Origin: a virus
Lineage: Duplodnaviria > Heunggongvirae > Uroviricota > Caudoviricetes
Virus record (IMG/VR): IMGVR_UViG_3300022660_000042
Reading direction: 5' to 3' (one strand)
DNA length: 64,000 nucleotides
Part shown: positions 1 to 64,000 of the stretch, one piece after another
Numbering within the stretch: position 1 is the stretch's first letter
How the letters are laid out: the number at the start of each line of letters is the position of its first letter
Position numbers and translations under genes: made by a program
The notes under the pieces: model-generated
Databases searched by the model: none
Told to the model about the DNA's origin: nothing
The model's input: the letters and a program-made list of their open reading frames with translations, nothing else

Positions 1-706
1 TAAAAATTGGTATATATTTTTTAAATCGCACATAAATTGCATTTTTTAAAACATGTAATTCATTTGCAAAATCTTCAAGTTTATAGTAATTTCCTGAATG
101 ATATTTGTCCCATAATTCCCTAGATAATTTCAAAGATTCATTATATCTTGTAATTGTAAATGTTGTTTTATGTTTTTTATGTTTTTTATGTTTTTTTACA
201 CCATATACAATTTTGTTTGATTCACCATGAAAAAGGTTTCGACCTTCAATCCAGAAATCTTCTAATGGTTTTTCTTTAAACTTCTTAGATTCTCCAGTAT
301 TACGATTTGTATACCATTTAGTTCCAAACTGTGAATTTTTATTACCTTGTTGATTCTTACTTGTTATTTTACTTATCGTTTTTGCAAACTCCATGCGTAA
401 TGCTTCATATGCACGAGAATTTATATAACGATGTTTTTCTTTAGTCGTTTGCCCTTGCATTCGCCAAAGTGCACATAACATTTTATTTCTTTCAATAGTT
501 CCTTTATCATACATTTTAACAAGTAACCAATGACAGATAAAATGTTCACGTGCAGTTAATCTAACAAGATTTTCATTATCGTTTGTACCTCCTAATGATT
601 TTGGTTGAATATGATGTTTTTCATAATAACCTACATATCTGTTCCCATTTTCTGTTTCCCTTTTTGCTTTTTCAATTATCTTATAATATATAGCTTTATA
701 ATTCAT
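1..706 (-). CDS. HNH homing endonuclease, runs off the window edge (not in ORF track)
   Basis: ATG at 706; MNYKAIYYKIIEKAK..YEKHHIQPKSLGG..NLVRLTAREHFICHWLL; close paralog of 19748..20518. Confidence 0.85.
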   Translation of the reverse strand, partial: MNYKAIYYKIIEKAKRETENGNRYVGYYEKHHIQPKSLGGTNDNENLVRLTAREHFICHWLLVKMYDKGTIERNKMLCALWRMQGQTTKEKHRYINSRAYEALRMEFAKTISKITSKNQQGNKNSQFGTKWYTNRNTGESKKFKEKPLEDFWIEGRNLFHGESNKIVYGVKKHKKHKKHKTTFTITRYNESLKLSRELWDKYHSGNYYKLEDFANELHVLKNAIYVRFKKYIPIF

Positions 707-764
707 ATATTATATATAATTTTTTCGTTTTCCGAACCTGTCAAATATAATTAGACAGACTTAG

Positions 765-835
765 CGGTCTCAACGGGTCACGATCCCGTACCTCCAGCGT
801 GACAAGCTGGTGTCCATCCATTAAACGATGAGACC
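765..835 (-). tRNA. tRNA-Asp(GTC)
   Basis: Cloverleaf GGTCTCA/TGAGACC, loop TT-GTC-AC; atypical T-loop ATCGTGA. Confidence 0.85.
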
Positions 836-871
836 AAAATAAAAAAGATTCCTGTGAGCGACACAGGAATC
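836..871 (-). terminator. Attenuator terminator 1
   Basis: GATTCCTGTG-loop-CACAGGAATC + T-tract, between leader ORF and tRNA-Asp. Confidence 0.85.
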
Positions 872-897
872 AATCTAAAACTTTTTACAGTTAAAAA

Positions 898-999
898 CTA
901 GATGACCCTGTGCTTGTGTCGATCCTTATCATGCTTACCGAAACCTCGTCCGTCGCGGCGAGTCTTGCAATCATGAGTGTCAACTACAAACTTAGTCAT
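898..999 (-). CDS. Putative attenuator leader peptide MTKFVVDTHDCKTRRDGRGFGKHDKDRHKHRVI (D/R/K/H/G-rich)
   Basis: AGGAAAAA SD before ATG 999; the track start at 1131 overlaps a tRNA; GCACAGGGTC at 904-913 can pair with the terminator 5' arm. Confidence 0.75.
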   Translation of the reverse strand: MTKFVVDTHDCKTRRDGRGFGKHDKDRHKHRVI

Positions 1000-1072
1000 T
1001 TCGTTTTTCCTTTCTATTATATATAAAAATTTTTTTCCTGTTTTCGCAAAATAAACAGCGAGCAGTAACTTG

Positions 1073-1146
1073 TGGAAATAAGAGTTGGACTCGAACCAAC
1101 GATCTTTGCATTGCTGCAACGCTCTAACCAACTGAGCTATCTCATT
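1073..1146 (-). tRNA. Atypical tRNA (Cys-like GCA, T73, encoded CCA) with a 4-6 nt anticodon loop
   Basis: Good acceptor, D and T arms; anticodon arm TTGCA-GCAA-TGCAA. Confidence 0.6.
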
Positions 1147-1193
1147 GATTATAGGAACCGCTTGTGCTGTTCTATTGTGTTTTAACGTTGTTA

Positions 1194-1222
1194 AATATAG
1201 TAAAGTTTTTTCCTTTTGTAAA
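1194..1222 (-). promoter_or_regulatory. sigma70-like promoter TTTACA-N17-TATATT
   Basis: Consensus repeated throughout the window. Confidence 0.75.
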
Positions 1223-1258
1223 CCCTATTTTTAAAAAATTTTTTAAGTTCTGTATTTC

Positions 1259-1576
1259 CTAAAGTTTATTTAATGCTATTTCAGTATCAAGTCCCATTAC
1301 ACGAAGCCTAATCTTGGCCGGATCTTTCAACTTCAGGATGTCTTCGATTATATCCAAACTTTTTGCTATGAAAATTGGCATACACCAGATTTGAGACTTC
1401 GATTTATAATCTTCATACAGAATTAACTGCCAGATAACGTTATCAGATGCCAATCCCGTTGCATAAATCCCATCGTTAATGTTTTTCGGATATAAGTATA
1501 AATCTCCAGACTCATTAATGATTCTCTGGAGAACTTCCATCTTGGCGAACGCACGTTTTACATTGTTTTTTGTCAT
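1259..1576 (-). CDS. hypothetical protein
   Basis: ORF track, tightly packed minus-strand run. Confidence 0.7.
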   Translation of the reverse strand: MTKNNVKRAFAKMEVLQRIINESGDLYLYPKNINDGIYATGLASDNVIWQLILYEDYKSKSQIWCMPIFIAKSLDIIEDILKLKDPAKIRLRVMGLDTEIALNKL

Positions 1577-1884
1577 AGCACCTTGTCCAGCATAATTTCC
1601 AGTTTCATATTTTCATATTTGGCCTTGAGACGGTCAAACGTTTTGCACTTGTGAATTTCTGGAATTAACTTTAACAATAAGTTCTTTTCTTCACTGTATT
1701 TAATTACCAAATCATTTCCAAGTTCATATTTATTGGTTACATCTTGAAACCGGATATAATCAGAGTAAACATGCATTTCAATATTATTAAACTTACGGAA
1801 TGTAGCATAGTTATGACGATAGTCAAGGGCAAAATTTTCCTTGGCCAATAACTTATCTACTTTTTCTTGAAAACGTGATAACAT
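1573..1884 (-). CDS. hypothetical protein
   Basis: ORF track; follows promoter at 1892-1920. Confidence 0.7.
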   Translation of the reverse strand: MLSRFQEKVDKLLAKENFALDYRHNYATFRKFNNIEMHVYSDYIRFQDVTNKYELGNDLVIKYSEEKNLLLKLIPEIHKCKTFDRLKAKYENMKLEIMLDKVL

Positions 1885-1891
1885 ATTTTAT

Positions 1892-1924
1892 AAAATAGAA
1901 AAAAGGTTGACTTTCGTCAACCCT
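1892..1924 (-). terminator. Terminator hairpin overlapping a promoter (TTGACG in the stem)
   Basis: GGTTGAC-GAAA-GTCAACC-T6; -35 to -10 spacing 17. Confidence 0.75.
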
Positions 1925-1946
1925 TTAATATTTCCAGGAATTAAAT

Positions 1947-2171
1947 TTAGATTTTCTCATTTTCTTTTTTAAGTGCATTTCCGAGTTTTTCGATGTCATT
2001 GACAAATAGCTGAACAATTTCATCTACAGTTCCAAGTGGAACCATGCCATTATCAGATTTCAACTTGAATAGCTTATCTTTCAGCTCATCTGACACAAAT
2101 TCGGTCCAGACGTGTTTTGGAAAATTTCCAATATTTTCTTCATTAGTTATATCTTCCAATACTTTGTTCAT
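1947..2171 (-). CDS. hypothetical protein
   Basis: ORF track. Confidence 0.65.
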   Translation of the reverse strand: MNKVLEDITNEENIGNFPKHVWTEFVSDELKDKLFKLKSDNGMVPLGTVDEIVQLFVNDIEKLGNALKKENEKI

Positions 2172-2422
2172 TATTTAATCTCTTTTACTTGAACCGTGGC
2201 ATCTATTTCACCAAGAAATAACTCATTCATTGATGCACTATAATATGACTTACTTTTTACACAGTAAGACATCTTACTCTTTGCTGAGCGTAAATCAGCA
2301 AAATGTGTAGCTTGGCTTAAATCAGTTACCCAACTAACATAACCCTTTTTAGAACCCCAATAATAGACTATACCATCAACAGTTCTACAAAGAATCCATG
2401 TTTTTAATTTCGCATTGAACAT
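2171..2422 (-). CDS. hypothetical protein
   Basis: ORF track. Confidence 0.65.
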   Translation of the reverse strand: MFNAKLKTWILCRTVDGIVYYWGSKKGYVSWVTDLSQATHFADLRSAKSKMSYCVKSKSYYSASMNELFLGEIDATVQVKEIK

Positions 2423-2425
2423 TAC

Positions 2426-2884
2426 TTACCATCCATTGGAATGCTTTATTTGCTCATAACGGTCCACAACAGCACTCGTCACTGCTCTTTGTGTACGTTC
2501 ATTTATACCGGATAGAGTCTTCGGTTCGACAATACTGTATTCTCTTGTAGTGTCATTATACCTAAGATTGAGACCCTTGAAAGTCAGGAACCAAGTATCG
2601 TTCGTAACCTCAACGTCGGCCATAGCAACAAGATCCGGGTCGTTAGAGGCCTCACAGAAGTCGAGACGTAAAACCTTGACCTTAATCTGGTCACTCATAG
2701 TTGCCTCCAACTTAGCCTTTGCTTTCTCGCCTTCCAGAGACGTACTGGTCCAGCCACCTTTGTCGTTCAAGTACATGACATTGACACCGGCTGTTGTACT
2801 GTTTGCAATACATGCTTCAAGGTCCTTGTCACCGATATATTCTTTTAACTCTGTGAGTTCATCAATTATTTTACTTATTTTCAT
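2426..2884 (-). CDS. Protein with a possible C-terminal SpoVG-like domain
   Basis: LVAMADVEV..LTFKGLNL..IVEP..INERTQRAVTSAVVDRY resembles the SpoVG pattern. Confidence 0.4.
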   Translation of the reverse strand: MKISKIIDELTELKEYIGDKDLEACIANSTTAGVNVMYLNDKGGWTSTSLEGEKAKAKLEATMSDQIKVKVLRLDFCEASNDPDLVAMADVEVTNDTWFLTFKGLNLRYNDTTREYSIVEPKTLSGINERTQRAVTSAVVDRYEQIKHSNGW

Positions 2885-3183
2885 AATGTATCTCCTTTAG
2901 AAGTTTCAACCATTTGTGCTCGCTTTATGCCAAGAAGCTCTCTATACATCTGAAGCTGGTTCAACTTAAGATTTCTGTTAATACAATCAGAAGAAAGGAC
3001 ATATTCTAGGTCCTTGATTTCATTCTCAAGCCAATGAATTTTCATTTCTTCTGTCTTCAATCTATTTGCATTCATGTCTAGGGTTTCTGTATCAGATTTC
3101 CCTTTTGTTAATTCATTCAAGTATATTTTTTTCATCATGTTATTTATCCTTATTATTGAAAATTCGTCATCATTAACCACCAA
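2881..3183 (-). CDS. hypothetical protein
   Basis: ORF track. Confidence 0.6.
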   Translation of the reverse strand: MVVNDDEFSIIRINNMMKKIYLNELTKGKSDTETLDMNANRLKTEEMKIHWLENEIKDLEYVLSSDCINRNLKLNQLQMYRELLGIKRAQMVETSKGDTL

Positions 3184-3457
3184 GCATCAAACATTCCAAC
3201 GACTTTATGCTAGCCTTTTCAGCATCGGTAAGAGGTTCAAAGTCCTCGTTAAAGTACCGCACTGCGTCACGGATTTTATCCTTGATGTTATCCAGTGCTA
3301 CTTTCCGTGGGTCAATCGGACTTGCCGTCTTATAGCTGATGTCAAGTCGGTCTGACCTATCTACAAGAGACAGTTCTGTAATGTCCATGTCGCCGAAGTG
3401 AGACTCCATTGTGGTGAGTTCATCTATGATGTTTTTCTTGAGTTTACTGATTTGCAT
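3173..3457 (-). CDS. hypothetical protein
   Basis: ORF track. Confidence 0.65.
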   Translation of the reverse strand: MQISKLKKNIIDELTTMESHFGDMDITELSLVDRSDRLDISYKTASPIDPRKVALDNIKDKIRDAVRYFNEDFEPLTDAEKASIKSLECLMLGG

Positions 3458-3626
3458 AATGTTTCTCCTTTGGAATTTTTACCCATTTACCTTTATGCTG
3501 GTCTTCCCAAGCATCCTCGCCAGCATCATAATCCTGCCATTTAAGACCTATATCTGCGGCTGCCTCTTTCATTTCTTGGATAAGGCTTTCCTGCTCTTCA
3601 AGTTTGTCGAGCACATCCTTACACAT
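3444..3626 (-). CDS. hypothetical protein
   Basis: ORF track. Confidence 0.55.
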   Translation of the reverse strand: MCKDVLDKLEEQESLIQEMKEAAADIGLKWQDYDAGEDAWEDQHKGKWVKIPKEKHYANQ

Positions 3627-3724
3627 TTCACGAAGGTTAGTTTGAAATGTGAAATATTGCTCATTTTCGCGTTTCTTTATTTCAACACGAAGCCCGCGCT
3701 TGATGTCATATCTATATGCATAAA

Positions 3725-4018
3725 TTAATCCTTTAACGTAAAGTCAATAATTAAACACAAAGGAATAAATGAAAGTAATCCTGATATAATTGAAAGTATT
3801 ATTAAGGTGACACTATTAATTCCACTTCCATCTATTGGATTAATAACTCCGATAAAAGCCAGGAATGCAATTAGCCAATTAAATCCAGTCCATATTGAGC
3901 ATAATATTATTGCAAATACAGCCGTAAATGGATCAGTATGCTCTGGATTACCACCTGCTCTTCTGTGTATCATTCTTCCAGTAACATTCATCTGACCCGG
4001 AACCCATGAACCTATCAT
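3725..4018 (-). CDS. hypothetical membrane protein
   Basis: Two hydrophobic segments. Confidence 0.65.
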   Translation of the reverse strand: MIGSWVPGQMNVTGRMIHRRAGGNPEHTDPFTAVFAIILCSIWTGFNWLIAFLAFIGVINPIDGSGINSVTLIILSIISGLLSFIPLCLIIDFTLKD

Positions 4019-4019
4019 T

Positions 4020-4574
4020 CTACTTTACCTCCCTCAATAATGCTTCAACCCGTTCCTTTACATCAGTCCACTTATTAGATATAGCAAGATAGTCCTTATT
4101 TTTCTCAGTAGCCAAATCGTTATGGTGCTGTAATCTTGCCATAGCACCATAGTAATTTTCAGCATACGTAGCTATTTGTCTGGTTTTCCGTAGATTGTCC
4201 TGTTTCATATTCCGTAACTGTTCATCTTGATACCTTATTACTTGCTTGTACGCTTCAGTATCATGAAAAAGGGAATTAATTATATCATTCTGTTCATCTG
4301 TTTTCGATTTATCTAAATTACTTTGTGCTTCTTTTGTATTCTCCATACAAAAAAGATAAGCAGTTTGTTCATGTATTTTAGCAAGTTTTTCAATACATAT
4401 TTCACGAGGATATTCATGTTCTTGAATATCTAAAGCCACCGCCTGTATTTTTTCAAGCACTTCTCTAAACTCGTCAAATGATAAATTAAGCGATACGTTA
4501 TCAAGCGGTTTCTTCATATAACTCCTTTTATCTGATAGAGCTATCCTTATATACGGATAAACTCTTTTTAACAT
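4020..4574 (-). CDS. hypothetical protein
   Basis: ORF track; promoter directly upstream. Confidence 0.7.
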   Translation of the reverse strand: MLKRVYPYIRIALSDKRSYMKKPLDNVSLNLSFDEFREVLEKIQAVALDIQEHEYPREICIEKLAKIHEQTAYLFCMENTKEAQSNLDKSKTDEQNDIINSLFHDTEAYKQVIRYQDEQLRNMKQDNLRKTRQIATYAENYYGAMARLQHHNDLATEKNKDYLAISNKWTDVKERVEALLREVK

Positions 4575-4675
4575 AATAATATAGCAAAAGGATTGACTTC
4601 TGTCAACCCTTTAATATTATTTTCTGAAAATTAAACTGACTCAAATAAAAAATCAGTAACCAACTCATATTTTTC

Positions 4676-5284
4676 TTAATTTTTCTCAGAACGATCACGA
4701 ATAGCGACAAAGAGGTCGTCACAGTCTTTTTGGAACTGGTCTAAATCAGTCGGAACGACTTTGCGGTTGAGCCATTCTTCCTTCGACTTAATGCCGTCGA
4801 TATTGAAGAAAGTGTCTTCTTTTAGAGTCTTGGCGATGATTCGAGAGTGTGTGATGACGAGGAGGCCATAAGACTTTTTGAGTACTTCATCCTTAACAGA
4901 GTTGATGTAGTTAGCAACTGCGAGCTGGAGCTCTTCTCCCATGCCGAGCTCTACTTCATCGAGAACAATGAAGCGTTCTTCATGGTTAATAATCGACTTG
5001 AGCAAATGGACAGTGTTGTCTCCCGTAGAAGTCCATTCAGAGTCACGAAGGAAGTTGATTCCTATTGTGCTGCTGAGTCCAGCACGTGACATGAAGGACA
5101 GAGAGCTGACCAGACGTTCTGGGCTGTCTTTTCCGAGCTTCTTTTGAATTCGTGTCGGAAGAATCTTACGAATTACAGACTTTCCAGCGCCATTCGACCC
5201 AGTGAGAATGGTAAGTTTTCCAAGTTCGATTGAGTCAGCAATCTCAATCAGTCGGTCAATGTGCTTATTCCATTCTTTTTTCAT
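4676..5284 (-). CDS. ABC/AAA-type P-loop ATPase
   Basis: Walker A GSNGAGKS, Walker B FIVLDEVE; start moved to MKKEW (the track start overlaps tRNAs). Confidence 0.8.
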   Translation of the reverse strand: MKKEWNKHIDRLIEIADSIELGKLTILTGSNGAGKSVIRKILPTRIQKKLGKDSPERLVSSLSFMSRAGLSSTIGINFLRDSEWTSTGDNTVHLLKSIINHEERFIVLDEVELGMGEELQLAVANYINSVKDEVLKKSYGLLVITHSRIIAKTLKEDTFFNIDGIKSKEEWLNRKVVPTDLDQFQKDCDDLFVAIRDRSEKN

Positions 5285-5348
5285 TGTTATTTTTCCTTTT
5301 TCTTTAAATATAAAAAAAGGATTGACTTTCGTCAACCCTTTAATATAG

Positions 5349-5423
5349 TGGAGGCGATTGGAATTGAACCAATCAAGAGAGGAACATTCTGTGCAAAAGT
5401 TGCGGAAAGTAACCTTTGCCCCC
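5349..5423 (-). ncRNA. tRNA-Ala/tmRNA-like acceptor-T minihelix carrying the repeated structured module
   Basis: GGGGGC/GCCTCC with G3:U70 and A73, T arm ATTGG-TTCAATT-CCAAT; no D or anticodon arm. Confidence 0.7.
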
Positions 5424-5428
5424 ATTAG

Positions 5429-5502
5429 TGGATCCAGTGGTATTCGAAACCACAACCTCCCGCTTGCAGGGCGGGTGCTCTGCCAAATTGAGCTATGAAC
5501 CC
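5429..5502 (-). tRNA. tRNA-Ala(TGC)
   Basis: Cloverleaf, G3:U70. Confidence 0.9.
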
Positions 5503-5509
5503 ATGTTAG

Positions 5510-5582
5510 TAGCGGCGTCGGGAATCGAACCCGAATGCCAGGATTGAAGGTCCCGTGAACTAAGCCGTTATTCTACGTCGCC
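5510..5582 (-). tRNA. tRNA-Glu(TTC)
   Basis: Cloverleaf, loop CC-TTC-AA. Confidence 0.85.
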
Positions 5583-5592
5583 ATAATTTTAG

Positions 5593-5665
5593 TAGTCCTA
5601 TACAGATTCGAACTGTAGTAACTTGGCTGAGAACCAAGTGGCCTTGACCGCTAGCCGATAGAACC
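5593..5665 (-). tRNA. tRNA-Glu(CTC)
   Basis: Cloverleaf, loop TT-CTC-AG. Confidence 0.85.
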
Positions 5666-5672
5666 ATATTAG

Positions 5673-5747
5673 TGCCACCGACAGGGGTCGAACCTGTGAC
5701 GCGAAGATCTTCGGTCTTCCGCTCTACCAAAACTGAGCTACAGTGGC
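5673..5747 (-). tRNA. tRNA-Phe(GAA)
   Basis: Cloverleaf. Confidence 0.9.
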
Positions 5748-5759
5748 ATATATTTTTTA

Positions 5760-5834
5760 TGGACCGTAGGAGGCTCGAACTCCTGACCCCCAGAATGCAA
5801 ATCTGGTGCTCTACCAAAACTGAGCTAACAGCCC
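5760..5834 (-). tRNA. tRNA-Ala(TGC)
   Basis: Cloverleaf, G3:U70. Confidence 0.9.
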
Positions 5835-5884
5835 GAAAATAAAACTGACCTTACTCATCTCAACGCGTACTATTGACTTTCGGT

Positions 5885-5957
5885 AAGCGCATACGGGATT
5901 CGAACCCGTGACCAGCGGCCTTCACACCGCCTGTTCTACCGCCGAACAAAATGCGTT
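5885..5957 (-). tRNA. Degenerate tRNA (His GTG or Phe GAA ambiguous)
   Basis: Good T and D arms; anticodon arm GCGG-TGTGAAGG-CCGC is irregular. Confidence 0.5.
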
Positions 5958-5968
5958 ATCAGTTTTAG

Positions 5969-6042
5969 TGGACACATATGGGATTCGAACCCATGACGTT
6001 TTCCCTGCCAGGGAAACATTCTACCAACTGAATTAATGGCCC
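5969..6042 (-). tRNA. tRNA-Ala(GGC)
   Basis: G3:U70; 1-nt bulge in acceptor; near duplicate of 6137..6210. Confidence 0.85.
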
Positions 6043-6053
6043 ATGATTTTTAG

Positions 6054-6127
6054 TAGCGCTGTCGGGACTCGAACCCGAATTTCCGACTTGAAAGGCCGGT
6101 GAACTGAACCAGTTATTCGACAGCGCC
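6054..6127 (-). tRNA. tRNA-Glu(TTC)
   Basis: Cloverleaf. Confidence 0.9.
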
Positions 6128-6136
6128 GAAATTTAG

Positions 6137-6210
6137 TGGACACATATGGGATTCGAACCCATGACGTTCTGCGTGCAAAGCAGACATTCTACCAACTGAA
6201 TTAATGGCCC
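6137..6210 (-). tRNA. tRNA-Ala(TGC)
   Basis: G3:U70; same body as 5969..6042 with a different anticodon arm. Confidence 0.85.
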
Positions 6211-6219
6211 AAATGTTAG

Positions 6220-6292
6220 TACTCCGTCCCGGATTCGAACCGGGGTTATCCGATAGAAAGTCGGATGGCTTAAACCGCTGGCCGAACGGAGC
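6220..6292 (-). tRNA. tRNA-Glu(TTC)
   Basis: Cloverleaf. Confidence 0.9.
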
Positions 6293-6303
6293 ATATTTTG
6301 TAG

Positions 6304-6377
6304 TGCCAAGTTCCGGAGTCGAACCGGATTTCTGGGATTTTCAGTCCCGTCCATTCCCACGATTGGATGCCATGGCA
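6304..6377 (-). tRNA. tRNA-Phe(GAA), atypical D arm
   Basis: Loop CT-GAA-AA; mismatches in acceptor. Confidence 0.7.
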
Positions 6378-6411
6378 TAAAAGAAAAGTTCCTGTGCTTG
6401 TGCACAGGAAC
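6378..6411 (-). terminator. Attenuator terminator 2
   Basis: GTTCCTGTGC-ACAA-GCACAGGAAC + TTTTCTTTT. Confidence 0.9.
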
Positions 6412-6436
6412 CGTTTTTAAAACTCTAATCGGTTAA

Positions 6437-6550
6437 CTACCTGATCCTATGCACTGTATTTGAATCAAATGCTTCAAACGCTGCAGCTGCAAATTCAGCT
6501 GCGGCACGTTCTGCTGCAAAAAATTCATGTTCAAATACGTTCATAGTCAT
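6437..6550 (-). CDS. Putative attenuator leader peptide MTMNVFEHEFFAAERAAAEFAAAAFEAFDSNTVHRIR
   Basis: 10 Ala, 6 Phe, 5 Glu; precedes the Ala/Glu/Phe tRNA cluster; GTGCATAGGATC (6443-6454) is complementary to the terminator 5' arm. Confidence 0.9.
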   Translation of the reverse strand: MTMNVFEHEFFAAERAAAEFAAAAFEAFDSNTVHRIR

Positions 6551-6682
6551 TTTGTTACCTTTTGTTATTATATATAAAAATTTTTTTCCTGTTTTTGCAA
6601 AAGTTTGATTCGGCCAATGGACTCCATCCAAAGTTTTACGTCAGCTCTGCACCGAATCATCTGATGCATCAGTTATGTGTTA

Positions 6683-6711
6683 AATATAGTAAAAAGTTGT
6701 TGGTTTGTAAA
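6683..6711 (-). promoter_or_regulatory. Promoter TTTACA-N17-TATATT (repeated at 6926-6954 and 7169-7197)
   Basis: Three near-identical copies in a tandem unit. Confidence 0.75.
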
Positions 6712-6734
6712 CCCCTTTTTAAAATATTTTTTCG

Positions 6735-6846
6735 TGGGGAAGGCAGGATTCGAACCTACGACACACGCCTTGGAATGGAAATAGGAACGTTATATGCATT
6801 TCTACGAAACGTAAATACCGTTGCTCTACCACTGAGCTACTTCCCC
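6735..6846 (-). tRNA. tRNA-like gene with a 40-nt structured insertion; spliced form would read ACGCC-ATTCCAA-GGCGT (TCC)
   Basis: Perfect acceptor, D and T arms; the insert contains the repeated module. Confidence 0.7.
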
Positions 6847-6851
6847 GAGTG

Positions 6852-6918
6852 GTTAACGCGAAATGTATGAACTCATCTAAAAAATAATGCTTTTGATAGG
6901 AACATTCTTTGCGTTAAC
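6852..6918 (-). ncRNA. Structured module copy in a 5' leader
   Basis: GTTAAC-GC-AAA-GAATGT-TCCTAT...ACATTT-C-GC-GTTAAC. Confidence 0.65.
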
Positions 6919-6976
6919 GATGTTAAATATAGTAAAAAGTTGTTGGTTTGTCAACCCCTTTTTAAAATATTTTTAG

Positions 6977-7091
6977 CCGGCGAGACTGGATTCGAACCAA
7001 TAACCCAAAGTACCCTTTAGATAGGAAGCATTGGTGCTGAAAGCGAATACTAAATCTTAAACTTTTGCTCTACCGATTGAGCTACTCGCCG
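6977..7091 (-). tRNA. tRNA-like gene with a 49-nt anticodon loop containing the module; anticodon unresolved
   Basis: CGGCGAG/CTCGCCG acceptor, AAAGT/ACTTT anticodon stem. Confidence 0.7.
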
Positions 7092-7095
7092 AGAT

Positions 7096-7161
7096 GTTAA
7101 CGCGAAATGTATAAACTGATCGAAAATAATGTTTTTTGATAGGAACATTCTTTGCGTTAAC
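7096..7161 (-). ncRNA. Structured module copy in a 5' leader (direct repeat of 6852..6918)
   Basis: Same arms, diverged loop. Confidence 0.65.
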
Positions 7162-7201
7162 AGGGTTAAATATAGCAAATTGCTTTGTGTTTGTCAACCG
7201 C

Positions 7202-8539
7202 TTATTGTAACTTTTTTTCCTCCTTCAAGTTTTTTCTGGAACGTTCTTTTTGTTCTTCAAGTAACTTGTTGAAACCGTCAAGGTCAACGGTAAGGTTATG
7301 CTGTTCACAAAGCATTTGTGTCAAGTCGACAGGAAAACCATAAGTATCATAAAGCTTGAAAGAATCAAAACCAGACAATACATTTCCATCCATCTTGGAA
7401 ACAATATTGTTAAACTGCTTGATTCCGCTATCAAGGTTCTTCAAGAATCTTGATTCTTCATTCTTGATAACTTCAGTTACGAATTCTTGTCTTTCCTTAA
7501 TTTCCGGATATACGTCACCCATTACGTCGATAACAACCGGAACGAGCTTATACATAAACGGTTCATTGATATTTAACATCTTGCAGAACAAAGAACCTCT
7601 GCGAAGAAGCCTTCTCAATACATATCCGCTTCCCTTATTAGAAGGCTGAAGTCCGTCAGTAATAGAAAATACAAGAGAACGAATATGGTCACTGATAACC
7701 CTGTGAGGCGTGCCGGATTCATCATTCTTATATTCTACACCGCTAAGTTCAACAATCTTATCAATAAGTGGTTTAAACAAGTCGGTTTCATAATTACCGT
7801 TTGTATTCTGAAGAATAGAACAAATACGTTCAAATCCCATACCGGTGTCGATATTCTTCGTAGTCAACGGAATAAGCGTTCCATCAGAAAGTCTTTCTTT
7901 CTCCATGAATACAATATTCCAGATTTCTACGTAACGGTCATTTTCACCGTTTACACCAAGGATAGGATCCTTGAATGTTTCTTCTTGAGTATTCAAATCG
8001 CCACGGTCATAATGAATTTCAGAACAGGGACCGCATGGACCAGTATCACCCATTTCCCAGAAGTTATCTTTTTCTCCGAATCTCATAATACGGTCATCAG
8101 GTAGATTGGAAACTTCCTTCCAGATTTTCCAACTTTCATCATCGGTCTTATAAACAGAAACAAACAATCTTTCCTTAGGTAACTTCCATACTTTCGTTAA
8201 AAGCTCCCAAGACCAAGAAATAGATTCCTTTTTATAATAGTCATTGAAAGACCAGTTTCCAAGCATTTCAAAGAACGTATGATGATAGTTATCACGACCG
8301 ACAACATCGAGGTCATTATGCTTTCCAGATACACGTAAGCATTTCTGGCTGTTACATACACGTTTTAATCCTTGCGGGTTTTGACCAAAAAAGATTGGTT
8401 TAAACTGGTTCATTCCGGAATTCGTGAATAACAACGTCGGATCGTTATTGGGAATAACGGAAGAAGACTTGATAAACTGATGATTTTTTGACATAAAGAA
8501 ATCAATAAAACTTTTTCTAATTTCGCTCGAGGTAAGCAT
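7202..8539 (-). CDS. alaS: Alanyl-tRNA synthetase, N-terminal aminoacylation domain only (445 aa)
   Basis: DPTLLFTNSGMNQFK, SQKCLRVSGKHNDL, HHTFFEMLGNWSF, DTGMGFERI, FKLYDTYGFPVDLT; stops before the editing domain. Confidence 0.95.
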   Translation of the reverse strand: MLTSSEIRKSFIDFFMSKNHQFIKSSSVIPNNDPTLLFTNSGMNQFKPIFFGQNPQGLKRVCNSQKCLRVSGKHNDLDVVGRDNYHHTFFEMLGNWSFNDYYKKESISWSWELLTKVWKLPKERLFVSVYKTDDESWKIWKEVSNLPDDRIMRFGEKDNFWEMGDTGPCGPCSEIHYDRGDLNTQEETFKDPILGVNGENDRYVEIWNIVFMEKERLSDGTLIPLTTKNIDTGMGFERICSILQNTNGNYETDLFKPLIDKIVELSGVEYKNDESGTPHRVISDHIRSLVFSITDGLQPSNKGSGYVLRRLLRRGSLFCKMLNINEPFMYKLVPVVIDVMGDVYPEIKERQEFVTEVIKNEESRFLKNLDSGIKQFNNIVSKMDGNVLSGFDSFKLYDTYGFPVDLTQMLCEQHNLTVDLDGFNKLLEEQKERSRKNLKEEKKLQ

Positions 8540-8551
8540 TTTTATTCTCCT

Positions 8552-8587
8552 ATAAAAATTAAAAGGTTCCTGTTGTGCACAGGAACC
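8552..8587 (-). terminator. Attenuator terminator 3 (before alaS)
   Basis: GGTTCCTGT-GCACA-ACAGGAACC + TTTTAATTTTT. Confidence 0.85.
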
Positions 8588-8622
8588 AAAGTTTAGTTAA
8601 TGAATATACCCATACACATATA

Positions 8623-8682
8623 TTATGTCATAATATATGCGGCTGCTGCGAAAATGCGAGTATTTAATATATTCATCGTCAT
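8623..8682 (-). CDS. Putative alaS leader peptide MTMNILNTRIFAAAAYIMT (not in ORF track)
   Basis: Four tandem Ala codons GCA GCA GCC GCA; lies between a TATATA promoter and the terminator. Confidence 0.8.
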   Translation of the reverse strand: MTMNILNTRIFAAAAYIMT

Positions 8683-8723
8683 GTCTTAAATATATATAAT
8701 TTTTCTATTTTTGTAAATGCTTT

Positions 8724-9146
8724 TTATTCAGGATGTTTGATGTCTTCTATTTCTCGTACCATGTCTCTTTCCGGGCTTTCTGAATTTTCATCCAAATAAC
8801 GACCAGTAAGAATCATAGTATCATGGTCGGTAAATTCAAGATTCGGTTTACCTTCGGCCATATTCTCATAGTCCTCAGTAACAAGGTCTCTCCAAGAAGT
8901 ATAACCGATTTGGTCCCAATTCCTATCGAAGAATTGGACTGCATTAGTTCCAACTTCCTTGGCGACAACTGCACCGAACATTCCATCCTTTCGCATTATA
9001 GATAAACCAGAAATGAATTTACCCTTTTTGGTGGCACAAGAATGCATAATCTTCAACGGCTTATTCTCAAAAACAATTCTAAGCATACCGAAAATATCAA
9101 GTGCCTTTACCGGATGTTCAACAGTTTTAATTTCTGGAAGTTCCAT
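8724..9146 (-). CDS. hypothetical protein
   Basis: ORF track. Confidence 0.7.
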   Translation of the reverse strand: MELPEIKTVEHPVKALDIFGMLRIVFENKPLKIMHSCATKKGKFISGLSIMRKDGMFGAVVAKEVGTNAVQFFDRNWDQIGYTSWRDLVTEDYENMAEGKPNLEFTDHDTMILTGRYLDENSESPERDMVREIEDIKHPE

Positions 9147-9679
9147 TAGTATTCAAGCTCCTCTTTATATCCGGCTAAAAGTTTTGCACGGACTTCATCA
9201 AGAACCTTACCAAGGCGGTTTTCGCCTTTCCAGTTTGCCTCGTCATTAATCAACGGGTCAAATTCACCGAGACCGACACCCCAGATTTTGTCAACCGGAC
9301 TAGCTTCGACGAATTTCTTACCTTCAAGGGCAGGATCCGTAATCTTGTCGAACAGAATCTTATTCTGACTATACTTACTCAAACATGCGTTGAGCATGAT
9401 ATTGTAAGAAATCTTATTCCATTCGTCCTGATTAAAACCTTCGACCATACGGCCAAGCTTCTTGGCCTTATAGGAATCAGCTTCCTTGAAATTAAGAGCT
9501 TCAATTTCATTCAGCGTAGCCATATCGTTAAAACAATATGCCTTATGCCACATATAGCATTGTTCAGAACTGAAAAATTCATGAATCTGCCCGTCAAGAC
9601 ACTTGGTCTTCATCGGTGCCCAAGCGAAATTTGACGGCCAGTCGCCCCAAAATAAAATGTGCTTATCTGTAATTGTCAT
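9146..9679 (-). CDS. NADAR (YbiA-like) family hydrolase
   Basis: SSEQCYMWHKA, AKKLGR, FVEASPVDKIWGVGL; start set to MTITDKHILFW. Confidence 0.9.
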   Translation of the reverse strand: MTITDKHILFWGDWPSNFAWAPMKTKCLDGQIHEFFSSEQCYMWHKAYCFNDMATLNEIEALNFKEADSYKAKKLGRMVEGFNQDEWNKISYNIMLNACLSKYSQNKILFDKITDPALEGKKFVEASPVDKIWGVGLGEFDPLINDEANWKGENRLGKVLDEVRAKLLAGYKEELEY

Positions 9680-9680
9680 A

Positions 9681-10406
9681 TTAAATAAACCAAATAATTG
9701 AAGATTTACCGGATTCTTTAAGTTCAATTTTGTCGTAAACTTTACGTATTCTTGTAATCTGCCAAAGGAATGCATCACATGTTTTGGCGTAATCATTTTC
9801 GTCAATTACATTAGTAAATGGAATAGGCGTTTCCTCAGACAGCTTTACATCTGTAAATTTAGTTTCATCAAGCTTATAGTACCAGGCTGGCATTTTCTTC
9901 AGAAACTTATTAAATGTAAATTCAGAATCCTTATTATAAAGTTTACTATGCAAATACAAATGCAATTCGACCAAATCTTCAATAGAAAGAATGAAACCGG
10001 TATTATACTGTTTTTCGTTTGAAGCTTTTTCGATTATCTTGCATCCACGTTTCTTAAGGAACTTAACAGCTTCCTTTCTTAACATAATGCGGGTAAGCTT
10101 TACAATATAATGCTCGTTGGCCTTGTTTCCAATGACAGGAGAATCTTCCTTGAATAAAGCCATATCGTTGAGCTTTTCAAGTGAATTACAATATACTGTC
10201 ATCGAAAGCTCGTCGTTATACAACTTATCAATCAATGCAAGATAACGTTTAAGCTTTTTGTTTTCGACAATACTATAGAAATCACTACAGTAAATGCCAG
10301 AACCTTCTTCACGAACATTATACATTCTTTGATAGACATAAAACGCCAAAGATTCACGTTGACATTCATAGGTGCTTACTATTCTTGATAGTTCATATTT
10401 TGACAT
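9681..10406 (-). CDS. hypothetical protein
   Basis: ORF track. Confidence 0.7.
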   Translation of the reverse strand: MSKYELSRIVSTYECQRESLAFYVYQRMYNVREEGSGIYCSDFYSIVENKKLKRYLALIDKLYNDELSMTVYCNSLEKLNDMALFKEDSPVIGNKANEHYIVKLTRIMLRKEAVKFLKKRGCKIIEKASNEKQYNTGFILSIEDLVELHLYLHSKLYNKDSEFTFNKFLKKMPAWYYKLDETKFTDVKLSEETPIPFTNVIDENDYAKTCDAFLWQITRIRKVYDKIELKESGKSSIIWFI

Positions 10407-10412
10407 TTGTCA

Positions 10413-10727
10413 TCACCCTTTAAGACAATTTAATTCGAGAATATCTTTTAATGCAAATAAATGATTATTGAAAGTATCAATATTTTTTATTTTTAAAAGT
10501 TCTCGTATAGTTTTTTCGTTGCGTTTCATATTAATAACAGCGTACCAAATTGGTTCCTGTGTATCAGCAGTCTTAAGAACCCAAGTACGGGAATTTGGTA
10601 CTTCTGTTACCGAAGGATAGTGTAAATCTGGAGTATTATATGACAATGGATATAAAACATACTTTCCACCGTTTTCTACACGGCAGATAAGCTTATATGA
10701 CAATTTACTCCAAATGTTCCAGGCCAT
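10413..10727 (-). CDS. hypothetical protein
   Basis: ORF track. Confidence 0.65.
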   Translation of the reverse strand: MAWNIWSKLSYKLICRVENGGKYVLYPLSYNTPDLHYPSVTEVPNSRTWVLKTADTQEPIWYAVINMKRNEKTIRELLKIKNIDTFNNHLFALKDILELNCLKG

Positions 10728-10978
10728 TACTTAACTTCTGACTTTAAGAGTTCATCATAGCGCTCACGAATATCGGCGCTGAGTTCCTTGCGTCCTTCGA
10801 CAGCAGAAGAATGAGAAGCCCAGAACGAAATGAGGATAAGCAGGGTAACGAACGGACCCATGCAGATACCCATAGCGGCGAGCAAAACATTAATAGCATT
10901 ATCGAGCTTGACACGCTTAAAGATTACACATGCGTTAAAGATACCGCACAGAATCCAAAGAATTGTACTGATTTCCAT
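10727..10978 (-). CDS. hypothetical membrane protein
   Basis: Hydrophobic helices. Confidence 0.65.
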   Translation of the reverse strand: MEISTILWILCGIFNACVIFKRVKLDNAINVLLAAMGICMGPFVTLLILISFWASHSSAVEGRKELSADIRERYDELLKSEVK

Positions 10979-10979
10979 A

Positions 10980-11552
10980 TTAGTTTTCCTTTTCTGTATT
11001 GTTTAACTGTTCAGTTTCTTGAGTATCAACATATTGACACGTAATTCGATTAATCTTGACCTTAGACATAAAATATTCAGCCATGTCAAGAGTAAATTCT
11101 TCATAAACTTTCGGATTGTTATGACAGATAGATTCAAACAGTTCCTTATAGAGCTTCTGAATATCCTTTTCATAAACATATTCTACATTTGTAAGATACT
11201 TGATTGTCAGACCAACAGCGTCCTGCAATCTCATATCCGGAAAAGCATCATTAATGGATGAATAAATCTTAAACAACTTCTGGTGAACGTTGTCCAGTTC
11301 CTTATAGACCTTTTTGAGGTAATGCTTGAGAGTAAACTTATAATTTACTGGAATGCTCATTTTCTTTGTAAATACATAGCATTCATAAGTAAGTTCATAA
11401 TAATTAATACTGAACTTTGCAACTAGCTGTTGGTCTACATAGCAATTAATGTACTGATATGGTGAATTGACACGTTCCTCAAAGGTAACGCGATCCTTAC
11501 CGAAAACATCAGTACAAATCTTTTTAAAGTATGTTGCATTAATTACGAACAT
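10980..11552 (-). CDS. hypothetical protein
   Basis: ORF track. Confidence 0.7.
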   Translation of the reverse strand: MFVINATYFKKICTDVFGKDRVTFEERVNSPYQYINCYVDQQLVAKFSINYYELTYECYVFTKKMSIPVNYKFTLKHYLKKVYKELDNVHQKLFKIYSSINDAFPDMRLQDAVGLTIKYLTNVEYVYEKDIQKLYKELFESICHNNPKVYEEFTLDMAEYFMSKVKINRITCQYVDTQETEQLNNTEKEN

Positions 11553-11560
11553 TTTATCCC

Positions 11561-11758
11561 CTAGTCGTCAGCATCAAGCCAGCCTTTATGTTTCGCCACA
11601 TCGTATGTAGCAGTAATAATGGATTCAATAGTTTCATCATACTTGTCCTGAAGTAAAAACTTGATATGACTCAAAAACATCTTTTTCGCCTTATCGTCAT
11701 TGTTCTTTGACTGTCTCAAGTTTTCTTCGAGAACTTCTTTAAAATATTGATACATCAA
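11561..11758 (-). CDS. hypothetical protein
   Basis: ORF track. Confidence 0.6.
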   Translation of the reverse strand: MMYQYFKEVLEENLRQSKNNDDKAKKMFLSHIKFLLQDKYDETIESIITATYDVAKHKGWLDADD

Positions 11759-11992
11759 TTACCACCTGATAATAAAATCGTCTGCAGGTTGCTTAAGATA
11801 TTCATCTTTCTTAAATAGCTCATGACAAGCACCGCCGAGTTCTTCACCCAGCCACGATAACGCATTACAAAGATTTCGCCTTTCAACATCATTAAATTCA
11901 AGAGGCTCGCCAAGCTTAAGCTTCAAGTAAAGCTTATTCATATTCTTGCGATGCCAGCTTTCTTGTAAACTGTTCCATGCTTCGTCTGTCAT
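11759..11992 (-). CDS. hypothetical protein
   Basis: ORF track. Confidence 0.65.
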   Translation of the reverse strand: MTDEAWNSLQESWHRKNMNKLYLKLKLGEPLEFNDVERRNLCNALSWLGEELGGACHELFKKDEYLKQPADDFIIRW

Positions 11993-12034
11993 AATACTAC
12001 CTTAAACATAATATAGCAAACTATACTAAGTTCG

Positions 12035-12499
12035 TCAACCCTCTAATATGTCCAACGTCTGTTCAATCTTTTTATTCTGCTGTTCGATATAATACTTCTT
12101 AAGAAGCGCCATCATCTTTTCATATTCTGCGGTAAACATTTCCGGCCAGTTTTTAACATTGGTAGAAACATAAGTACATTCTTTCGATATGTTAGATAAT
12201 ATAAGTTTGTTTCTCATATCCAATCCGCCGATATGTGTAAACTTATATCCATGACGCGGAATATAACGAATCATTATATTCATGCCAGGAAGTCTAGTAT
12301 TACGAAAGAATAACCCGCAAAAAATAGGATGTTCGATTACCCCGCTTACAACCGGACCGCCATAAATCTGGTCATTATAAAATCCATCTGTCTGATGCGG
12401 TATTCCACGTAAATCGAAAAAATCTTCAGCCATTTTCAGCTCAGAATTAAACGCATCTAACGCAGCCATACTATCGATTTTATCTCTCAAAAAGTCCAT
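12035..12499 (-). CDS. hypothetical protein
   Basis: ORF track. Confidence 0.65.
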   Translation of the reverse strand: MDFLRDKIDSMAALDAFNSELKMAEDFFDLRGIPHQTDGFYNDQIYGGPVVSGVIEHPIFCGLFFRNTRLPGMNIMIRYIPRHGYKFTHIGGLDMRNKLILSNISKECTYVSTNVKNWPEMFTAEYEKMMALLKKYYIEQQNKKIEQTLDILEG

Positions 12500-13217
12500 A
12501 GTTCTTCAACTCGTTCCAACGTGTAACAAGAAGCTCGCCATAGGTCTGGCTGCTCATATTATAGCTTCCGCAACTGAATGCGTCATTTACCTCGATAAGA
12601 GCGGTCTCACCGTTATCGAGAACACCTACGTCAAGGCAGTAAGCTTTAGGAGAATCCGTCCAGGCTTTCACCATGTCGTTCACTACTGACTTATCTACCA
12701 TGACATTAGGATCGCCGAAATAATTGCAATAGTCCCTGGCCTCGCCGTTAATAACCGGAATACGATACTCAGTAACCCATTTTACCGGATCCGAGCAAAT
12801 AATCCTGGTACTGTCAGAAGCACCGTCCGTAAGAAACCAATCATCCAATGAATTCAATACGAAACCGGTAAACTTCTTGAGCTTATCTTTCGGCTTGATA
12901 AATACAGATTTTGAAAGCTCGCCATTAAATGCCTTATCCTTCATATATCCAAGACTTCCTTCCCAGATACGGCGTTTCAGGTATTTCTGTAACGGCTCAG
13001 GATAATCGTCATGCTTATAAAGAATCTTGCATTTCTTCATAGCATTGAACATGACAGGAATTTCACCGGCGATGAAATCAACGGCATAGAGATGAAACCG
13101 GTTCTGAAGAAAATGCTTCTTATAGAACGTGGTATATCTTCCCTCACCGAAATAATCGGCGAGTTTCTGCTCATCATGCCCGAGCTTTCCCTTATCATTT
13201 AATTGTAAGTAGTTCAT
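12480..13217 (-). CDS. ATP-grasp domain protein (DUF4343/R2K-like)
   Basis: VFIKP..KKFTG, EYRIPV, YCLDVGV..ALIEVNDAFSCGSY. Confidence 0.8.
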   Translation of the reverse strand: MNYLQLNDKGKLGHDEQKLADYFGEGRYTTFYKKHFLQNRFHLYAVDFIAGEIPVMFNAMKKCKILYKHDDYPEPLQKYLKRRIWEGSLGYMKDKAFNGELSKSVFIKPKDKLKKFTGFVLNSLDDWFLTDGASDSTRIICSDPVKWVTEYRIPVINGEARDYCNYFGDPNVMVDKSVVNDMVKAWTDSPKAYCLDVGVLDNGETALIEVNDAFSCGSYNMSSQTYGELLVTRWNELKNYGLFER

Positions 13218-13771
13218 TCTGCTTTTACGTGTTTAAAACCTAAATTCATTGCTTCGGCGACAGTAATCTCGTCACCGTCCTTATAAGTCTTTCCAGTCTT
13301 TTCATTGGCTTCACCTGATTTGAACGTAGAAGCCTGAACAGGATTTCCCGGATGGAAAGTATACATTACGTCACCGATACCTTCTTCAGGTCCGATAATC
13401 AGAATCGTGAAGTCAACATCCTGACGCTTATCCGTCTTGATACAAAGAGAAAGAAAACCTGTACTCTTCGGATCACGGAAATGGCAGACATCATCTGGGT
13501 TAAAATCGGAAAGGTTGAGCATTCCATGATGGCCATGAATATCTGTGGTAATCACTGCACTGCAACCAGGAGTAAGAACACCTGTAGAATCTATCCACGG
13601 TGACCAATTCGCGCTCATCAGGGCCTTTTCTAAGTCTTCGACTGACGTGTAGTCGGTCGTGGAACCGAGGCCGTTAGAGAGCCTTTGCTTCAGACAAGAA
13701 TTAAAGTAACCCGGAAGGGCATTCTTGGTCTTTTGGATTAAATCATAGATTTGCTTGTTAAAATAGTTCAT
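13214..13771 (-). CDS. hypothetical protein
   Basis: ORF track; likely start MNYFNKQ. Confidence 0.7.
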   Translation of the reverse strand: MNYFNKQIYDLIQKTKNALPGYFNSCLKQRLSNGLGSTTDYTSVEDLEKALMSANWSPWIDSTGVLTPGCSAVITTDIHGHHGMLNLSDFNPDDVCHFRDPKSTGFLSLCIKTDKRQDVDFTILIIGPEEGIGDVMYTFHPGNPVQASTFKSGEANEKTGKTYKDGDEITVAEAMNLGFKHVKAE

Positions 13772-14124
13772 ACCTGAAATTTTTTCCATGCACTAGGGTT
13801 TTGTTCGATTCTCGCGATAAGGTGACAAATAAATTCAGCCACTTCGTTATCGTGAGATGCCGGATAATTCAATATAACTGTTTTATCCGGATTCAACAGA
13901 TGGATAAGCATATTGATAGCTTCCTTATCGGATATTGTCGGCCAAAGATGCTTATCATTATCATGCAGACTTTTGAATTTTGCCATGTATTCCTTGGCGA
14001 GAGCTTTGTTCTTTTTTCGCATAGTCCACCAGTCAAGGAACCAAAAACCCAAACCAAGTCCGAGACAGAAACAAATTCCGATTACCACGACTCTGAGTAA
14101 AAACTCTACAGAAAGTAACAACAT
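13768..14124 (-). CDS. hypothetical membrane-anchored protein
   Basis: N-terminal TM segment. Confidence 0.6.
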   Translation of the reverse strand: MLLLSVEFLLRVVVIGICFCLGLGLGFWFLDWWTMRKKNKALAKEYMAKFKSLHDNDKHLWPTISDKEAINMLIHLLNPDKTVILNYPASHDNEVAEFICHLIARIEQNPSAWKKFQV

Positions 14125-14330
14125 TATTGGTTATCCTTATCTGCGTTCTTTTGCATTTCAACTTGGCTCTGGAACTGCGGGGACTTAGAAAGCATTTCTG
14201 CTTGCTTTGCAAGTTCGAGAAGATTTCCCATAAGAATATTCGAAATAATCTTTTCTTCAGCAGAGTCTGTATTATTATGAAGCAATTCAAGGCGTCGAGC
14301 CGTAGCTTTCAATTCATCGATAGCAATCAT
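14124..14330 (-). CDS. hypothetical protein
   Basis: ORF track. Confidence 0.6.
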   Translation of the reverse strand: MIAIDELKATARRLELLHNNTDSAEEKIISNILMGNLLELAKQAEMLSKSPQFQSQVEMQKNADKDNQ

Positions 14331-14332
14331 TT

Positions 14333-14881
14333 TTATCCTAACAAGTTAAGTTTTTCAATCAGTGCAAGGCGAGCTTTTTCACGGATTTCCTGAAGTTGTA
14401 TTTCGTCAAGAATTTTCGGATTTTCATTCTTTTCGCTGATAGTCATACGTTCCATAGAACAGATATGCTTTCCGTTTTCAGAAACGTCGATAGCCGTATA
14501 GCCGGACTGTTTCGGCATATTCAAACGGATATTACAGTCAATAGATACTTCAATTTCGTACTTTACTGCGTCATCCTGATGATAGACATTCTTTACTTCC
14601 CTGATTTTTACAAGTCTGTAACCAGTATCACCTTCATAAGAATAACGGTCAGAGCCGTGGAGCTTTACCCACTTTCCTTCGTACTTATCCTTATACTTCT
14701 GGATAACCTTTTCGTAATATTCTTTGTTTTCGAGTTCTTTGAGCTTGGCGTTGCACTGGTCAAGCAAGGCACGAATCTGCTTAGCGTTCATACCGCTGAC
14801 GTCGATGACTTTGAGATCAGTATTAATCTTATGCTTCATAGCGAGGACTTTGGTGTCCGTTGTTTTAATCTTATTCTTCAT
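14333..14881 (-). CDS. hypothetical protein
   Basis: ORF track; promoter 14888-14916. Confidence 0.7.
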   Translation of the reverse strand: MKNKIKTTDTKVLAMKHKINTDLKVIDVSGMNAKQIRALLDQCNAKLKELENKEYYEKVIQKYKDKYEGKWVKLHGSDRYSYEGDTGYRLVKIREVKNVYHQDDAVKYEIEVSIDCNIRLNMPKQSGYTAIDVSENGKHICSMERMTISEKNENPKILDEIQLQEIREKARLALIEKLNLLG

Positions 14882-14930
14882 GCGCTAAATATAATAAAAA
14901 ATACCCGTTTTGTAAACGGGTATTTTTTCG

Positions 14931-15043
14931 TCGGAGAGGCACGGCTCGAACGTGCGACCTGCGGGTTATAAGCCATTAATAGGAACAACCTGTGCCATGA
15001 GCGGGTAGTAAAGTACGCTGCTCTACCACTGAGCTACTCTCCA
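14931..15043 (-). tRNA. tRNA with a 41-nt structured insertion; spliced form GCGGG-CTTATAA-CCCGC = tRNA-Ile(TAT)
   Basis: Canonical acceptor, D and T arms; insert lies between nt 29 and 30. Confidence 0.75.
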
Positions 15044-15057
15044 AAAGTAAACTTAAA

Positions 15058-15240
15058 AGTGTCCGATACGATTCACATATCTTTATCACGAACTACGACA
15101 CGAAGCCCGGAGCGAACACGTTACAACTATTACGCTCATAGCCGGCCGCATTAACGCATCGGCGACGCCACACGCTCATATATAGTCATTTGCGCAAAAC
15201 TATATACTTTTACGGTTGAAGACTCCGTATCGGCATGGAT
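15058..15240 (-). ncRNA. Candidate structured ncRNA
   Basis: Terminal stem CCGATACG/CGTATCGG with internal hairpins; no ORF. Confidence 0.45.
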
Positions 15241-15251
15241 TCTTTTAAAAG

Positions 15252-15409
15252 TTGGCGGGAAGTAAAACCAATAAGAACAATGCATGTTAAAATAGGAACT
15301 TCCTGTGCCTAAAATCAAAGGGGCGCGACTCTAATGGCTCCAGCCCGAAATGAAACCCGTTTAGCTAATCCAGATTTCAAATGATGTTCGCCAAACATCT
15401 TCTCGCCAA
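15252..15409 (-). ncRNA. Structured RNA ending in a module copy (15254-15309), with an alternative terminal stem
   Basis: GGC-ACA-GGAAGT-TCCTAT...ACTTCC-C-GCC; upstream TTGGCGAGAAG can pair with CTTCCCGCCAA. Confidence 0.6.
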
Positions 15410-15414
15410 TTTTA

Positions 15415-15490
15415 TAGCGGGAGTTGGATTCGAACCAACGACCTTTGGATTATGAGCCCAACGAGCTAAACCGGACTGCTCTATCCCGCG
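15415..15490 (-). tRNA. tRNA-fMet(CAT)
   Basis: CGCGGGA acceptor, C1 unpaired, loop CT-CAT-AA. Confidence 0.85.
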
Positions 15491-15648
15491 TCAAAACTAA
15501 AAATATGGTAAGTGGCCGACACTGTTCAAGACACGCATTCAATTCCTCGTGCACTAGGCAGAACTCTGGAATTTACTTAATGTCAGCCTTAAGGCACACT
15601 TACCGTACCTACAGTCTTTTCTTTTAAGTAGAAAGAAAATATATGTAA

Positions 15649-15768
15649 AAATAAACTCAGTTGCTTTAAAGTAGAAGAACATGAAATAACTCGGCTGCTT
15701 TGAAGTAGAAGAGCTTTGAAATAACTCAGTTCTTTGAAGTAGAAGAACCTGAAATAACTCAGTTTTTT
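15649..15768. repeat. Tandem repeat, 33-35 bp unit, about 3.5 copies
   Basis: AAATAACTCAGTT(G)CTTTGAAGTAGAAGA repeated head to tail. Confidence 0.85.
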
Positions 15769-15789
15769 ATGGAAACTTTGAAAAACCGT

Positions 15790-16112
15790 TTTCAAACACA
15801 CTGCCGGAATCCCGATTCTCCACCGGCCATGACGTCTATCAACTGCACATTCTATCGGTCGACTTCTTATAGGGTACAAACTCCGTCATCTAGCATTTTA
15901 TTGATCGTCTAGCTATATCAAACTCACAAAATACTCTTCATGCCACGCTGCTACATGAATTCAGCGCTCACTAAACGTAGTATACATCGATTTCTCTATA
16001 CAAGAGGTTTAGCTCAACGCGTTGTCAGGCCAGGGCACTTACGCATTCCCGAGTGTTATCCCAGCTCTTCAGTCTTAATGATGGTGCGTCCGTCAAAAAG
16101 CACACGCGCTTA
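15790..16112 (-). ncRNA. Candidate large ncRNA
   Basis: GC-richer, no credible ORF, own TATATAAT promoter at about 16117-16130. Confidence 0.45.
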
Positions 16113-16139
16113 AGTATATTATATATAAAAAATTTCGTA

Positions 16140-16460
16140 TGCTTACAGGCGTCCTAATTGCAAGGACCGATTAAGGAGCACAACAGGTGGTTAACCCAGA
16201 GTTTCTCTCCGCTCACTCTTATTTCAAGTGGCCTCACGTGGCATATTTTAGTAGAGCCAATACTACACCTCTGCGACCATCATTCTGGTATTCATCTAGT
16301 TCGCAGAGACAGATTCCTCATCCCAGAGTTTTCCCCATCTGGGTTAGCCCGTTAGCATGAAATCAAGAATGATGCAACACGGGTTCTACTCACATACGAA
16401 ATTCATCTCTCTCCAAAAATTTCAATCTTCCGAGACACTCGGTGGTAGTCTCAATCATTT
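16140..16460 (-). ncRNA. Candidate large ncRNA
   Basis: Several hairpins (CCCAGA/TCTGGG, CTCTGCGA/TCGCAGAG, AACCCG/CGGGCT); promoter at about 16471-16499. Confidence 0.45.
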
Positions 16461-16532
16461 ACGTTATATAATATAGTAAATGTTTTTGCGTTTGTCAACC
16501 CCTTTTTATAAAAAATTTTTATTTATCCGGGC

Positions 16533-16710
16533 TTATTTTTCAATATCAATAATTTGTTGTGCAGCAATTTCAGGTTCTATACCAGCATTATAGCAAGAAT
16601 CAATTTCTTTTTCATAACTTTCTGCATAAACATCATAATCAATCGATGTGCAATAGCCAAATCCTATACAGATTAAACCTTTAACTTTTTCAAAGTATAC
16701 ATCTCTATCC
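16533..16710 (-). CDS. hypothetical protein
   Basis: Likely start MDRDVYF within the track ORF. Confidence 0.5.
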
Positions 16711-16737
16711 ATTATTATATTCCGGGGGGTTTTATTT

Positions 16738-16956
16738 TTACCAATGTTTATACGGTTCTTCGTCAAATCTTGGTCGTCCATTAGATACTTCAATCCCATG
16801 TTCATCCAAGAGCTTCAAAAGATGCTTGGCAAAGCGTAACTGCGAATTCATAAAGGCATAATCTGCATTTGCCCTATGCTCACGAGTATACTTTTCCATC
16901 TGGGAAATAAACGTAGGATCCAATTCTTCGTAATAATCAATTTTCTTCGTAGCCAT
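16738..16956 (-). CDS. hypothetical protein
   Basis: ORF track. Confidence 0.65.
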   Translation of the reverse strand: MATKKIDYYEELDPTFISQMEKYTREHRANADYAFMNSQLRFAKHLLKLLDEHGIEVSNGRPRFDEEPYKHW

Positions 16957-16959
16957 AAT

Positions 16960-17361
16960 TTATTCCTTCGGCAAAGAATTTACCCACTGGTTAAAAGCGG
17001 CATAAGCCTGAGAATCTGCAAATACCTGCAAACTGTGCTTGAATTCATCACTATGCTTAACCGGAATATCTTCATTGAGCGTAGCGAGCGGCTTAACACG
17101 TTTACAATCAAGATTCTTGTTCAAACCGATTTCAATAGTCTTCTGACCCAAAAGCTTCGCAATTTCCATATTGGCACTATTATCAAAATCAAAAATAATA
17201 CGAGTACCGGAATAGTGACCGCTGTCGATTCGCATTCCGTCAAACAAACCGTTTAAACCGAGACCACAATTACGACGTGTTCCGAAATTGGGTACTTGCT
17301 GACGGTAATATTCCATAACATCTTCAGATGTGATATGTTCTACTTGTTCGATTCGTACCAT
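16960..17361 (-). CDS. hypothetical protein
   Basis: ORF track. Confidence 0.7.
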   Translation of the reverse strand: MVRIEQVEHITSEDVMEYYRQQVPNFGTRRNCGLGLNGLFDGMRIDSGHYSGTRIIFDFDNSANMEIAKLLGQKTIEIGLNKNLDCKRVKPLATLNEDIPVKHSDEFKHSLQVFADSQAYAAFNQWVNSLPKE

Positions 17362-17429
17362 ATTGTTATTCCTTTTTGTTTATATGCATAATATAGAAAA
17401 AGGGCTGACTTTCGTCAACCCTTTTTATC

Positions 17430-17505
17430 TCTCCCCTCCTGGATTCGAACCAGGGTTATTTCTGCTTGTAGGGCAGACGCCATTAACCTGCTAGGCGAAG
17501 GAGAG
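17430..17505 (-). tRNA. tRNA-Val(TAC)
   Basis: Cloverleaf, loop CC-TAC-AA. Confidence 0.8.
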
Positions 17506-17509
17506 TTAA

Positions 17510-17568
17510 GGCGGGCAGTAGTTTTGCGATAATCCTAATTCATCTGTTAAATAGGAACTGCCGTTGCC
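17510..17568 (-). ncRNA. Structured module copy just 5' of tRNA-Val
   Basis: GGC-AAC-GGCAGT-TCCTAT...ACTGCC-C-GCC. Confidence 0.7.
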
Positions 17569-17781
17569 TAAAATCTTTTTGACTATATCTTCATAGTCTC
17601 TTAATTGGCAGCCACTCTCGGACATTCAGGTGACCCATCAAGATCTTCAATTATCAGTCCTGATTTCTTACGCTTAGAGTAAGAACTCTACTATTTGGTG
17701 CCTTCCGACATATAGCGTAAATCAACATAACGTATATAGCTATATGAAACTCGTTTCCTAGCGATCTTGCTAAACTTTTAG

Positions 17782-17854
17782 TAGCGGGGGTCGGACTCGA
17801 ACCGACGACTTCAAGGTTATGAGCCTTGCTTGCTAGCCACTGCATCACCCCGCG
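17782..17854 (-). tRNA. tRNA-Met(CAT), fMet-like acceptor
   Basis: CGCGGGG acceptor, loop CT-CAT-AA. Confidence 0.85.
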
Positions 17855-17997
17855 TCAATAAAACTCGAATGTACTGTTACTGGAGGTCTCTGATTATACC
17901 AGCTCTTCCCGCAGCTGACATCCCGTTGCTGCACCCGGCTTAGCATTATAAAGAGTCTGCAGCTTCTAAATAACGCCTAACAGTATATTATTTATAG

Positions 17998-18070
17998 CGC
18001 TGGAAGAGAGAATCGAACTCCCAACTGCCTGATTACAAATCAGGTCTTCTACCTATTGAAGTATTCCAGC
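17998..18070 (-). tRNA. tRNA-Thr(TGT)
   Basis: Cloverleaf. Confidence 0.9.
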
Positions 18071-18374
18071 AAAAGGTGTAATTGTGCTTGTCAAGCTTGG
18101 TTCGATCTAGTTATCTGCAAGTAATCCCAATCGGGTGCTTTACATTAACCTGCAACCATCATGTCCCTTCGCTCCAATTACAAGAGCGTTACGTTATTAA
18201 AGCTTACGCCACGGGTAACGAACCCCCTGCACTCATATTTATGGATTGCTCCACGCGTTGTGTTGGAACCCACGCTTCCGTTTTGACACCAGTGGAATAT
18301 TCCTGGGGTTTTACTTTCGGTTAAAGCAAGTAAGTAACTTTGAGGATCACAATGCAATCGACCCACAGGTTGTA

Positions 18375-18450
18375 TCGGCGTACCTGGATTCGAACCAGGG
18401 AAACCTCTTGATCCCAAATCAAGCGCTCTACCAGACTGAGCTACACACCG
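18375..18450 (-). tRNA. tRNA-Pro(TGG)
   Basis: C1-G72, A73. Confidence 0.9.
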
Positions 18451-18502
18451 CAAGTTTTTAAGGTGGTTCCACCACCAGCTGACTACAGCTATAACGTTTT
18501 AG

Positions 18503-18575
18503 CTGTCCTTCCTGGACTCAAACCAGGGACCAAGTGATTAACAGTCACCGACTCTACCTACTGAGCTAAAGGACA
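18503..18575 (-). tRNA. tRNA-Asn(GTT)
   Basis: Cloverleaf, G73. Confidence 0.9.
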
Positions 18576-18657
18576 ATGTTTTAATCATTCATTTACGTCG
18601 TATAATATAGTAAATTATGCTCCGTTTGTAAACCCCTTTAATTAAAAAAATTTTTAA

Positions 18658-19383
18658 TCAACTGAGTTTTTCTTTAATACTTTCCCAAGTTAAATTGTTT
18701 TTATCCAATATGATTATTCGTATTCCATTCTGTTGTTGTACAATCGCAATCTTTTCAACATCAGTAATACCAAATTTTTTAGTTTTATTATTTATTAAAT
18801 AATCATTTTTTGGATCTAGATATACATCATATTCAGGAAGGTAAAAATCAGGATAATAACGATGTTTTATACCTTTAGTATCTTCCCAAATAAAATATGT
18901 AGGTCTTTCCCATTTTACTTGGTTTTCATCAAGCGTTTTTGCTACCTCAAATTCATATGTAGAATCAAGACTTGTTCCTTTATATTCTATAGTTTTTGAA
19001 GTATGCCAACCACCTAAATGACGTTCAAATGCAATTTCTCTCAGTTTTTGTTTATGCTCTTCAGATTGCGGATGACTAAAAATTCGTTTTCCTTCATCAG
19101 TTCCTTTATAACGCTCTGAAAATGTTTCACCTTGTTTCCTTACGCGTTCATCACTATCTTTAGTTAATCCTTTATTCCAAGCATAACTACCCGGAGCTAA
19201 TTTTCTTTTACCATTTTCATCTATAATATATTTTTGACTAGTTTTAATAGTATTTAAATCACATTCCTTTTTATGTTCATTTAAAAGACGTCTAGTCCTA
19301 AATATATTTTGACAAAATGGGCAAATCCAATTATTATATGCATTTGCTTGTTCTCTAACAACTTTATATCTACAATTTTTCAT
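18658..19383 (-). CDS. Putative homing endonuclease (Zn finger + NUMOD-like + PD-(D/E)xK domain)
   Basis: CPFC..H, WNKGLTK, DSTYEFEVAKTLD..RYYPDFYLPEYDVYLDPK; TATAAATA at 19388-19395. Confidence 0.75.
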   Translation of the reverse strand: MKNCRYKVVREQANAYNNWICPFCQNIFRTRRLLNEHKKECDLNTIKTSQKYIIDENGKRKLAPGSYAWNKGLTKDSDERVRKQGETFSERYKGTDEGKRIFSHPQSEEHKQKLREIAFERHLGGWHTSKTIEYKGTSLDSTYEFEVAKTLDENQVKWERPTYFIWEDTKGIKHRYYPDFYLPEYDVYLDPKNDYLINNKTKKFGITDVEKIAIVQQQNGIRIIILDKNNLTWESIKEKLS

Positions 19384-19425
19384 ATTGTATTTATATGAGT
19401 TGGTAGAGCAGTTGTTTATTTTTTA

Positions 19426-19496
19426 CGCTTCCACCTGGACTCGAACCAAGAAATCCGGACTACTAAACCGGCATTTTACCATTGAATTATAGAAGC
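19426..19496 (-). tRNA. tRNA-Thr(AGT)
   Basis: Loop TT-AGT-AG; A34. Confidence 0.75.
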
Positions 19497-19505
19497 TAAA
19501 AATTT

Positions 19506-19573
19506 GGCGGGCCGTAAAACCTTTTGATTACCAATCAACTGCTCATCTGAGCTAAATAGGAACGACCTATGCC
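19506..19573 (-). ncRNA. T-armless tRNA-Thr(GGT)-like RNA closed by the structured module
   Basis: GGC-ATA-GGTCGT-TCCTAT-T-TAGCTCAGATGAGC-A-GTTGA-TTGGTAA-TCAAA...ACGGCC-C-GCC. Confidence 0.65.
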
Positions 19574-19577
19574 ATTA

Positions 19578-19660
19578 TCAGGGTAGCAGGATTCGAACCT
19601 GCGATGTCACGAGGACGCTAGCTCCCGAAGCTAGTGGCAAACCAACCTGCCGCTACCCTG
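19578..19660 (-). tRNA. tRNA-Pro(CGG) with a long variable arm
   Basis: C1-G72, A73; variable region CGTCCTCGTGACATC. Confidence 0.8.
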
Positions 19661-19674
19661 TTTTAATTTGTTCG

Positions 19675-19747
19675 TCAGAGTGGCTGGGCTCGAACCAGCG
19701 ACCCCTCGCATCCTAGGCGAGCTCTCTACCAACTGAGTTACACTCTG
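19675..19747 (-). tRNA. tRNA-Pro(AGG)
   Basis: C1-G72, A73, loop CT-AGG-AT. Confidence 0.85.
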
Positions 19748-20518
19748 TTATTCAAACACATTTACCAAATTTTTATTTGGTAAAAAATGCTTACGTTTTT
19801 GTTCATCATGTTTACTATAGATTGGAATATATTTTTTAAACTTATTATGTAAAGCAATTTTAGATATTCCAAGTTCAATAGCCATATCTTCTAGTTTGTT
19901 ATAATTACCAGAATGATATTTATTCCATAACTTTTCAGCCAATATTTTTCCATTATCATGAAGTAATTTTATCCAAGCAGCTTTATTTATTGTTATACTA
20001 TACTTACCAGATTTTTTTACTTTAATAATACTAGTTTCTCCATGAAAAAGATTTCGACCTTCAATCCAAAATGGTTCTAGTGGTTTTTCTTTAAACTTTT
20101 TAGATTCTCCAGTATTACGATTTGTATACCATTTAGTTCCAAATTGTGAATTTCTTTTTCCTGATTGGCTTATACTTGTTAATTTACTTATTGCCGTAGA
20201 AAATTCAATTCTTAATTTTTCATAAACACGCGAATTAATATATCGTTTATGATTTTCATTAATACCTTGCATTCTCCATAATGCACATAACATTTTATTT
20301 CTTTCAATAGTTCCTTTCTCATACATTTTAACAAGTAACCAATGACAGATAAAATGTTCTCTAGCAGTTAACTTAACAAGATTTTCTTTTTCGTTAGTTC
20401 CTCCTAATGATTTAGGTTGAATATGATGTTTTTCAAAATAACCTAAACTTCGCTTCCCATTTTCATTCTCCGTTTTTGCTTTTTCAATTATTTTATAATA
20501 TATGTTTTTGTAATTCAT
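19748..20518 (-). CDS. HNH homing endonuclease
   Basis: EKHHIQPKSLGG..NLVKLTAREHFICHWLL; NUMOD-like SQFGTKW. Confidence 0.9.
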   Translation of the reverse strand: MNYKNIYYKIIEKAKTENENGKRSLGYFEKHHIQPKSLGGTNEKENLVKLTAREHFICHWLLVKMYEKGTIERNKMLCALWRMQGINENHKRYINSRVYEKLRIEFSTAISKLTSISQSGKRNSQFGTKWYTNRNTGESKKFKEKPLEPFWIEGRNLFHGETSIIKVKKSGKYSITINKAAWIKLLHDNGKILAEKLWNKYHSGNYNKLEDMAIELGISKIALHNKFKKYIPIYSKHDEQKRKHFLPNKNLVNVFE

Positions 20519-20573
20519 ATATTATATATAATTTTTCATTTCCCGAACTTGCAGAATACAAGTTAACAGTTAA

Positions 20574-20657
20574 CTGATAGGGTTGGATTCGAACCAACGG
20601 CGGGCTTTCGCCAACGGCTTAACAGGCCGCCCCCTGCTACCACTCGGGTACCTACCA
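20574..20657 (-). tRNA. tRNA-Asn(GTT) with a Tyr-like body and long variable arm
   Basis: CCCGAGTGG D arm, loop CT-GTT-AA, variable TGGCGAAAGCCCGCC, G73. Confidence 0.8.
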
Positions 20658-20666
20658 ATAATTTAG

Positions 20667-20746
20667 CTGACTACAACGGACTCGAACCAATATCTCTTCT
20701 CTATGCATCGAGAAGCGCTCTGACCAAAAAATTGAGCTAGTAGCCA
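20667..20746 (-). tRNA. Atypical tRNA-like gene with a 10-nt anticodon loop
   Basis: CTTCT-CGATGCATAG-AGAAG; weak T stem. Confidence 0.5.
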
Positions 20747-20786
20747 AAAATAAAAAATCCTGTAAGTTTTTATATCTTACAGGATT
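20746..20786 (-). terminator. Attenuator terminator 4
   Basis: AATCCTGTAAG-loop-CTTACAGGATT + T-tract. Confidence 0.9.
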
Positions 20787-20821
20787 CGTTTAAATTCTCG
20801 TTTTATTCGATGAACCAAAAA

Positions 20822-20884
20822 CTAATCCTGTAGTACCTCAGGGTTATTCGGATTGACGGTATTTGTGTTCATCGTGAAAGTCAT
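20822..20884 (-). CDS. Putative attenuator leader peptide MTFTMNTNTVNPNNPEVLQD (not in ORF track)
   Basis: 5 Asn, 4 Thr, 2 Pro, 2 Val, 2 Met; CTACAGGATT at 20824-20833 is complementary to the terminator 5' arm. Confidence 0.88.
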   Translation of the reverse strand: MTFTMNTNTVNPNNPEVLQD

Positions 20885-21004
20885 TTTGTTTTCTCTCTTT
20901 TAATATTATATATAAAAATTTTTTTGTTGTTTTTGCTTTTTGTTTTAACGTTGTTAAATATAGTAAAGTTTTTTCCTTTTGTAAACCCCTAAAAAGATTT
21001 TTTT

Positions 21005-21562
21005 TTAAAGGTCAGGTTGTCTTTCTGCTTCTTCTGCCATTTTCTCAAGTTTGTTATTCAGCAGGCCGAATACAAGACCCAATACGCCGCCGATAAAATG
21101 TGCACCATGGCCGATACCATCGTTGGCATTGATATTGGAAAGTTCAGGAATGAGCTTCAAGAGAATAAGCACGATACAAGTAAACGAGATTCCAGTATTT
21201 TCCTTACAGAAACAGTGAAGCAGGATAAACATAAAACAAATATCCGACATACCGATTCCTGCAACGTTACGTAACGAACCAACGTAACTTGTTGCCAGGG
21301 TGGTCAAGATAATCATAATTACAGTTCTGATAATTCCGTAACGACGTTCGATTACCGGACCAAGCAAGGCGATAATGAAAATATTTGACATCCAATGACT
21401 GGAAATATCAGCATGGACGAGGGTTGTAGTAATCCAAGTCCAGCTAAAATTTGAGGTCATTGTACATGCAGACTTCAATGCCGGAACAGCCGTAATGATA
21501 AAGCTACTGATAATGAGGACTGCAGTGATAATTTCATTCTTGAAGAAGTTACTAATTTTCAT
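21005..21562 (-). CDS. Rhomboid-family intramembrane protease
   Basis: LVHADISSHWMSN, GIGMS, GHGAHFIGG; multiple TM segments. Confidence 0.8.
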   Translation of the reverse strand: MKISNFFKNEIITAVLIISSFIITAVPALKSACTMTSNFSWTWITTTLVHADISSHWMSNIFIIALLGPVIERRYGIIRTVIMIILTTLATSYVGSLRNVAGIGMSDICFMFILLHCFCKENTGISFTCIVLILLKLIPELSNINANDGIGHGAHFIGGVLGLVFGLLNNKLEKMAEEAERQPDL

Positions 21563-21614
21563 GACCTATAATATAGTAAAATAGGCCCAATTAGTAAATA
21601 CTTTTTATTTAGTC

Positions 21615-22364
21615 TTACTTCCAAAAACAGTAAAGACACTGATGTTTACATCTGGCCGGCTTTACATTAAGAATCTGTTTCTTGGCCAGACACATACAAT
21701 CACCTCGTTGCTTATTTTCTGGTTGACCATATTCTGAAATATCTACGCCAAGTATAGTCAGGTCAGCATAACTTGCGCAACCGATTTGTGTAACCAGGTT
21801 TGTACTGAACTTCTGTTCGGCACAGGATTCAAAAACAAATATGTCTTTGAAATTAGAAAGAGTATCTTCCACTTTCTGGAAATATTCATTAGACGCAGTG
21901 AACGTATTCCAAGGAACTGTAATAGTAGAATTCTTAGAAATACGTTCCTTTACATGGTTATACATATCAATCATGGAAATACGGCAACGGACCTTTTTCT
22001 TTATACTGACTAGATATGATTTCCACAGATTCAATACATTTACAGTATTATTTAAGATGTCGTCATTGAACGGCATGATAGGATCTACTCTGAGAACATA
22101 ATGAGAAATCGGAAAACCGCGTTCGATTAATTTCTTAAACTGTTCAAATTCATGTTCAGTAGATTTAACGTTTGGTTCAAGAACAGAATTTCCTTGTCCT
22201 GTAACAGTATGATGAAAAATTACCCTATCTTGGACGATGAGTAACTTTTCAATCATTTCATCGGAAAGTTCTTTAGAAATAATGATATTTGCTTCTAAGA
22301 GTTTTACTTCCCAATCAGAAACAAAACATGGGTCAAACGTTTCTGTTATTCCGATTTGTTTCAT
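21615..22364 (-). CDS. DUF1848-like protein
   Basis: VLRVDPI, C-terminal RGDCMC..CKHQCLYCFW; start set to MKQIGITE. Confidence 0.6.
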   Translation of the reverse strand: MKQIGITETFDPCFVSDWEVKLLEANIIISKELSDEMIEKLLIVQDRVIFHHTVTGQGNSVLEPNVKSTEHEFEQFKKLIERGFPISHYVLRVDPIMPFNDDILNNTVNVLNLWKSYLVSIKKKVRCRISMIDMYNHVKERISKNSTITVPWNTFTASNEYFQKVEDTLSNFKDIFVFESCAEQKFSTNLVTQIGCASYADLTILGVDISEYGQPENKQRGDCMCLAKKQILNVKPARCKHQCLYCFWK

Positions 22365-22365
22365 T

Positions 22366-22809
22366 TTAATCCTTATAAAGCTGGTATTTCTTACTAAGTT
22401 TATGGCTGATTTCATCCGACAACGGTTTAAACCAGATTCCTACGCGACAACGACCAACACCGTTTTCATCAGTAAATTCCGGAGTAAGTTCAGTCTTACA
22501 TACATCGTCGATAAAACCATAATCAGTACCTTCAACAAGACCGAGTTCTTTAGCAATATCAACAACCTTCATCAAATGATTAAGGTTCTTTGCTTCACAA
22601 ATAGTCTTCGTGAAGATACCGTTAATATAATCTGACATTATATCATTGTCGATAACTATCGATACCAAAGTACCGGGACCGTCATTAAATGGTCTGTTTC
22701 CAGATTTGATAAGATTCATCCAGTAACATTCTGCACAATGCCCTATCATGGCGGCCAGTTTACCACCTGTAAGATGTAAATCTTTTCGAATAATAAATAA
22801 ACGTCTCAT
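22366..22809 (-). CDS. Peptidyl-tRNA hydrolase type 2 (Pth2)
   Basis: IIRKDLHLTGGKLAAMIGHCA, IDDVCKTE. Confidence 0.8.
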   Translation of the reverse strand: MRRLFIIRKDLHLTGGKLAAMIGHCAECYWMNLIKSGNRPFNDGPGTLVSIVIDNDIMSDYINGIFTKTICEAKNLNHLMKVVDIAKELGLVEGTDYGFIDDVCKTELTPEFTDENGVGRCRVGIWFKPLSDEISHKLSKKYQLYKD

Positions 22810-22821
22810 ATTAAAACCACT

Positions 22822-23169
22822 TTACTTCACATAGTTTTGTGAAATTATCTTTTTAGTTGTTGAATATTGGAATACTTTGATTTGACTTGGGTCATGTTTG
22901 TTATAAAACCTACAAGTGCTGCCAACGCCAAAAACAGTTTCTTCTTCCCAGTCTGCCGTAGGTAACAATGTACAGCGATTACCGCTATATTTAGGGCAAA
23001 TCTGGTACATATCATACTTACTATCTTCATCAATCTTATAGTTGATATAATATGCGAGACCACCGTTCAATACGGCAATACCCAGAATTATAATATATAT
23101 CGAACTATAATGACGAAAATGATCGCCAATAATATAAAACATATTTTTAAAACTATAACTCATAGCCAA
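22822..23169 (-). CDS. hypothetical membrane-anchored protein
   Basis: ORF track. Confidence 0.6.
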   Translation of the reverse strand: MAMSYSFKNMFYIIGDHFRHYSSIYIIILGIAVLNGGLAYYINYKIDEDSKYDMYQICPKYSGNRCTLLPTADWEEETVFGVGSTCRFYNKHDPSQIKVFQYSTTKKIISQNYVK

Positions 23170-23528
23170 TCCTTTATAGCGTTAAGAAACTTGATAAGTT
23201 CAGGCATAGAATAATATCTATCTTCGACATTCCCAATACAATAGGTATCAACACCGTTATCATATTGTTCGTTAATATTCCATGTATATTCAAACGGATG
23301 GTCTTCATGAACAAATACAGAAATATCATAACCGTGTCCGAAATCAAGCTTTACGGCATTTGAATATACCTGAGAAATCTTTGTAGGAAACTCAAGTTCC
23401 AAACGTTTCTTAAGAGTATCGACATTTGGTTTCAGTCGTTCTCTTTCAGCCTGAAGCTCTTTACCGTATTCCTCGATAACTTCATCCATACGGCGCTTTT
23501 CTTCTTCTGTTAATAATATTTCTTGCAT
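23160..23528 (-). CDS. hypothetical protein
   Basis: ORF track. Confidence 0.65.
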   Translation of the reverse strand: MQEILLTEEEKRRMDEVIEEYGKELQAERERLKPNVDTLKKRLELEFPTKISQVYSNAVKLDFGHGYDISVFVHEDHPFEYTWNINEQYDNGVDTYCIGNVEDRYYSMPELIKFLNAIKDWL

Positions 23529-23696
23529 TTGATTACCTTTTCAGTTGTTTAGGATCCTTCTTATCGAAATATTCCCAAATTTCGATATTAGATAGTTTTC
23601 GCTTAGTCTTGACATTTGTCTTATGCAACCACATAAAACAACGCAAGCGATTCAACTGGTGTTTTAACAGTTCAATTTCTTTATCTTTTTCATCCA

Positions 23697-24887
23697 TTAG
23701 AATGCAGCCTTGAAATTATAAACCGGCTTGATAATCTTTTCGATAGAACAAGTAGGTTCAATATTCAACATGATTTCTTCCATCGGCTTATAGGCCATAG
23801 GAGACTCATCGATAGTCGCAGAAGAAACACAAGAGGTAAAGATTCCCTTCATTGCTTCCTTATAATCCTTCATGGAAATAGAATTCTTGGCATCTGCACG
23901 AGTCATCAAACGACCGGCACCATGAGGAGCAGAATAGTTCCATTCCGGATTTCCCTTACCGACGCAAATCAAAGAACCATCACGCATATTCATCGGAATA
24001 ATGACACGTTCGCCTTCCTGTGCAGAAATAGAACCCTTACGGAGAATCATATTCTTGAGGTCGATATAGTTATGGATAGTTTCAAATTTTTCTACAACCT
24101 TGAATCCCATTTCCTTGACGATAACATCAAGCATGGCTGCACGGTTCATAACTGCAAACTGCTGGACAATTTCCATATCATGCAGATAACCTTCCATGTG
24201 CTCACCAGTCAAATAAGACAAATTCTTAGGAACGGAGAAATGGTCATAATCCTTCATGAGTTCCTTAATTTCTGCATCAGTCTTTCCTTGATTCTTATAC
24301 TTAGCAATTTCGGCACCACGAATGGCTGTCAAATCAGCACAATCCTTGATTGCGATATTCTGCCAGTATTCACAAGTAGCTACGCCCAAATGGCGTGAAC
24401 CGGAATGGATAACAACATAGAAAGCACCATCGTCGTCCTTATCTACTTCAATGAAATGGTTGCCTCCGCCGAGTGAACCTATAGATAAAAGCTCTTCACG
24501 GCGAACATCTGCAATAAGCTGTTCAAACTTTTCATCGAATTCATTACCGAAACGGTGACGGTTAGTACGATGTTCCTTACCGGACGGAATCTTTTCCTTG
24601 ATAACCTTATCGAGCTTACCAAATTCGATAAACTTATCCTTGAGCTTTGCAACCAACATTCCGCAACCAATATCGACTCCAACAAGATTAGGAACAACCT
24701 TATCCTTGATAGTCATAGTGGTTCCGACAGTACAATCCTTACCCGCATGCACGTCAGGCATGATAGCGACATTAACATCCCTTGCCCAACATTGACACAT
24801 CATATTCAAAATCTGTGAATATGCAGCATTATCGATGTTATCGGTAAAAACCTTAGCTGTATTATATTTTCCCTGTATATCTAACAT
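23697..24887 (-). CDS. rtcB: RtcB-family RNA ligase
   Basis: IMPDVHAG, VGVDIGCG, GSLGGGNHFIE, HSGSR, HNY, RKG, SAPHGAGR, DESPMAYK. Confidence 0.95.
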   Translation of the reverse strand: MLDIQGKYNTAKVFTDNIDNAAYSQILNMMCQCWARDVNVAIMPDVHAGKDCTVGTTMTIKDKVVPNLVGVDIGCGMLVAKLKDKFIEFGKLDKVIKEKIPSGKEHRTNRHRFGNEFDEKFEQLIADVRREELLSIGSLGGGNHFIEVDKDDDGAFYVVIHSGSRHLGVATCEYWQNIAIKDCADLTAIRGAEIAKYKNQGKTDAEIKELMKDYDHFSVPKNLSYLTGEHMEGYLHDMEIVQQFAVMNRAAMLDVIVKEMGFKVVEKFETIHNYIDLKNMILRKGSISAQEGERVIIPMNMRDGSLICVGKGNPEWNYSAPHGAGRLMTRADAKNSISMKDYKEAMKGIFTSCVSSATIDESPMAYKPMEEIMLNIEPTCSIEKIIKPVYNFKAAF

Positions 24888-24896
24888 AAAAATTCC

Positions 24897-25142
24897 TTAA
24901 ACTGGTGTGTCGTCATTAACAACTTTCTGAACTTTACCATGGAATGTACCAGGTGTAATATATTCAGATACAACGACATCCGTAATGAGTTCATTATCAA
25001 ATAAAAGCTGAATTTTTTCTTGAGTTACATCTTCAACAGTTTTTCCAAGAAAAAAATCAGGCATTTCTTTCATAGTTCTTTCAGAAACAAGCTTAAACTT
25101 CAAATGTTCCTTCAGAGCTACTTTCAATTCATCATTCTGCAT
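24897..25142 (-). CDS. hypothetical protein
   Basis: ORF track. Confidence 0.6.
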   Translation of the reverse strand: MQNDELKVALKEHLKFKLVSERTMKEMPDFFLGKTVEDVTQEKIQLLFDNELITDVVVSEYITPGTFHGKVQKVVNDDTPV

Positions 25143-25151
25143 ATTTTTCCT

Positions 25152-25457
25152 CTATCTTGTCACTTTCGGTAAAAATGTCCAGAAAGCTACAGAATCCCAC
25201 GGTTCATGGTCAGAATCCTTATCATAACAGGTATCTTCTACCCAAGTCCAGTCAAAATGACCATCGTCATAATAGGCTCTACCTACTGCACGTAAATCAT
25301 AGCTTCCGTCTTTATAAAGAACCCATAACATCTTACCCAACATATAGTCATGCGGTTCCTTATCTAAACTATACCAAGTCTGTCCAGGAGTATGAACAAA
25401 CTTGGTATTTTCAGGTAAACTTTCTAATAATTTCTTATTGTCTTCAACGTAAGACAT
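25152..25457 (-). CDS. hypothetical protein
   Basis: ORF track. Confidence 0.65.
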   Translation of the reverse strand: MSYVEDNKKLLESLPENTKFVHTPGQTWYSLDKEPHDYMLGKMLWVLYKDGSYDLRAVGRAYYDDGHFDWTWVEDTCYDKDSDHEPWDSVAFWTFLPKVTR

Positions 25458-25719
25458 AATTCGTTATATTCCTAACAACCATACCGTCATTGCATTTAAA
25501 GTTAGTTACATTGGTTACACCGACAGTAACTACTTCATGCTTTCCGATACAGACATGTTTAAACACTCCATTCGTAAAAATATCGAGACGTTCCTTGCCC
25601 ATATCGGATTCCAAAAGTCCCTGTGGATGAACATCACATCCATTTAAGGAATAACCAATAACCACAAAAACAACACTGACTAAAACGATTTCGCCCAAAA
25701 TTCTTAAAAACTTCTTCAT
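25444..25719 (-). CDS. hypothetical exported or membrane protein
   Basis: N-terminal hydrophobic segment. Confidence 0.6.
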   Translation of the reverse strand: MKKFLRILGEIVLVSVVFVVIGYSLNGCDVHPQGLLESDMGKERLDIFTNGVFKHVCIGKHEVVTVGVTNVTNFKCNDGMVVRNITNYVLR

Positions 25720-25721
25720 CG

Positions 25722-26426
25722 TTAAGCCTTCTTAATCATTTCAAAAATATCTTCACACTTCTTGTTTTCCGCATCACGTGCTGCTTCAGCGTCAAGGCGT
25801 GCCTCGTTTTTTTCAAGCCAGTTCATATACGGTTCAACAACACGAATCGTATCATATTCATATTTTGCACCTTCATCCAGCTTAAACTGCTTAAGCACAT
25901 AGTTCTTATATTCAGGCAAATACTTTAACGGACACTTAGCTTCAAGGAATTCAAAATAATCCTTAATTTCATTGGTCTTAATGCAATTACCAAAAACATA
26001 GTTAGTTTCACCGCGCTGTGTTGCAAGAGTCGGGTTAAATACAAAATCCTTATTCTTTCTATAGATTTCAATACAACGCTTGATTGAAGCTTCTGCCTTT
26101 TCAGTAATGCCGTTAATAATAGCAAGAGCACATTCCTTACCGTGATCAGTAAGCTTGTCGTCAATAAAAACCGTACCCGTAGTATTAAGCCAATGGAAAT
26201 CAGCCATCGGACGACCGACAATGAACTCACTAGTCTTATAATCCGGCTTATCCGCATCTACAGACTTAAACGTAAGTTCGTTCAATTCTTCAAAAATATC
26301 AGTACCCTTAATACGGACACATTCATTTTCTACGTCGTAATAGAAATTTTCCTTACGTTTCATATCTTCATTGAGAGATTCGAAAGTATGAAGATTGTAA
26401 ATTTTCTTTTTGAAGAAGTTAAACAT
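25722..26426 (-). CDS. hypothetical protein
   Basis: ORF track. Confidence 0.75.
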   Translation of the reverse strand: MFNFFKKKIYNLHTFESLNEDMKRKENFYYDVENECVRIKGTDIFEELNELTFKSVDADKPDYKTSEFIVGRPMADFHWLNTTGTVFIDDKLTDHGKECALAIINGITEKAEASIKRCIEIYRKNKDFVFNPTLATQRGETNYVFGNCIKTNEIKDYFEFLEAKCPLKYLPEYKNYVLKQFKLDEGAKYEYDTIRVVEPYMNWLEKNEARLDAEAARDAENKKCEDIFEMIKKA

Positions 26427-26477
26427 GTGTTGTTCCTTTTGGTTATGTCCATAATATAGAAAAAAGGGTGACTATTG

Positions 26478-26711
26478 TCAACCCTTTTTCTCAAAGACAC
26501 TTATGATTTCTTTATGAACAATATCAGATTCTACATTCAACCATGCCTTTACTTCGTTCAATACATTCATGATTTCTTCAGAACGTTCGCCGAACTTATC
26601 TTTAACCATGGCATTATTAAAGTTCAAATAAGAAACAAGAGTATTTATGTAACCATTTATATTTTCAAACTGGCTAGGTACTCCCCAGCGATTTTTTCGT
26701 TTTTCTACCAT
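26478..26711 (-). CDS. hypothetical protein
   Basis: ORF track. Confidence 0.6.
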   Translation of the reverse strand: MVEKRKNRWGVPSQFENINGYINTLVSYLNFNNAMVKDKFGERSEEIMNVLNEVKAWLNVESDIVHKEIISVFEKKG

Positions 26712-26718
26712 AAATTAC

Positions 26719-27132
26719 CTAATCTTCGTCAATTAAATCTGTATACTTATCGGCCAAAGAATTGGGATCTTTAATTTCATCTTCTTCCTGTAAAACGACC
26801 TTGAACTTGGAAGCAACTGGGTCATAGCCAAACTTTCGCTTGACTAACGATAACAAATGCTTTGCATAATGCATATTAGGAACTAGTATATCCTTTTCAT
26901 CGTAAATACTGCCTACAGATTCCAATGCAATCACAGTAAAGTCATATTTTTTAGCCAGTTCTTCAGCATTATAATATACGCTTTTCCAATCCGGTTTAAT
27001 CAGACCAAAGAATGACGGATCCTTCTTGTACTGTACAACATAATACGGTTCCTTTCCATGATGCATGTTTTTAAACCTGAAATCATCGTCATACTTGGAA
27101 AGATAATCTACAGAAATAATCCTAAATTTCAT
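26719..27132 (-). CDS. hypothetical protein
   Basis: ORF track. Confidence 0.65.
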   Translation of the reverse strand: MKFRIISVDYLSKYDDDFRFKNMHHGKEPYYVVQYKKDPSFFGLIKPDWKSVYYNAEELAKKYDFTVIALESVGSIYDEKDILVPNMHYAKHLLSLVKRKFGYDPVASKFKVVLQEEDEIKDPNSLADKYTDLIDED

Positions 27133-27133
27133 T

Positions 27134-27571
27134 CTAGTTTCCTTCGAACTTTTGCTTCAGCTTAAGAAACAAATTATATTCTTTTTCAGCATCAGCTTTA
27201 GCTAACGCTTCTTCTTCTTGACGTTCACGCTCTTCTTCTTCGCGACGCTTCTGCTCCCAATATCCCTTATGCCACTTTTGGAATTCCTTAGTAGCTTCTT
27301 CAGTATTACCGTCAAGATACTTCAGGATAATAGAAGTAGGAACAGGAAAACAATAATCTTCTCCTTCTCCCATGATTACTTCTTCCACACAAAGTTCGGT
27401 TGTATTTTCGCCGTATTTCATGCTATTAAAATACCAACCGCCTCGGCAATCAGCAAAAAATGAATGTACCATTTGGCGCAATTCATTTTCGACGACATTA
27501 ACTCTAGCTTGGGCTTTGTTAGCTTCTTGAAGTGCTTCGTTATATTCATGAAGTTTTTCTTGACCGGTCAT
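27134..27571 (-). CDS. hypothetical protein
   Basis: ORF track. Confidence 0.7.
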   Translation of the reverse strand: MTGQEKLHEYNEALQEANKAQARVNVVENELRQMVHSFFADCRGGWYFNSMKYGENTTELCVEEVIMGEGEDYCFPVPTSIILKYLDGNTEEATKEFQKWHKGYWEQKRREEEERERQEEEALAKADAEKEYNLFLKLKQKFEGN

Positions 27572-27579
27572 ATTAACTC

Positions 27580-28074
27580 CTAAAACGGATTTTTTGCATT
27601 AAGAACAGTATCTTGAATATCAGCTACAAGAGCATCAAAACCAGAATATTCCTTCTGAATCTTCGGAAGCAACTGGTTATACGTGATTTTTCCACTGAAA
27701 ATATCCTTAATCTTCAGATACCAGATAACCTTGAAGCTCTTATCCGGTAAACGAACGCGAATCTTCAAGTCATCACGCGTCGTTTCATCCTTTTCCATAT
27801 GTTCACAGATTTCGACAGTGGAATACTTCGCGAGTTCATCCTTAATAGTATTGAATTCAGTATCTGTAAATGCTACATCCTGAGATTCCGGCGTAAAGAG
27901 TTCAGTACGGTGCATAATACAATATGCATCCATATCAAGGTCCGGTTTCTTAGCTCGAAGCGCCTGCAAGCGGTTCCATTCACGCGTATTGACCTGTTCA
28001 GGATGAGCGTTTACTGCATCGACGATATTCTGATAAAGTTTGTCCCAATGTGCCTGACGTTCTGCTGAAGCCAT
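27580..28074 (-). CDS. hypothetical protein
   Basis: Likely start MASAERQ after an AGGA SD. Confidence 0.7.
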   Translation of the reverse strand: MASAERQAHWDKLYQNIVDAVNAHPEQVNTREWNRLQALRAKKPDLDMDAYCIMHRTELFTPESQDVAFTDTEFNTIKDELAKYSTVEICEHMEKDETTRDDLKIRVRLPDKSFKVIWYLKIKDIFSGKITYNQLLPKIQKEYSGFDALVADIQDTVLNAKNPF

Positions 28075-28142
28075 AGTTTTTCCTTTTGTTAAAGTTTTTC
28101 TATAATATAATAAAAAGGTTGACATTCGTCAACCCTTTTTAG

Positions 28143-28231
28143 TGGACCCGACGAGATTCGAACTCGCGACCCATCGCTTAAAAGGCGATTGCTCTACGAT
28201 GTTGCCATCTAACCAACTGAGCTACAGATCC
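28143..28231 (-). tRNA. tRNA-Lys(TTT) with an extra hairpin in the D loop
   Basis: D loop contains GATG-GCAA-CATC. Confidence 0.8.
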
Positions 28232-28237
28232 ATATAA

Positions 28238-28325
28238 TTGAGGCGGCTGGATTTGAACCAGCGATGTGTCATTAACCGTACAGGATTCAAAGTCCCGCGC
28301 CTTCACCGGACTAGGCAACGCCTCA
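28238..28325 (-). tRNA. tRNA-Gln(TTG) with a long variable region
   Basis: T1-A72, loop CT-TTG-AA, 18-nt variable region. Confidence 0.8.
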
Positions 28326-28334
28326 ATAATTTAG

Positions 28335-28408
28335 TACCCGAGGTGAGACTCGAACTCACAGGTGCGGATTAGAAGTCCGCTCGTTTGATCCTATTAACGG
28401 ACCCGGGC
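28335..28408 (-). tRNA. tRNA-Arg(TCT)
   Basis: Loop CT-TCT-AA. Confidence 0.85.
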
Positions 28409-28414
28409 AAAATA

Positions 28415-28500
28415 TCGGCATACAAGGAGTCGAACCTTCCCGGACCGCCCTGGTGTTTGCTACGGGCCGGTTTATAAGACCGGTCCAAGGGAGTATGCCA
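28415..28500 (-). tRNA. D-armless tRNA-like RNA, anticodon TAT, large variable arm
   Basis: TGGCATA/TATGCCG, CCGGT-CTTATAA-ACCGG, T arm GAAGG-TTCGACT-CCTTG. Confidence 0.6.
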
Positions 28501-28539
28501 ATGTAGTTTGTTTAAAGTGAGTAGCTCTCTCACTGTTCG

Positions 28540-28611
28540 TGGACCTATCCAGACTCGAACTGGAATCCGAAGATTAAAAGTCTCCTCGTCTACCTATTGA
28601 CATATAGATCC
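28540..28611 (-). tRNA. tRNA-Lys(TTT)
   Basis: Cloverleaf. Confidence 0.85.
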
Positions 28612-28618
28612 AAAGTAA

Positions 28619-28694
28619 TTGGGGCAGAGAGATTCGAACTCCCGAATAACGATTTCAGAGACCGTTGCCTTAAACCAGACTTGGCGATACCCCA
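28619..28694 (-). tRNA. tRNA-Gln(CTG)
   Basis: T1-A72, loop CT-CTG-AA. Confidence 0.9.
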
Positions 28695-28699
28695 GTATA

Positions 28700-28730
28700 T
28701 AAAAAACAGTTCCTGTATTGCTACAGGAAC
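28700..28730 (-). terminator. Attenuator terminator 5
   Basis: GTTCCTGTA-GCAA-TACAGGAAC + TGTTTTTT. Confidence 0.85.
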
Positions 28731-28760
28731 CGTCTAATCAGATAAAGTGAAACTTATCGT

Positions 28761-28838
28761 CTATTCGCTACCCATAGCAAAACACACAGCAACTTGCTGT
28801 TTTCTTATCTGTTTTACTTGTTTAACGAACCTTAACAT
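28761..28838 (-). CDS. Putative attenuator leader peptide MLRFVKQVKQIRKQQVAVCFAMGSE (not in ORF track)
   Basis: 4 Gln, 3 Lys, 2 Arg (AGG/AGA), Ile ATA; TGCTATGGG at 28771-28779 is complementary to the terminator 5' arm. Confidence 0.85.
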   Translation of the reverse strand: MLRFVKQVKQIRKQQVAVCFAMGSE

Positions 28839-28943
28839 TTTTCTGTTATCCTTTTGATATTATATATAGTTTTTATTTTTTAATTTTCGCTATATAATAT
28901 AGCAAAAACTTTTTCTTTTGTAAACCCCTAAAAGGAAAATTTT

Positions 28944-29384
28944 TTAGTGGTTATCGTTATCAATGATAATCTTGGATTCAGGACAGAATACAAAATTAAA
29001 CAAAGCTTCCGGGTCACGAATGAATGCGCCAAGCATTGTTGCACGATAAACGCTCTGATGGTCAATATAACCTGAAATACCTTCAGTTGTTTCAGGAAGA
29101 ACCAATGTAACCTGCTTGGAAGCAAAATATTCGATAACCTTATCTTTTTCAGTTTCATAACAGTCTGAAAGACCGCCATCCATACTGACAGCTACAAGCC
29201 AGTAATCCAACAATTCAGCAGGGGTTTCCAATACCTCATAACCCCAGTCATAGTTTCCGGAACCTTCTACTTTGATAGTGCAAGGTTCTACATGAAGGTT
29301 CGCGTATGCGCTCGCACACGGGTAACAAATTTCATGCTGAGACGAACTATTTGTTTCAAACACACCAACTCTAAGAGTTTTCAT
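28944..29384 (-). CDS. Conserved phage protein (FETNSSS motif)
   Basis: LRVGVFETNSSSQHEI. Confidence 0.7.
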   Translation of the reverse strand: MKTLRVGVFETNSSSQHEICYPCASAYANLHVEPCTIKVEGSGNYDWGYEVLETPAELLDYWLVAVSMDGGLSDCYETEKDKVIEYFASKQVTLVLPETTEGISGYIDHQSVYRATMLGAFIRDPEALFNFVFCPESKIIIDNDNH

Positions 29385-29396
29385 CTTTTCCTCACT

Positions 29397-29946
29397 TTAA
29401 ATTACATAGATTGAATAAACTTCGTTTAGGTCTATATTTTCATACTTAGTTGAAAGTTCACTGTCTGGAATAATATCGAACCTTTTATGCCCGTCTTTAA
29501 ATTCGACTTGAACAACGGAATATGGAGTAAATTCATGTTTCTTATCTTTAACAATATCGTAAAGAACATTTAATGACGCCAACCATTCACCGTAGTTTTT
29601 ATAATGCGCACGATAAACGGTATTTAACGGAGTTTCTTCACGTTGCCAAATCTTTGAATCATCAAATCGTTTTTCAATTTCCTTATCCAAATCATAAAAC
29701 ATAATATACATATTTTTGGAGGCGCCAATATGACCTCCACATGAAAATTTTGTTTTACAACCGTTATCGTTAAGAACCATCAGCGGGTATGCAATGGCCT
29801 CGTCGATAACATTAAAACCTGCTTCGGCCAGCTGAGTTAAAAGCTTCATACGGTCAGAAGCACGGCAACTCAAGTATCGTCTTTTCTTGAAATCCACAAA
29901 AGTCTGGATTTCTGCAGTTGCATAATGAATTTCACTATCGGTCATA
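29397..29946 (-). CDS. hypothetical protein (GCKTKFSCGGH motif)
   Basis: ORF track; likely start MTDSEIH. Confidence 0.65.
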
Positions 29947-29949
29947 TTT

Positions 29950-30300
29950 TTATCCCAATTTATCGAGCATATCGACAAGTTCAACGTTTTTTATTTTAGC
30001 CATTACACGCTCAGGTACTCTTTCATTTTCAAAAATATAAGCAAGATTTACACAGGGCTTTCCTAGGACACACAAATATAGGTCGTTCATTACGGACTTA
30101 TTATAATATGTCCAAGTTTGATACCACGAATCATTTATTTTTTCTTTTCCATATACGGATAGGTATTTTTTACCGTTATAGTCTTCAAGGGTATGTATAC
30201 TAAGATTGGTGTCTCCCCAATACGGATAATAAACCCTATATTCATTATTTTTAAGAAAATAGGCTACATAAACGTTTTTGCTATAATTCCAACCAATCAT
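29950..30300 (-). CDS. hypothetical protein
   Basis: ORF track. Confidence 0.6.
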   Translation of the reverse strand: MIGWNYSKNVYVAYFLKNNEYRVYYPYWGDTNLSIHTLEDYNGKKYLSVYGKEKINDSWYQTWTYYNKSVMNDLYLCVLGKPCVNLAYIFENERVPERVMAKIKNVELVDMLDKLG

Positions 30301-30659
30301 TTTAAATTACTTTCAATCTGTAAAAGTGTTTTAATATTACTGAGTTTATAATATGCCTTTTCACAAAGTTCTTTATTGTAATTAAACAAGTCTTCAAAAT
30401 GCAAATACTTCTTTCCTTCTATCGAAAGAAATAACGACCTGCTGAAATCTGTATTTTCAAATACAGTCCAATGCTCGTATGACCTATCATCTATATTTTT
30501 TAGGCCACTTATTGCCCAAGACCCGGCATGAAAATTACGTGACATTGCATTAAATAATTTTTCAAAATTATCCAACAGTGGATAACAAACACGAAATAAC
30601 TCTTTTCCGCGTTTATCTTCTAAACCAAAATATACGTCTTTAGTAACTAAAACTAGCAT
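30297..30659 (-). CDS. hypothetical protein
   Basis: ORF track. Confidence 0.6.
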   Translation of the reverse strand: MLVLVTKDVYFGLEDKRGKELFRVCYPLLDNFEKLFNAMSRNFHAGSWAISGLKNIDDRSYEHWTVFENTDFSRSLFLSIEGKKYLHFEDLFNYNKELCEKAYYKLSNIKTLLQIESNLK

Positions 30660-31690
30660 TTTTTAATAGACAGTTTAAAAAGTTCTCTGATATTTTCATC
30701 GCCATTAAACGACCACCGCTTATCCATAGGTGCGGTAGAACTTCTGGCTACTTGCATATTCGGTACGTCGATATACATGGTAGAACAGGTAATATTATAC
30801 ATGTCGTCCATCGTATCATCGTCATGACCCTGGAATAGCGTATTCCATGTTGCCTGGTTAGTCCGTACGGCCTTTTGCGGATTAACCTGATAAATACCTA
30901 GGTCATCAAAAGAAATGGTCTGTGCCTTGAATGTGAGCAAATGGAGCACATCCTTTAGCCAGTTGATATTCCGTTCAATCTTCTCGTAATTCTTAAACTT
31001 ATGTTCATGTCCACGACGAAGATCCTTATAACCGAGGAACAGAATCTTTCTGTTCTTGATTACGTCTACATCCTTTTCTTCAAAAATACCGGCAATGAAC
31101 TGAAGAACGACATTATTACCCAAAGTATCAAGAAATTCAAAATCTTCTTTTTTACTGGAATCGGTTACAGAAACACCGATACCGTTTACAAGATTTTCAG
31201 ATACAATCTTCATGAGAGTATCTTTAAACGGTTTCAAATGCTGCTGGTTAACCGTAATGTTTGTAATGATTCCTTGTTTCTTCAAAAGCTCGAGGAACCA
31301 AATCAAGTCAGGATGTTCGAAAATATTTCCGCCGCCGATAGCGACTTCGGTACCAGGCTGTAAGGTTTTAATCATCGGTTCAATTCTTTTCAAATCACCA
31401 TGTTTTCCGTTAATCGTCGAACCTTCATGGCAATATTTACAACCGCCATTACATACATCCGTAATTTTAATATCAAAATTCTCACAGAACTCATAAGTCA
31501 TATGGTCTGTATCGACATCTACCCAACGGTTAACTCTTTTACCGTCAGAATTCATTTCATTGATATAATAACCAGTTTCTTTTAACTTTGAACCATCTTC
31601 ATAAAGAATAGTTCTATGATTACCATTTACATACTGGCCTAAAATCTTTTTGCCCTTGGTAAATAGTTCAATAACTTCATCCTGCTTCAT
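30653..31690 (-). CDS. Radical SAM protein
   Basis: CNGGCKYC (CxxxCxxC), EVAIGGG, NITVN. Confidence 0.9.
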   Translation of the reverse strand: MKQDEVIELFTKGKKILGQYVNGNHRTILYEDGSKLKETGYYINEMNSDGKRVNRWVDVDTDHMTYEFCENFDIKITDVCNGGCKYCHEGSTINGKHGDLKRIEPMIKTLQPGTEVAIGGGNIFEHPDLIWFLELLKKQGIITNITVNQQHLKPFKDTLMKIVSENLVNGIGVSVTDSSKKEDFEFLDTLGNNVVLQFIAGIFEEKDVDVIKNRKILFLGYKDLRRGHEHKFKNYEKIERNINWLKDVLHLLTFKAQTISFDDLGIYQVNPQKAVRTNQATWNTLFQGHDDDTMDDMYNITCSTMYIDVPNMQVARSSTAPMDKRWSFNGDENIRELFKLSIKKC

Positions 31691-31735
31691 AAACCTAAAT
31701 ATAGTAAAAATAAAACGGGCTGTAAACCCGTTTTA

Positions 31736-32062
31736 TTAAACCAAGCGTCCGCACTTATCGAACAGTTCAGGATGTTTATCCTTAACCCGTTCATATTCGT
31801 TCATAAGCTGAACATAATGACGTGACGCGTCGTCCAGATAAACCATCTTCTGGTCAAGTTCGTCCTTTATAGCCTTCATCGGAATTGCTTCAAACGGAAG
31901 GAAAACAAAAGACGGACTAATATAATCCGGATGCTGTGCCTTAACAGTCGAAAGCTTTTCAAACTGTTCATTATAATGTTCACGTAATGTATTCAAACGA
32001 TTATTGGCTGTTTCAAGATTAGCCTTTTTACGTTCCATACTTTCAGTTAATGTTTCTACCAT
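31736..32062 (-). CDS. hypothetical protein
   Basis: ORF track. Confidence 0.65.
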   Translation of the reverse strand: MVETLTESMERKKANLETANNRLNTLREHYNEQFEKLSTVKAQHPDYISPSFVFLPFEAIPMKAIKDELDQKMVYLDDASRHYVQLMNEYERVKDKHPELFDKCGRLV

Positions 32063-32069
32063 ATTTTCC

Positions 32070-32588
32070 TCACAAATTTTTATCTATGACTTTTTCTAAA
32101 TATTTATTATAACAGATGACCTCATGTTTGACTAAATCTTTTGCTTTCAATTCGTCCAACAATACCTGGGCCTTTTTCATGCTGAGAATGTTCCCGCTTT
32201 CAAATACTTCAACCGGAATACCGTTATATAATGTAGTTAATGTAAAATTCAAAAATACTACATTACTGTTAAACTTGAGCGCGAACTTCAGTCTATCGCA
32301 TATATCCGGATATTTATTACAATAACTCCAAGTAAAATATTCGATAAGGTCGTTACCTATGACGTTTAGTTTTCCGTCATGGATATTAAACCAATTAGCT
32401 ACGGCAAAACCACCGCCGATTACAGTACCAATGGCAAGTAGTATCGCAATAGTTCTAATAACATCATTTTCTGACTTACTGGCTATTGTAATCAAAACTG
32501 CACTAGATACCAGAGCAATACCGAATACTCCGCAGATAAAATACCAAAGGCCAGCTTTACTTGGTTTCAACCATTCAATGTTCTTCAT
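32070..32588 (-). CDS. hypothetical membrane protein
   Basis: Two TM segments; likely start MKNIEW. Confidence 0.65.
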   Translation of the reverse strand: MKNIEWLKPSKAGLWYFICGVFGIALVSSAVLITIASKSENDVIRTIAILLAIGTVIGGGFAVANWFNIHDGKLNVIGNDLIEYFTWSYCNKYPDICDRLKFALKFNSNVVFLNFTLTTLYNGIPVEVFESGNILSMKKAQVLLDELKAKDLVKHEVICYNKYLEKVIDKNL

Positions 32589-32589
32589 A

Positions 32590-33018
32590 TTAAATATTCT
32601 GTAAAATTTCGTTAGTATACTGTTCGCTTGCAAACTTACAATAATCAAAAGCATCTACATTGGTAAGTCTTTTTCTGGCTTTCCTAATTTGATAAACCGT
32701 ACAGATTCGAGCGGTCTCAGTATCAAAATATAGATATTCTTTCAATTTATCATCGTTCGGCTTATATAAAACCTTTATCTGGAAATTAAATGAACGAGAA
32801 AACCATTTTGAACATTTATAACGTTTGTCGACATATACTGAACAGTTTTCAGGAAGATCATTATCCTTCATACTAACAAATAAATCATTCAGCTGATCGG
32901 CCAATTTTTCTAACATACGGTCATGTAAAGATGTTAAAACCATCGGAATTAAAACAGACAGCTGAATTGTTAGCGTTAGTAATTTAGTTACGAGTTCAAA
33001 AATTTCTACACCGCTCAT
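32590..33018 (-). CDS. hypothetical protein
   Basis: ORF track. Confidence 0.65.
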   Translation of the reverse strand: MSGVEIFELVTKLLTLTIQLSVLIPMVLTSLHDRMLEKLADQLNDLFVSMKDNDLPENCSVYVDKRYKCSKWFSRSFNFQIKVLYKPNDDKLKEYLYFDTETARICTVYQIRKARKRLTNVDAFDYCKFASEQYTNEILQNI

Positions 33019-33299
33019 TAAGGATTATCCTCCGCATATTCTTCAGCAGTGTTATAATGTTTCCAGTATGTGATATGGTGCTTTCCAGACCATGTACCCT
33101 TACAGATAACGTTATCCTTAAGCTTTGCAAGGATCTTTTCGAGATTTTCCTTTTCATCTACTTCAATCTTTGCAATATCCCAGCGAGGAAATTCTTTCCA
33201 TTTACGCCAGTCAAAGCTATCCCATGGATTTTCGGAAGTTTTTTCAGCCTTCGTAGATACATCGGACGTATGTTTAAGTTCTGCTTCTACAATCTTCAT
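33018..33299 (-). CDS. hypothetical protein
   Basis: ORF track. Confidence 0.65.
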   Translation of the reverse strand: MKIVEAELKHTSDVSTKAEKTSENPWDSFDWRKWKEFPRWDIAKIEVDEKENLEKILAKLKDNVICKGTWSGKHHITYWKHYNTAEEYAEDNP

Positions 33300-33367
33300 A
33301 CACTAAATATAATAAAAACTAGGCACTTTGTCAATGCCTAGTTTTATTTAATATGTTATTTCAGAAA

Positions 33368-33832
33368 TTACTTGCTACGAATGGTGAATTCGAACGGCTT
33401 TTCCTCTTCAGTCTTCTGAATTGCCGGAATCGTAATGGTCAAAAGACCGTTTTCGATAACAGCGTCGAGCTTGTCGAGGTCGACCGTGTTAGGAATCTTC
33501 CATGCGCCATGCTTAGTAATCTTAATCTTTTTGATTTCGACTAGACGCTTGCTGGCTTTTTCCTCTTCAGCCTTCTTTTCATCTTCTGTCTGTTCGTCTT
33601 CCTGAAGGTCGAAAATCAAGTAATTGACTCCATCCTTGACCTGCTTTGTAAGCTTTACGTTCTTTTCGGTCTTGCCAGGAATTGCCAACCTGATAATATT
33701 CGTACCGTCTTCTTCGACAATCATATCTACCGGAAGAGTAATCTTCTTCATGGTTTCTTCGACAGGATTATATCCCTGCATTGTCAAGAATGGTGTGAAA
33801 AGAGAATCAAATACGTTAAATAATTCGTTCAT
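33368..33832 (-). CDS. Small heat-shock protein (Hsp20)
   Basis: LPVDM..IRLAIPG, VDLDKLDAVIENGLLTITIP; start set to MNELFN. Confidence 0.85.
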   Translation of the reverse strand: MNELFNVFDSLFTPFLTMQGYNPVEETMKKITLPVDMIVEEDGTNIIRLAIPGKTEKNVKLTKQVKDGVNYLIFDLQEDEQTEDEKKAEEEKASKRLVEIKKIKITKHGAWKIPNTVDLDKLDAVIENGLLTITIPAIQKTEEEKPFEFTIRSK

Positions 33833-33969
33833 TTTATTTATCCTTTGGGACCGGTTTCCGTGTCCCTGTTCGCTTCCATTGTTATACCGAATTCCGAACT
33901 TTCGTGAATCCGGTTTCGGCCGTCGAAGCATAACGGCCAAAACTTCTCGTATTCGCTTTATTTATAATT

Positions 33970-35115
33970 TTATTTCGACGGTTCTTGCATTACCGCACCG
34001 GTATGGACATTGATGTCCCAATACTGCATGGCGTTACGGAACCATTCTACCTGTTCCAAAGAAATCGGAGCATAACGGTGATAGTCGATACCAAGGTCAA
34101 AACCGTTAGTCTTTGCAAAGTTTCTGCCATGGATATGTCCGAACAACGTAATATACTTATCCTTTCCGAATTTCTTATCTGCTTCTACAACATAAGGGTT
34201 GATAGGCTCATGTACGCAGAGATAGTTCTTCTTATTCGCAGTAAATGTGTAGTAATCTACGAATTCGACATTTTCGATACCCTTGGCGAGCTTCTTATAC
34301 TTGTCGTAATCCCTACGTTCGTAGTTACCGCAAACCCAGATAAGCTTCTTGAAATTCAAGTTATTGATAATTTCCTTACAACGTTCGAATTCGCCGAAAT
34401 CACCGCAATGAACAACCGTGTCCTGCATGGTTACGTTCTTATTCCAGTTAGAAATCATCTCAAGATCCATTTCGTCTACGTTGACAAACGGACGTCTGGA
34501 ATAATTAAGAGTACGTTCCTGGCTGAAATGAGTATCGGATGTAAAATACATCGTACCCTTACGCTTGGTGGCGTCAACCGCATTCTTCAAGGTCTTATAA
34601 AGAGTAGATTCGTATTTCTTTCCATTTTCCTTGAGACGGACAGCAATATATTCGTTATGTTCCGCATTTTTCGGCCAGCCAAAGAAAGTATTTGGTTTCT
34701 TAAACCATTCGCCAAATTCAATATTGGTAGTACGAGCAGGATGTTCCTTGCTTCTAGGAATCCAGAATACAATAGCGGTAGCCGTAGACATAGCCGTATG
34801 TTCCCACCAGGTTTGCTGACCTAGAGCATCAGTACCGATAATCTTCTGATAATTTTCATTAGTCGGAGTCAATACAGTTCCGGTAAATCCAATCTTTTCA
34901 AGAAGGTCGAAGGCTTCATATCGCCAGTCGTCGGAATAATCCTTACGAGGGCATGGTCCAGCAAGAAAAATAGAATTCTTGCATTTTTCAATTTTGTTAA
35001 ATTCACCCTTGGTATTACAAGGCTTGATAATTTTGAAGTGGTAGTTATTTTTCTTTTCATTAATCATAAAGCTAGGTACTTTATTGTTTAGGTATTCATG
35101 TATTGTTTCTTTCAT
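33970..35115 (-). CDS. Fusion of a nucleoside 2-deoxyribosyltransferase-like domain and a calcineurin-like metallophosphoesterase
   Basis: IFLAGP..DWR..WE..AIVFW..TNIEFG; then SDTHF, HCGDF, GNYE, GHIHG. Confidence 0.8.
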   Translation of the reverse strand: MKETIHEYLNNKVPSFMINEKKNNYHFKIIKPCNTKGEFNKIEKCKNSIFLAGPCPRKDYSDDWRYEAFDLLEKIGFTGTVLTPTNENYQKIIGTDALGQQTWWEHTAMSTATAIVFWIPRSKEHPARTTNIEFGEWFKKPNTFFGWPKNAEHNEYIAVRLKENGKKYESTLYKTLKNAVDATKRKGTMYFTSDTHFSQERTLNYSRRPFVNVDEMDLEMISNWNKNVTMQDTVVHCGDFGEFERCKEIINNLNFKKLIWVCGNYERRDYDKYKKLAKGIENVEFVDYYTFTANKKNYLCVHEPINPYVVEADKKFGKDKYITLFGHIHGRNFAKTNGFDLGIDYHRYAPISLEQVEWFRNAMQYWDINVHTGAVMQEPSK

Positions 35116-35154
35116 ACTGTATTTATTTTATGTTATTACTATCTTTTGGATAAT

Positions 35155-35455
35155 GTTGAACGGAGAGATCTAGCCTAGCAGGAATCACTAGACTAAACAC
35201 AGCTACTCTACTTTTGGCATAAAGTTTCGCGTGTCAATCTGGGGGACTTATGAACACTCTTACTGGTCGGTCATCCTGTACTCAGGCTACATAGTGTTCA
35301 GCCATGGCGGCAAGTGTATAGTTTGCTAAGCTATACTCGATAATCGAATCGCCTTTAACGTATACTTCCGATTTCAAAGTATACAGCGGCTTAGCCTCTA
35401 CCGATAATACCATTGGATTGGATTTCGTTCCGAGGACTAAGGCTCGAATGTCAGG
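35155..35455 (-). ncRNA. Candidate large structured ncRNA
   Basis: About 300 nt without ORF, TATATT at its 5' end, many hairpins. Confidence 0.5.
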
Positions 35456-35522
35456 TTAAATATAGTAAAAAAGAAAAAGCACCTATTTTCATAGGTGCTT
35501 TAAAATTTGGATTTTCTTTTCT

Positions 35523-36503
35523 TTACGGTACGTAAAGGATTGTAGGGTTGTCATGGTGTATATCCATTTGTTTCATCCAGATACCCTTGCTGAGACAGTG
35601 TTGGTGCCAAAGCTGTTTGAAATCGTCAAAGTCTAACTTACTGACATGGATAATAGTCTTATTCTTGTCGATAACATCAACTGTAACGTCATTACAAACA
35701 CCTTTAGCGAGATTTGCAAAATCATCAGCATGCTTCAAATACATACCTGTAAGGCTAAAGTGATACATAGGATCAGGGTCCGCATTTTCTTTCTTTACTT
35801 GCGGAAGCGGAGCAGTAATCTTGTTTTCAAGAACATAAGTCTGCCACGACCTGCCGAAAGCGGCTAAGTTAAACGGACGAACGATAATATGCTTACCAGA
35901 TTTTGTCGGAAGCGTAAAGAAGTTTTTCTCGATATGATGCTTCTTAGCTTCTTCGAAAGTAATAGCCGAAAGATTCTGTAATGTTTCAATATTCGACTTA
36001 TGCGGTTCACATGCACAAATCATATTAACAATATCAGATTCGAACGGAATGTATTCCTTATCGAGGTCAACCACCCAAGTCTTGTGGTCACCGGCATTGT
36101 TAACTGAACCGTTTGCCGAAGCAATCATGTGATATGGACTTCCAAAAGTATCGCTCTTAAGTTGCTTTACAAGCATATCGAGAGCTTCGATAGCGATACC
36201 GCGGTAAGTACGCTTATTGAGTCGAATATAGGCTCGTACGTTCTGGACCTTACAGAGAGCAACCATTTCATTCTTGAGCTCAAGAAGATGGTCTGCGGAA
36301 TGAATAAGGTAGTCCTTGAGTGAACGGCTATGCATGTTGCCATGATAAGCCGGATCCGGAACACCGTTAATCATCGGGTCATCCGACTGACGACGAAGAA
36401 GCTGAACATACCAAACATCGCCATCGGTTCTTTGACCTGAAATAGTTTCCGTTAATTCAAGATCTCTAAGATATTTTGCTACTAAATCAAAATTGTCAAC
36501 CAT
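35523..36503 (-). CDS. Conserved phage hypothetical protein
   Basis: RAYIRLNKR, WVVDLD, TKSGKHII motifs. Confidence 0.7.
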   Translation of the reverse strand: MVDNFDLVAKYLRDLELTETISGQRTDGDVWYVQLLRRQSDDPMINGVPDPAYHGNMHSRSLKDYLIHSADHLLELKNEMVALCKVQNVRAYIRLNKRTYRGIAIEALDMLVKQLKSDTFGSPYHMIASANGSVNNAGDHKTWVVDLDKEYIPFESDIVNMICACEPHKSNIETLQNLSAITFEEAKKHHIEKNFFTLPTKSGKHIIVRPFNLAAFGRSWQTYVLENKITAPLPQVKKENADPDPMYHFSLTGMYLKHADDFANLAKGVCNDVTVDVIDKNKTIIHVSKLDFDDFKQLWHQHCLSKGIWMKQMDIHHDNPTILYVP

Positions 36504-36505
36504 TA

Positions 36506-36913
36506 TTACCTCTTATTTTTAGAAGTGATATTTTTAAGTTTTTCAATACGCTTGTATTCTTTTTCAAACGCGAGAGCTATCTTATTCAAATCCGCTGTAA
36601 GAAGTTTATCAATCTTTGTAAAGATAGCAGTACGTTGATTTTCAGAATTATATGCCAGCGGAATACGAACGCGGTCATACATATCGGCAATAGTAACCCA
36701 ATTAAGTTCACCGATAGTTTCTACTTCGCCAAAACAAATATACGGAATAATATCGTCATAGAACGCATCGGAAATAAATGATTCCATTTTTACATTTTTA
36801 TAAACGATATAATCGCCAAGATAAAAACCGAGCATAGGAAACTTATCTTTGATATATTTCTTTATAGCCTTAATCGGGATTATTTTGGTATTTTTTGTTA
36901 CATCGATATTCAT
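36506..36913 (-). CDS. hypothetical protein
   Basis: ORF track. Confidence 0.65.
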   Translation of the reverse strand: MNIDVTKNTKIIPIKAIKKYIKDKFPMLGFYLGDYIVYKNVKMESFISDAFYDDIIPYICFGEVETIGELNWVTIADMYDRVRIPLAYNSENQRTAIFTKIDKLLTADLNKIALAFEKEYKRIEKLKNITSKNKR

Positions 36914-36916
36914 AAA

Positions 36917-37183
36917 TTAATTTTCCTCGATATGATTTGTCATTAGCTTTGCGTTATTGGATAGAATATTGTAGGCCGCAGATTTAACTGCCATTGTAAT
37001 TTTATACTGGTCCTTTTCGTCAACCTTTTTAGGGTCATAGTCTGAACGCAGCTGTTTACTCGAAAATTCAAGAAACAAAAACTTGTATTTTGTTTTGACG
37101 ATATAAAAGTTAATAACCTGGGTATCGATAACCCTTATATCTTTCTTGAGAATCGTCGAAGTTTTCTCATATAGCCAAGACAT
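36917..37183 (-). CDS. hypothetical protein
   Basis: ORF track. Confidence 0.6.
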   Translation of the reverse strand: MSWLYEKTSTILKKDIRVIDTQVINFYIVKTKYKFLFLEFSSKQLRSDYDPKKVDEKDQYKITMAVKSAAYNILSNNAKLMTNHIEEN

Positions 37184-37857
37184 TATTCTACCATACCGTT
37201 ATTGGGTGTTTCATCCTTAGTTACGATTTCTTCTTTATCAATTTCAAGCCAGTTATCAGGAGTTTCCTTATAAGTAACTTTCTTCGTAACATCACCACAG
37301 CATTCAAGATAACCGAACGGTGTTTCTTGAACATGTTTCATGTTATCGACATAACGTTGAATATCTTCCTCAGGAAGTTCACCGACAGCATTTTCAAGAA
37401 CGTACTTTCGCACGCAGTCACGACAAAGATTAGTAATCCAACCACCAGTAGTCCAAATGACTCGCTTACCGTCTTCAGTCCTCGGTTCTTTTCCGCATTC
37501 TGCACAGGTATACATAGAAAGGTCCATAGCGATACTTTCAAGGTGATCCCTGGTACTGAATGAAGTATAGATTCTTAAATTACCATATTTTTCTTTAATA
37601 TCGGTAATATAGAATCTGGACTTTGTTTCATCATCCCAAGTGTCATAAAGCTTGAATAATCTCGGAAGATAACGATTCTTCCAAAGATCTTCCCAACCAG
37701 TATTATCCCAGATTTTATACTTGTTGTGCTCGATATTGTCCTTATCATTGTCATAAACATCGGTTGGATTCTGTGCCCAGAATTTACGATGTTTCAAGAA
37801 CGGGTACTTCTTGAGAAGTTCCAACATCTTTTCGTCTGAAATAGGATATTTACTCAT
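37183..37857 (-). CDS. hypothetical protein (IKEKYGNLR..CAECG)
   Basis: Likely start MSKYPI. Confidence 0.7.
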   Translation of the reverse strand: MSKYPISDEKMLELLKKYPFLKHRKFWAQNPTDVYDNDKDNIEHNKYKIWDNTGWEDLWKNRYLPRLFKLYDTWDDETKSRFYITDIKEKYGNLRIYTSFSTRDHLESIAMDLSMYTCAECGKEPRTEDGKRVIWTTGGWITNLCRDCVRKYVLENAVGELPEEDIQRYVDNMKHVQETPFGYLECCGDVTKKVTYKETPDNWLEIDKEEIVTKDETPNNGMVE

Positions 37858-37902
37858 AAGATAAAATATAATAAAAAATAGGGTCGTTGCCAACCCTAAA
37901 TT

Positions 37903-38229
37903 TTATTCACTTGCAATTTCTGCAATTTTATCATGTAATTCTTCGAATGTTTTAAAATCGATTCGGTCAATTACACGCTTACAACCGTCACCCAAGTGGT
38001 CATGAATCATATAGAACATCGGCTTTTCCAAACCTATAACGAAACGGCGTTTAAACAAAACCATTTCGATACGGTCATCATCGGTTTTTTCTTCATCATA
38101 AGAATTATAACCGAATGAATGCCTAAGTTCAAATGGTATACCAGCTTTAAAAAGCTCGTCAATCAAACCATGTACTTGGGTTTTAATCGGGTCTGTCCAA
38201 TCAACAATCTTTAAAGACATATTAGTCAC
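37903..38229 (-). CDS. hypothetical protein
   Basis: ORF track. Confidence 0.6.
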   Translation of the reverse strand: MTNMSLKIVDWTDPIKTQVHGLIDELFKAGIPFELRHSFGYNSYDEEKTDDDRIEMVLFKRRFVIGLEKPMFYMIHDHLGDGCKRVIDRIDFKTFEELHDKIAEIASE

Positions 38230-38425
38230 CCAAAAGAACTATTCCGCCATCAGCATTGGTGAATGATACAACCTGACCGCCATGATGGTCCATAATTACA
38301 GCATTAGTAATACCTTCAGCCGCAAGAAGTGCCATAATAACTTGATTATACTTACCCGCCTTTTCCTGTTCGATAGCCATCTTGAGAAGTGTGGTAATTA
38401 GAGAATGAAGTTTCTTTTCTTCCAT
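38222..38425 (-). CDS. hypothetical protein
   Basis: ORF track. Confidence 0.6.
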   Translation of the reverse strand: MEEKKLHSLITTLLKMAIEQEKAGKYNQVIMALLAAEGITNAVIMDHHGGQVVSFTNADGGIVLLGD

Positions 38426-38450
38426 AGTATGTTTCCTTTTTAAATTTTAA

Positions 38451-38804
38451 TGGACCCGTTGGGAGTCGAACCCAAGTCTTGAATAACTTCAATATCCGTT
38501 CCTACAAGCTTTCCCTTCGAATTTACTTATTTGTCATACCTATGCCCTGAAGGTCGGCGTCGGTATAAACTAGCCTGTGATTTTCGGAAATAATAGACAG
38601 ACTTAACTATTTCCTAGCCCATTTGCGACTGGACTCTACACCCAACGGGCGAACGATATAGGTCCAGGGTTGCTATTGATTAAGCAGCCATTGCGTATGT
38701 ATTAGCAATTATTGTTTTCAGACTTTTTAACGTGTGTTTTCCCTCGTCTGAGACCACGGCTTGCAACTAATATATTCATCACCCAATCGAAACCAGGCGA
38801 GCCC
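38451..38804 (-). ncRNA. ssrA: tmRNA, tag (A)ANTYAMAA* at 38680-38706
   Basis: 5' GGGCTCGCCTGGTTTCGA, 3' GGGTTCGACTCCCAACGGGTCCA, G3:U70, resume context ATAATT-GCT, 354 nt. Confidence 0.92.
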
Positions 38805-38812
38805 AATAAATA

Positions 38813-39559
38813 CTAGATTCCGAAATGTTCCAGGAAGAAGTCCGGTCGTTTCGGGTCAAAATGATTGATGCGAATCATTTCGAGCTTAAACTTGTTCTTA
38901 TTGTACATATTTATAATCTTATCATAGTTCGGACCATGAACACCCTTACGGATGAGTTCGTTAACTTCATGATAAGTAAAACCGAGCTTATCTTCGTCAG
39001 TAAGCGGCTGAAGACCGTCAATAGGAGTCTTATGAGTAAGTTCATACGGAAGACCGAGGTCATCGCCAATTTCGATAATTTCTTCGGTAGTCAACATGTC
39101 AAGCGGTGCAAAAGAACCACAGGAATCACCCCAAAGTGTAGCATAACCGACAACGTTTTCGCTTCGGTTACAAGTATTGGCCATCAACCAACCATTAGTC
39201 TGAGCGGTGACCATAATCTGATTAGTACGAATACGTGCACCAACATTGGTCTTGGCATCATAGGATTTGTCAGCACCGGGAACCAAAGCGAGAGATTCCT
39301 TAACAAGCGTTTCAATATCTTGAACGTCAAAATCAATACCCAAATGGTCAACAAGCTTATAGGAATCAGAAATATCCTTCTGAATGCCGCACGGGAGCAA
39401 AATACCATGAACATGGTCCTTACCGAGTGCATGCCAGCCAATAGCCGCAGCTACAGAACTATCCTTACCACCAGAAACACCCAAAACCATATCGGTCATG
39501 CCGAGCTTGTCAAAGGTTTCCTTGGTCCACTTAACCACATTTTCTGTCAATTCTTTCAT
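38813..39559 (-). CDS. nadE: NH3-dependent NAD+ synthetase
   Basis: LGVSGGKDS, NVGARIR, NTCNRSE..GYATLWGD, KTPIDGL. Confidence 0.92.
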   Translation of the reverse strand: MKELTENVVKWTKETFDKLGMTDMVLGVSGGKDSSVAAAIGWHALGKDHVHGILLPCGIQKDISDSYKLVDHLGIDFDVQDIETLVKESLALVPGADKSYDAKTNVGARIRTNQIMVTAQTNGWLMANTCNRSENVVGYATLWGDSCGSFAPLDMLTTEEIIEIGDDLGLPYELTHKTPIDGLQPLTDEDKLGFTYHEVNELIRKGVHGPNYDKIINMYNKNKFKLEMIRINHFDPKRPDFFLEHFGI

Positions 39560-39831
39560 AAATTTTCCTTATAGAATTAATTTTGTCTTTTACGTTGTTA
39601 AAGATAGAAAATTATCCTATAGTGAAATGTAAAATTATTTTTTGCATTCGTTCTTTGGCTGTTCAAACCAACGGATATTCCAGAGTTGTTTTCTCAGGTC
39701 CGCCAGCGTGTTTCTTTCCTTAACAATTACACCTCCAACTAGTGTAACCCCCAAAACAGCCAGAATTGCCTTAATTAACTTATTCATTTTATTTTCCTCA
39801 TAAAATTCTGGCTACAATATAGAAAAATATT

Positions 39832-40353
39832 TTACTTTTGTAAACTGTTCACTGACAAAAAATTCGTGAATTTATCAGCCAAAATTCCAGCATCGCTTCT
39901 TTGGTTAAGTTTTTCCAGAAGTGTCATTTCTTCCGGTTTCTTTTCCTTATCCTTGGATTTTTTTGTTTTCGGCTTATCATCATCGACAGTAAGCATAAAC
40001 GGCTGTTCTTTTTTACGTTCATGCTCCATATACCCGTTAATCATATTGATACGGGCATTAATATCCGCAATTTTTTGTCTAGTTTCTTCAATACGGTCGT
40101 CAAGTTCAGCCATACGACGAGTATTTTCCTTGACACGCTTAGCACGACGATAATTGCAATTACTAGCGAATTCGTTAAAATGCTTATCAACCGTTTCTTC
40201 AATCTTATCTAATTCATCGCCATACTTGTTTTCAAATGCTGCATCGTAATAATCTTTACAGCAATCGAGAAAAAACTTGTCATGTTCGTCTTCTTCGTCA
40301 TCAAGATGAAAACCATTTTTTTCGAAAATATCCTTTACGTCATATAGAAACAT
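39832..40353 (-). CDS. hypothetical protein
   Basis: ORF track. Confidence 0.65.
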   Translation of the reverse strand: MFLYDVKDIFEKNGFHLDDEEDEHDKFFLDCCKDYYDAAFENKYGDELDKIEETVDKHFNEFASNCNYRRAKRVKENTRRMAELDDRIEETRQKIADINARINMINGYMEHERKKEQPFMLTVDDDKPKTKKSKDKEKKPEEMTLLEKLNQRSDAGILADKFTNFLSVNSLQK

Positions 40354-40881
40354 TTAATCCCCCGGCAAGGTTTCAAGCAGTCTTTCCATCTGTAAATCAC
40401 CCAGAATAATTTCTGGAGTTTTTCCGGCCTTTACCTTATTGATAACTTGGAAAAACTTGGTAATAAATCTGGTTTTAAAATCATTGGTATAAGTAGTACC
40501 GATATTTCCGCCAATAACTTCAAGTTCTTTTTGACGGTCTTTAGAAAATATAGAAATTTTAAAATTACTGCCGACATCAAATACAAGGTTTACAGCATAT
40601 TCATGTGTTTCATATACACGATACATACCACGTCTAACAAGTTCTTTGTATTTAATGTTGAACGAATCAAAAATCTTCATAAATTCGTCAACACTCTTTT
40701 CATATTGGCGTCGAAGTTCTTCACGTTCTGCTGCCCAACGTTCCATCATAGCAGTAGCCGAATTTTTACTAGCAAAATTAGCAAGGTCACCTACGAGCGT
40801 CATATCTGGACCACCCCAAATAGTTGCAGCATAGGTTTTCTGAAAACGTTGTTCGAACTTTGTCTTTTTATTGTTAAGCAT
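40354..40881 (-). CDS. hypothetical protein
   Basis: ORF track. Confidence 0.65.
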   Translation of the reverse strand: MLNNKKTKFEQRFQKTYAATIWGGPDMTLVGDLANFASKNSATAMMERWAAEREELRRQYEKSVDEFMKIFDSFNIKYKELVRRGMYRVYETHEYAVNLVFDVGSNFKISIFSKDRQKELEVIGGNIGTTYTNDFKTRFITKFFQVINKVKAGKTPEIILGDLQMERLLETLPGD

Positions 40882-40925
40882 AATACAAATATAAGTAAAA
40901 GGTTGACTTTCGTCAACCTGTTATT

Positions 40926-41234
40926 TTAAAGGGTCTTATCAATCATTGCTTCAAGCAAATAGTTATCCATGATTGACTTTGCATGACCAAAATTTCTAGC
41001 TTTCATAAACATTTCAAAAAATTCATGTCTATTTGGCATAGTCAAATTGTCAGTATTTAAAAAATACTTAGAATGTGCAATAATCGTCATGTCGTCAACA
41101 TTTGATAGGTAATAATAATCATTATTAGTATCAGAATATGTTATTTTCATATCGTTTTTCGTATAGACGATATAACTGTAATCAGGCAAGCGTGACCAGC
41201 CATTAGCTTGTAGTTTTCTTCCAAGTTTTGACAT
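40926..41234 (-). CDS. hypothetical protein
   Basis: ORF track. Confidence 0.6.
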   Translation of the reverse strand: MSKLGRKLQANGWSRLPDYSYIVYTKNDMKITYSDTNNDYYYLSNVDDMTIIAHSKYFLNTDNLTMPNRHEFFEMFMKARNFGHAKSIMDNYLLEAMIDKTL

Positions 41235-41239
41235 TTTTC

Positions 41240-42382
41240 TTACCCGTTAAGATCCGCCTTATCAAACGTATGATAGTTTTCAAACAGATTCTTGAATTCG
41301 TTTACTCTGTCCATTTCATCGCAGTGTGTAATTTCCAGAACCTGATTTGTAATACCAGGCATAGAAGCGAGACTGAAATCCTTATCGATACGCTTCTTGA
41401 GGTCCTTGATGTCAAGGAAACCGTATTTAAATTCGCCTTGGAACTTATTCCTGTGATTCATCAAATCGTCCTGAATATCGCCAGAAATATTCTTACGGTT
41501 AACTTCGTCAAATCTTCCTGCACCGTGGCGGGTCAAATACGGACGAGTAACATAATGAATAGTCAAATCGTCAACGAAATACAAATCCTGTTTAGAAACA
41601 GACTGAATACCTGTAATCGAAGGAGTCGTGTGAACATTCTTGGGGTCGTCGTTAAGCAACAATCCCTGTCCGTTTTCAAAAATGTATTCGTCATATCCGG
41701 ACGGAATATTGGAAACGATTTTGACATGATTAAGCATGAACGTGGCATCTTGAATAAAATGCGAAAGCAATCCGTCGCTTTCCCAAATTTCTCGTTCAAG
41801 CTTACTCATTTCATATTTGGCTGTAATACCGACATTCGTATAAGAATCGAAATACTTGGTATTGTAGTAACTACGGATATACTTCAAATATGTCTTTTGG
41901 TTTGTCGGAAAATTGCGAGCGAAATCGGCAAAATCCATAATGACACTATCGCTATATCTTGCAATCGTTTCCCAAATACCCATACCGCAAGAACCGTGTT
42001 CCTGATGATACTTCTGACGATTCTCTTCAATAATCTGGTTTGCCATCATATCGAACGGAGTCGTCCAACGGCAATCCTTATGCATGTATATATTGCACAT
42101 AGGCAGCTTCTGGGCCAGCTTTGCATATTCCTTGACGAATTGCATGGGGTTGACAATAAAGTCCTTAGAGAAGTATATATCAGCCCCAAAACACATGCCA
42201 GAACCGAAGTGCTTGAACGTAAATACTTCACCGTCCTTCACGACGGTATGACCACGTTGAGGACCGCCGTTTGTAAGAACATTCAGAACCTTACCGGTTG
42301 CGTTCTTTGCATAATGGGCTACAACGGTACCTTTACCTTCGTCACCCCAGTTGGATCCAATAATGATTCTTCCCTTAGCCAT
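41240..42382 (-). CDS. purA: Adenylosuccinate synthetase-like protein (divergent PurA family)
   Basis: GSNWGDEGKG, GHTV, FENGQGLLL, TRPYLTRHGAG. Confidence 0.8.
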   Translation of the reverse strand: MAKGRIIIGSNWGDEGKGTVVAHYAKNATGKVLNVLTNGGPQRGHTVVKDGEVFTFKHFGSGMCFGADIYFSKDFIVNPMQFVKEYAKLAQKLPMCNIYMHKDCRWTTPFDMMANQIIEENRQKYHQEHGSCGMGIWETIARYSDSVIMDFADFARNFPTNQKTYLKYIRSYYNTKYFDSYTNVGITAKYEMSKLEREIWESDGLLSHFIQDATFMLNHVKIVSNIPSGYDEYIFENGQGLLLNDDPKNVHTTPSITGIQSVSKQDLYFVDDLTIHYVTRPYLTRHGAGRFDEVNRKNISGDIQDDLMNHRNKFQGEFKYGFLDIKDLKKRIDKDFSLASMPGITNQVLEITHCDEMDRVNEFKNLFENYHTFDKADLNG

Positions 42383-42770
42383 CTAAACCTTCCGTGGTTA
42401 AAATTAGTTCAAGATAATTAATAGCGATTTTAATCTGGTCAACTGATAATTTATCGTCCCAGACATCTTTATCCACTTTAAACACCTTTCCGTTAATAAC
42501 AAGACAATTCGGTTTGTCATAGAACGGAAGGAATGAAAAAGTATGAAATTGAGGATTGGTTTTTAAATGCGACAAATAACCAATAGTCCATTCAGCACCG
42601 TCGAGTTTGCTGTATACGACATATTCCATTCGCTTAAGTTTCTTTTTGGTTTCCCAAATGCCGACAACGATATTTGCACGAGCACGATTTATAAACACTT
42701 CCGGGTTTTCTTTAAACTCTTTAAGTGCGGCCATATGTTCCTCATTGTCCTCAGGGTCAAAATGTTTCAT
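42375..42770 (-). CDS. hypothetical protein
   Basis: ORF track. Confidence 0.65.
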   Translation of the reverse strand: MKHFDPEDNEEHMAALKEFKENPEVFINRARANIVVGIWETKKKLKRMEYVVYSKLDGAEWTIGYLSHLKTNPQFHTFSFLPFYDKPNCLVINGKVFKVDKDVWDDKLSVDQIKIAINYLELILTTEGLDG

Positions 42771-42835
42771 GACTACAATATAAAAAATGGATTGACTTTC
42801 GTCAACCCATTTTGCTCATTTTAAGGAAAGGAAAC

Positions 42836-43294
42836 TTACCTATAAGAATCTAACAGTCTTCGCCATGCTCCAGGATAATGATTCCAACCACATTCATCCG
42901 CATATTCATGGACACGTTCTCTGTAATTATCATCTAATTTTTCGTCGGCCATTAAACGTTCAAAGAATTCATCGGTTTCTTCTCTTCGTCTACGTTCGCG
43001 TTCAAGTTCTTCATGTTCTTCGCGATAATAACGATCCCAGTCGTCTTCTTCGTCTTCTTCATCTTCTTTGTCTAAACTAAAATGATCAGTTATATAATCG
43101 CCAAGTGTTTTAGCTACTTTATGTTTAGCCCTTTCCTCAAGCTTTTTGGTTTCTTCTTCTAGTTCTTTTGGATCTGGCTTTTTCGAAACATCCCAGGAAA
43201 TAACGTCATTATGATATTCCGGTGTTTCAATATTAAACTTATTTTCATCCGGCGGGCTTTCTACATCCCAGCGAATAACGAAATCATCAGTCAT
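42836..43294 (-). CDS. Acidic low-complexity hypothetical protein
   Basis: D/E-rich. Confidence 0.6.
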   Translation of the reverse strand: MTDDFVIRWDVESPPDENKFNIETPEYHNDVISWDVSKKPDPKELEEETKKLEERAKHKVAKTLGDYITDHFSLDKEDEEDEEDDWDRYYREEHEELERERRRREETDEFFERLMADEKLDDNYRERVHEYADECGWNHYPGAWRRLLDSYR

Positions 43295-43384
43295 ATTGCC
43301 TTCCTACGGTAAATTGGTTATTGAAAAAGGAATAAAAATGGTCTTCAAAATCGAAGACCATTTTTTATTATCCTCTAGGATTGA

Positions 43385-44281
43385 TTACCAAGTAATCGCA
43401 CCGTCTTTGGTGGTCTTAACGCCATTGTCTTCGTTAAGAACGTTAACACCGTTATTGCGGCCTTCGATCGATTCAGTGATGCAGGCTTCGATTATGTTCG
43501 GCAAGGCCTGAATTGTAGCAACCTTTGCACGAGGACCGAGCAACTGACCGAAAGAATCTTCGATACGGCGCTTATAGCTGCTGTAGCTAGTAGCCCAATC
43601 ATCCACAGAGATGTGGAAAATATCGAACTTCTTGGATGCTTCAGCATAGAGCTTCTTGGTATCAACATCGGCCTGAGCCTTTGCTTCTTCACCGAGGAAG
43701 TAAGCAACCTTATTGCGAGGAAGCGTCGGATTCAACGGTTCATCGCCCATAGTGATGATAATACCCTTCTTGCCCTGCTTATCGAAGCAATCAAGCTTGG
43801 TCTGGTTAAGACCGAACAGCCATGCAGCCGAATACGATTCGTAAGCGTTTCCGCCACCGCCATGTTCCATGTAAATCTTGTCGATTGCCTTAGCAATACG
43901 AACGTCAGATTCAAACTGAGAAACCTGAAGCGGTGCATTGTCGCATTCGAGGTCACCGATACCCATTACCATAAATTCGATGTCATCCTTCTTATGTTCC
44001 TTCAAGAGGTTAACCATAATCGGACCGAGAGCTTCTGCGGTACGACGACAAGCATCGCCCATAGAACCGGTAACATCGAATGCAAGAATAACCGGCAAAG
44101 TATTCGGATGTTCTGTGCTATTCACACATTCACGGATGACGTTCTTCGGAGACATGGATTCATCCATGCGAGTTTCCTTGAACACCTGACCGCGAGTAAC
44201 ATAACCGCTACTATCTACTGCCTTTCCGACGCTACAGGAATAGCTACGGAAAGAGCTCATATCAAAACTTCCGCCACCCAT
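43385..44281 (-). CDS. vWA domain protein
   Basis: MIDAS-like FDVTGSMG, GGGGNAYESY, ITMGDE. Confidence 0.85.
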   Translation of the reverse strand: MGGGSFDMSSFRSYSCSVGKAVDSSGYVTRGQVFKETRMDESMSPKNVIRECVNSTEHPNTLPVILAFDVTGSMGDACRRTAEALGPIMVNLLKEHKKDDIEFMVMGIGDLECDNAPLQVSQFESDVRIAKAIDKIYMEHGGGGNAYESYSAAWLFGLNQTKLDCFDKQGKKGIIITMGDEPLNPTLPRNKVAYFLGEEAKAQADVDTKKLYAEASKKFDIFHISVDDWATSYSSYKRRIEDSFGQLLGPRAKVATIQALPNIIEACITESIEGRNNGVNVLNEDNGVKTTKDGAITW

Positions 44282-44296
44282 TGTGACACCTCCTTA

Positions 44297-45013
44297 TTAC
44301 TTAGTTACCTTCTTGGTCTTCTTAGCCGGCTTCTTCGGCGTTTCATCTTCTTCTTCACCGGTTTCTGCATCAAGTTCAGCATCTTCATTTTCGATGGTGT
44401 TCCAGGTTGCATCAGTATCGAAGTCAAGGTTGAACATGTTGGTGAAGTCGAGGCCGTTACCAGCACCACCGCCGAACATCTGCTGCATCATGAGCATCTG
44501 ACCCATGCCGCCGAACATATCGCCGCCGTTGCCGTTACCGTTGCCACCCATCATGCTCTTCATGATCATGAGCTGAATCATCTTGCCCATAAGGCCCTTA
44601 CCCTTGAGGCCAGCGTTTCCAAAGAGGGAAACAATCTTGCCGTACCAGAAAGCGTTGCCGAGGAATACGTGACGTTCCGGAACGATTTCACGGATTTCGC
44701 TGGTTTCGTAGTCGATGCACTTAATCGAACGGTCTTCGTCGCAAACACGGAGAACGCACTTCGGCTTGCCGTGGTCGAGAATGACGTCACCCGGCTGGAC
44801 CTTGCTGGTCGGGAGGACGAAGAACATGTCAGAAGCTTCCATACAGAAGTTCGTGACGTTAGTCAAGCGCTTCTTCGCCATGTTGTAAGTCTTGTAACCA
44901 TTGCTGGTCTTGATGGCAATGCCACCGCTCATCGAAAGGGCGCAAAGACCCTTGTCGATCTTGCCGAACATACCCTTGAATGTGTTACCCATGTTGAAAT
45001 CGAAATTGAACAT
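44297..45013 (-). CDS. hypothetical protein with Gly/Met-rich and acidic C-terminus
   Basis: ORF track; abuts the vWA gene. Confidence 0.75.
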   Translation of the reverse strand: MFNFDFNMGNTFKGMFGKIDKGLCALSMSGGIAIKTSNGYKTYNMAKKRLTNVTNFCMEASDMFFVLPTSKVQPGDVILDHGKPKCVLRVCDEDRSIKCIDYETSEIREIVPERHVFLGNAFWYGKIVSLFGNAGLKGKGLMGKMIQLMIMKSMMGGNGNGNGGDMFGGMGQMLMMQQMFGGGAGNGLDFTNMFNLDFDTDATWNTIENEDAELDAETGEEEDETPKKPAKKTKKVTK

Positions 45014-45060
45014 ATTGATTTTCCTTTTTTGTTTTATTGTTATTGTTTTTGTTTAGATTT

Positions 45061-45381
45061 TTACCATCTAATAACGTACTCTTCTGTTTCCTTATCTTCA
45101 GGTTCATAAAGTTCCCAGAAGGTTTCGTTAGGCATCGCATAGAATTGACCGTTAATACCTTTAACGACCCAATCGCCTTCTATGGCTGTATGCTCGCCAG
45201 TAGTTGTCTTGATAGTTACTCTTATTTTATTATGGTTAAAGTAATCGAGCGTATAATCGGTTTCGATAAAACCTTCACCCCAGCCTAAAAGAAGAGGGAG
45301 AGTTTCTTGTGCAATTTTGACCGCTTCTACCGTAATTGGTTTCTTGCGGAATCGAGGAATTTTAACGTCTTGTGTTTCCAT
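45061..45381 (-). CDS. Conserved phage protein (FRKKP..EA / GDW..KG..GQFY)
   Basis: Motif common in phage hypotheticals. Confidence 0.7.
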   Translation of the reverse strand: METQDVKIPRFRKKPITVEAVKIAQETLPLLLGWGEGFIETDYTLDYFNHNKIRVTIKTTTGEHTAIEGDWVVKGINGQFYAMPNETFWELYEPEDKETEEYVIRW

Positions 45382-45575
45382 TTTTAATCTCTGTGGTAAA
45401 TATAATAAAAAAACCGCTTTTTGTAAGCGGCTTTTTGTTAAAATTTTTTGTAAATTTTAATTAATGATATTTAATCAAAATACGACAAAACAAGCCGCGA
45501 TATGTGACTTGCTTGATGATGAAATGTCGTACTTGCGAATAATCATTTTTGTTACCTATGCATTATATATAGGAA

Positions 45576-46286
45576 TTATTTTTTGGTTTTCGCTTTTCTG
45601 AACGAAGTTTTTCTGTCAAAACCATAAGCTTCCAGACGGGTAATGTCGTCGCCTACAGGTACGATAGCATCGTCAGGTCTAGCATGAGTATCATACCAAT
45701 GTTCTAATTCCCATAATGCCATGTATGGATCTTTCGCCAGTTGGAATCGATAATCCTTCAGGCATGGCCAGGAAACAAAATTATAGTTACGCTGCCTATG
45801 CGGAAGTTCATTATATTTGGTCAGATTACGATAATCATCCAAATATAATACAGGACCGAACTTTTCAAATAACTCATAATTCCAGAATTTTACATCATCT
45901 GGATTTTTGTAATTGATATTACGGTCTTCTTTATTGATTCCAAACAATTTGGCTAACGACAGTTCACGATTACTCTTTACGATTTCGTCGAATGTATAAT
46001 ATTGAATTGTCGAAGGATCCGGTATATGATAATAATCTCGTTCTTCAGTAAAGAAATACCACTTTCCGCAGAAACCAATCATATGAAGATACTTATGGCC
46101 AAATGTCTTGCCATAACGTCCATCAAAGATATAGGCCAACTTACCGTCGAAATTTCCTAAGCTTTCAACTTCGCCAGAACGAATAAAATTATCTTTAGTA
46201 TTACGATGAATTACAACTTCAGATTCGTTAAACGAACCTAACGTGCAATCATAATAATCTTGGAATTTAGAAAATAATCTGAGCAT
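45576..46286 (-). CDS. hypothetical protein
   Basis: ORF track. Confidence 0.7.
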   Translation of the reverse strand: MLRLFSKFQDYYDCTLGSFNESEVVIHRNTKDNFIRSGEVESLGNFDGKLAYIFDGRYGKTFGHKYLHMIGFCGKWYFFTEERDYYHIPDPSTIQYYTFDEIVKSNRELSLAKLFGINKEDRNINYKNPDDVKFWNYELFEKFGPVLYLDDYRNLTKYNELPHRQRNYNFVSWPCLKDYRFQLAKDPYMALWELEHWYDTHARPDDAIVPVGDDITRLEAYGFDRKTSFRKAKTKK

Positions 46287-46294
46287 ATTAATCC

Positions 46295-47203
46295 TTAAAT
46301 ATCTATAATAAAATCTTCAAATGTTGTAGGAAATGAAGAACGTTCAATCTTTGGACCGGTGTAATCAACAAAATCACAGTACGCAATCCTTTCACCAGGA
46401 TAACCCAAAGGGTTACATATAATATGAATTACGTTTCCCTTAGAGTTAACATAGTCAGCCATACGTTTACCGTGAACATGACCACAAATCCAGTAGGTAT
46501 CATTATCAAGTTCCTCAAAGAACTTATCACCCTTAAAATAAAATACATAATTCCAAGGGTCATTACGGAAATCATGAGGAATTCCGAGTTCATAAGGAAC
46601 AAAATGAGTAACGACAACTTTTGGTTTCTGCGTTACGACGTTCATCATCTTTTCATCGTAATGATTCCAAATTTTCCCTGGTTCCTGGTTGAAGTATCTC
46701 CAGTGTTTACCGTCGAACCAGTTACGTTTCCAGGCTGTAAAAGCGTCAAGTCCATAAGTAGGAGCTTCACACTTGAAGTCGCACATACCCATGCAACCGC
46801 CAATGCCGTTAATAACTTCACCGTCGAGAATATGAACATTATCATGTTTTGCACAGACAATTTTCATTGCCTCAATTTTCTTTTCAGAAGAAACGAACGG
46901 TAAGTTAGATTTCGACGGTGTAGAACCACGAACAGCCAAGTCATGATTACCAAGAACCAAATAAACTTCTTTATACTTTGCAGCAATCCAAGGAATCATG
47001 CGTGAAAACGTCAGATAATCATTAGAATAATCACCTGCCAAAATAATGCGGTCAACGATAGGAATATTGTAGAACTTCCACAAATAGTCCATACTGTCAA
47101 TAACGACATCGGCCTTCGGGTCATCAAGTTTTAGACGAGAAGGCTTTACTGCATAAGGGAAATGAATATCTACATGTATATCTGATAAAATTAATGTTTT
47201 CAT
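46295..47203 (-). CDS. Calcineurin-like metallophosphoesterase
   Basis: SDIH, AGD, LGNHD, TH, GHVH. Confidence 0.88.
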   Translation of the reverse strand: MKTLILSDIHVDIHFPYAVKPSRLKLDDPKADVVIDSMDYLWKFYNIPIVDRIILAGDYSNDYLTFSRMIPWIAAKYKEVYLVLGNHDLAVRGSTPSKSNLPFVSSEKKIEAMKIVCAKHDNVHILDGEVINGIGGCMGMCDFKCEAPTYGLDAFTAWKRNWFDGKHWRYFNQEPGKIWNHYDEKMMNVVTQKPKVVVTHFVPYELGIPHDFRNDPWNYVFYFKGDKFFEELDNDTYWICGHVHGKRMADYVNSKGNVIHIICNPLGYPGERIAYCDFVDYTGPKIERSSFPTTFEDFIIDI

Positions 47204-47532
47204 GGTGATTCTTTACATTCATGGATAGCATTAATGAAAGCTCCCATGTTATTTGAAATACAGGTACTTTCACCAAGCTGTATATTTTCTTGTTTTTGCC
47301 AGTTCTTTGCGTTAGTATTTACATAGATTTCAACCCAAGGATGTTTCTTCTGGTCAAAATAATCAAGCAACATGATATACGGCATATCAGAATTTGCATG
47401 ATAGAAAAGTAAACCACTAAACTTGTCTTCGGCTGTAGGCAAACAACCAAACGTCATACATTCGTATTTTTCAATATATTTACGAAACATCTGTAAACGT
47501 TTTGGCAAGTATTCGATTTTTGCAATAAGCAT
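47200..47532 (-). CDS. hypothetical protein
   Basis: ORF track. Confidence 0.6.
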   Translation of the reverse strand: MLIAKIEYLPKRLQMFRKYIEKYECMTFGCLPTAEDKFSGLLFYHANSDMPYIMLLDYFDQKKHPWVEIYVNTNAKNWQKQENIQLGESTCISNNMGAFINAIHECKESP

Positions 47533-47546
47533 CGTTATTTCCTCGA

Positions 47547-48077
47547 TTAAAGTTCTGTAGGATTGACCAAGACAATCTTGACCTTTCCGCCGTAAAGTTC
47601 TATAGTTTCCTTTTTCTCTACCAAATCATCGATAAGCCAAAATTCAACAGGATCCTTAACTGTTGCATTGGCCTGTTTAAGCAATGTTTCCGATATACCC
47701 ATCTGAACGAATTCAGTAAAACAGCTTACCTTAGAAATACCGAATTCACTCATCATACCAGGTTCGATTGCTCGGTCAAAATCTTCCTGCTTTAACCAAC
47801 CAGTTTCAATGGCTGTCTGAACGCTTGCACTTTTCGGAATAACCCGGCAGTCACATCCGATATTCAATGGGTCGATACCAAGTTTAACCAACATAGAATT
47901 GACTATGTTAATATCGACATCTGTAGGCATTTTCCAGCCCCAAGTGAAGAAGTTAAAACAGACAGGATCTTCTTCCTTAAGAAGCTTTGTAATCTTCTTA
48001 CAGTTTTCTTCAAGAAAATTACAGTTAACCAAATCGTCGATAATGGTATTTTCTATGTCGGTAAAAATAAAACGCAT
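47547..48077 (-). CDS. Possible HAD-like hydrolase
   Basis: FIFTDIENT, LIDD. Confidence 0.5.
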   Translation of the reverse strand: MRFIFTDIENTIIDDLVNCNFLEENCKKITKLLKEEDPVCFNFFTWGWKMPTDVDINIVNSMLVKLGIDPLNIGCDCRVIPKSASVQTAIETGWLKQEDFDRAIEPGMMSEFGISKVSCFTEFVQMGISETLLKQANATVKDPVEFWLIDDLVEKKETIELYGGKVKIVLVNPTEL

Positions 48078-48118
48078 ATTGCAAATATAGCAACATGCGT
48101 TAATCTTGTAAACCCTGA

Positions 48119-48406
48119 TTACTTCAAATTATTTAAAATTATATCCATTTTCCATTTATTGAGATATTGTATGGTTTCATTTAACGGAGGCAATGGTTTA
48201 TTCTTAAAATGTTTCTGTATATGCGACCATGCATTACCGATTCCATAACGTATTGCCATATCTTCAGATAAATGTTTTTCATTAATTATATTTGAGAATA
48301 CATCAAGATAAACATCTACATATGCCGTTATAAAATCTAAAACGTCATCTTTATAATACTTATAAGACGCTCTATTTTTAAGATGATATTTATCTTCCAG
48401 CAGCAT
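48119..48406 (-). CDS. hypothetical protein
   Basis: ORF track. Confidence 0.6.
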   Translation of the reverse strand: MLLEDKYHLKNRASYKYYKDDVLDFITAYVDVYLDVFSNIINEKHLSEDMAIRYGIGNAWSHIQKHFKNKPLPPLNETIQYLNKWKMDIILNNLK

Positions 48407-48408
48407 AA

Positions 48409-48591
48409 TTATTCAGAAAGCAAATACTTACCTACGAAATACACGATCAGTCCGAGAATAATAATCGGAGCGAACATGTAGCAAAGCAGACAGATAAGGA
48501 TAATCTTCGGGATATTCAAGTAATTCTTTCCTGTGCAAATGAAGTAAATGCAGAGGACAGTTGCGAGGATTAACCAGAAAGATACGATCAT
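48409..48591 (-). CDS. Small membrane protein
   Basis: Two TM segments. Confidence 0.6.
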   Translation of the reverse strand: MIVSFWLILATVLCIYFICTGKNYLNIPKIILICLLCYMFAPIIILGLIVYFVGKYLLSE

Positions 48592-48592
48592 T

Positions 48593-49114
48593 TTATTCTC
48601 CTAATACGGTTGAGTTTTTTAAGCCTGCGGTTTTACAAAGAGTATCGAATACGAAAGTATTGAAATGCAAAAGACCATGTGCATAACCAATAACTTTTAC
48701 AAGTATTCCATACTTTTCAAACAAATACTTTTCAATGAATAAACCGACCGCGACAGAACGGCGTTTACCAGAACGACAATGGATATACCATGTAGACTGT
48801 GACTTATTCTGTTCGATAAAATCTATAATAGTCTTTGCATTATCTTTGGTAATACCCTGTGCAAGACCATATTCGGTTTCTTTTGAAGGACAAGTAATAT
48901 CGTCAAATTCGATATTAAGCACATTGCTATGATTTTCGCTGAACCAGTGTTCATCGGTTTCATGCTTGACATTTTCAAGATAATTATGCTTTATTTCCGG
49001 TAGACAACAAATGGAAATAAATGCACAAGTTGATGGAATATCACAATCATTCCACTTATTGGCCTTCATCAAGGCATCAAAATGTGTGTGCGGATAAACA
49101 TAGCAAGTAATCAT
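48593..49114 (-). CDS. Tyrosine/dual-specificity phosphatase-like protein
   Basis: IHCRSGKRRS (HCxxGxxRS). Confidence 0.8.
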   Translation of the reverse strand: MITCYVYPHTHFDALMKANKWNDCDIPSTCAFISICCLPEIKHNYLENVKHETDEHWFSENHSNVLNIEFDDITCPSKETEYGLAQGITKDNAKTIIDFIEQNKSQSTWYIHCRSGKRRSVAVGLFIEKYLFEKYGILVKVIGYAHGLLHFNTFVFDTLCKTAGLKNSTVLGE

Positions 49115-49312
49115 ATAACAAATATAATAAAGAAAACCCGTTTTGTCAACGGGTTATTTTTACTTTCCAAAAATTATTATTCCCAACATTATAATTATTC
49201 CGAGTCCAAGAAGTAAAATTGTTAGGTCATAATTCAATGTAACTTTTTTATTATATACAGGTTCTAACTTAGGTACCTTATCTGTCCTTTTCATTTTTCC
49301 TCCTTGTATTAT

Positions 49313-49843
49313 TTATACTTCAGGAAGAACAGTATCATTTTTCTCCTTTTCTAAATAATACGCATCAAGTAAGGCACGAATATCTTTGAATAACATATTC
49401 TGTGAAAACTTTTCATCAAATGCTTCACAATATTCTTTTAGCCTTGATATACTTTCGTCAAGCTTAGTTTCTTTTTCATTATTGTCAACAACTTCTGTTT
49501 CTACGTCGATTTCTTTAAACTTAGCAAAGAACTTGTCAAACTTATCGAAATTAAAACGTATCGGCTTACCGTCAGCATATTCAAAGTATTCCGACATTAT
49601 AAAATCCTGAAGATCGTATTTCTTTTTAAGATATTCATACGGTCTTAGATTACAATATGTATACGTATCGGTTACTCGGAACGTTATGATACCGAGGATT
49701 TTTTCCTTATACGATACATACCAAATGTCATCGTTCATTATTGTGTTTTTAACTATATCAAAACCGTTTCGTATCAGATTCAACCGAAACAAATACGACG
49801 TATTATTGAGATAGTTAAATTTTTTAATGTCGTCTGGCAGCAT
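49313..49843 (-). CDS. hypothetical protein
   Basis: ORF track. Confidence 0.65.
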   Translation of the reverse strand: MLPDDIKKFNYLNNTSYLFRLNLIRNGFDIVKNTIMNDDIWYVSYKEKILGIITFRVTDTYTYCNLRPYEYLKKKYDLQDFIMSEYFEYADGKPIRFNFDKFDKFFAKFKEIDVETEVVDNNEKETKLDESISRLKEYCEAFDEKFSQNMLFKDIRALLDAYYLEKEKNDTVLPEV

Positions 49844-50015
49844 TGTTATTATTTATTCAGGAATTTATCGAAATCAGAAAGAACACCCTTAAGCGTCGGC
49901 TGAGGCTTCACTTCCTTATATGAATATGTTGTTTCACTGTTATCATAGTCATTCAACATATAAATGAGCATCATAAGAAAACACGGAATTGTTACAAAAA
50001 GCAATAAAGCTAAAA

Positions 50016-50855
50016 TCATACTTCAAATACCTTCTTGAAAGTGTCATAATTTGTCGTGTCTTCGCTGGAGCAATATACGGCGAATACGATATTCTTGAAC
50101 GTATGTGTAAAGTGCTCAGAAATAACCTTCTTATAGGCCTTTGCTACAACTTCCGGCGGATTCCTGAAAGCGCCACAGCCAAATGCACCAAGAATAACGG
50201 TTTCATTTCCGTGGAATGCAGCACAGGAAAGAATCTTAAATGCACGGGTTTCATGGAGCTTCTGAAGTTCTGCATTCGAAATCTTAACGCCTTCGCCATT
50301 TTCATGGTTATAGGCATTGGCCGGAGTTTCACGAAGATTCGGAGCCGCACAGGTAATGACGTTTACCTTAGCATTCTGGAAAAGGTTATTATAACTGTCA
50401 GACTTAAGGATAACGACATCAGGAGTATAGATAATGTCATCATTGTGCAACGGCGTTCCATTCGTCTTATGGGGCGTGTAGAACAGTTCTTTTGCCCAAT
50501 CAGTATTTAGACACTGGTAGAGCGTAGAACAGCGACAGAGACACTCTTCTTGAGCACTGGAGCCCTTCGTGACACCACCACCCGGATTAGTAGCCGAAGC
50601 AAAGTTCAAAACGGCAACCTTTCCGCCATACTTACGAGCAGTATTGAAAGAACCGTCCTTACATACAGTAATCTTTGCCGGAGCATCAAACGACTGTTTT
50701 CGACCGTTCTTAAAATATTCGATAGACGATGCATCAGAATAGAATACCTGGTTCTTGTAAGAATACTTAACGGATTCCTGCAACTTAGGATCCTTTGCAA
50801 TCTGGGCGAGCGTGTCGTTAAAAATCTTAATGTTTTCTGCTTTCTTGGAGTACAT
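50016..50855 (-). CDS. Microbial-type PARG / macrodomain (TIGR02452, DUF2263-like)
   Basis: LNFASATNPGGG..AQEECLCRCSTL, LGAFGCGAFRN. Confidence 0.9.
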   Translation of the reverse strand: MYSKKAENIKIFNDTLAQIAKDPKLQESVKYSYKNQVFYSDASSIEYFKNGRKQSFDAPAKITVCKDGSFNTARKYGGKVAVLNFASATNPGGGVTKGSSAQEECLCRCSTLYQCLNTDWAKELFYTPHKTNGTPLHNDDIIYTPDVVILKSDSYNNLFQNAKVNVITCAAPNLRETPANAYNHENGEGVKISNAELQKLHETRAFKILSCAAFHGNETVILGAFGCGAFRNPPEVVAKAYKKVISEHFTHTFKNIVFAVYCSSEDTTNYDTFKKVFEV

Positions 50856-50920
50856 AGTTTTTCCTAATGAAATTTTTTCCTAATATAGAAAAAGGATTGA
50901 CTTTCGTCAACCCCTTTTAT

Positions 50921-50988
50921 TGCAGCCACCTGAATCGAACAGGTCCTCATAGTCAATGGACTATGTAATGCGCCATACAACAGACTGC
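50921..50988 (-). tRNA. Degenerate tRNA-like element
   Basis: T arm ACCTG-TTCGATT-CAGGT, GCAGTC/GGCTGC acceptor, irregular CATAGT-CCATTG-ACTATG arm. Confidence 0.4.
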
Positions 50989-51058
50989 GGTCCCATTTTA
51001 TATTTCAACCGCTCAAGACACATTTAAGTCTATGTTGCGGTATGGGTTTTAGAATCAA

Positions 51059-51706
51059 TTAGCCGTTCTGATTCTTGTATTCGCGAACAGCGTCTTCGAA
51101 TTCAAGGTCAATCACGCTGGACTTGAGGTCGTTCTTGTGCGGATGGACGATTTCAGAGACTTCCTGCTTTGCTTCCATGCGGAACTGCGTGGTCTGGACT
51201 TCCTTTTCGATTTCAGCGATCATTTCGTTGCAATCGAGACCGAAGTCACCGAGAGTGGTGCTGGAGCACATCTTGCAAGTATCGATCTGGACCTGAAGAG
51301 TCGTCAACTTAGCTTCCATGAGAGCCTTGTTGGTATCGATGTTCTTGAGGGTGTCACGGACCTTGACACACTGCTTTTCAGTGTTCTGCCAAGCATTTTC
51401 GATGGTGTCACGAGCAGACTTGAGGCCCTTCCAAGTGATGAACTTGATCTTGGCTTCATCGGTCTTGTTACCGTCAACGAGACGTTCCCAGTCACGGCGA
51501 GCCGTAGCGGTCTGAACGTCGAGTTCGTCAAAGCGCTTCTTCAAGGTCTTAGCATTCACCAGCATGTCTTCTGCAGACTTGATGTACTGAGCAGCGTTCT
51601 TGTTGTACTGACGACGAATTTCTTCAATCTTATCCTTGGTGGAGATGAGAGATTCGATGCCATTCTGAGCCTTGTGAGCGAAGATTTTGAAGATATTGAA
51701 CTTCAT
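51059..51706 (-). CDS. Coiled-coil protein, possibly PspA/IM30-like
   Basis: Long helical repeat pattern. Confidence 0.5.
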   Translation of the reverse strand: MKFNIFKIFAHKAQNGIESLISTKDKIEEIRRQYNKNAAQYIKSAEDMLVNAKTLKKRFDELDVQTATARRDWERLVDGNKTDEAKIKFITWKGLKSARDTIENAWQNTEKQCVKVRDTLKNIDTNKALMEAKLTTLQVQIDTCKMCSSTTLGDFGLDCNEMIAEIEKEVQTTQFRMEAKQEVSEIVHPHKNDLKSSVIDLEFEDAVREYKNQNG

Positions 51707-51793
51707 AGTATTTTTCCTTTTTTGTTTGGTGTTAAATTGTTGTTGTGTTGTTAAATATAGTAAAGTTTGTTTGTTTTGTCAACCCGGTTTTTT

Positions 51794-52030
51794 TTACTTG
51801 ACAGTTTCAAGGGATTGAAGACCGTCACGCTGAACAGGCATTGTCGGAACCTTGAGAACAAGGTCTTGATTTACCTGTACCGGATTTGACATGTAGACGT
51901 TAATAGCTTCAACAGAATTAAGAGGCTTGACTTCCTTGCTCTTGCTATACGCTTCGGCGCCGAAATAAACGCCAGCCGAGATACCAAGAACCGCGATAGT
52001 CGATACCGTAATCTTAATGTATGAATTCAT
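51794..52030 (-). CDS. hypothetical membrane-anchored protein
   Basis: N-terminal TM segment. Confidence 0.6.
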   Translation of the reverse strand: MNSYIKITVSTIAVLGISAGVYFGAEAYSKSKEVKPLNSVEAINVYMSNPVQVNQDLVLKVPTMPVQRDGLQSLETVK

Positions 52031-52101
52031 TTTGTTTCCTTATTGGTTATTCATTTAACGATGTAAATATAGCAATCTTTTTTAGTTTTGTCAATGCTTT
52101 T

Positions 52102-52362
52102 TTATCTAAAAACTTGAGGCATGATAGTATACATATTAACCGTGCTCTTGTCGACATTCTTATAAGTGTCAAAGCGGTGTTTATATTCTTCGATACTTAT
52201 AGACATTGCCTTCATACGTTCAGCCTTAGCATATTCCTTTTGACCATCATTAATGGTAAAATCATTGATACCACCGGCAATAACTAAAACCAGCATGCAC
52301 AAAAGACTAGCGATAGCTGTAAAAGCAAGTTCATCGTCATAATTATGTTCATTTGAACGCAT
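52102..52362 (-). CDS. hypothetical membrane protein
   Basis: TM segment. Confidence 0.6.
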   Translation of the reverse strand: MRSNEHNYDDELAFTAIASLLCMLVLVIAGGINDFTINDGQKEYAKAERMKAMSISIEEYKHRFDTYKNVDKSTVNMYTIMPQVFR

Positions 52363-52366
52363 AAAA

Positions 52367-52873
52367 CTACTTCCTTATAAATTGATTAACATCTTTCATC
52401 ATATTGTCAAGATTATTCTTGATATACTTTTCATTAGCAATATCTTCGTTCTCACGCTTATTTCTAATCCTTGAAGGTGTTGTAAAGATAAATGCAAGAA
52501 TATCATATACAGGCAATATGTAATAGTAATACTTACTGGAATTGTCAGATACCATTTTAGAAATAAATGTGATTAACAGAAAATATATCGCTAAGATAAA
52601 CAGTTTTTCTACATATTGGAAAAACACGGAAGTCTTATCATCATATTCGATTTTCTTTTCTGCGAAATACCCATTATAGACTTCTTTTAATTCATCTTTT
52701 GAAATACCTGCTCTAATTCGAAGATTTTCATAATTATCGTATTTACAGTCACAGAGACCACCATTATCGGCGGATTCAACTTTATGTTCAGTAATCTCGG
52801 CTGTTGGAATTCCGGTAACTGCGAAAATGATACCTAATACCAATACAGCTTCAATAATAATTTTATGTAACAT
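52367..52873 (-). CDS. hypothetical membrane protein
   Basis: TM segments. Confidence 0.65.
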   Translation of the reverse strand: MLHKIIIEAVLVLGIIFAVTGIPTAEITEHKVESADNGGLCDCKYDNYENLRIRAGISKDELKEVYNGYFAEKKIEYDDKTSVFFQYVEKLFILAIYFLLITFISKMVSDNSSKYYYYILPVYDILAFIFTTPSRIRNKRENEDIANEKYIKNNLDNMMKDVNQFIRK

Positions 52874-53418
52874 TATCTATCTCCGTCTTTAAGAAACTGG
52901 TCATACTTATTCCATATAGCGGCTTCCGCACTTCTAGGCTTATTAGCGTTTTTCTGTTTTACTGCTTGTTTGATATTGGTAATATACAGAATTCCACGTT
53001 CAATGACATCCTGAATACCGACAAAAAACAAAATAATTGCAGTTATTGAAAAATATACAAAACCTAACGGCGAAAGTACAGTATATACCCATAGATAGAT
53101 AAGATAAAAGATTCTTTGCTTATCATTATAACAGGGATGACTACAACCAGCCTTTATTGCACATATGAGAATCAAAAACAAAATTATTGCCCAGATTGTC
53201 ATATAAGTATAAACGCTAGGCATAGTGTTAAATACTTCGAACGTATTTTGACGATCGTAGATTCCACCCTTAGACCAACCCATAATACCAACAATTAGCA
53301 TAAAAAGATTAAAGAAGGATGAAAGTACAATCTGAACCAAAAATAATATAGATGGTCCATCTTCACCCATATTTCCAGCACGTATTGATCTTGTTGTTTT
53401 TCCAAAAAACGAGAACAT
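52873..53418 (-). CDS. hypothetical membrane protein
   Basis: 3-4 TM segments. Confidence 0.65.
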   Translation of the reverse strand: MFSFFGKTTRSIRAGNMGEDGPSILFLVQIVLSSFFNLFMLIVGIMGWSKGGIYDRQNTFEVFNTMPSVYTYMTIWAIILFLILICAIKAGCSHPCYNDKQRIFYLIYLWVYTVLSPLGFVYFSITAIILFFVGIQDVIERGILYITNIKQAVKQKNANKPRSAEAAIWNKYDQFLKDGDR

Positions 53419-53726
53419 TATTCATCATCTCCTATATTAATTTCGATTACTGAAAACTTTACATTTCCGAAAAGCTTTTTGGCATATCGTCTAATTTCTT
53501 TAAGCTTCGGGCTTATTGTAGTTTCAAACCAAGTCGGTTCCGGTTCAGGTTCTGGCGGTTTTGGCGGATCAGGTTTTTTTTAATAACCGATTATAATCCT
53601 CAATTACACCAGGGAGGTCTAAATCAACTGTCACTTTTGCAGAAATTTCTTCCTTACACCGTTTTTCCCAACGGTTTACAAGAACAAGAGCAACAATAGA
53701 AACAACTATAAGAATAATATAAAATA

Positions 53727-53960
53727 TCATTCGATTCGAACCTCTATCGTCGGAATAACCGGTTCACCATTTAACAGTCTGTCAAAATTCTCCGCAAGTT
53801 TACCAGGTTCTGTAACGTATGTATCTGTCCAGAATTTCTTATTTGCATGTTCAATAAGCTTATTATGTAACATGTCATATAGTGCATAAACAAGACATGC
53901 AAGTATAAACCCGCTGACTATAAAAACAGGAAACATAAAAATTAATTCAATAAATGTCAT
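53727..53960 (-). CDS. hypothetical membrane protein
   Basis: TM segment. Confidence 0.55.
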   Translation of the reverse strand: MTFIELIFMFPVFIVSGFILACLVYALYDMLHNKLIEHANKKFWTDTYVTEPGKLAENFDRLLNGEPVIPTIEVRIE

Positions 53961-53965
53961 ACTTT

Positions 53966-54178
53966 TTATTCCTTTTCAACAATCTGTTTTTGCAGGTTAT
54001 TAACGACAATATTTAAATTCTCTTCTGTAACAGGTTTTCTAAGTTTCTTAAGAATTTCCTTTGCAACTTTCAAAAGCTGTTTTTTATCTGCATTATCTGC
54101 TTTAGATATTAGCCGATTCCAAACTTTATTCAAGTCCATAATACCATCAGTGTTATATCTATTAGGAAACTTCTCCAT
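53966..54178 (-). CDS. hypothetical protein
   Basis: ORF track. Confidence 0.6.
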   Translation of the reverse strand: MEKFPNRYNTDGIMDLNKVWNRLISKADNADKKQLLKVAKEILKKLRKPVTEENLNIVVNNLQKQIVEKE

Positions 54179-54220
54179 TACGTGTTAAATATAGTAAATG
54201 TTCACATGTTTGTCAATGTT

Positions 54221-54802
54221 TTATTTGGTCTTGATTGGAATATTACCTGAGTAATAATCTTGCAACATGTTGTAATCGGCTCCATAATCAAGAAGCTTTG
54301 CATTGTTACCGGTAAAACCCCAAGCAGAACCGCGGCAAATTTCAGTTCTTGGAATATTAAACTTATGCATGAATTCTGTTGTATTCCGAAGAAGCTGTTT
54401 TGTCTTATCGGAAACATTTAAACGATTTATATACGCCTTTGAACCACCGACATGATATGAAAAATCGGCAAAATGAATCTGATAGATTTCTGCAAACTTA
54501 TCATATGTAAATTCTTTCACATATTCCGAAATAAGTACAAGACCGTTATTGATGCATTCATAGGTTTTGACTAATGAATCCTTAGTATCTGCAAACTTAT
54601 ACCAATCATATTCATTATTATTCTGCATTATGCCAACCTTAAAACGGGCAAGCTTAATTACTTTCTTGTTGGATATTCTGAATACAGTACGAGAAGAACC
54701 CATACCGATTTCTTCATAGCCAAGGCGCCACAGTTCGGAACGGATGTCTTTGTACTTTTCTAAATCGGTATAATTCTGGGCTAAATCAAGTGCTGTATTC
54801 AT
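54221..54802 (-). CDS. Protein-kinase-like fold protein
   Basis: IGMGSSRTVF..VIKLA..QNNNE..LLDYG. Confidence 0.6.
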   Translation of the reverse strand: MNTALDLAQNYTDLEKYKDIRSELWRLGYEEIGMGSSRTVFRISNKKVIKLARFKVGIMQNNNEYDWYKFADTKDSLVKTYECINNGLVLISEYVKEFTYDKFAEIYQIHFADFSYHVGGSKAYINRLNVSDKTKQLLRNTTEFMHKFNIPRTEICRGSAWGFTGNNAKLLDYGADYNMLQDYYSGNIPIKTK

Positions 54803-54807
54803 AAGTA

Positions 54808-55158
54808 TTAATCGACAACCTTCTTGATTTCCTTTATGTATTCAAACTCGTCACATTGGTCATTGTCACCGAGATTCTTGAAATACAATCCGGTCCATTT
54901 GTTTTCCAGTAATATAGCGTCTTTCCAAACGCCATCTACGTTATCATTGTTTTCATGCCCCCAGGTAATCTCATAGTGAATATCCGGGCTTGGTTCAGCA
55001 TTAGTCACTTCCTCGACATACGCTCTAGCTAGTTTTTTAGTCAGACGCATGACTTCTCGCCATATCGAATGTTCCATATTGTCAGTTTTACCTGACACAC
55101 CCAGCATATTCTTGGCTTCCGTAAAGAAGTTGTGCATATTATTGTTGTCTGTTTTCAT
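54808..55158 (-). CDS. hypothetical protein
   Basis: ORF track. Confidence 0.6.
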   Translation of the reverse strand: MKTDNNNMHNFFTEAKNMLGVSGKTDNMEHSIWREVMRLTKKLARAYVEEVTNAEPSPDIHYEITWGHENNDNVDGVWKDAILLENKWTGLYFKNLGDNDQCDEFEYIKEIKKVVD

Positions 55159-55159
55159 T

Positions 55160-55522
55160 CTAATTCCTTGCTAAAAACTTGTTAAATTCACGAATTACCG
55201 GACGTAATTTTCGGTTCTGATGTTTAATAAAATTATATTCTTTGGAAATTACATGAGCGTCGAGCCATTCATAACATGAACAAATTTTAATACCAATATG
55301 ACATATCCAAAGAATAATAAAACAGCCTGTTGCAATTGGGCCAAGTATTACACAAGTGACAAAAATGTCAAAAAGATCTTTTTTATCAACCATAGGACGT
55401 TTTCTGTTTTTTTCATTGTAATATGATAATATATTTTCATTAAAATCAATTACATATACAAACAGGATATTAAACACGATACAAGCAGCAAGACTTAAAA
55501 GAATGATTTGTACCATAGTCAT
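55160..55522 (-). CDS. hypothetical membrane protein
   Basis: Two TM segments. Confidence 0.6.
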   Translation of the reverse strand: MTMVQIILLSLAACIVFNILFVYVIDFNENILSYYNEKNRKRPMVDKKDLFDIFVTCVILGPIATGCFIILWICHIGIKICSCYEWLDAHVISKEYNFIKHQNRKLRPVIREFNKFLARN

Positions 55523-55609
55523 AAAAGATTCTCCGTTTTATGTGTTACAATATAGAAAAAAGACCCATTTTTGTAAATGGGTCTTTTTATCTAACCTATG
55601 TTTGCAAGA

Positions 55610-56839
55610 TTAGTTATCGTGTTCGACACGCCACTTGATAGCACCCTTCAGGTTCTGATGATATTCTTCATCCTTACCCATAAACTTGCCATCGTCGTCA
55701 GAAACCTTACAAACCGGAATACCGTTAACTTCAGTCAACTTGATAACCTGGTTCATGGCCTTAAACCAACCAGTATCATTAAGCAACCACGTACCGATAC
55801 CGAACGCAACATTGCAACGAAGTGCAAAACGCTGATAGATAACTTCTGCCTTTGCGAAGTTCAACGAATCGCTGAACAAGAGAGTCTTGTTTGCATACGG
55901 AACGCCAATCTTCATGTAATGGGCGAGCATCTTTTCACCCCAAGCAATCGGATCTGCGGAGTCATGTCGAACACCGCTGAAGAGACGAGCATAGGTTTCA
56001 GTAAAGTCCTTCAAGAAGCAATCTGTAGTGATACAGTCGGTAAGATAAATACCGTTCTTAGTACCATATTCCTTAATCCAGTGCTTCATCATGTAAAGGT
56101 TGGAATATGCCGGGTTATGCTGTGGCAAGCCCTGTCCGACGAGTTCGATAGCTTCATGAGCCATGGTACCAACCGGCTTAGTTCCGAGCAAGAAGCTGAA
56201 GTAAACATTGGAAGTACCAACAAACTTCGTACCGTTAAACTGGAACTGACTGATGTAACGGAGTGCCCATTCCTGGAATTCCTTACAGAAACGACGACGA
56301 GTACCGAATTCGGAGAATACGCCAATCTTGATTTCACCCTTAATAAGCTTATCAATCTTTTCCTTAAAGCGTTGCTTTGCATCTTCGATAATCTGCTTCT
56401 GCTGTTCTTCAGTATAGGACATACGGAACCAAACTTCAGAAACAATAGACATCACCGGAACTTCATGATAAGAAACGTCAACATTGTAGCCGCGGAACTT
56501 AATATCCGGTTGCTGAAGCTTTTCATCGAACGTACAAACAATTTCATTACGGTCGATAGTATAACGCTTGAGGAAACGAACATAGTCGTTCTTCATGAAA
56601 TCAATCTTCTGGAAATGTTCCAATTCCCACGGCGTATAGCGGAGCTTTGAATACAAATCAATCTGATAATTGATTTCATCAATCATTTCGCGAGTGAACT
56701 TGCGTTCAGGATCACGGTTCTTATAAGTCCATTCCACATTCATGTCATGGAACTGGTGAACGAACATCTGACCCATAGTGTACTTATAAAAGTCATTATC
56801 GGTCAAATGTGTGATAATTTGCGGCAAATGCTTTGTCAT
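55610..56839 (-). CDS. pncB: Nicotinate phosphoribosyltransferase
   Basis: LTDNDFYKYTM, SEFGTRRR, GTSNV, GTMAHE, VRHDSAD, FSDSL, FGIGT. Confidence 0.95.
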   Translation of the reverse strand: MTKHLPQIITHLTDNDFYKYTMGQMFVHQFHDMNVEWTYKNRDPERKFTREMIDEINYQIDLYSKLRYTPWELEHFQKIDFMKNDYVRFLKRYTIDRNEIVCTFDEKLQQPDIKFRGYNVDVSYHEVPVMSIVSEVWFRMSYTEEQQKQIIEDAKQRFKEKIDKLIKGEIKIGVFSEFGTRRRFCKEFQEWALRYISQFQFNGTKFVGTSNVYFSFLLGTKPVGTMAHEAIELVGQGLPQHNPAYSNLYMMKHWIKEYGTKNGIYLTDCITTDCFLKDFTETYARLFSGVRHDSADPIAWGEKMLAHYMKIGVPYANKTLLFSDSLNFAKAEVIYQRFALRCNVAFGIGTWLLNDTGWFKAMNQVIKLTEVNGIPVCKVSDDDGKFMGKDEEYHQNLKGAIKWRVEHDN

Positions 56840-56860
56840 TTTAGTTTTCCTTTTTAGTAG

Positions 56861-57218
56861 TTAGTCATTGAAATACTTCATAAGTTGCTGAACCATATAG
56901 TCAATCGGCTTATCAAGCTGATTTTCTTCTGCATCAACACACTTCTGATAAAATGCTTCTTTATAATACTTGGACTTTTCCTTGAAACAAAGTTCATAAA
57001 GTTCATTTACCAACTTGTAACGATGCATCTTACCCTTTTCTTCGATACGGGAATGACCTATAAGATAGTTCAAGCTACGCTTGAGCTTTTTCGGCTTTTC
57101 AGCCAGACATTCCTTGAGATAATATGCACACTGTTGATATTGCTGGCATGTAAGATAACGACCGATGGTTTCATTAATGGTATGATCCGGCCCGAAAAGC
57201 TGTTGAAAAAGACCCATT
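56861..57218 (-). CDS. hypothetical protein
   Basis: Likely start MGLFQQ. Confidence 0.6.
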
Positions 57219-57816
57219 ATGCAGCCTCGCGGAGAATGGTGATTTGACACTGATGCATAACCTTAAGAGCCGCTTCATGGAGCTCAGGAGTACAACCAGC
57301 ACAACAATTTTCGACAACAGTAATCTTCATATTCGGGAAAATTGCACGAAGCATAAGGGCGTTAGAAACAACGCAAATATCCGTACAGAAACCGAAGATT
57401 TCAATTTCGTCAAATTCGAAGTCCTTGAGATAATCCTTCCAGCCAGTCCAGCCAAAAGTATACTTATCAATAGCAAAGAACTTCTTCTGACCATTTGCAT
57501 TCTTTTCATTAAGAACTTCAAGCAATTCAGGATGGATTTCCCAGCCTTCAGTAAGCTTGATACAGTGAGCAGGAAGATCTGCAAACTTGTGTTCATAGGA
57601 ATTTTCGTAAACAATTCCTTCTGCAGGCGGCCAGTTGCTTTCAACTTGAATCTTGTTGAAATGCGTATCATGGGTAGCAATAGTTACGCCATCATGATTA
57701 CGAATACGTGCCTTGAGATTAGGAAGTCGCTTAATCGCGTCTTCATTACGCAGAACGCCATCAATAAAGTCCTTCTGCCCGTCAATTAAAACTTGTAACT
57801 TTTTTGTCTTAATCAT
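57217..57816 (-). CDS. pncA: Nicotinamidase (isochorismatase family)
   Basis: IDGQKDF, THDTH, HC..TEGW, DKYTFG, GFCTDICV. Confidence 0.9.
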   Translation of the reverse strand: MIKTKKLQVLIDGQKDFIDGVLRNEDAIKRLPNLKARIRNHDGVTIATHDTHFNKIQVESNWPPAEGIVYENSYEHKFADLPAHCIKLTEGWEIHPELLEVLNEKNANGQKKFFAIDKYTFGWTGWKDYLKDFEFDEIEIFGFCTDICVVSNALMLRAIFPNMKITVVENCCAGCTPELHEAALKVMHQCQITILREAA

Positions 57817-57836
57817 AATCTATTTCCTTTTAAATT

Positions 57837-58238
57837 TTAAAACTGAAACTTTTCTAAATCACCATACTTTTCACGAAGTTTTACATACAATGCACGTTCT
57901 TCAGCTGCTTTCTTTCCTGCTTCAGCACGTTCTTTATCAAGTGATTCCTTTTCCTTTTTCATATATGCGGCAAATTTATCATTTGGCATAGCTAAATACT
58001 TAAGTTCAATTCGATAAGGGATATTAAGATTATCCGCTGTATAATGACTATACATCCTGCAATCAATACAGCCTTCTGAATTTACAGAAATATCACTAAA
58101 ACGAACTTCTTTCTTTTCTGAAAGCTTAAAGGTATTTCCACCGTAAACATCATCAAGAACAGGGACAATACGTCTCAATTCTTGTTCAATTTTTTCAGAA
58201 ATATCAGAGAATTTTTCAAGGTCTTCTTTAGAAATCAT
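57837..58238 (-). CDS. hypothetical protein
   Basis: ORF track. Confidence 0.65.
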   Translation of the reverse strand: MISKEDLEKFSDISEKIEQELRRIVPVLDDVYGGNTFKLSEKKEVRFSDISVNSEGCIDCRMYSHYTADNLNIPYRIELKYLAMPNDKFAAYMKKEKESLDKERAEAGKKAAEERALYVKLREKYGDLEKFQF

Positions 58239-58241
58239 ATT

Positions 58242-58605
58242 TTATTTTCCTTTATTTTTCTTGTCAATGAGAATCGCCTTGACTTTGGCAATAAATTCTT
58301 CTTCTGTAATTTCTTCCCAAGTAGTTGTATCTACGAAAATCCACGGCTCGTCGTACTGACGGACCATAACCCACTGGCTTCCATTCTTTACAGGTGTTTC
58401 TTTAGGAGTAATCGCAACATACGGCTTACGATTATGATATTCAGGCATAAGTCCCTGATGTAAGTCAATAAGAGCGGGATGTTCTTCATTGGCCGCAACT
58501 ACATTAGTCTTCAGAATAGATCTGAACTTTACTTTTTCAGGCAGGTCCAAATGTTTACGTAAATATTCTTCCGCTTCGATGAAATCACTGAATACTATTT
58601 TCATG
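58242..58605 (-). CDS. hypothetical protein
   Basis: Likely start MKIVFS after a promoter. Confidence 0.65.
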
Positions 58606-58660
58606 CGATATAATATAGTAAAAAGGTTTAACTTTGTAAATAGTTTTATCGTAAAAAAGT

Positions 58661-58668
58661 TATAAATA
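58661..58668 (+). promoter_or_regulatory. T4-late-like promoter TATAAATA
   Basis: Exact motif 4 nt before the ATG of the only credible + strand gene. Confidence 0.6.
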
Positions 58669-58672
58669 CTAT

Positions 58673-59029
58673 ATGAGATACGATTTTGCACATCCAAAAT
58701 TTAGAAATGGCATGGTTACTTTCGATGAAAAGAAGCCAGATTTACTTTATGAATTCCGTATTGCTGCCTCCCGCCGCAAATATGTTTTACGACAGGACAT
58801 GTATCTTTACGATAATAACGGCGAAAAAATGGCAAAAGTCGAAAATTATGGAAACATGCTTTTAGTTACTATGCTTAACAATTCCGACATGGGTTCGCAT
58901 CGTCTTCGTACAAAGAGAGACATTGAAGAATTCTTTAGCATATATGAAAGTGTAGAACCAAGTTCCGAATATATGTCTCTAAATGAGGCTAAGCAAATTC
59001 TGGCAGATAACGGATATACTCTTATTTAA
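58673..59029 (+). CDS. hypothetical protein (only credible + strand CDS)
   Basis: Fills a minus-strand gap; followed by the terminator hairpin at 59035-59060. Confidence 0.75.
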   Translation: MRYDFAHPKFRNGMVTFDEKKPDLLYEFRIAASRRKYVLRQDMYLYDNNGEKMAKVENYGNMLLVTMLNNSDMGSHRLRTKRDIEEFFSIYESVEPSSEYMSLNEAKQILADNGYTLI

Positions 59030-59056
59030 AATAAAAACCGACATTAAGTCGGTTTT

Positions 59057-59383
59057 TTAGTCTAAATACTCAAGTGCTCGTTCAGTTTCAAAATTATTAT
59101 ATCTCGCAACAAACTTACTATAATTAATATTTGGATCCGCCAGTTGTTTAAACATGAAATTAACAGGTTCTTCGTCTAAATGCCAATGCCAGATAATAAT
59201 TATATCGTTTGTATCATGAGCATTTATAATATCTGTATAATCTTCTGTATTTTTTATAAAGAAATCATTTAATTCATATGTGTCCCAAGCGTCTTTATAC
59301 TGCTTAAGACCCATAGCTTCCATTCTATTGACAAGTGCTGATATATTTGGGAATGTTTTTTGATATTCTTCAGGTACTGGCAT
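59057..59383 (-). CDS. hypothetical protein
   Basis: ORF track. Confidence 0.65.
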   Translation of the reverse strand: MPVPEEYQKTFPNISALVNRMEAMGLKQYKDAWDTYELNDFFIKNTEDYTDIINAHDTNDIIIIWHWHLDEEPVNFMFKQLADPNINYSKFVARYNNFETERALEYLD

Positions 59384-59616
59384 TATTTTTTAACCTTTAC
59401 GGTTTTGCCATCTGCAGAAATATCCAGCAATCTGCGATTATCATAGAAATAAACTCTTATGAATTTCTTTCCTGTATAATCTTGCTTATATTCCCACTTT
59501 TTGGCGTCGTTAATTATTTGTTCGTAACAAAAATTAGGATTGCAGATTTCTAAGACTAAAGGTTTCGAAATACAAAGTCCAAATAAAACTAAAACATAAA
59601 AAATAAATTTCTTCAT
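59383..59616 (-). CDS. hypothetical exported protein
   Basis: Signal-peptide-like N-terminus. Confidence 0.6.
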   Translation of the reverse strand: MKKFIFYVLVLFGLCISKPLVLEICNPNFCYEQIINDAKKWEYKQDYTGKKFIRVYFYDNRRLLDISADGKTVKVKK

Positions 59617-59628
59617 GTTTTATTTATG

Positions 59629-59964
59629 TTATTCGAGAACATATTCCTTGCCGTTAATCTTCATCGTTTGTTTCTTTGGCGGATCGTCTTCTTTTACCTT
59701 TTGGCCTGTCTGTGTATATTCATATTTTACAGTATCAATGATTACGGAATAACCGCTATATTTTTCTGGATTTTTTATATCCTTCATATCGCTGTGGGCA
59801 GTAATTGCACCAAAACATGGGCCAAGTGCATCTTCTGAGAATTTGTCAACCACATTTACATGTGTTAATAATGGTGTAAGCATCAATAAAATACCGATCA
59901 TAATAACGCCAAAAACAAAATCCAAGGCTTCACCTGTTGTATTAATATATGGTTTCTTATCCAT
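59629..59964 (-). CDS. hypothetical membrane-anchored protein
   Basis: TM segment. Confidence 0.6.
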   Translation of the reverse strand: MDKKPYINTTGEALDFVFGVIMIGILLMLTPLLTHVNVVDKFSEDALGPCFGAITAHSDMKDIKNPEKYSGYSVIIDTVKYEYTQTGQKVKEDDPPKKQTMKINGKEYVLE

Positions 59965-59972
59965 GATAACTC

Positions 59973-60350
59973 CTACTTCTGTTCCAATAATTGGTTAAAC
60001 TTTGCCAATGTATCGTTTTTATCTTTCTTAACAATCGGTTTCTTCTTTCTGAAACTAACCATACAATTATACAAAAAGATTCCTAAATTTGTAAATACTG
60101 GAAAGTGGGTAAAAACACCCATAATAATAAAATATGGTACTGTAACTACAACCATATTAAATACTGACCACCCGAGATAACATACCCATGAATGTCGGTG
60201 CGCAAAATAATAATGATCGGTTACAATAACTGCCTCATCATGGAAGTACATCCATATACATGTAGCAGCAACCGATATAACAATACAAAAAATAAGTTCT
60301 CGAACCAGAACGTTCCATTCTTCAAGGCAATCGAGTTCTCTGAATGTCAT
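59973..60350 (-). CDS. hypothetical membrane protein
   Basis: TM segments. Confidence 0.6.
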   Translation of the reverse strand: MTFRELDCLEEWNVLVRELIFCIVISVAATCIWMYFHDEAVIVTDHYYFAHRHSWVCYLGWSVFNMVVVTVPYFIIMGVFTHFPVFTNLGIFLYNCMVSFRKKKPIVKKDKNDTLAKFNQLLEQK

Positions 60351-60410
60351 TATAACTCCTTATTACATAGGCAATATAGAAAAAGGTTGACTTAACGTCA
60401 ACCCTTATTT

Positions 60411-61736
60411 TTATACCAAGTCGATAAACTTAGTGTAACATTTATAAGCGCTTTTAATATCGTCTACATGAGCAAGTTCCATAGGCGAATGCATATTCAG
60501 AATCGGAACACCTGCGTCAATAACGTTCATATTGTAGCTGCAGTAAATACTTGCGATTGTTCCGCCGCCGCCTTGGTCAACCTTACCCATTTCGTCGAAC
60601 TGGAAGAGTTCACCATCAAACTGGTTACGAAGTTTTGCAATATATTCAGGAGTAGCGTCATTGGAACCAGCCTTACCACGTGCTCCATTGTACTTGCTGA
60701 GCATCATACCATAACCGAGCTTTGCAGAAGCATGCTTAGAATAAGCATCAGCATAAAGCGGGTCATAAGCGGCCGTAACATCAGAAGAAAGCATATTCGA
60801 ATTTTCTAAAGTATTACGGAACATTTCAAATACACCGTGATCCGTATAAACGGTGCGAGTCATCATCTTGTAAAGGCAGGTTTCGAACCAACTGGAATCT
60901 GCACCAGTATTGCTACAAGAACCAATTTCTTCCTTATCTACAAGAACGACACAAGCTGTATTATGCGGAATACCGGAATAATCAAGAACAGCACGAAGAG
61001 AAGTAAAAGCACAAACTCTGTCGTCCTGGCCGTAACCGGCGACAAGAGACTTATCCAAACCGCAATAAGAAGCCTTAGCTGCAGGTACAAGTTCAAGTTC
61101 AGCAGAATAAAAATCGTCTTCTTCGATATTGTAATTCTTCTTTAAAATATCCAGAACCAAATTCTTTGCAAGATTTTCAGATTCTTTCTTACCCTTTCGG
61201 ATTTTCTTACTGACTACACCAGCGATAACATCGAGATTTTCACCCTTTACGAAGTCTTCTGCCTTCTGTGTAGACAGACGCTTTGAATCCAAATGTGGCA
61301 GCAAGTCAGTAATACAGAAAACCGGTTCATTATCATCTTCACCAAGTTTAATATAAATGGATGTTCCGTCTTTTCTAAAAACAACCCCATGAAGTGCAAG
61401 CGGAGTTGTAACCCATTGGTACTTCTTGATACCGCCATAGTAATGAGTATCGAAATAAGCGACATCATCCTTTTCTACAATGGCAGACTGTTTAATATCA
61501 ATTCTCGGAGAATCAATATGTGCACCAAGAATATTATATTCCTGATGTTCGCCTACAATAAATGCAGCAAAGTTCTTCTTTCGGTTAGTAAAATAGACCT
61601 TATCACCGGGCTGGTAAGTTTTATATGCGTCAAATAACTTAAAACCTTTTCGAATAGCAAGTTTTTCCGCTTCTGCCACACATTCACGTTCAGTCTTACA
61701 TGTATTTAAAAAGTCGATATAATCATCAATTAGCAT
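60411..61736 (-). CDS. M18-family aminopeptidase
   Basis: GAHIDSP, GQDDRVC, DKEEIGS, SSDV, GGGTI, MHSPME. Confidence 0.92.
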   Translation of the reverse strand: MLIDDYIDFLNTCKTERECVAEAEKLAIRKGFKLFDAYKTYQPGDKVYFTNRKKNFAAFIVGEHQEYNILGAHIDSPRIDIKQSAIVEKDDVAYFDTHYYGGIKKYQWVTTPLALHGVVFRKDGTSIYIKLGEDDNEPVFCITDLLPHLDSKRLSTQKAEDFVKGENLDVIAGVVSKKIRKGKKESENLAKNLVLDILKKNYNIEEDDFYSAELELVPAAKASYCGLDKSLVAGYGQDDRVCAFTSLRAVLDYSGIPHNTACVVLVDKEEIGSCSNTGADSSWFETCLYKMMTRTVYTDHGVFEMFRNTLENSNMLSSDVTAAYDPLYADAYSKHASAKLGYGMMLSKYNGARGKAGSNDATPEYIAKLRNQFDGELFQFDEMGKVDQGGGGTIASIYCSYNMNVIDAGVPILNMHSPMELAHVDDIKSAYKCYTKFIDLV

Positions 61737-61871
61737 CGTCGATTTCCTTCATAATGAAATTTCCATTAGCATCCAGCTTATAACGATAAACACGTTTTTC
61801 AGCGTCCCAAACTTCAAGGTATGTTATACCGTTATCTCTGTACTTGTCTTCTTTTTCTTTTTTCTTTGCCA

Positions 61872-62288
61872 TTATGCGTCAGCCTCCTGAATAATAACCT
61901 TTAGCGGCTTTCCTGAGGCCTTAATTCTTTCGATATTACACTTGACACCGTAACTGATACCATTCCAGAAAGCAATAGCACCGTCACAGGCTTCACACAT
62001 GGCCTTATCTTTTACTTGATAAAAATCTTCACCGAATTTTCCTTGAGCTTGTTCCCATAAGGAAACTACATTCGGGAATTCACAGCGTCTAGGTGTTTCA
62101 GTAGAAGTATAAACCGTTACTCGGTCAAAACCGTGAGCTTTAAGATACTTCTGTGCAAGAATATCGACGCCATAGCAATCGCCTACAATAACTTGGACAT
62201 CCTGTTTCATCAATTCATCCAAGCATGCCATCATTTCCGGGTTCAATTTCTTAATTTTCGAACTACCTGAGATAAAAACTGTTTTCAC
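61872..62288 (-). CDS. SLOG-superfamily (YspA-like) protein
   Basis: VFISGS..VIVGDCYGVD..KDKAM..AIAFWNG.S.G. Confidence 0.7.
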   Translation of the reverse strand: MKTVFISGSSKIKKLNPEMMACLDELMKQDVQVIVGDCYGVDILAQKYLKAHGFDRVTVYTSTETPRRCEFPNVVSLWEQAQGKFGEDFYQVKDKAMCEACDGAIAFWNGISYGVKCNIERIKASGKPLKVIIQEADA

Positions 62289-62608
62289 GATTCGCTCTCC
62301 TCGAATTTAAATTCAGGAACTACACCGTCTTGCTTAGCATATTCCATGATTTGTTTAAGTGCTTTATTGAAATCTTCCATTTCTTTATATTCCTGCCGGA
62401 TAATACCAAGCTGGATAACATAATGGTCAGCATAGACTTCAATATAGTTGACATTATCAAAACGAACCGTCCACGCCCATGCACGGTTTTCATCACCGAG
62501 ATCAGACATGCCAATTACCTTATAAGGCAAGTCAGCCCATTCAATCATGTCAATGATATAGCTTACATCGTAATCGTAATAAGGCTTCATACTAATTTCC
62601 GGGAGCAT
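62285..62608 (-). CDS. hypothetical protein
   Basis: ORF track. Confidence 0.6.
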   Translation of the reverse strand: MLPEISMKPYYDYDVSYIIDMIEWADLPYKVIGMSDLGDENRAWAWTVRFDNVNYIEVYADHYVIQLGIIRQEYKEMEDFNKALKQIMEYAKQDGVVPEFKFEESES

Positions 62609-62808
62609 TTCGGGCAGAATTCAATCTTATCTGAAGAAAACCAATGATAAATATCTTCATCTGAATAATTGGATGCTACAACATCTAAACTACTTATACA
62701 TATACGCCAACCATGTTCATCATCGTAATTTAAAAACATCTTGGTGCATTTAGAATTCGCAATCAGATTCTTTGCATTCTTCTTTCTACAATAAGGACAT
62801 TGTTTCAT
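62587..62808 (-). CDS. Small Zn-ribbon-like protein
   Basis: CPYC...FCPKCSRKL. Confidence 0.6.
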   Translation of the reverse strand: MKQCPYCRKKNAKNLIANSKCTKMFLNYDDEHGWRICISSLDVVASNYSDEDIYHWFSSDKIEFCPKCSRKLV

Positions 62809-63155
62809 AGTCTTTTACCGCATTTTGGACAAAAATCAATATATGCACTTCCATAACAAGAAGCTGCAATATCACCTTTCACAATAGACATAATAAAATA
62901 TAGTCCAGTTTCAGACTCTTTAGCCACTCTTTGCTCAAAAACATCTGATAAACTGAAATTCTCTCCACATGACATACCGTAAAGAGTTTCGGACATAGTA
63001 CAACAAGGACAAACCTTCTTGCTTATATTTCCGGCCTTCGGATGAACATGTACTTTCATGACATGATGAGTCGGATATTTTTCGTCGTGTACTTCAATCA
63101 TACTAGCAGATATTAGTTCTGATAAACCAGTCAATGGCTTGGAAGCTGTCAGCAT
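62805..63155 (-). CDS. Zn-ribbon-like protein
   Basis: CPCC...FCPKCGKRL. Confidence 0.6.
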   Translation of the reverse strand: MLTASKPLTGLSELISASMIEVHDEKYPTHHVMKVHVHPKAGNISKKVCPCCTMSETLYGMSCGENFSLSDVFEQRVAKESETGLYFIMSIVKGDIAASCYGSAYIDFCPKCGKRL

Positions 63156-63308
63156 TAGTTACCTTGTTTCCCAGTCCGTCATAAACATAAAAGCACGGAC
63201 GATTAAGCATAAGATTATACTGTTCGATACGGTACGGAATTTTGCCTACGTTAACGCCGACAATCTTACCGTTATCGTCATGGACATATTCGATTTTCTT
63301 CTTAAACA

Positions 63309-64000
63309 TTATACACCACACATTTTTACAAAGTCTTCTTCAGAAATAAGGGTAGTACCTTGTTTTCTGGCCTTCTGAGCCTTACTGGAAGTAGAATTCG
63401 GATCGGCGAGCACGAGGAAGTTTGTAGTTTTCTTCATCGTTTCATCGACGACACCGCCATTCTTTTCAACCAATTCCCAAAGTTCCTTACGAGGACGAGA
63501 TGCGGCACCGGTGAAACAGAAAGACTGACCGTTAAGAACACCAGCGACAAGAGCCTTCGGTACAAGAATAGTGATATACTTCAAAGTTTCACGCATATCG
63601 GATTCGAGCGCCTTCAGACCAGCCTTGAGCTTATCGGACGTAATTTGGCCCACACCTTCGCAAATATAATCATTACAGCTGATGAACTCATCAAATGTAG
63701 TCAATTTCTTTGCATCGATAATCCTCTGGACGATTCTTTCACCCAGGCCTGATATGTTATAGCCTGAAATAAATTGAGCCAATGTGGCTTGTTTATGGGC
63801 TTCTATTTGAGCCTTAATGACTTCAGCCGAACGTTTACCGAAACCTTCGAGGTTTTCAATCTTCTTATAGTCAATTTTGTAAAGATCCGAAATTGTAGCG
63901 AACACGCCAGCATCATAGAGAGTTTCAATGGTAGTCAACCCGAGTTCCATAATCTGAAGTTTTTCAGTCCATTTCGAAAGGCGACCTGAAAACTTGCTCT
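63309..64000 (-). CDS. ligA: NAD-dependent DNA ligase, C-terminal HhH + BRCT part (starts beyond the window)
   Basis: LEGFGKRSA, GLGE, GQSFCFTG, KTTNFLV..SSKAQKARKQG; frame open to the window end. Confidence 0.9.
   Translation of the reverse strand, partial: SKFSGRLSKWTEKLQIMELGLTTIETLYDAGVFATISDLYKIDYKKIENLEGFGKRSAEVIKAQIEAHKQATLAQFISGYNISGLGERIVQRIIDAKKLTTFDEFISCNDYICEGVGQITSDKLKAGLKALESDMRETLKYITILVPKALVAGVLNGQSFCFTGAASRPRKELWELVEKNGGVVDETMKKTTNFLVLADPNSTSSKAQKARKQGTTLISEEDFVKMCGV

Follow-up and report, generated by a model that had tools for sequence, protein, structure and literature searches.

A phage gene for a Fibrobacter-type alanyl-tRNA synthetase reduced to its aminoacylation domain

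The window analyzed here is a stretch of 64,000 nucleotides that forms part of a single Caudoviricetes record in IMG/VR (IMGVR_UViG_3300022660_000042; 411,059 bp; CheckV completeness 98%). Positions below are those of the window, and all features named lie on its minus strand. An intact open reading frame at 7202..8539 starts with ATG and encodes 445 residues of an alanyl-tRNA synthetase (AlaRS), with a C-terminal end of ...QKERSRKNLKEEKKLQ (last residues ...KEEKKLQ) followed directly by a TAA stop at 7202-7204. A Pfam search assigned a single family to this protein, tRNA-synt_2c (PF01411), which covers residues 6-443 (model 1-437 of 552; E 1e-183) with a profile score of 612 bits against a cut-off of 30.3; neither tRNA_SAD (PF07973) nor PF02272 (C-Ala, DHHA1-like) was matched in the protein. 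The NCBIfam alaS equivalog TIGR00344 was matched over model positions 1-432 of 847 only, at 584.6 bits against a cut-off of 457. An earlier note, made before any database search, had described a 445-residue product with a clean TAA that comprises only the aminoacylation part of AlaRS, a description borne out by the open reading frame and the profile scan. We refer to the protein as mini-AlaRS.

The protein consists of a class II catalytic domain (approximately residues 1-245; 7805..8539), delimited by alignment to 3hxu and 1riq, by alignment A2 and by fold, and a helical tRNA-recognition domain with a Lys-rich terminal helix (approximately residues 246-445; 7205..7804), delimited by the alignments and the structure model. 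The AlphaFold model has a pTM of 0.78 and a mean pLDDT of 73.6, with low confidence for residues 23-100 owing to a shallow alignment, and compares with 3hxu at a TM-score of 0.82 over 441 residues, the full length of both. The best structure matches are AlaRS fragments prepared in the laboratory, namely A. aeolicus N453 (1riq), E. coli 1-441 (3hxu) and Methylomonas 1-429 (9jc7), which align end to end at approximately 47-50% identity (best structure-sequence match, E about 1e-144). The boundary of these engineered fragments is nearly identical to that of the phage protein, whose residue 445 corresponds approximately to E. coli 446; theirs was made in the laboratory, whereas that of the phage is natural, conserved and selected.

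The residues of the Ala/ATP pocket are present (R69, W161, N208, V210, D231 and G233, from the alignment to 3hxu and 1riq), and R69, W161, N208, D231 and G233 occupy invariant columns of alignment A2 (E. coli R69, W170, N212, D235 and G237). The pair that reads G3:U70 in E. coli AlaRS, N303 and D400 (PMC10036535), is kept as N301 (within PSN) and D398 (within YDTYGFP). The phage clade has 13 fixed changes at sites where conservation among 231 bacterial relatives is at least 97%, a point against the reading of a working enzyme; clade-fixed changes include R304S, three residues past N301, and Q213E, three residues past V210. V210 itself is the equivalent of Val204, the "discriminator" of Methylomonas AlaRS (PMC12143591). 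A serine-excluding Met at the position of Methylomonas L219 was considered and rejected, since by eye the alignment places Leu there in the phage protein (L225), which has Val210 too (PMC12143591).

The nearest full-length proteins are AlaRS of Fibrobacter and Fibrobacteraceae (877-910 residues), to which mini-AlaRS, aligned over 99% of its length, is 68-70% identical. Mini-AlaRS runs parallel to the 880-residue AlaRS of Fibrobacter sp. UWR4 over residues 1-440, with 69% identity and one single-residue gap, and beyond aligned residue 440 it has five further residues and then its stop. Fibrobacter AlaRS (P0124) goes on with the rest of PF01411, tRNA_SAD (residues 649-696) and DHHA1 (779-873). 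Set against canonical Fibrobacter alaS products, the phage protein is without the β-barrel linker, tRNA_SAD and C-Ala (DHHA1), and in this alignment it is a Fibrobacter-type AlaRS cut cleanly just ahead of the editing domain. In a quick maximum-likelihood tree the phage clade, on a branch of 0.58, is the neighbour of the Fibrobacteria and lies outside the genus Fibrobacter; such a placement is consistent with an older capture from a Fibrobacterota host. The sequencing runs that contain the mini-AlaRS sequence are labelled as feces or gut metagenomes, one of them from sheep gut, and we infer a Fibrobacter-type host solely from the AlaRS similarity and this habitat.

The gene is widely recovered at this length. 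The mini-AlaRS protein cluster at 90% identity has 54 members, on contigs of up to 431 kb, and 26 contigs from JGI, ENA and Logan, the largest of 428 kb, carry a sequence identical to that of the window. Among the 15 cluster members listed, 13 are 445 residues long with the same end point. The other two (P0248 and P0250) are longer through a frameshift in a tract of seven A's close to the 3′ end; their frameshifted calls continue into the downstream promoter and tRNA-like gene, where there is no AlaRS sequence. Read-through past the TAA in the window would add approximately 12 codons to the next stop, an extension that overlies the same promoter. A diverged relative on an independent Logan contig (L004), with 93% DNA identity (mean column identity over the whole alignment), has the TAA at the identical position and the same downstream promoter, leader and terminator. 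The stop is therefore real rather than the product of a sequencing error, as separate assemblies reproduce it and so does the diverged L004. The coding sequences of the window and L004 differ by 127 synonymous and 34 non-synonymous changes (dS 0.78, dN 0.033, dN/dS 0.042), and the mini-AlaRS gene is thus under strong purifying selection. Full-length Fibrobacter AlaRS, used as tblastn query against the phage genome, was matched there over its N-terminal 440 residues only; the C-terminal half (P0124 residues 441-877) gave only chance matches in the genome (E>2, best 2.2).

These observations bear on whether the gene might be in decay, a shortened pseudogene left from a host alaS that was captured, or else an artefact of assembly. 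The tract of seven A's and the frameshifted gene calls in two assemblies speak for such an origin, but a dN/dS this low at the dS observed, the same 445-residue product on many contigs from several sources, the conserved promoter, leader, terminator and ribosome-binding site, and the lack of C-terminal leftover sequence in the genome all speak against it, and we give it almost no credence. The proposal in the earlier note that this is not a broken longer gene is upheld by the selection on the gene, the stop shared with L004 and the same lack of leftover sequence.

A near-consensus promoter (TTGACA, 17 nt, TATATT, with TG; 11 of 12 sigma-70-like matches) lies at 7169..7197, begins 4 nt past the alaS stop and is kept in L004, in agreement with the note's description of a promoter right past the stop. 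Because the promoter begins so close to the stop, the end of the alaS reading frame is a real gene boundary. The promoter drives the next, tRNA-like gene, and two further copies lie downstream, before tRNA-like genes. On the upstream side, a promoter-like site (TTTACA, 17 nt, TATATT; 8689..8717) precedes a 19-codon leader reading frame with four consecutive Ala codons (8623..8682), and between the leader and the AGGAG ribosome-binding site of alaS lies an intrinsic terminator, a G+C-rich hairpin followed by a T-run (8565..8587). In L004, the leader has the same length, its four-Ala run is preserved by synonymous changes, and paired changes on both sides maintain the stem of the terminator. This arrangement suggests that the Ala-codon leader and terminator probably switch alaS on when charged tRNA-Ala is short.

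Editing factors were sought with profiles in a six-frame translation of the whole 411-kb genome; as controls, the tRNA_SAD, DTD and YbaK profiles matched 14, 10 and 12 of 14 reference genomes, respectively. In the phage genome, tRNA_SAD (AlaX or the editing domain of AlaRS/ThrRS) had no match at E≤1, and neither D-aminoacyl-tRNA deacylase (DTD) nor YbaK/ProX was matched in any frame. The search for a separately encoded editing domain or AlaX in the 411-kb genome was thus negative, and the non-editing reading given in the note stands. Nine other aminoacyl-tRNA synthetase (aaRS) families (PF00133, PF00749, PF00579, PF00750, PF01406, PF09334, PF00587, PF00152 and PF01409) are absent from the genome, and AlaRS is the only aaRS detected in it. 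SmpB was absent from the phage genome as well, as were the FemAB and aminoacyl-lipid synthase families of aminoacyl-tRNA-using transferases.

Mini-AlaRS might still be one half of a split enzyme, with an unrecognized phage protein providing editing or tRNA binding in trans in the manner of the Nanoarchaeum β subunit or of AlaX. A split AlaRS is known in N. equitans (PMC10036535, PMC11392972), and many phage reading frames have no family assignment. However, the profile searches for tRNA_SAD, DTD and YbaK and the tblastn search with Fibrobacter AlaRS residues 441-877 returned nothing beyond chance, and the tRNA-recognition domain of the phage protein is complete, unlike that of the N. equitans α subunit, which makes a split enzyme very unlikely. 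The N. equitans AlaRS retains all domains on two genes, whereas the phage has no second gene and no editing domain; the small AlaRS of CPR/DPANN organisms keeps the editing domain (bioRxiv 10.1101/2023.05.29.542759), which the phage enzyme is without. All three are natural departures from the four-domain layout.

The closest published parallel is the mini-AlaRS of Tupanvirus (TuAlaRS; Antika et al. 2023), whose authors know no other natural synthetase that consists of the aminoacylation domain only (PMC10036535). TuAlaRS is host-related and, like the phage protein, is virus-encoded, comprises only the aminoacylation domain and is closest to the full-length AlaRS of its host lineage, which for the phage is the inferred one. 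TuAlaRS is of eukaryotic type and has lost the Asn/Asp pair, with a new way of binding the acceptor stem, whereas the phage enzyme is of bacterial type and keeps N301 and D398 (PMC10036535); unlike TuAlaRS, it is also the sole aaRS in its genome and is placed behind an Ala-codon leader and terminator. The phage gene is a counterpart, of bacterial type, to this published viral mini-AlaRS. Our literature searches turned up no published account of a phage-encoded AlaRS devoid of the editing domain. In a study of huge phages, aaRS genes were noted, with domain detail absent from the main text. The name alaS2 is used for a paralogue in PMC7157823, which states no size for it.

We also searched for other viral occurrences. 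A scan of IMG/VR with the single mini-AlaRS protein as query returned no match, and a profile-guided scan with the alignment as query returned 18 loci, of which 13 carry full-length alaS (872-892 residues) and three run off the contig. The full-length genes are often located at the ends of viral contigs. The only shortened AlaRS among the 18 loci are L018 and L024. L018 encodes a 434-residue AlaRS (PF01411 1-433, with an apparent ATT start) that ends within five residues of the mini-AlaRS end point, in a 103-kb phage of 28.7% G+C with direct terminal repeats and an estimated CheckV completeness of 67%; no tRNA_SAD, tRNA or tmRNA gene was found in this phage genome. L024 encodes a 464-residue AlaRS with the TuAlaRS layout in a giant-virus MAG, where it adjoins an Asp/Asn/Lys-type synthetase. 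The 635-kb huge phage LR745206 contains a reading frame of 292 residues with the AlaRS core. Several candidates were set aside. Three "Bacteriophage sp." records matched by tblastn in INPHARED were checked and proved to carry full-length or frameshifted alaS. P0070 and P0084, two short AlaRS found on very long contigs, belong to bacteria and not to phages, being split from SAD and DHHA1 reading frames that lie next to them. Several further INPHARED tblastn matches lie in short unannotated records or in a Salmonella record.

The phage genome contains approximately 48 tRNA genes and one tmRNA, and the alanine identity set (G3:U70 and A73) occurs on six phage RNAs, none of which encodes CCA. Four are tRNA-Ala genes, all located approximately 1-2 kb downstream of alaS (5428-6210). 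Two of these, both tRNA-Ala(UGC), have regular acceptor stems and are likely substrates (5428..5502 and 5760..5834). In the other two, tRNA-Ala(GGC) at 5969..6042 and tRNA-Ala(UGC) at 6137..6210, G3:U70 lies within the top four acceptor pairs of a shared irregular stem that has one extra nucleotide on the 3′ strand lower down. The fifth is a 75-nt tRNA-like RNA without an anticodon (5349..5423; hereafter the minihelix; fold z -3.15), and the sixth is the tmRNA (38451..38804; tag ANTYAMAA); both are possible substrates. The four tRNA-Ala genes and the minihelix near the gene, and the tmRNA elsewhere in the window, had all been named in the note and were located here.

This set of RNAs raises the question of whether mini-AlaRS, its elbow-binding C-Ala gone, is specialized mainly for non-canonical RNAs (the tmRNA, the minihelix or the irregular-stem tRNA-Ala), or supplies alanylated RNA to a process other than decoding. 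Both the tmRNA and the well-folding minihelix have G3:U70 and A73, AlaRS is the sole aaRS beside the many phage tRNAs, and TuAlaRS charges a microhelix no less well than tRNA (PMC10036535). Against a specialized role, the second phage with a mini-AlaRS (L018) has no tRNA or tmRNA gene at all, the SmpB, FemAB and aminoacyl-lipid synthase domains were not found in the present phage genome, and the Ala-codon leader links expression to ordinary Ala-codon decoding; we consider such a role unlikely.

Our preferred reading is that the gene encodes a working, proofreading-free AlaRS of Fibrobacter type that consists of the aminoacylation domain only and raises alanylation during infection, to which we assign a probability of roughly 0.75. 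It builds on the integrity, domain content and selection of the gene, on the lack of a phage-encoded editing factor in the 411-kb genome, and on the suitable acceptor stems. What we propose for its catalysis, its substrates, its oligomeric state, the regulation of the gene and editing in trans is prediction. Mini-AlaRS would form alanyl-adenylate in its canonical class II pocket and pass the Ala on to whichever acceptor stems bear G3:U70 and A73, which would be read by Asn301 and Asp398. The four phage tRNA-Ala and the tRNA-Ala of the host are candidate substrates, and the tmRNA and 75-nt minihelix of the phage may be others. The result would be added alanylation capacity for phage and host tRNA-Ala, governed by the speed at which Ala codons are read.

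Bacterial C-Ala provides dimerization and binding of the tRNA elbow, and its deletion from E. coli AlaRS cuts tRNA affinity up to 13-fold (PMC10036535). Because these functions are lost with C-Ala, mini-AlaRS is predicted to be acceptor-stem-dependent and is probably monomeric, relying on acceptor-stem recognition alone; its charging efficiency is uncertain in view of the approximately 13-fold weaker affinity in E. coli. The engineered N-terminal AlaRS fragments named above activate Ala and Ser and, with no editing step, charge tRNA or minihelices (PMC10036535, PMC12143591). Among them, N453 of A. aeolicus is able to charge a minihelix that bears G3:U70 (PMC10036535), and activation of Ala as well as Ser is described for Methylomonas AlaRS429 (PMC12143591). 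The claim of the note that such fragments aminoacylate and cannot edit agrees with N453, AlaRS429 and TuAlaRS (PMC10036535, PMC12143591).

Without an editing domain, mini-AlaRS would not hydrolyze Ser- or Gly-tRNA-Ala, and mischarging with Ser or Gly would either be tolerated in infection or be removed in trans by the full-length AlaRS of the host and DTD. DTD is known to clear Gly-tRNA-Ala (PMC5409826). It was identified in four of five Fibrobacter/Fibrobacteraceae genomes, where full-length AlaRS is present too. The tRNA_SAD matches in these five host-type genomes comprise only frames of AlaRS size (881-907 residues) and two frames of 566 and 674 residues, which are taken to be ThrRS, and no free-standing AlaX was seen in them. 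Clearing of Ser-tRNA-Ala would then have to come from host AlaRS, and that of Gly-tRNA-Ala from AlaRS or DTD; the two host enzymes may thus clear the errors of mini-AlaRS in trans. Contigs from RNA libraries of three studies cover parts of alaS at a depth of 4-8, and these were not counted as evidence of transcription because strand, level and DNA carry-over cannot be judged from contigs.

A role outside tRNA charging was considered too, in which the adenylate site is put to some other use, for example the transfer of acyl or lactyl groups or the making of small molecules, and tRNA charging has been lost. A lactyltransferase activity of AlaRS has been reported (PMC12143591), and several of the phage-clade changes lie at near-invariant positions. 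Yet the whole tRNA-recognition domain, Asn301 and Asp398 included, is under purifying selection, and alaS is located among tRNA-Ala genes and behind an Ala-codon leader; a protein that no longer charges tRNA is highly improbable. Doubtful, though less so, is an alanylation circuit private to the phage, in which a charger that reads only acceptor stems would have co-evolved with the six G3:U70 RNAs and would be switched by the Ala-codon attenuator. In this circuit, changes specific to the clade beside the amino-acid pocket, such as Q213E, would make up in part for the missing proofreading by turning serine away at activation. The RNAs of such a circuit would be the two irregular-stem tRNA-Ala, a tmRNA without SmpB, the anticodon-less minihelix and the two regular tRNA-Ala.

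Nearly all AlaRS are regarded as sharing a four-domain layout and, most of all, the editing of Ser- and Gly-tRNA-Ala. Since nearly the same end point is found in a phage without tRNA genes (L018) and in a giant-virus MAG (L024), the sequences suggest that viruses have shed AlaRS editing repeatedly. The setting of the present gene is informative in that it is the sole aaRS of its genome, with G3:U70 RNAs of its own and an Ala leader upstream. The 69%-identical, full-length Fibrobacter relative permits direct comparison with the phage protein, and this pairing makes the bacterial-type mini-AlaRS a natural experiment. The phage itself supplies candidate cognate RNAs for assay, in the form of tRNA-Ala variants, tmRNA and minihelix. 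The finding opens the questions of what is possible for a cell or a virus without AlaRS proofreading, whether the host may edit in trans and how the loss of C-Ala would be compensated.

Immediately downstream of alaS, the mini-AlaRS gene (window 7202-8539, minus strand), lie two tRNA-shaped genes (6730-6843 and 6975-7092, both minus strand), each of which is preceded by its own copy of one strong promoter and has an anticodon arm interrupted by an insert of 24-50 nt. ARAGORN identified the pair, with low confidence, as Val(TAC) and Cys(ACA) tRNAs with introns. The acceptor pair in both genes is G3:C70, which excludes them as AlaRS substrates. In sequencing run X12, which holds a related phage, a contig fuses window position 6726 straight onto 6971; the X12 phage therefore lacks one tandem promoter-plus-tRNA-like unit.

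Two tRNA-Ala genes with GGC and UGC anticodons (5969-6042 and 6137-6210, minus strand) are identical in the acceptor, D arm, and T arm. The 3′ strand of their acceptor stem contains one extra nucleotide, located below an intact G1-C4 top that includes the G3:U70 pair read by AlaRS. Two tRNA-like genes identified by ARAGORN (5885-5957 and 1073-1146, minus strand) have anticodon loops of six bases, and the program gave no anticodon for either. The phage also encodes a tmRNA with the tag ANTYAMAA (38451-38804, minus strand), although no SmpB domain was found in the whole 411-kb genome.

The last codons of alaS (7208-7222, minus strand) contain a run of seven A's; in two public assemblies, it leads to frameshifted gene calls that are too long (459 and 493 aa). 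A second phage, IMGVR_UViG_3300009702_000018 (L018; 103-kb genome with terminal repeats and no tRNA genes), encodes a mini-AlaRS of 434 aa (L018:2208-3512), which seems to start at an ATT codon 7 nt past an AAGGAG site and is neighbored by genes for DNA methylases and a clamp-loader-like ATPase. In LR745206.1 (L008), a 635-kb uncultured phage, an ORF of 292 aa (L008:3471-4346) shares 28% identity with AlaRS residues 5-328. Ahead of this ORF lies another, of 248 aa, the end of which looks like motif 3 of a class II synthetase.

A NADAR-domain protein of 219 aa (9146-9805, minus strand; PF08719, E 5e-34), which may be an enzyme that reverses ADP-ribosylation, is encoded two genes upstream of alaS.

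Follow-up and report, generated by a model that had tools for sequence, protein, structure and literature searches.

When does a phage that carries its own alanyl-tRNA synthetase (AlaRS) make the enzyme, and what could tell it to do so? Huge phages carry both tRNAs and synthetases, and to our knowledge the regulation of these genes is almost unexplored. The question is raised here by a short unit directly before the alaS gene of a Caudoviricetes virus (IMG/VR record IMGVR_UViG_3300022660_000042). An earlier note on this DNA had proposed that Ala codons in a small leader reading frame control the transcription of alaS by attenuation. Throughout, "the window" means the whole 64,000-nucleotide stretch of the record that was analyzed, and positions are counted within it. 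Comparison of sequences and predicted folds supports the proposed reading, and we consider it likely that transcription of the phage alaS is gated by this unit, acting as a ribosome-mediated leader-peptide attenuator. The phage would then probably make AlaRS just when Ala codons are read slowly.

Genome setting and the alaS product

The virus record comprises 411 kb, is 98% complete as estimated by CheckV, and was obtained from ruminant gut. Among its RNA genes are at least 26 for tRNAs and one for a tmRNA, and an RNA motif associated with the rumen is also present; the genes of the window are oriented on the minus strand. The alaS product matched the Pfam family tRNA-synt_2c (PF01411) over positions 1-437 of the 552-position profile (E value, 1e-183), and it is co-linear with the crystallised bacterial AlaRS catalytic fragments 3hxu (441 aa) and 1riq. 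The editing (tRNA_SAD) and C-terminal domains are absent, the end of the protein coinciding with the end of the crystallised fragments. On these matches, the predicted product is a class IIc AlaRS aminoacylation and tRNA-recognition core; because it has no editing domain, mischarging with Ser or Gly would stay uncorrected in cis. Its nearest cellular relatives are AlaRS proteins of the Fibrobacter type, at 60-67% identity. The phage probably infects a relative of Fibrobacter. Searches with four other synthetase families (PF00587, PF00152, PF00133, and PF00749) returned no match in this genome, where alaS was the only synthetase gene found; no second synthetase leader was thus available for comparison.

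Several tRNA genes lie near alaS. Four phage tRNA-Ala genes (window 5428-6210) have the anticodon UGC in three cases and GGC in one. All four start with GGG, and at least two appear by eye to have the AlaRS identity pair G3:U70 in the acceptor stem. The Ala codons of the leader, GCA and GCC, are those read directly by these anticodons. Three Rfam tRNA matches of 112-115 nt (window 6735-6846, 6977-7091, and 14931-15043) represent tRNA-like genes with long insertions, and the two of these long genes just downstream of alaS each have a promoter-like site of their own (for example, TTGACA-17-TATATT at 7197-7169).

Promoter-like site, leader reading frame, and Ala codons

Features of the unit are listed in Table 1. 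The promoter-like site and the TTTTTATATATAAT promoter carried by the sibling units described below are related. In the alaS unit, the leader ATG follows 7 nt after the end of the -10 box and thus lies approximately at the predicted transcription start. No Shine-Dalgarno site precedes the reading frame; the attenuator model therefore needs leaderless initiation. The near-leaderless 19-aa frame with four tandem Ala codons that the earlier note had described was thus found again where it had been placed, and the -10 box fits it, the start itself being a prediction.

Table 1. Features of the alaS unit and their positions in the window
Feature	Position	Strand	Details
Promoter-like site	8689..8717	-	-35 TTTACA 8717-8712; 17-nt spacer; -10 TATATT 8694-8689; scores 10/12
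Leader ORF	8623..8682	-	MTMNILNTRIFAAAAYIMT; ATG 8682; 19 codons plus TAA (8625-8623); read from sequence
Ala codons, proposed regulatory codons	8638..8649	-	four in tandem, GCA GCA GCC GCA; read from sequence
Resting-state extended hairpin (anti-antiterminator)	8598..8678	-	minimum-free-energy fold and RNAalifold consensus
Resting hairpin, outer stem	8678-8666 with 8610-8598	-	RNAalifold, seven variants
Resting hairpin, middle stem	8663-8660 with 8615-8612	-	RNAalifold, seven variants
Resting hairpin, inner hairpin	8640-8630 with 8626-8616	-	RNAalifold, seven variants
Antiterminator 5' strand (predicted)	8609..8618	-	UGUGUAUGGG; begins 5 nt past the leader stop codon
Antiterminator 3' strand (predicted)	8574..8583	-	CCUGUGCACA; terminator 5' arm plus loop
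Intrinsic terminator (predicted)	8554..8587	-	9-bp stem GGTTCCTGT / ACAGGAACC (8587-8579 with 8573-8565); loop GCACA; then U-tract TTTTAATTTTT (8564-8554); -14.3 kcal/mol
alaS Shine-Dalgarno GGAG	8547..8550	-	7 nt before the alaS ATG (8539); read from sequence
alaS	7202..8539	-	445-aa alanyl-tRNA synthetase catalytic core; Pfam match

Runs of four GCN codons are rare on the coding strand, with six in the whole 411-kb genome. Three lie inside long genes, and one, at genome position 300340, is outside any long frame but antisense to a gene and was set aside as unrelated. The two that are intergenic belong to the alaS leader and to the leader that precedes a tRNA-Ala/Glu/Phe cluster. Among 93 other alaS loci (79 cellular and 14 from viral collections), none had a short ORF with four alanines upstream of the gene. 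RNA evidence consisted of four metatranscriptome-labelled runs, available as contigs of low, even depth, which cannot show transcript starts, ends, or levels. Some of these contigs span the leader and the terminator, and two stop at 8608-8611; DNA carry-over is possible.

Predicted terminator and mutually exclusive folds

Downstream of the leader, the order of terminator, Shine-Dalgarno site, and alaS was as the earlier note had given it. Leakage through the terminator is possible, as its U-tract (UUUUAAUUUUU) contains an interruption (UUUUAA...). A promoter downstream of the hairpin had been set as the observation that would speak against control at this point; no promoter-like site is listed between hairpin and alaS, and this gap of 25 nt is too small for one.

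The earlier note had also proposed that TGTATGGG (8616-8609) pairs with the 5' arm of the terminator through G:U pairs. This pairing was recovered and extends further, to a 10-bp helix of 8618-8609 with 8583-8574 that contains three G-U pairs and has a predicted stability of -12.0 to -13.6 kcal/mol. The loop bases of the terminator contribute substantially to it: the arm without them offers 5 weak pairs, and with them 10. Shuffled sequences gave a duplex as good in 47 of 1000 cases (~5%), which is marginal when taken alone. The second alternative, between ATGAATATA and TATATTCAT, corresponds to the outer stem of the minimum-free-energy fold and carries one G-C to A-U covariation. In the RNAalifold consensus, the resting hairpin to which this stem belongs leaves a single base of the 10-base antiterminator strand free, the first G of GGG; the other nine are paired, partly with the last Ala codon. 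The leader fold was better than that of all 200 dinucleotide shuffles (z = -3.65).

Positions of a translating ribosome were then imposed on five variants of the unit. Specifically, only RNA downstream of the ribosome was folded, and the front edge was assumed to lie at A-site +13. A ribosome that stalls at the Ala codons would leave the antiterminator (-12.0 to -13.6 kcal/mol) free to form ahead of synthesis of the 3' arm of the terminator, in all five variants. With the ribosome at the stop codon, pairing worth only -2.4 to -3.9 kcal/mol would be left, against -14.3 kcal/mol for the terminator, again in 5/5. A masked-fold calculation in which helices were allowed to enclose the ribosome retained the terminator; it was dropped as physically unrealistic. 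On the assumed footprint, the unit therefore combines the structural elements of a leader-peptide attenuator, namely a short ORF, cognate codons, a terminator, an antiterminator that excludes it, and an anti-antiterminator.

Sibling units before the tRNA clusters

Four more units of the same design, re-derived here, lie in the window, each before a tRNA cluster and each with a TTTTTATATATAAT-type promoter, a short leader ORF, and a related ..UCCUGU.. terminator. All five units contain a strand at or near the leader stop codon that is complementary to the 5' arm of the terminator. Across the five, 60, 0, 47, 8, and 6 of 1000 shuffles matched the antiterminator helix. The leaders of the siblings match the tRNA genes behind them, and the true assignment of leaders to genes was the best of 120 permutations. 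Two properties set the alaS unit apart: it alone has the antiterminator strand after the stop codon, and it has no Shine-Dalgarno site, whereas the other four carry sites of the AAGG type. The alaS unit is paralogous to the Ala/Glu/Phe unit but has been shortened; the two share the opening ATGAC(T/G)ATGAA and the same terminator. Relative to that unit, 16 nt of the 5' untranslated region, including the Shine-Dalgarno site, were lost, and the middle part of the leader was deleted, so that the Ala run alone remains.

Two further loci resemble these units. Outside the window, at G000:C1:212267-212460 (coding strand), is a sixth unit, in which the TTTTTATATATAAT promoter is followed by the ribosome site AAAAGGA and a leader of 8 codons (MTHQLYTY); a terminator rich in GC, with its U-tract, separates this leader from genes for tRNA-Tyr (two), Cys, Met, and Ser (three). 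The TTTTTATATATAAT promoter also occurs at window 16131 on the minus strand, in a region running down to ~15490 in which no leader ORF is obvious; some 600 nt of GC-richer sequence with no long ORFs and no Rfam family follow it, and then a tRNA-Met gene (15415-15490).

Substitution pattern in metagenomic relatives

The protein cluster of this AlaRS has 54 members from ruminant-gut assemblies, and the ten cluster sequences looked up contained seven distinct versions of the module. These bear first on the view that the reading frame is vestigial, a decayed duplicate of the Ala/Glu/Phe leader, and that a leaky or constitutive terminator merely gives alaS a low, fixed read-through. The history of shortening with loss of the Shine-Dalgarno site and the interrupted U-tract would fit such decay, but the deletions spared exactly the amino acid that matches the downstream gene, and start, frame, and stop of the leader are kept in all seven variants. 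In L005, the indels relative to the window all fall outside the ORF. The variants read GCA GCC GCA GCA or GCA GCA GCA GCA, so that each Ala codon keeps its first two bases and changes are confined to the third position (GCA/GCC). The one exception, GCA GCA TCA GCA, is a point for the vestigial view, as are the RNA-library contigs that span the terminator, though the latter are unable to show transcripts. Against it stands the conservation of the module as a whole, whose divergence of 0.02-0.13 compares with 0.15-0.37 at 4-fold sites of alaS (~3 times more conserved), and of the antiterminator block, which is near-invariant. In L002, alignment columns 46-75, covering the inner hairpin and the antiterminator strand, had no change at any of 30 positions despite a neutral divergence of 0.37. 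Overall, we regard a vestigial leader as unlikely.

The exceptional variant, L094 (659-718), carries a Ser codon in place of its third Ala codon (GCA to TCA). The resulting Ala-Ala-Ser-Ala is a possible natural test of the number of Ala codons that the switch needs.

Compensatory changes were found at four stem pairs. Two belong to the terminator; the others, at alignment columns 9/82 and 46/64, belong to the resting hairpin, where the outer stem and the inner hairpin each have one. Over the stems, 97.8% of cells were paired, and none of 500 shuffles matched the observed covariation score; in the terminator, 100% of cells were paired. Because the relatives are close (92% mean identity), this covariation rests on few events. 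The antiterminator strand varied by a single G-to-A change, which turns a G-U pair into A-U; since it hardly varies, covariation neither tests nor contradicts the antiterminator helix. The GGAG of alaS is conserved in all variants. Three different genes precede the module in these relatives, and in each of the contexts similarity begins at the -35 box.

The small ORF that occupies this upstream position (window 8724-9146; L002:237-482; L008:779-1303) encodes unrelated proteins of 140, 81, and 174 aa with no Pfam match. A NADAR gene farther upstream and the alaS module stay put; the position between them is a hotspot of gene swapping, with the -35 box as its exact border.

A second alternative is that the promoter-to-terminator transcript of ~120 nt is itself the product, either a small RNA or the mRNA of a 19-aa peptide, or that the nascent peptide senses a signal other than Ala-tRNA. 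Promoter, strongly structured RNA, and terminator do make up a complete small gene, and a block of ~30 nt (8637-8609) is invariant beyond the needs of pairing. The peptide, however, drifts freely outside the Ala run, with nonsynonymous changes in codons 2-10 (T2M, M3I, I5V, N7H, R9S/H, and I10V/T/F), a pattern that speaks against both a functional peptide and sensing by the nascent chain. Nor would a small RNA need to lie 25 nt before alaS or to contain a strand complementary to the terminator, and five units with gene-matched leaders argue for control in cis. The leader region returned nothing at the Rfam gathering score and no family at E < 0.1. We give this explanation a low probability, slightly below that of a vestigial leader; an attenuated transcript could have a second role. 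Judged by sequence, the combination of a drifting peptide, a conserved Ala identity, and a conserved RNA with several pairing partners is that predicted for an attenuator, unlike that of a functional small protein.

Escherichia coli AlaRS represses its own promoter. Read-through set by a binding factor, whether uncharged tRNA-Ala acting as in a T-box or AlaRS acting autogenously, nevertheless seems very improbable for the phage unit: although the leader is strongly structured and T-box control is common for Firmicute synthetase genes (cited in PMC1262725), the leader of ~120 nt is well short of a typical T-box leader, reading it by eye disclosed no specifier loop or T-box sequence, Rfam gave no T-box match even at E up to 10, and a conserved ORF with synonymous Ala changes would be left without explanation.

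Several lines of evidence favor Ala-codon-dependent attenuation: the structural elements agree with the geometry expected of a ribosome, the substitution pattern in the seven relatives is that predicted for regulatory codons and alternative helices, and sibling units of the same design have leaders matched to their downstream genes.

Collections searched for the module

Further collections were searched for the module. Peptide patterns and a 37-nt leader pattern found no close relatives in IMG/VR, and the phage GenBank collection gave just distant pieces of alaS. The best match there, L105 (CAKLQF020000006.1, labelled Acinetobacter phage MD-2021a), was rejected, as it looks like a misfiled bacterial chromosome contig; its alaS region contains hisZ, epd, a full-length alaS, and thrA. 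JGI metagenome searches yielded cellular full-length alaS genes alone, at no more than 67% identity and none with a leader, and these loci were reused as a negative control. L003, a 64% relative, and L004 have bacterial contexts without the module and were set aside. In viral contigs, a profile search located 17 alaS loci, the majority of them host genes at the edges of prophages, and a leader with an Ala run was present in none of the 14 scanned.

Proposed mechanism and implications

In the mechanism that we favor, transcription would start at, or a few bases from, the leader ATG, and a ribosome would translate the 19-codon leader, probably as a leaderless message, while RNA polymerase nears the terminator. 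When charged tRNA-Ala is plentiful, the ribosome would reach the stop codon. Because the antiterminator strand of this unit lies past that codon, a terminating ribosome would mask just its first six or so bases (of 8618-8609); the terminator (8587-8565) would then form, and transcription would end 15-25 nt short of alaS. Slow decoding of Ala codons would instead stall the ribosome at 8649-8638, where it would occupy 8663-8660 and 8640-8630, with which the antiterminator strand otherwise pairs. The strand freed in this way would pair with 8583-8574 before the 3' arm of the terminator is made, and polymerase would read through into alaS. The 5' arm of the outer stem, just behind the stalled ribosome, could in principle re-pair with G8610-8609. 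If the leader is not translated at all, the extended hairpin would sequester the strand, and termination would be the default. Four elements of this scheme are inferred: where transcription starts, that the leader is translated as a leaderless message, how far the ribosome covers the RNA (A-site +13), and what the physiological signal is.

With somewhat better than even confidence, we propose that an aminoacyl-tRNA synthetase gene is here, for the first time in a virus, controlled by ribosome-mediated attenuation, and that the unit forms one arm of a phage-encoded regulon that senses the speed of codon reading. In such a regulon, the tRNA clusters and alaS would each be switched on just when the matching codons are read slowly. 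The phage might thereby match its output of AlaRS to its own supply of tRNA-Ala or to a host attack on tRNA charging. If this is true, a virus would be monitoring the translation capacity of its host in real time and supplementing it on demand. The unit would also supply a compact part of ~130 nt with which attenuation by a leaderless leader could be studied; taken with the siblings before the tRNA clusters, it opens feedback control of viral translation genes to direct tests with reporters.

Comparison with known systems

The statement in the earlier note that alaS is usually under T-box or autogenous control holds in part; these are not the only modes, as a leader peptide is predicted before alaS in Streptomyces lividans (PMC8079986). 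Like the phage unit, the T-box of Firmicutes would raise synthetase output in response to poor charging of the cognate tRNA, through a choice between terminator and antiterminator, but it reads the uncharged tRNA directly and needs no ORF, and the phage leader is much shorter and without an Rfam T-box match. That attenuation of synthetase genes is known from E. coli pheST, as the earlier note had said, is borne out by PMC1262725, which cites pheST as the model. With its leader pheM, pheST resembles the phage unit in its short ORF rich in cognate codons, in its alternative hairpins of antiterminator and terminator, and in the intrinsic terminator that directly precedes the synthetase gene. It differs in being cellular, in using Phe codons, and in having a leader with a ribosome-binding site, and no sequence relationship between the two was found; the phage leader is predicted to be leaderless and has its antiterminator strand after the stop codon.

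Leader-peptide attenuators have also been predicted for trpS and leuS of Streptomyces (PMC1262725). In S. lividans, the alaL leader, 22 aa with 6 Ala, was predicted from RNA-seq to precede alaS (PMC8079986). It is thus, like the phage leader, an Ala-rich short ORF directly upstream of alaS; in contrast, its Ala codons are scattered, three of them C-terminal, where the phage has four together in the middle of the leader, and it comes from a high-GC actinobacterium with a full-length AlaRS and is a prediction alone. Transcripts of leuL1, ilvL, trpL2, and metL are among several leaderless leaders of S. lividans, which provide a precedent for leaderless leader peptides (PMC8079986).

From its third codon onward, the phage leader (MNILNTRIFAAA, window 8653-8676) resembles S. 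lividans AlaL (MNVIGRNIFATA), with six of the first ten residues identical. This likeness (MNVIGRNIFA versus MNILNTRIFA) was seen by eye and could reflect chance or a constraint shared by alaS leaders.

Phage examples of leader-peptide attenuation were absent from the literature searched. Parallels in design are the trpL, leuL, hisL, and thrL leaders of enterobacteria, which share with the phage unit the 1:2, 2:3, and 3:4 pairings, tandem codons, and termination by default when the leader is not translated. In leuL, four regulatory codons stand in a row. These leaders control operons for amino-acid synthesis, whereas the phage unit would control a viral charging enzyme and, unlike them, is one of a family of siblings that precede tRNA genes. 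What is proposed here is a known class of control in an unusual place, a virus.

Follow-up and report, generated by a model that had tools for sequence, protein, structure and literature searches.

A conserved element with D- and anticodon-arm-like hairpins on a recurring RNA module in a phage tRNA cluster

The stretch of DNA analysed here (the window, 64,000 nucleotides) is the reverse strand of positions 92026-156025 in a 411,059-base virus record, estimated to be 98% complete, from a phage with distant similarity to the Prevotella Lak megaphages. Besides a tmRNA, the window carries at least 49 tRNA genes (ARAGORN and Rfam), and a clear match to the Rfam cow-rumen-2 RNA lies at 35239-35342 on the minus strand (94.5 bits, with a gathering score of 66). 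One small tRNA cluster, which has a promoter-like site upstream on the same strand (19853-19826) and ORFs of the homing-endonuclease type on its flanks, holds a 68-base element at 19506-19573. The element occupies the gap between the 3′ end of an upstream tRNA (19578), which Rfam detects and ARAGORN does not call, and the 5′ end of a tRNA-Thr(AGU) (19496). The features of this region are as follows.

19748-20518 and 18658-19383, minus strand: endonuclease-type ORFs among the tRNA genes, the matches being to an HNH homing endonuclease (phrog_655, E 8e-39) and a PHROG endonuclease
19578-19660, minus strand: upstream flanking tRNA with anticodon CGG (Pro), 83 nt long with a 15-nt variable region (Rfam tRNA, 42.6 bits)
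19502-19577, minus strand: whole candidate RNA unit, that is, the gap between the flanking tRNAs with an extra U-A outer-stem pair included (90.9 bits with model R1)
19556-19573, minus strand: 5′ half of the module, comprising the GGC outer stem, the AUA bulge, the GGUCGU strand of a covarying helix and the invariant UCCUAU
19541-19552, minus strand: D-arm-like hairpin GCUC-AGAU-GAGC, with UA before it and A after it, aligned with the tRNA D arm in a truncated Rfam match
19523-19539, minus strand: anticodon-arm-like hairpin GUUGA-UUGGUAA-UCAAA, with the "anticodon" GGU at 19530-19532
19506-19515, minus strand: 3′ half of the module, comprising the ACGGCC strand, a bulged C and the GCC outer stem
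19426-19496, minus strand: downstream flanking tRNA-Thr(AGU), beginning 9 nt past the element (ARAGORN and Rfam)

On the minus strand the element reads, from its 5′ end, GGC, AUA, GGUCGU, UCCUAU and U, then a D-type hairpin (UA-GCUC-AGAU-GAGC-A), an anticodon-type hairpin (stem GUUGA/UCAAA, loop UUGGUAA), a 3′ linker AGGUUUU, and finally ACGGCC, C and GCC, followed by A. The outer stem GGC/GCC is extended by one further U-A pair. Inside it the 3-nt bulge AUA faces the single bulged C, forming a 3x1 internal loop, and the closing helix GGUCGU/ACGGCC contains 6 bp, one of them a U:G pair. The D-type hairpin has a 4-bp stem and a 4-nt loop without GG, and the anticodon-type stem consists of four standard pairs with a G:A on top; a T arm is absent from the sequence. 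An earlier reading made from the sequence alone had described a D arm, an anticodon arm, a closing helix and a missing T arm, and we found each of these pieces where it had placed them. It had also reported one ACC codon in the upstream leader, and the leader peptide at 20822-20884 indeed has exactly one ACC, together with one each of ACU, ACG and ACA. The single-sequence fold of the element (-19.9 kcal/mol, z -2.07) matches the drawn structure, and 5 of 200 shuffled sequences folded equally well or better. Taken alone, the fold energy is weak support for the structure; the strong support is comparative.

The closing helix belongs to a module that recurs in the same genome; the sequence-only reading, too, had equated what it called the acceptor stem with the module. 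The module, or handle, follows the pattern GC-ANN-N4GU-UCCUAU with a complementary ACN4-C-GC, and at least 12 copies lie on one strand of the 411-kb genome; the element is an exact instance of the pattern with a covarying 6-bp helix. The sequence of the helix varies between copies with its complementarity kept. No Rfam family matches the module, and the motif was not found described in literature searches. In the closed form, the two halves surround a cargo, which in six copies is 26-31 nt long and mostly unstructured and in the element at 19506-19573 is 40 nt long. Another closed-form copy has a 55-nt cargo that includes a T-arm-like hairpin, and yet another carries an 84-nt complete tRNA-like body with a GCAA tetraloop in place of the anticodon loop. 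Most closed-form copies are situated 5-11 nt 5′ of a tRNA or directly past a promoter. The module also occurs in a permuted, hairpin form, both within a minihelix at 5349-5423 (minus strand) and at position 29/30 of three tRNA genes:

6735-6846, 6977-7091 and 14931-15043, minus strand: three tRNA genes with the hairpin-form module between positions 29 and 30

Two of these three interrupted genes read as Gly-UCC and Ile-UAU. Since an uninterrupted tRNA-Gly(UCC) is present at 156947-157020 of the genome, the interrupted Gly-UCC copy need not serve translation.

At window 1058-1167 (minus strand) the module encloses a complete tRNA-like body with a full D arm, T arm and acceptor stem, an encoded CCA and a GCAA tetraloop, for which ARAGORN gives the output tRNA-??? 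with a 2-nt anticodon. This design is kept in relatives with GCAA, GAAA or UUAU loops (L006:3390, L088, L119:3094 and L147), and it appears to be a conserved anticodon-less look-alike of a tRNA. Outside the window, a second lineage of module RNAs is found at genome positions 213053-213108 (L003:654) and 212956-213036 (L003:557). Its cargo is a bare anticodon-type hairpin with the loop CUUUAAA, replaced in relatives by CUGCAAA, CUUAAAA or CUUGAAA, such that C32, U33, A37 and A38 are constant and the "anticodon" bases vary at all three positions. A T-arm-like hairpin, UCGG-UUCAAAU-CCGA, neighbours the hairpin of this second lineage.

When viral and metagenome contigs were scanned with the pattern, 13 distinct variants of the type that carries D and anticodon arms came to light, most of them in rumen and gut samples. 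In the alignment of these variants 96.9% of the cells pair, compared with 87.6% in shuffles, and slid controls on the same alignment reach 31-49% and no more. Changes on both sides of a pair were found at six pairs, equally divided between the module helix and the anticodon-like stem, and one lineage inverts the anticodon-like stem altogether, from UUUGA/UCAAA to UCAAA/UUUGA. RNAalifold independently arrived at this structure. Invariant columns number 41 of 77; the D stem is identical in all 13 variants with a D-type loop of 3 to 6 nt, and within the 7-nt loop of the anticodon-like hairpin U33, G34, U36 and A37 never change. Position 35, by comparison, is G in five variants, C in five, U in two and A in one. 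Orthologues and paralogues therefore present GGU, GUU, GCU or GAU on one body, sometimes with a single base of difference between them: the copy in this phage differs from L118 solely at position 35 and by one indel, a GUU copy and a GAU copy share one 165-kb contig, and a GGU copy and a GCU copy share one of 12.9 kb. Because any of the four bases can stand at position 35 even in near-identical copies, "Thr" is not a conserved identity of this RNA. The free variation could also simply mean that the base is unconstrained. In this phage genome the subtype is represented by a single copy (90.9 bits with model R1, with the other module copies at 18-35 bits), and its interior has no second copy anywhere in the genome. 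A tRNA-like 5′ end begins 3-11 nt past the element in 7 of the 13 variants, and the GCU and GAU variants have no tRNA after them; that the downstream neighbours vary among relatives is consistent with shuffling of the tRNA array. In the 165-kb relative (L119:3216-3400), a GAU-type element sits directly 5′ of a short ORF starting MTYVMNTNNTNPNNNPEV, which is similar to the leader peptide at window 20822-20884, rich in Asn, Thr and Pro.

We examined the element against models of canonical and reduced tRNAs. Given alone, its interior produced a truncated Rfam tRNA alignment covering model positions 5-48 at 14.9 bits, with an E-value of 0.31 as counted across all 4,227 families. Judged by its sequence, the interior is tRNA-derived: besides this truncated match, UA-GCUC...GAGC-A, the 7-nt loop on its 5-bp stem and the AGGU that follows all agree with a tRNA. 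RF00005, the complete tRNA model of Rfam (gathering score 29 bits), had no match over 19497-19577 at E<=10, and Rfam 15 contained no family for the element, either across the whole window at gathering thresholds or across 19380-19780 at E<=10. ARAGORN did not call it in bacterial mode, and the metazoan-mitochondrial mode (-mt), which allows TV-replacement loops and missing T arms, returned nothing on the minus strand of 19480-19620. In place of a continuous 7-bp acceptor stem the element has 3-4 bp, the 3x1 loop and 6 bp; AAAUUUUUA comes after the closing helix and no CCA is encoded; the D loop AGAU lacks G18 G19; and orthologues do not hold one anticodon constant, as a canonical tRNA would. 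The pattern GAGC-NN-UUGAUUGGUAAUCAA-N-AGGU was found in none of the species-representative genomes. A shorter stem-loop pattern occurred at 68 sites in these genomes, two of which are tRNA-Thr genes, both in DPANN archaea. No tRNA-Thr with this anticodon stem was found in the species-representative bacterial genomes, so the element does not exactly reproduce the anticodon arm of a host tRNA. We conclude that the 68-base element is real and conserved, but most likely not a threonine tRNA. The assignment to tRNA-Thr(GGT) is not supported, given a body that bears GGU, GUU, GCU or GAU in orthologues and paralogues, and neither is the description as a working T-armless tRNA.

A candidate partner for the module emerged from its genomic neighbours. 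A 642-aa ORF (genome 68015-69943; L002:1516-3444) has one copy immediately upstream. Its product, a protein of the 600-650-aa class, belongs to no Pfam or PHROG family and has more than 1,200 homologues, including one on a 540-kb contig. Among diverged homologues (about 41-42% identity), three of four loci carry strict module copies that are intergenic and within ~200 nt of the gene ends: two copies upstream and one downstream of the gene in L139, three tandem copies upstream in L144, and one at the gene start in L143, which has a further copy ~1.3 kb upstream. Such patterns are otherwise very rare, and the module and the partner protein gene are thus associated. From this gene neighbourhood we infer that the protein binds the handle; the copies in the leader of its own gene could alternatively be autoregulatory operators. 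The predicted structure of the protein (pLDDT 83.7) combines a helical N-terminal part with a TerD-like C-terminal beta-sandwich, the latter aligning with the TerD-like structure 2qz7 over 122 residues (Z 10.3, rmsd 3.0). Foldseek and VIA, applied to the full model and to its N-terminal 400 residues, found nothing beyond this TerD-like domain; the N-terminal part had no significant structural match, its likenesses being generic helical ones with Z of ~7 or less. Family and structure searches recognised no RNA-binding fold, a profile search of PDB sequences returned nothing, and in the Atlas the protein falls solely into "hypothetical" and TerD-family clusters. We also considered a Ro60-like protein, which is not supported. 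Nothing in the 98%-complete genome matches the TROVE family (PF05731) at E<=1, whereas the control genomes do, and structural likeness to Ro60 is insignificant, the Ro/Rsr entries in the searches having E of 0.38-0.76 (best 2nvo, E 0.38, TM 0.21).

Sequences from RNA libraries cover the locus. A 1472-nt contig from a sheep-gut metatranscriptome (depth 115) spans 19498-19747 with one change; this contig, from a relative, has a compensating G to A at 19512, so that the helix has U:A there instead of U:G. A 151-nt contig from a bovine RNA library extends across 19469-19619. These are assembled contigs whose ends, strand and level cannot be read and which possibly include DNA, and they are compatible with transcription of the tRNA cluster but do not amount to evidence of a discrete RNA. 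The one joint close to the element, from 19450 to 19498 in an RNA contig with 186 other letters between, was considered as a splice and set aside, as it reflects a different arrangement of the relative's DNA.

We favour, with a probability of about one half, the interpretation that the element is a small, non-decoding RNA that mimics tRNA arms, tagged with a handle and tethered through it to a protein. The evidence for it includes the anatomy of the element; the 13 variants, with a compensated handle helix and anticodon-like stem, a constant U33/G34/U36/A37 frame and any of the four bases at position 35; the occurrence of the handle in at least 12 copies, with varied cargoes and beside the partner gene; and the position of the element, with tRNAs abutting on both sides, a promoter-like site upstream and contigs from RNA libraries. 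The handle would consist of the 6-bp helix with its 3x1 internal loop, the short GC outer stem and a single-stranded UCCUAU, and would close over a variable cargo. In the 19506-19573 copy the cargo would be a grafted tRNA fragment that combines a D hairpin, its loop reduced to a stub, with an anticodon stem-loop of the form U33-G34-N35-U36-A37. The RNA may be transcribed within the tRNA operon, with its 5′ end set by 3′ processing of the upstream tRNA (19578-19660) and its 3′ end by the RNase P cut at the 5′ end of tRNA-Thr(AGU), which would release a piece of ~75-80 nt. The 600-650-aa phage protein would then dock on the handle, and the anticodon-loop look-alike could be shown to a factor that binds anticodon loops, acting as decoy, competitor or adaptor, with the variable position 35 setting or escaping specificity. 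Such a role gains plausibility from published tRNA-directed defence and toxin systems whose targets are Thr, Asn and Lys tRNAs (PMC12409363, PMC12445682).

Several other explanations have to be weighed against the arm mimic. One of them keeps the threonine assignment and takes the element for a genuine T-armless tRNA for ACC/ACU, in which the module helix, perhaps with the partner protein, replaces the acceptor and T arms. The D stem, the 5-bp anticodon stem and the 7-nt loop with U33 and A37 would suit such a molecule, and a closing helix of ~10-11 bp plus internal loop is near the length of an acceptor-plus-T-stem stack; the helix is broken by the 3x1 loop, however, and is common to copies around non-tRNA sequence. 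There is an A directly 3′ of the stem but no encoded CCA, and 7-nt linkers stand in place of the usual 2-nt one. While the genome has no other tRNA-Thr(GGU), it already contains Thr(AGU) and Thr(UGU) genes. With no full-model Rfam match at E<=10, no ARAGORN call in bacterial or mitochondrial mode, and an anticodon (Thr, Asn, Ser or Ile) that differs between near-identical orthologues with the rest of the body unchanged, we regard this explanation as very improbable. We give even less credence to a split tRNA, in which the element would be one half, cut as directed by the module and joined by RtcB ligation to the minihelix at 5349-5423. The anatomy invites the idea: the minihelix has an acceptor and a T arm, with the hairpin-form module where the D and anticodon arms would be, and so complements the arms of the element. 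The module stands in opposite circular permutations in the two, and the hairpin form recurs at position 29/30 in three phage tRNA genes. The minihelix, which sits directly after a tRNA-Ala gene, carries G3:U70 together with A73, which by the classical rules specify alanine, and a joined chimera would consequently mistranslate, placing Ala at Thr codons; U70 is conserved in relatives (L006:1219, L008:4684). The modules pair in cis (6/6 and 5/6 pairs), whereas cross-pairing of the element with the minihelix reaches just 4/6 in the phage and is inconsistent in a relative, and the anticodon of the supposed half differs among relatives. The splicing-endonuclease family PF01974 is absent from the 98%-complete genome, and the 3x1 loop with a 6-bp helix is unlike a bulge-helix-bulge (3-nt bulge, 4-bp helix, 3-nt bulge). 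The assembled contigs of the RNA libraries contain no joined 5349/19506 form, which still leaves room for one. Of the proposal that the element is the structural complement of the minihelix, the complementarity of the arms thus stands, and a functional complementarity is not supported, given the alanine marks and the pairing in cis.

The remaining explanations do not make the element a tRNA. The module could act in cis on the tRNA operon as a cassette for processing or regulation, either as an operator for the partner protein on pre-tRNA leaders, spacers and insertions or as an excision signal, with an interior that is a passenger to be discarded or circularised once cleaved. The placement of most closed-form copies, 5-11 nt 5′ of a tRNA or directly past a promoter, fits this well, as do the copies within the partner gene's 5′ leader, an arrangement frequent among autoregulated RNA-binding proteins, and the hairpin form that splits the otherwise normal Gly-UCC and Ile-UAU tRNA genes. 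Yet a passenger would not be expected to retain an invariant D stem, a loop frame and three compensated stem pairs across 13 variants, and the GCU and GAU variants have no tRNA after them; we therefore hold it to be rather unlikely, though the most probable of these alternatives. The features of decay, namely a D loop cut to 3-6 nt, a lost T arm and, in this phage, a G:A mismatch on top of the anticodon stem, might instead suggest a functionless tRNA pseudogene caught between module halves, and homing endonuclease genes, which promote rearrangement, are scattered through the tRNA arrays. A decaying gene would hardly keep one truncated architecture in 13 variants, with stem changes compensated and 41 of 77 columns invariant, nor place paralogues with different bases at position 35 on single contigs, and we judge this origin improbable.

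If the arm-mimic interpretation is extended beyond this locus, rumen and gut megaphages might possess a set of protein-tethered anticodon-arm mimics with swapped "anticodons", forming a programmable decoy or adaptor system around a protein with a TerD-like domain. Such a set, which we propose tentatively and with considerable doubt, would hold the frame of U33 and purine 37 fixed and vary the bases between, with GNU here and UUA, GCA, UAA or UGA in the second module lineage. Its targets, equally conjectural, could be factors of the host or of rivals that recognise anticodon loops, for instance defence nucleases, toxins or modification enzymes.

The customary view of phage tRNA clusters is that they supply spare parts for codon usage or anti-defence. 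The element described here is a conserved RNA that has D and anticodon arms only; the helix that bears them is a recurring one and is linked to a large family of unannotated phage proteins that is also widespread. The present analysis adds the conservation of the D/anticodon-arm subtype, the variability of its position 35, and its failure in the tests for a tRNA and for a split tRNA. Should the tethered mimic prove true, it would constitute a new viral route to tRNA-directed conflict systems (PARIS, OLD and T6SS tRNA toxins) and an entry point to the function of the partner protein family. For annotation the case counsels caution, as tRNA finders miss such elements, which could nonetheless be mistaken for unusual tRNAs specific for one amino acid.

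Among known systems, the T-armless mitochondrial tRNAs of nematodes and mites likewise have D and anticodon arms with a short loop replacing the T arm. In those tRNAs a continuous acceptor stem receives CCA and the anticodon is fixed per gene, whereas the closing helix of the element is a shared module, its anticodon drifts and ARAGORN makes no mitochondrial call. The split and permuted tRNA genes of archaea are processed at bulge-helix-bulge motifs of 3-4-3 geometry by EndA plus RtcB. They resemble the element in having tRNA pieces bounded by a bulged leader/trailer helix and in circular permutation, and differ from it in that its helix has 6 bp with a 3x1 loop, the EndA family is missing from the phage and no matching half was found. 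Phage tRNAs with an anti-defence role offer a further parallel: AriB of PARIS targets Lys, Thr and Asn tRNAs (PMC12409363) and P2 OLD acts on Thr tRNA (PMC12445682), and in both cases phage tRNAs escape or compensate. Like the element, these genes belong to phage tRNA clusters, and what is contested is the anticodon arm of tRNAs that decode ANN codons. Those tRNAs are complete and decoding, whereas the element is a fragment carried on a protein handle. The closest concept described so far is the YrlA-type Y RNA of bacteria and phages, which goes with Ro60/Rsr (Rfam RF02553; Chen et al. 2014, PMC4201824). Both are small RNAs that combine a protein-docking helix with a tRNA-like domain, both are encoded by phages as well as bacteria, and both are thought not to decode. 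The element is nevertheless outside that family. RF02553 scored 13.2 bits (E 8.3) at 19545-19625, well below its gathering score of 69, in an alignment that took in just the 5′ part of the element and mostly the T arm of the neighbouring tRNA, and the Ro-binding motif GNCGAA(N)G is absent from the element sequence. The two are unlike in docking motif, in the tRNA arms that they retain and in partner protein: Y RNAs dock through GNCGAA or GGUCCGA and the element would do so through GU-UCCUAU with a 3x1 loop; YrlA keeps D, T and acceptor-like arms and the element keeps the D and anticodon arms; and the phage genome, which has no TROVE gene, encodes beside its module copies a protein that is not significantly Ro60-like.

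What the first reader, a model, noticed from the sequence alone, without database searches (positions are those of the whole stretch)
20746..20884. Attenuator 4: codon-level match, including rare Pro(AGG) and Pro(CGG)
Seen: 15 of 20 residues are N/T/P/V/M. All four Thr codons are used once each (ACT, ACG, ACA, ACC), and the two Pro codons are CCG and CCT, matching the Pro(CGG) and Pro(AGG) genes directly downstream. CTACAGGATT pairs with AATCCTGTA(A)G. Caveat: an internal promoter at about 18604 may also drive the distal Asn/Pro/Thr/Met/Val genes.
Basis: partly seen in the sequence, partly recalled or inferred. Interest (0 to 1): 0.88.

Follow-up and report, generated by a model that had tools for sequence, protein, structure and literature searches.

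The report
Leader-peptide attenuator gating phage tRNA genes
A 411-kb rumen phage places a 20-codon test gene rich in Asn, Thr and Pro codons, wired to a switchable transcription stop, in front of its Asn/Pro/Thr/Met/Val tRNA genes, so it probably makes these tRNAs only when those codons are read slowly; I found no published account of this control for tRNA genes.

Summary
On the minus strand, 20884-20746 holds a 20-codon ORF (15 of 20 residues N/T/P/V/M) and then an intrinsic terminator. The terminator's T-run abuts the first downstream tRNA-type gene. The RNA can form the three classical attenuator helices (1:2, 2:3, 3:4), and the stop codon lies inside the antiterminator arm.

It is one of six such units in the 411-kb phage genome. 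The true leader-to-array pairing ranks 1st of 720 permutations for amino-acid match and also 1st of 720 for antiterminator complementarity. Relatives carry the same unit. When tRNA genes move between arrays, the leaders change accordingly (Cys, Gln, Met, Val).

The attenuator reading is therefore well supported. The codon-level claims made for this particular unit are not:
- The array's tRNAs cover every Thr, Pro and Asn codon.
- CCG and CCT are the phage's commonest Pro codons.
- Four different Thr codons in four draws has P of about 0.09.
- Pro(AGG) is a point mutant of the relatives' Pro(CGG), yet those relatives have the identical leader.

Codon-level matching does appear in sister units (Lys, Ser, Arg) and in a split-off homologue.

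This scan has noted the same system in many other phage genomes. I found no published account. There is no experimental evidence yet.

The parts
20957..20985 (-). Sigma-70-type promoter: TTTACA, 17 nt, TATATT, with the phage's recurrent GGGGTTTACAA context.
   Evidence: The same promoter type precedes the sister units.
20905..20914 (-). Conserved TATATATAAT motif between the promoter and the ribosome-binding site. It may be a second -10 element; its role is undecided.
   Evidence: The motif recurs before five leaders in the genome and in relatives.
20893..20900 (-). Purine-rich Shine-Dalgarno-like AAAGAGAG, 8 nt before the ATG.
   Evidence: Read. Sister leaders have AAAGG at the same distance.
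20822..20884 (-). Leader ORF of 20 codons plus TAG. The control codons for N/T/P (plus one V) are codons 2-15.
20859..20874 (-). Segment 1 (codons 4-9). It pairs with segment 2 as the anti-antiterminator.
   Evidence: Minimum-energy fold (z = -5.1). Two pairs covary in relatives.
20808..20832 (-). Segment 2. It contains the stop codon. It pairs either with segment 1 (20822-20808) or with the terminator's 5' arm (20832-20819).
20776..20791 (-). Segment 3: the terminator's 5' arm (20787-20776) and the partner of the antiterminator (20791-20778).
20746..20766 (-). Segment 4: the terminator's 3' arm (20766-20755) and the T-run (20757-20746). It abuts the next gene, leaving no room for a promoter.
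   Evidence: The segment is near-invariant in 12 relatives.
20667..20746 (-). First gene after the terminator: a tRNA-like RNA whose anticodon loop is replaced by an extended stem capped by a tetraloop.
   Evidence: Rfam tRNA at 35.4 bits. Relatives show a covarying stem with a UGCA or GGCC loop.
20573..20658 (-). tRNA-Asn(GUU) with a long variable arm.
19748..20518 (-). HNH-type endonuclease ORF inserted in the array.
   Evidence: HNH at 21.3 bits, just under the cut-off of 21.4.
19675..19747 (-). tRNA-Pro(AGG), the orthologue of the relatives' Pro(CGG) with C34 changed to A.
19578..19660 (-). tRNA-Pro(CGG) with a long variable arm.
19426..19496 (-). tRNA-Thr(AGU).
18604..18632 (-). Internal promoter of the same class, without a leader, 28 nt before the distal tRNA block.
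17430..18575 (-). Distal block: Asn(GUU), Pro(UGG), Thr(UGU), Met(CAU), Val(UAC). In relatives this block has an attenuator of its own.
17397..17426 (-). Strong terminator that closes the array.

Best explanation
This is a ribosome-mediated (leader-peptide) transcription attenuator that gates a phage tRNA array.

Proposed mechanism:
1. Transcription starts at the promoter at 20985-20957, and a ribosome translates the 20-codon leader.
2. If Asn, Thr and Pro (and Val) codons are decoded fast, the ribosome reaches the TAG. The TAG lies inside segment 2, so the ribosome covers the antiterminator arm. The terminator (segments 3:4) forms, and transcription stops at the T-run just before the first tRNA-type gene.
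3. If decoding is slow because the cognate charged tRNAs are scarce, the ribosome stalls on codons 2-13. This breaks helix 1:2 and leaves segment 2 free to pair with the terminator's 5' arm. RNA polymerase then reads through into the tRNA-like gene, Asn, Pro, Pro and Thr, and on into Asn, Pro, Thr, Met and Val.
4. The new tRNAs relieve the stall, giving negative feedback on tRNA supply.

Shown here: the sequence anatomy, the alternative helices, conservation, covariation, and the match between leader and array.

Inferred: translation of the ORF, stall-dependent read-through, and the physiological signal (tRNA shortage rather than amino-acid shortage).
For: 1. Anatomy. The promoter, SD-like site, ATG, 20 codons, terminator and T-run are all present. 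The T-run abuts the next gene, so the proximal tRNAs can only be reached by read-through.

2. Three mutually exclusive helices. The minimum-energy fold shows 1:2 plus 3:4 (-37.5 kcal/mol, z = -5.1). Without the 3' arm, the fold shows 2:3. The stop codon lies inside segment 2.

3. Composition. 14 of 19 residues belong to the array's amino-acid set (P = 1e-5). This is the only ORF among 2573 small ORFs to reach that fraction.

4. System level. Six such units exist in the genome.
- For amino-acid match, the identity pairing of leaders and arrays ranks 1 of 720.
- For duplex energy between each stop-codon region and its own terminator arm, it also ranks 1 of 720.
- Cognate codons sit in the middle of each leader, not at its ends.

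5. Conservation. 12 distinct family members came from viral and metagenome contigs. Helix 1:2 has two pairs with compensatory double changes: UA 7 versus CG 5, and UA 8 versus GC 2.

6. Leaders track their arrays in relatives.
- In G001 the Cys and Gln(CUG) genes sit in the Leu/Trp array, and that leader has gained two Cys and two CAG codons.
- G001's Tyr array lacks a Cys tRNA and its leader has no Cys codon. That array holds two Met genes, and the leader has three internal ATG codons against one in G000 and G002.
- G002's Tyr array holds Gln(CUG), and its leader has a CAG CAG pair.

7. This family specifically.
- In three lineages (G002, L052, L070) the distal block has its own attenuator. 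Its leader is rich in Val, and in G002 also has an added Met codon. L052's leader uses GTA four times out of five, ACA three times and CCA twice. That matches Val(UAC), Thr(UGU) and Pro(UGG), although GTT is the commonest Val codon.
- The N/T/P-only leaders of those lineages have no Val between the conserved ATG AAC and the conserved end (V3, V4 and V6 have GTT at codon 4).
- G000 has fused the two blocks, and its leader has one core Val codon.
- In G002's unit, masking codons as a stalled ribosome would do switches the minimum-energy fold to an antiterminator.

8. Sister units match at codon level.
- Lys is AAA with Lys(UUU) but AAG with Lys(CUU) (Fisher P = 0.018).
- Ser is AGY with Ser(GCU) but TCN with Ser(GGA/UGA/CGA) (Fisher P = 0.008).
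- Arg is AGR with Arg(UCU) but CGN with Arg(ACG).
Against: - There is no experimental evidence for translation, stalling or regulated termination.
- At equilibrium, the full-length G000 RNA keeps the terminator whichever codons are masked. The switch must therefore be kinetic, as in classical attenuators, and these tools cannot test that.
- The antiterminator and terminator arms are invariant within this family, so helices 2:3 and 3:4 have no covariation support within it.
- The distal Asn/Pro/Thr/Met/Val block has its own leaderless promoter (18632-18604), so the Met and Val match may be partly irrelevant in this genome.
- GTC (codon 10) is not read by Val(UAC) under standard wobble.
- The first codons, and the ATG at codon 5, are conserved for helix 1:2 whatever the array holds.
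- The relatives are few and related. They represent roughly three to six independent lineages.
Confidence: 0.8

Rival explanations
1. The switch senses general translation capacity, not specific tRNAs. The leader and terminator would couple tRNA transcription to whether ribosomes are translating at all (for example after host shut-off or ribosome-targeting defence), and the N/T/P bias would be secondary.
For: The same geometry responds to any slowing of the ribosome. The G000 leader matches at the amino-acid level only, and its codon choice carries no information.
Against: Six leaders in one genome have six different compositions, each matching its own array (rank 1 of 720). Leaders change when tRNA genes move between arrays. 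A general sensor would not need this.
Confidence: 0.08
2. This is a translation-independent RNA switch. The triplets in the leader would be read directly by tRNA anticodons or by a protein (T-box-like or TRAP-like antitermination), and the ORF would be incidental.
For: The regulated genes are tRNAs, and T-box RNAs do bind tRNAs. The weak sub-threshold Rfam matches are all to cis-regulatory leaders.
Against: - There is no T-box or other family match at threshold.
- The cognate triplets are all in one frame, set by an ATG with an SD-like site at the right distance.
- The stop codon keeps its place inside segment 2 in all units.
- Differences between relatives in the conserved 3' codons are at third positions only: GAG/GAA and GTA/GTG/GTT.
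Confidence: 0.06
3. This is a chance small ORF next to an ordinary terminator or insulator, with no regulatory link to the tRNAs.
For: AT-rich intergenic DNA holds many small ORFs and hairpins. The terminator and promoter scans are only slightly above the shuffled expectation.
Against: - Composition P = 1e-5, and this is the only ORF among 2573 small ORFs to reach that fraction.
- The unit is conserved in 12 variants.
- Five sister units show the same logic.
- The T-run abuts the tRNA-like gene, so a constitutive terminator would silence the proximal tRNAs.
Confidence: 0.03

Closest known systems
Classical leader-peptide attenuators of amino-acid biosynthetic operons (E. coli/Salmonella trpL, hisL, thrL, leuL, pheL). 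The multivalent ones are closest: thr (Thr+Ile) and ilvGMEDA (Ile/Leu/Val). This comparison rests on established knowledge and on PMC3082878 for the pheL model.
   Same: - A short translated ORF enriched in control codons.
- Four RNA segments that form 1:2, 2:3 and 3:4.
- A stop codon placed so that a terminating ribosome masks segment 2.
- An intrinsic terminator before the regulated genes.
- Several amino acids sensed by one leader.
   Different: - The regulated genes are the tRNAs themselves, not enzymes that make the amino acid. The loop therefore closes on tRNA supply.
- The element is phage-encoded and occurs in six parallel copies that between them cover nearly all amino acids.
- There is no sequence membership: Thr_leader scores 16.3 bits against a gathering score of 55.
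Attenuators of aminoacyl-tRNA synthetase genes (E. coli pheST with its pheM leader) and T-box riboswitches of Firmicutes.
   Same: They regulate components of the translation apparatus in response to the charging state of specific tRNAs.
   Different: pheM controls a synthetase, not tRNA genes. T-boxes bind uncharged tRNA directly without a ribosome, and no T-box match exists here.
The same system noted by this scan in other phage genomes (crAss-like, lake, peat and rumen giant phages) and in a near relative.
   Same: Promoter, matched mini-ORF, terminator, tRNA array. Those follow-up notes also report finding no publication.
   Different: Those are AI notes on other DNA that I did not check. 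This unit adds a case where two units have fused, and a test showing that the leader did not follow a Pro(CGG) to Pro(AGG) anticodon mutation.

Membership tests
Ribosome-mediated (leader-peptide) transcription attenuator | A short ORF with a start codon and ribosome-binding site directly downstream of a promoter. | tested here: met
   ATG at 20884, AAAGAGAG 8 nt upstream, and the promoter at 20985-20957.
Ribosome-mediated (leader-peptide) transcription attenuator | The ORF is enriched in codons tied to the function of the regulated genes. | tested here: met
   14 of 19 residues, P = 1e-5. The genome-wide leader-by-array matrix ranks 1 of 720.
Ribosome-mediated (leader-peptide) transcription attenuator | An intrinsic terminator lies between the ORF and the regulated genes. 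| tested here: met
   A 12-bp stem plus a T-run at 20787-20746 that abuts the first gene.
Ribosome-mediated (leader-peptide) transcription attenuator | An antiterminator that excludes the terminator, with its 5' arm placed where a terminating ribosome covers it. | tested here: met
   20832-20824 pairs with 20786-20778, and the stop codon is at 20824-20822. Own-unit complementarity ranks 1 of 720. There is no covariation within the family because the arms are invariant.
Ribosome-mediated (leader-peptide) transcription attenuator | An anti-antiterminator (1:2) that overlaps the control codons. | tested here: met
   Two pairs show compensatory changes across 12 sequences.
Ribosome-mediated (leader-peptide) transcription attenuator | Read-through rises when the ribosome stalls at the control codons. 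| not testable with these tools
   This needs reporter, in vitro or Term-seq experiments. Equilibrium folding with masked codons is uninformative for G000. It shows a switch for G002's unit.
Rfam Thr_leader (RF00506) and other curated leader families | A score at or above the family's gathering threshold. | tested here: not met
   Thr_leader scores 16.3 bits against 55, and the trpB motif 28.7 against 59. Nothing reaches gathering score in the window.
T-box riboswitch (RF00230) | A match to the T-box model (specifier loop, T-box sequence). | tested here: not met
   No match.

The most novel reading that the evidence does not exclude
Giant phages run a demand-driven tRNA supply circuit. Each tRNA block is transcribed only when a ribosome on a matched test ORF reports that those particular codons are being decoded slowly, for example after host tRNA cleavage or depletion. 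In at least some units the test codons are tuned to individual anticodons (Lys AAA/AAG, Ser AGY/TCN, Val GTA), so the sensor would work at isoacceptor level. This unit would be one of six sensors that together cover nearly all amino acids.
Probability: 0.6. Interest if true: 0.88.

Novelty: new variant of a known kind. Interest (0 to 1): 0.8.

Why it matters
Bacterial tRNA genes are generally taken to be controlled at promoters (growth rate, stringent response). Phage tRNAs are usually discussed only as a codon-usage supplement or as replacements for cleaved host tRNAs.

A ribosome-read sensor that gates tRNA transcription by the decoding speed of the very codons those tRNAs read would be a new regulatory logic for tRNA genes. 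It would explain why phage tRNA genes are grouped by amino acid. It would also give a direct handle on a testable question: when do large phages need their own tRNAs?

The element is small, modular and portable (about 240 nt), so it is easy to test and could serve as a codon-specific translation-speed reporter.

Tried and rejected
- RNA evidence. Only Logan contigs of rumen and gut RNA libraries were available. Contigs in four studies lie on the leader, and three bridge the terminator (20605-20970, 20681-20902, 20672-20822). Contigs cannot show ends, strand or level, and DNA may be present in these libraries. Contig ends at 20902 coincide with a masked repeat (20903-20948). The uncovered HNH stretches and the joints come from relatives with other array layouts. 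None of this counts as evidence for or against regulation.
- Equilibrium folding with ribosome-masked codons. The terminator always wins in G000. I rejected this as a test because attenuation is kinetic.
- TAA recoding or a UUA suppressor, considered because the Tyr/Cys/Ser leader has an in-frame TAA. TAA is the main stop codon (312 of 445 long open stretches). In-frame TAAs between open stretches are in proportion to that usage. The candidate suppressor at 28214-28143 reads as Lys(UUU) with an insertion. Rejected.
- ARAGORN with introns allowed and a lowered threshold. The output was too noisy. I used it only where Rfam also had a hit.
- My recollection that E. coli tRNA-Phe genes have a Phe-rich leader. 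The pheV upstream region in MG1655 shows no such ORF. I did not check pheU. Not used.
- Eight literature searches and two papers read in part. I found no account of leader-peptide attenuation of tRNA genes. The library lacks most subscription journals, so absence is not proven.
- A mis-spaced promoter pattern found nothing relevant.

Full report
**What is there**

The window is the minus strand of G000:C1:92026-156025, a single 411,059-bp virus contig with 38% G+C. All genes discussed here lie on the window's minus strand.

The finding's interval holds the following features, read:
- a promoter, TTTACA-17-TATATT, at 20985-20957;
- a conserved TATATATAAT motif at 20914-20905;
- a purine-rich SD-like site at 20900-20893;
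- a 20-codon ORF at 20884-20822, encoding MTFTMNTNTVNPNNPEVLQD;
- a 12-bp hairpin at 20787-20755;
- a T-run at 20757-20746.

The T-run touches the first base of the next gene. The proximal tRNA genes can therefore only be transcribed through this terminator.

ARAGORN missed Pro(CGG), but Rfam aligns it at 19660-19578 with anticodon loop UUCGGGA and a long variable arm.

**Alternative structures**

The full leader folds into helix 1:2 plus the terminator 3:4. Helix 1:2 joins codons 4-9 (20874-20859) to 20822-20808. The energy is -37.5 kcal/mol with z = -5.1.

Without the terminator's 3' arm, segment 2 (20832-20819) pairs with the terminator's 5' arm (20791-20778). The stop codon (20824-20822) lies inside segment 2. 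A terminating ribosome therefore hides the antiterminator arm. A ribosome stalled on codons 2-13 opens 1:2 and leaves the arm free. This is the geometry of the classical trp, his and phe attenuators.

Masking codons in the full-length G000 RNA never displaces the terminator at equilibrium. If the switch works, it is kinetic. In the homologous unit of G002, the same masking does flip the minimum-energy fold to an antiterminator.

**More than chance**

After the start codon, 14 of 19 residues are N, P, T, M or V. These make up 24.8% of the phage proteome, giving a binomial P of 1e-5. For codons 2-15 the count is 13 of 14 (P = 1.5e-7). Of 2573 ATG-started ORFs of 15-40 codons in the genome, only this one reaches that fraction.

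**A system of six units**

The genome has six tRNA arrays on this strand. Each is preceded by the same cassette.

| Array content | Leader is rich in |
|---|---|
| Gln/Lys/Arg | Q, K, R |
| this one | N, T, P |
| Glu/Ala/Phe | A, E, F |
| Asp/Arg/Lys/Gly/His | D, K, G, H, R |
| Trp/Leu/Ser | L, S, W |
| Tyr/Cys/Met/Ser | Y, C, S, M |

- In the 6x6 matrix of leader residues against array amino acids, the true pairing is the best of 720 permutations (3.48 against a mean of 1.18).
- In a 6x6 matrix of duplex energies between each stop-codon region and each terminator 5' arm, the true pairing is again the best of 720 (-80.5 against a mean of -50.0 kcal/mol).
- Cognate codons cluster in the middle of each leader. 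The last five to nine codons, which form segment 2, are not matched.

**Relatives**

Pattern searches recovered related rumen phage contigs. They include a complete 415,750-bp relative (G001), a 165-kb one (G002), and 25 metagenome loci.

For this unit there are 12 distinct sequences. The terminator and the antiterminator arm are invariant, so they carry no covariation information. Helix 1:2 has two pairs with compensatory double changes: UA 7 / CG 5 with none unpaired, and UA 8 / GC 2 with two unpaired. The covariation score exceeded all 500 shuffles and all slid controls.

In the conserved 3' codons, differences between relatives fall at third positions only (GAG/GAA, GTA/GTG/GTT). This fits a translated frame.

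**Do leaders follow their arrays?**

At the amino-acid level they do.
- In G001 the Cys and Gln(CUG) genes lie in the Leu/Trp array. That leader has gained two Cys and two CAG codons.
- G001's Tyr array lacks a Cys tRNA and holds two Met genes. Its leader has no Cys codon and has three internal ATG codons, against one in G000 and G002.
- G002's Tyr array ends in Gln(CUG), and its leader has CAG CAG.

Within this family, three lineages (G002, L052, L070) carry two units.
- The first unit has a Val-rich leader before Asn, Pro(UGG), Thr(UGU), Met and Val(UAC). G002's version also has an added Met codon.
- The second unit has an N/T/P-only leader before Asn, Asn, Pro, Pro and Thr(AGU).

In G000 the first block lies behind the second. 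It has only a leaderless promoter, and the single remaining leader carries one Val codon in its core. N/T/P-only leaders in lineages without a Val tRNA in the unit have no Val between the conserved ATG AAC and the conserved end, although three variants have GTT at codon 4.

**The codon-level claim**

For this unit the claim does not hold up as stated.
1. The array holds Thr(AGU)+Thr(UGU), Pro(AGG)+Pro(CGG)+Pro(UGG) and Asn(GUU). Any Thr, Pro or Asn codon is therefore cognate.
2. CCG (39%) and CCT (29%) are the two commonest Pro codons of the phage. Drawing four different Thr codons has P = 0.086.
3. In the stretch printed, G000's Pro(AGG) differs from the Pro(CGG) of L081 and L052 at anticodon base 34 and at two or three acceptor-stem bases. 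L081 and L074 have the identical leader and no Pro(AGG).
4. CCT is invariant in all 12 variants. Relatives use three or fewer different Thr codons.

Codon-level matching is nevertheless real elsewhere.
- Lys is AAA in the unit with Lys(UUU) and AAG in the unit with Lys(CUU) (P = 0.018).
- Ser is AGY with Ser(GCU) and TCN with Ser(GGA/UGA/CGA) (P = 0.008).
- Arg is AGR with Arg(UCU) and CGN with Arg(ACG).
- The split-off Val/Thr/Pro unit of L052 uses GTA four times out of five, ACA three times and CCA twice. This matches UAC, UGU and UGG, although GTT is the commonest Val codon.

**Comparison with what is known**

By every structural criterion I could test, the unit is a leader-peptide attenuator. 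It is not a member of any curated RNA family: Thr_leader scores 16.3 bits against 55, the trpB motif 28.7 against 59, and there is no T-box match.

What differs from known attenuators is the target. The regulated genes are the tRNAs that read the control codons, so the feedback acts on tRNA supply.

Eight full-text searches found no description of this. E. coli pheV has no such leader. This scan has noted the same system in many other phage genomes and in a near relative. Those are unchecked AI notes.

**Limits**

Nothing here shows translation, stalling or regulated termination directly. RNA-library contigs lie on the leader and bridge the terminator in several studies, but they cannot show ends or exclude DNA. 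The relatives represent only a handful of independent lineages. In this genome the distal block may be transcribed from its own promoter.

**Verdict**

The attenuator interpretation is well supported (0.8). The Pro(AGG)/Pro(CGG) and four-Thr-codon points are coincidental or uninformative. This is a new variant of a known kind of regulator, of high interest as part of a system that appears widespread among large phages.

Noticed in passing
window 20667-20746 (-); also 1073-1146 (-) and 5885-5957 (-): tRNA-like genes with normal acceptor, D and T arms, but with the anticodon loop replaced by an extended stem capped by a tetraloop (UGCA, GGCC or GCAA). The stem covaries in relatives. One of them sits directly after the attenuator 4 terminator, and another sits between a promoter and the Asp/Lys/Gly/His leader. 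They cannot decode. They may be processing signals or decoys.
   Followed up: partly
genome G000:C1:212299-212394 (outside the window; locus L050): The Tyr/Cys/Met/Ser leader has an in-frame TAA at codon 9, where relatives (L008, G002) have a sense codon. The same TAA is in L002. The genome shows no sign of TAA recoding, so this leader looks truncated, or it uses the overlapping TAATG for re-initiation.
   Followed up: partly
window 19675-19747 (-): tRNA-Pro(AGG) differs from the relatives' tRNA-Pro(CGG) mainly at anticodon base 34 (C to A). This looks like a recent anticodon switch inside a phage tRNA array.
   Followed up: yes
window 20573-20658 (-) and 19578-19660 (-): tRNA-Asn(GUU) and tRNA-Pro(CGG) carry long variable arms of about 11 extra nt. 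This is unusual for these amino acids. Relatives also have 80-89-nt Asn tRNAs.
   Followed up: no
window 6735-6846, 6977-7091, 14931-15043, 28143-28214 (-): Rfam finds tRNAs with 15-45-nt insertions that ARAGORN misses. This is too short for group I or II introns. Two of them follow their own promoter and an inverted repeat (GTTAACGC...GCGTTAAC).
   Followed up: no
window 18658-19383 and 19748-20518 (-): Two endonuclease-like ORFs are inserted between tRNA genes of the array. The second has a borderline HNH match. Relatives lack them at these sites, and RNA or DNA contigs join across them.
   Followed up: partly
window 21005-22809 (-): The genes upstream of the unit encode a rhomboid-domain protein, a DUF1848 protein and a PTH2-type peptidyl-tRNA hydrolase. 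The last is another translation-related function next to the tRNA region.
   Followed up: partly
window 35239-35342 (-) and 38448-38804 (-): A cow-rumen-2 RNA (94.5 bits) and a phage-encoded tmRNA with tag ANTYAMAA.
   Followed up: no
window 20905-20914 (-) and the same motif before other leaders: A TATATATAAT motif lies 20-30 nt before each leader's ATG, downstream of the sigma-70-like promoter. Some relatives have CATAAATAAA there instead. It may be a second, phage-specific -10 element.
   Followed up: no
window about 15500-16500 (-): About 1 kb between tRNA-Met (15415-15490) and the ORFs at 16533 and beyond has no long ORF on either strand and no Rfam match.
   Followed up: no
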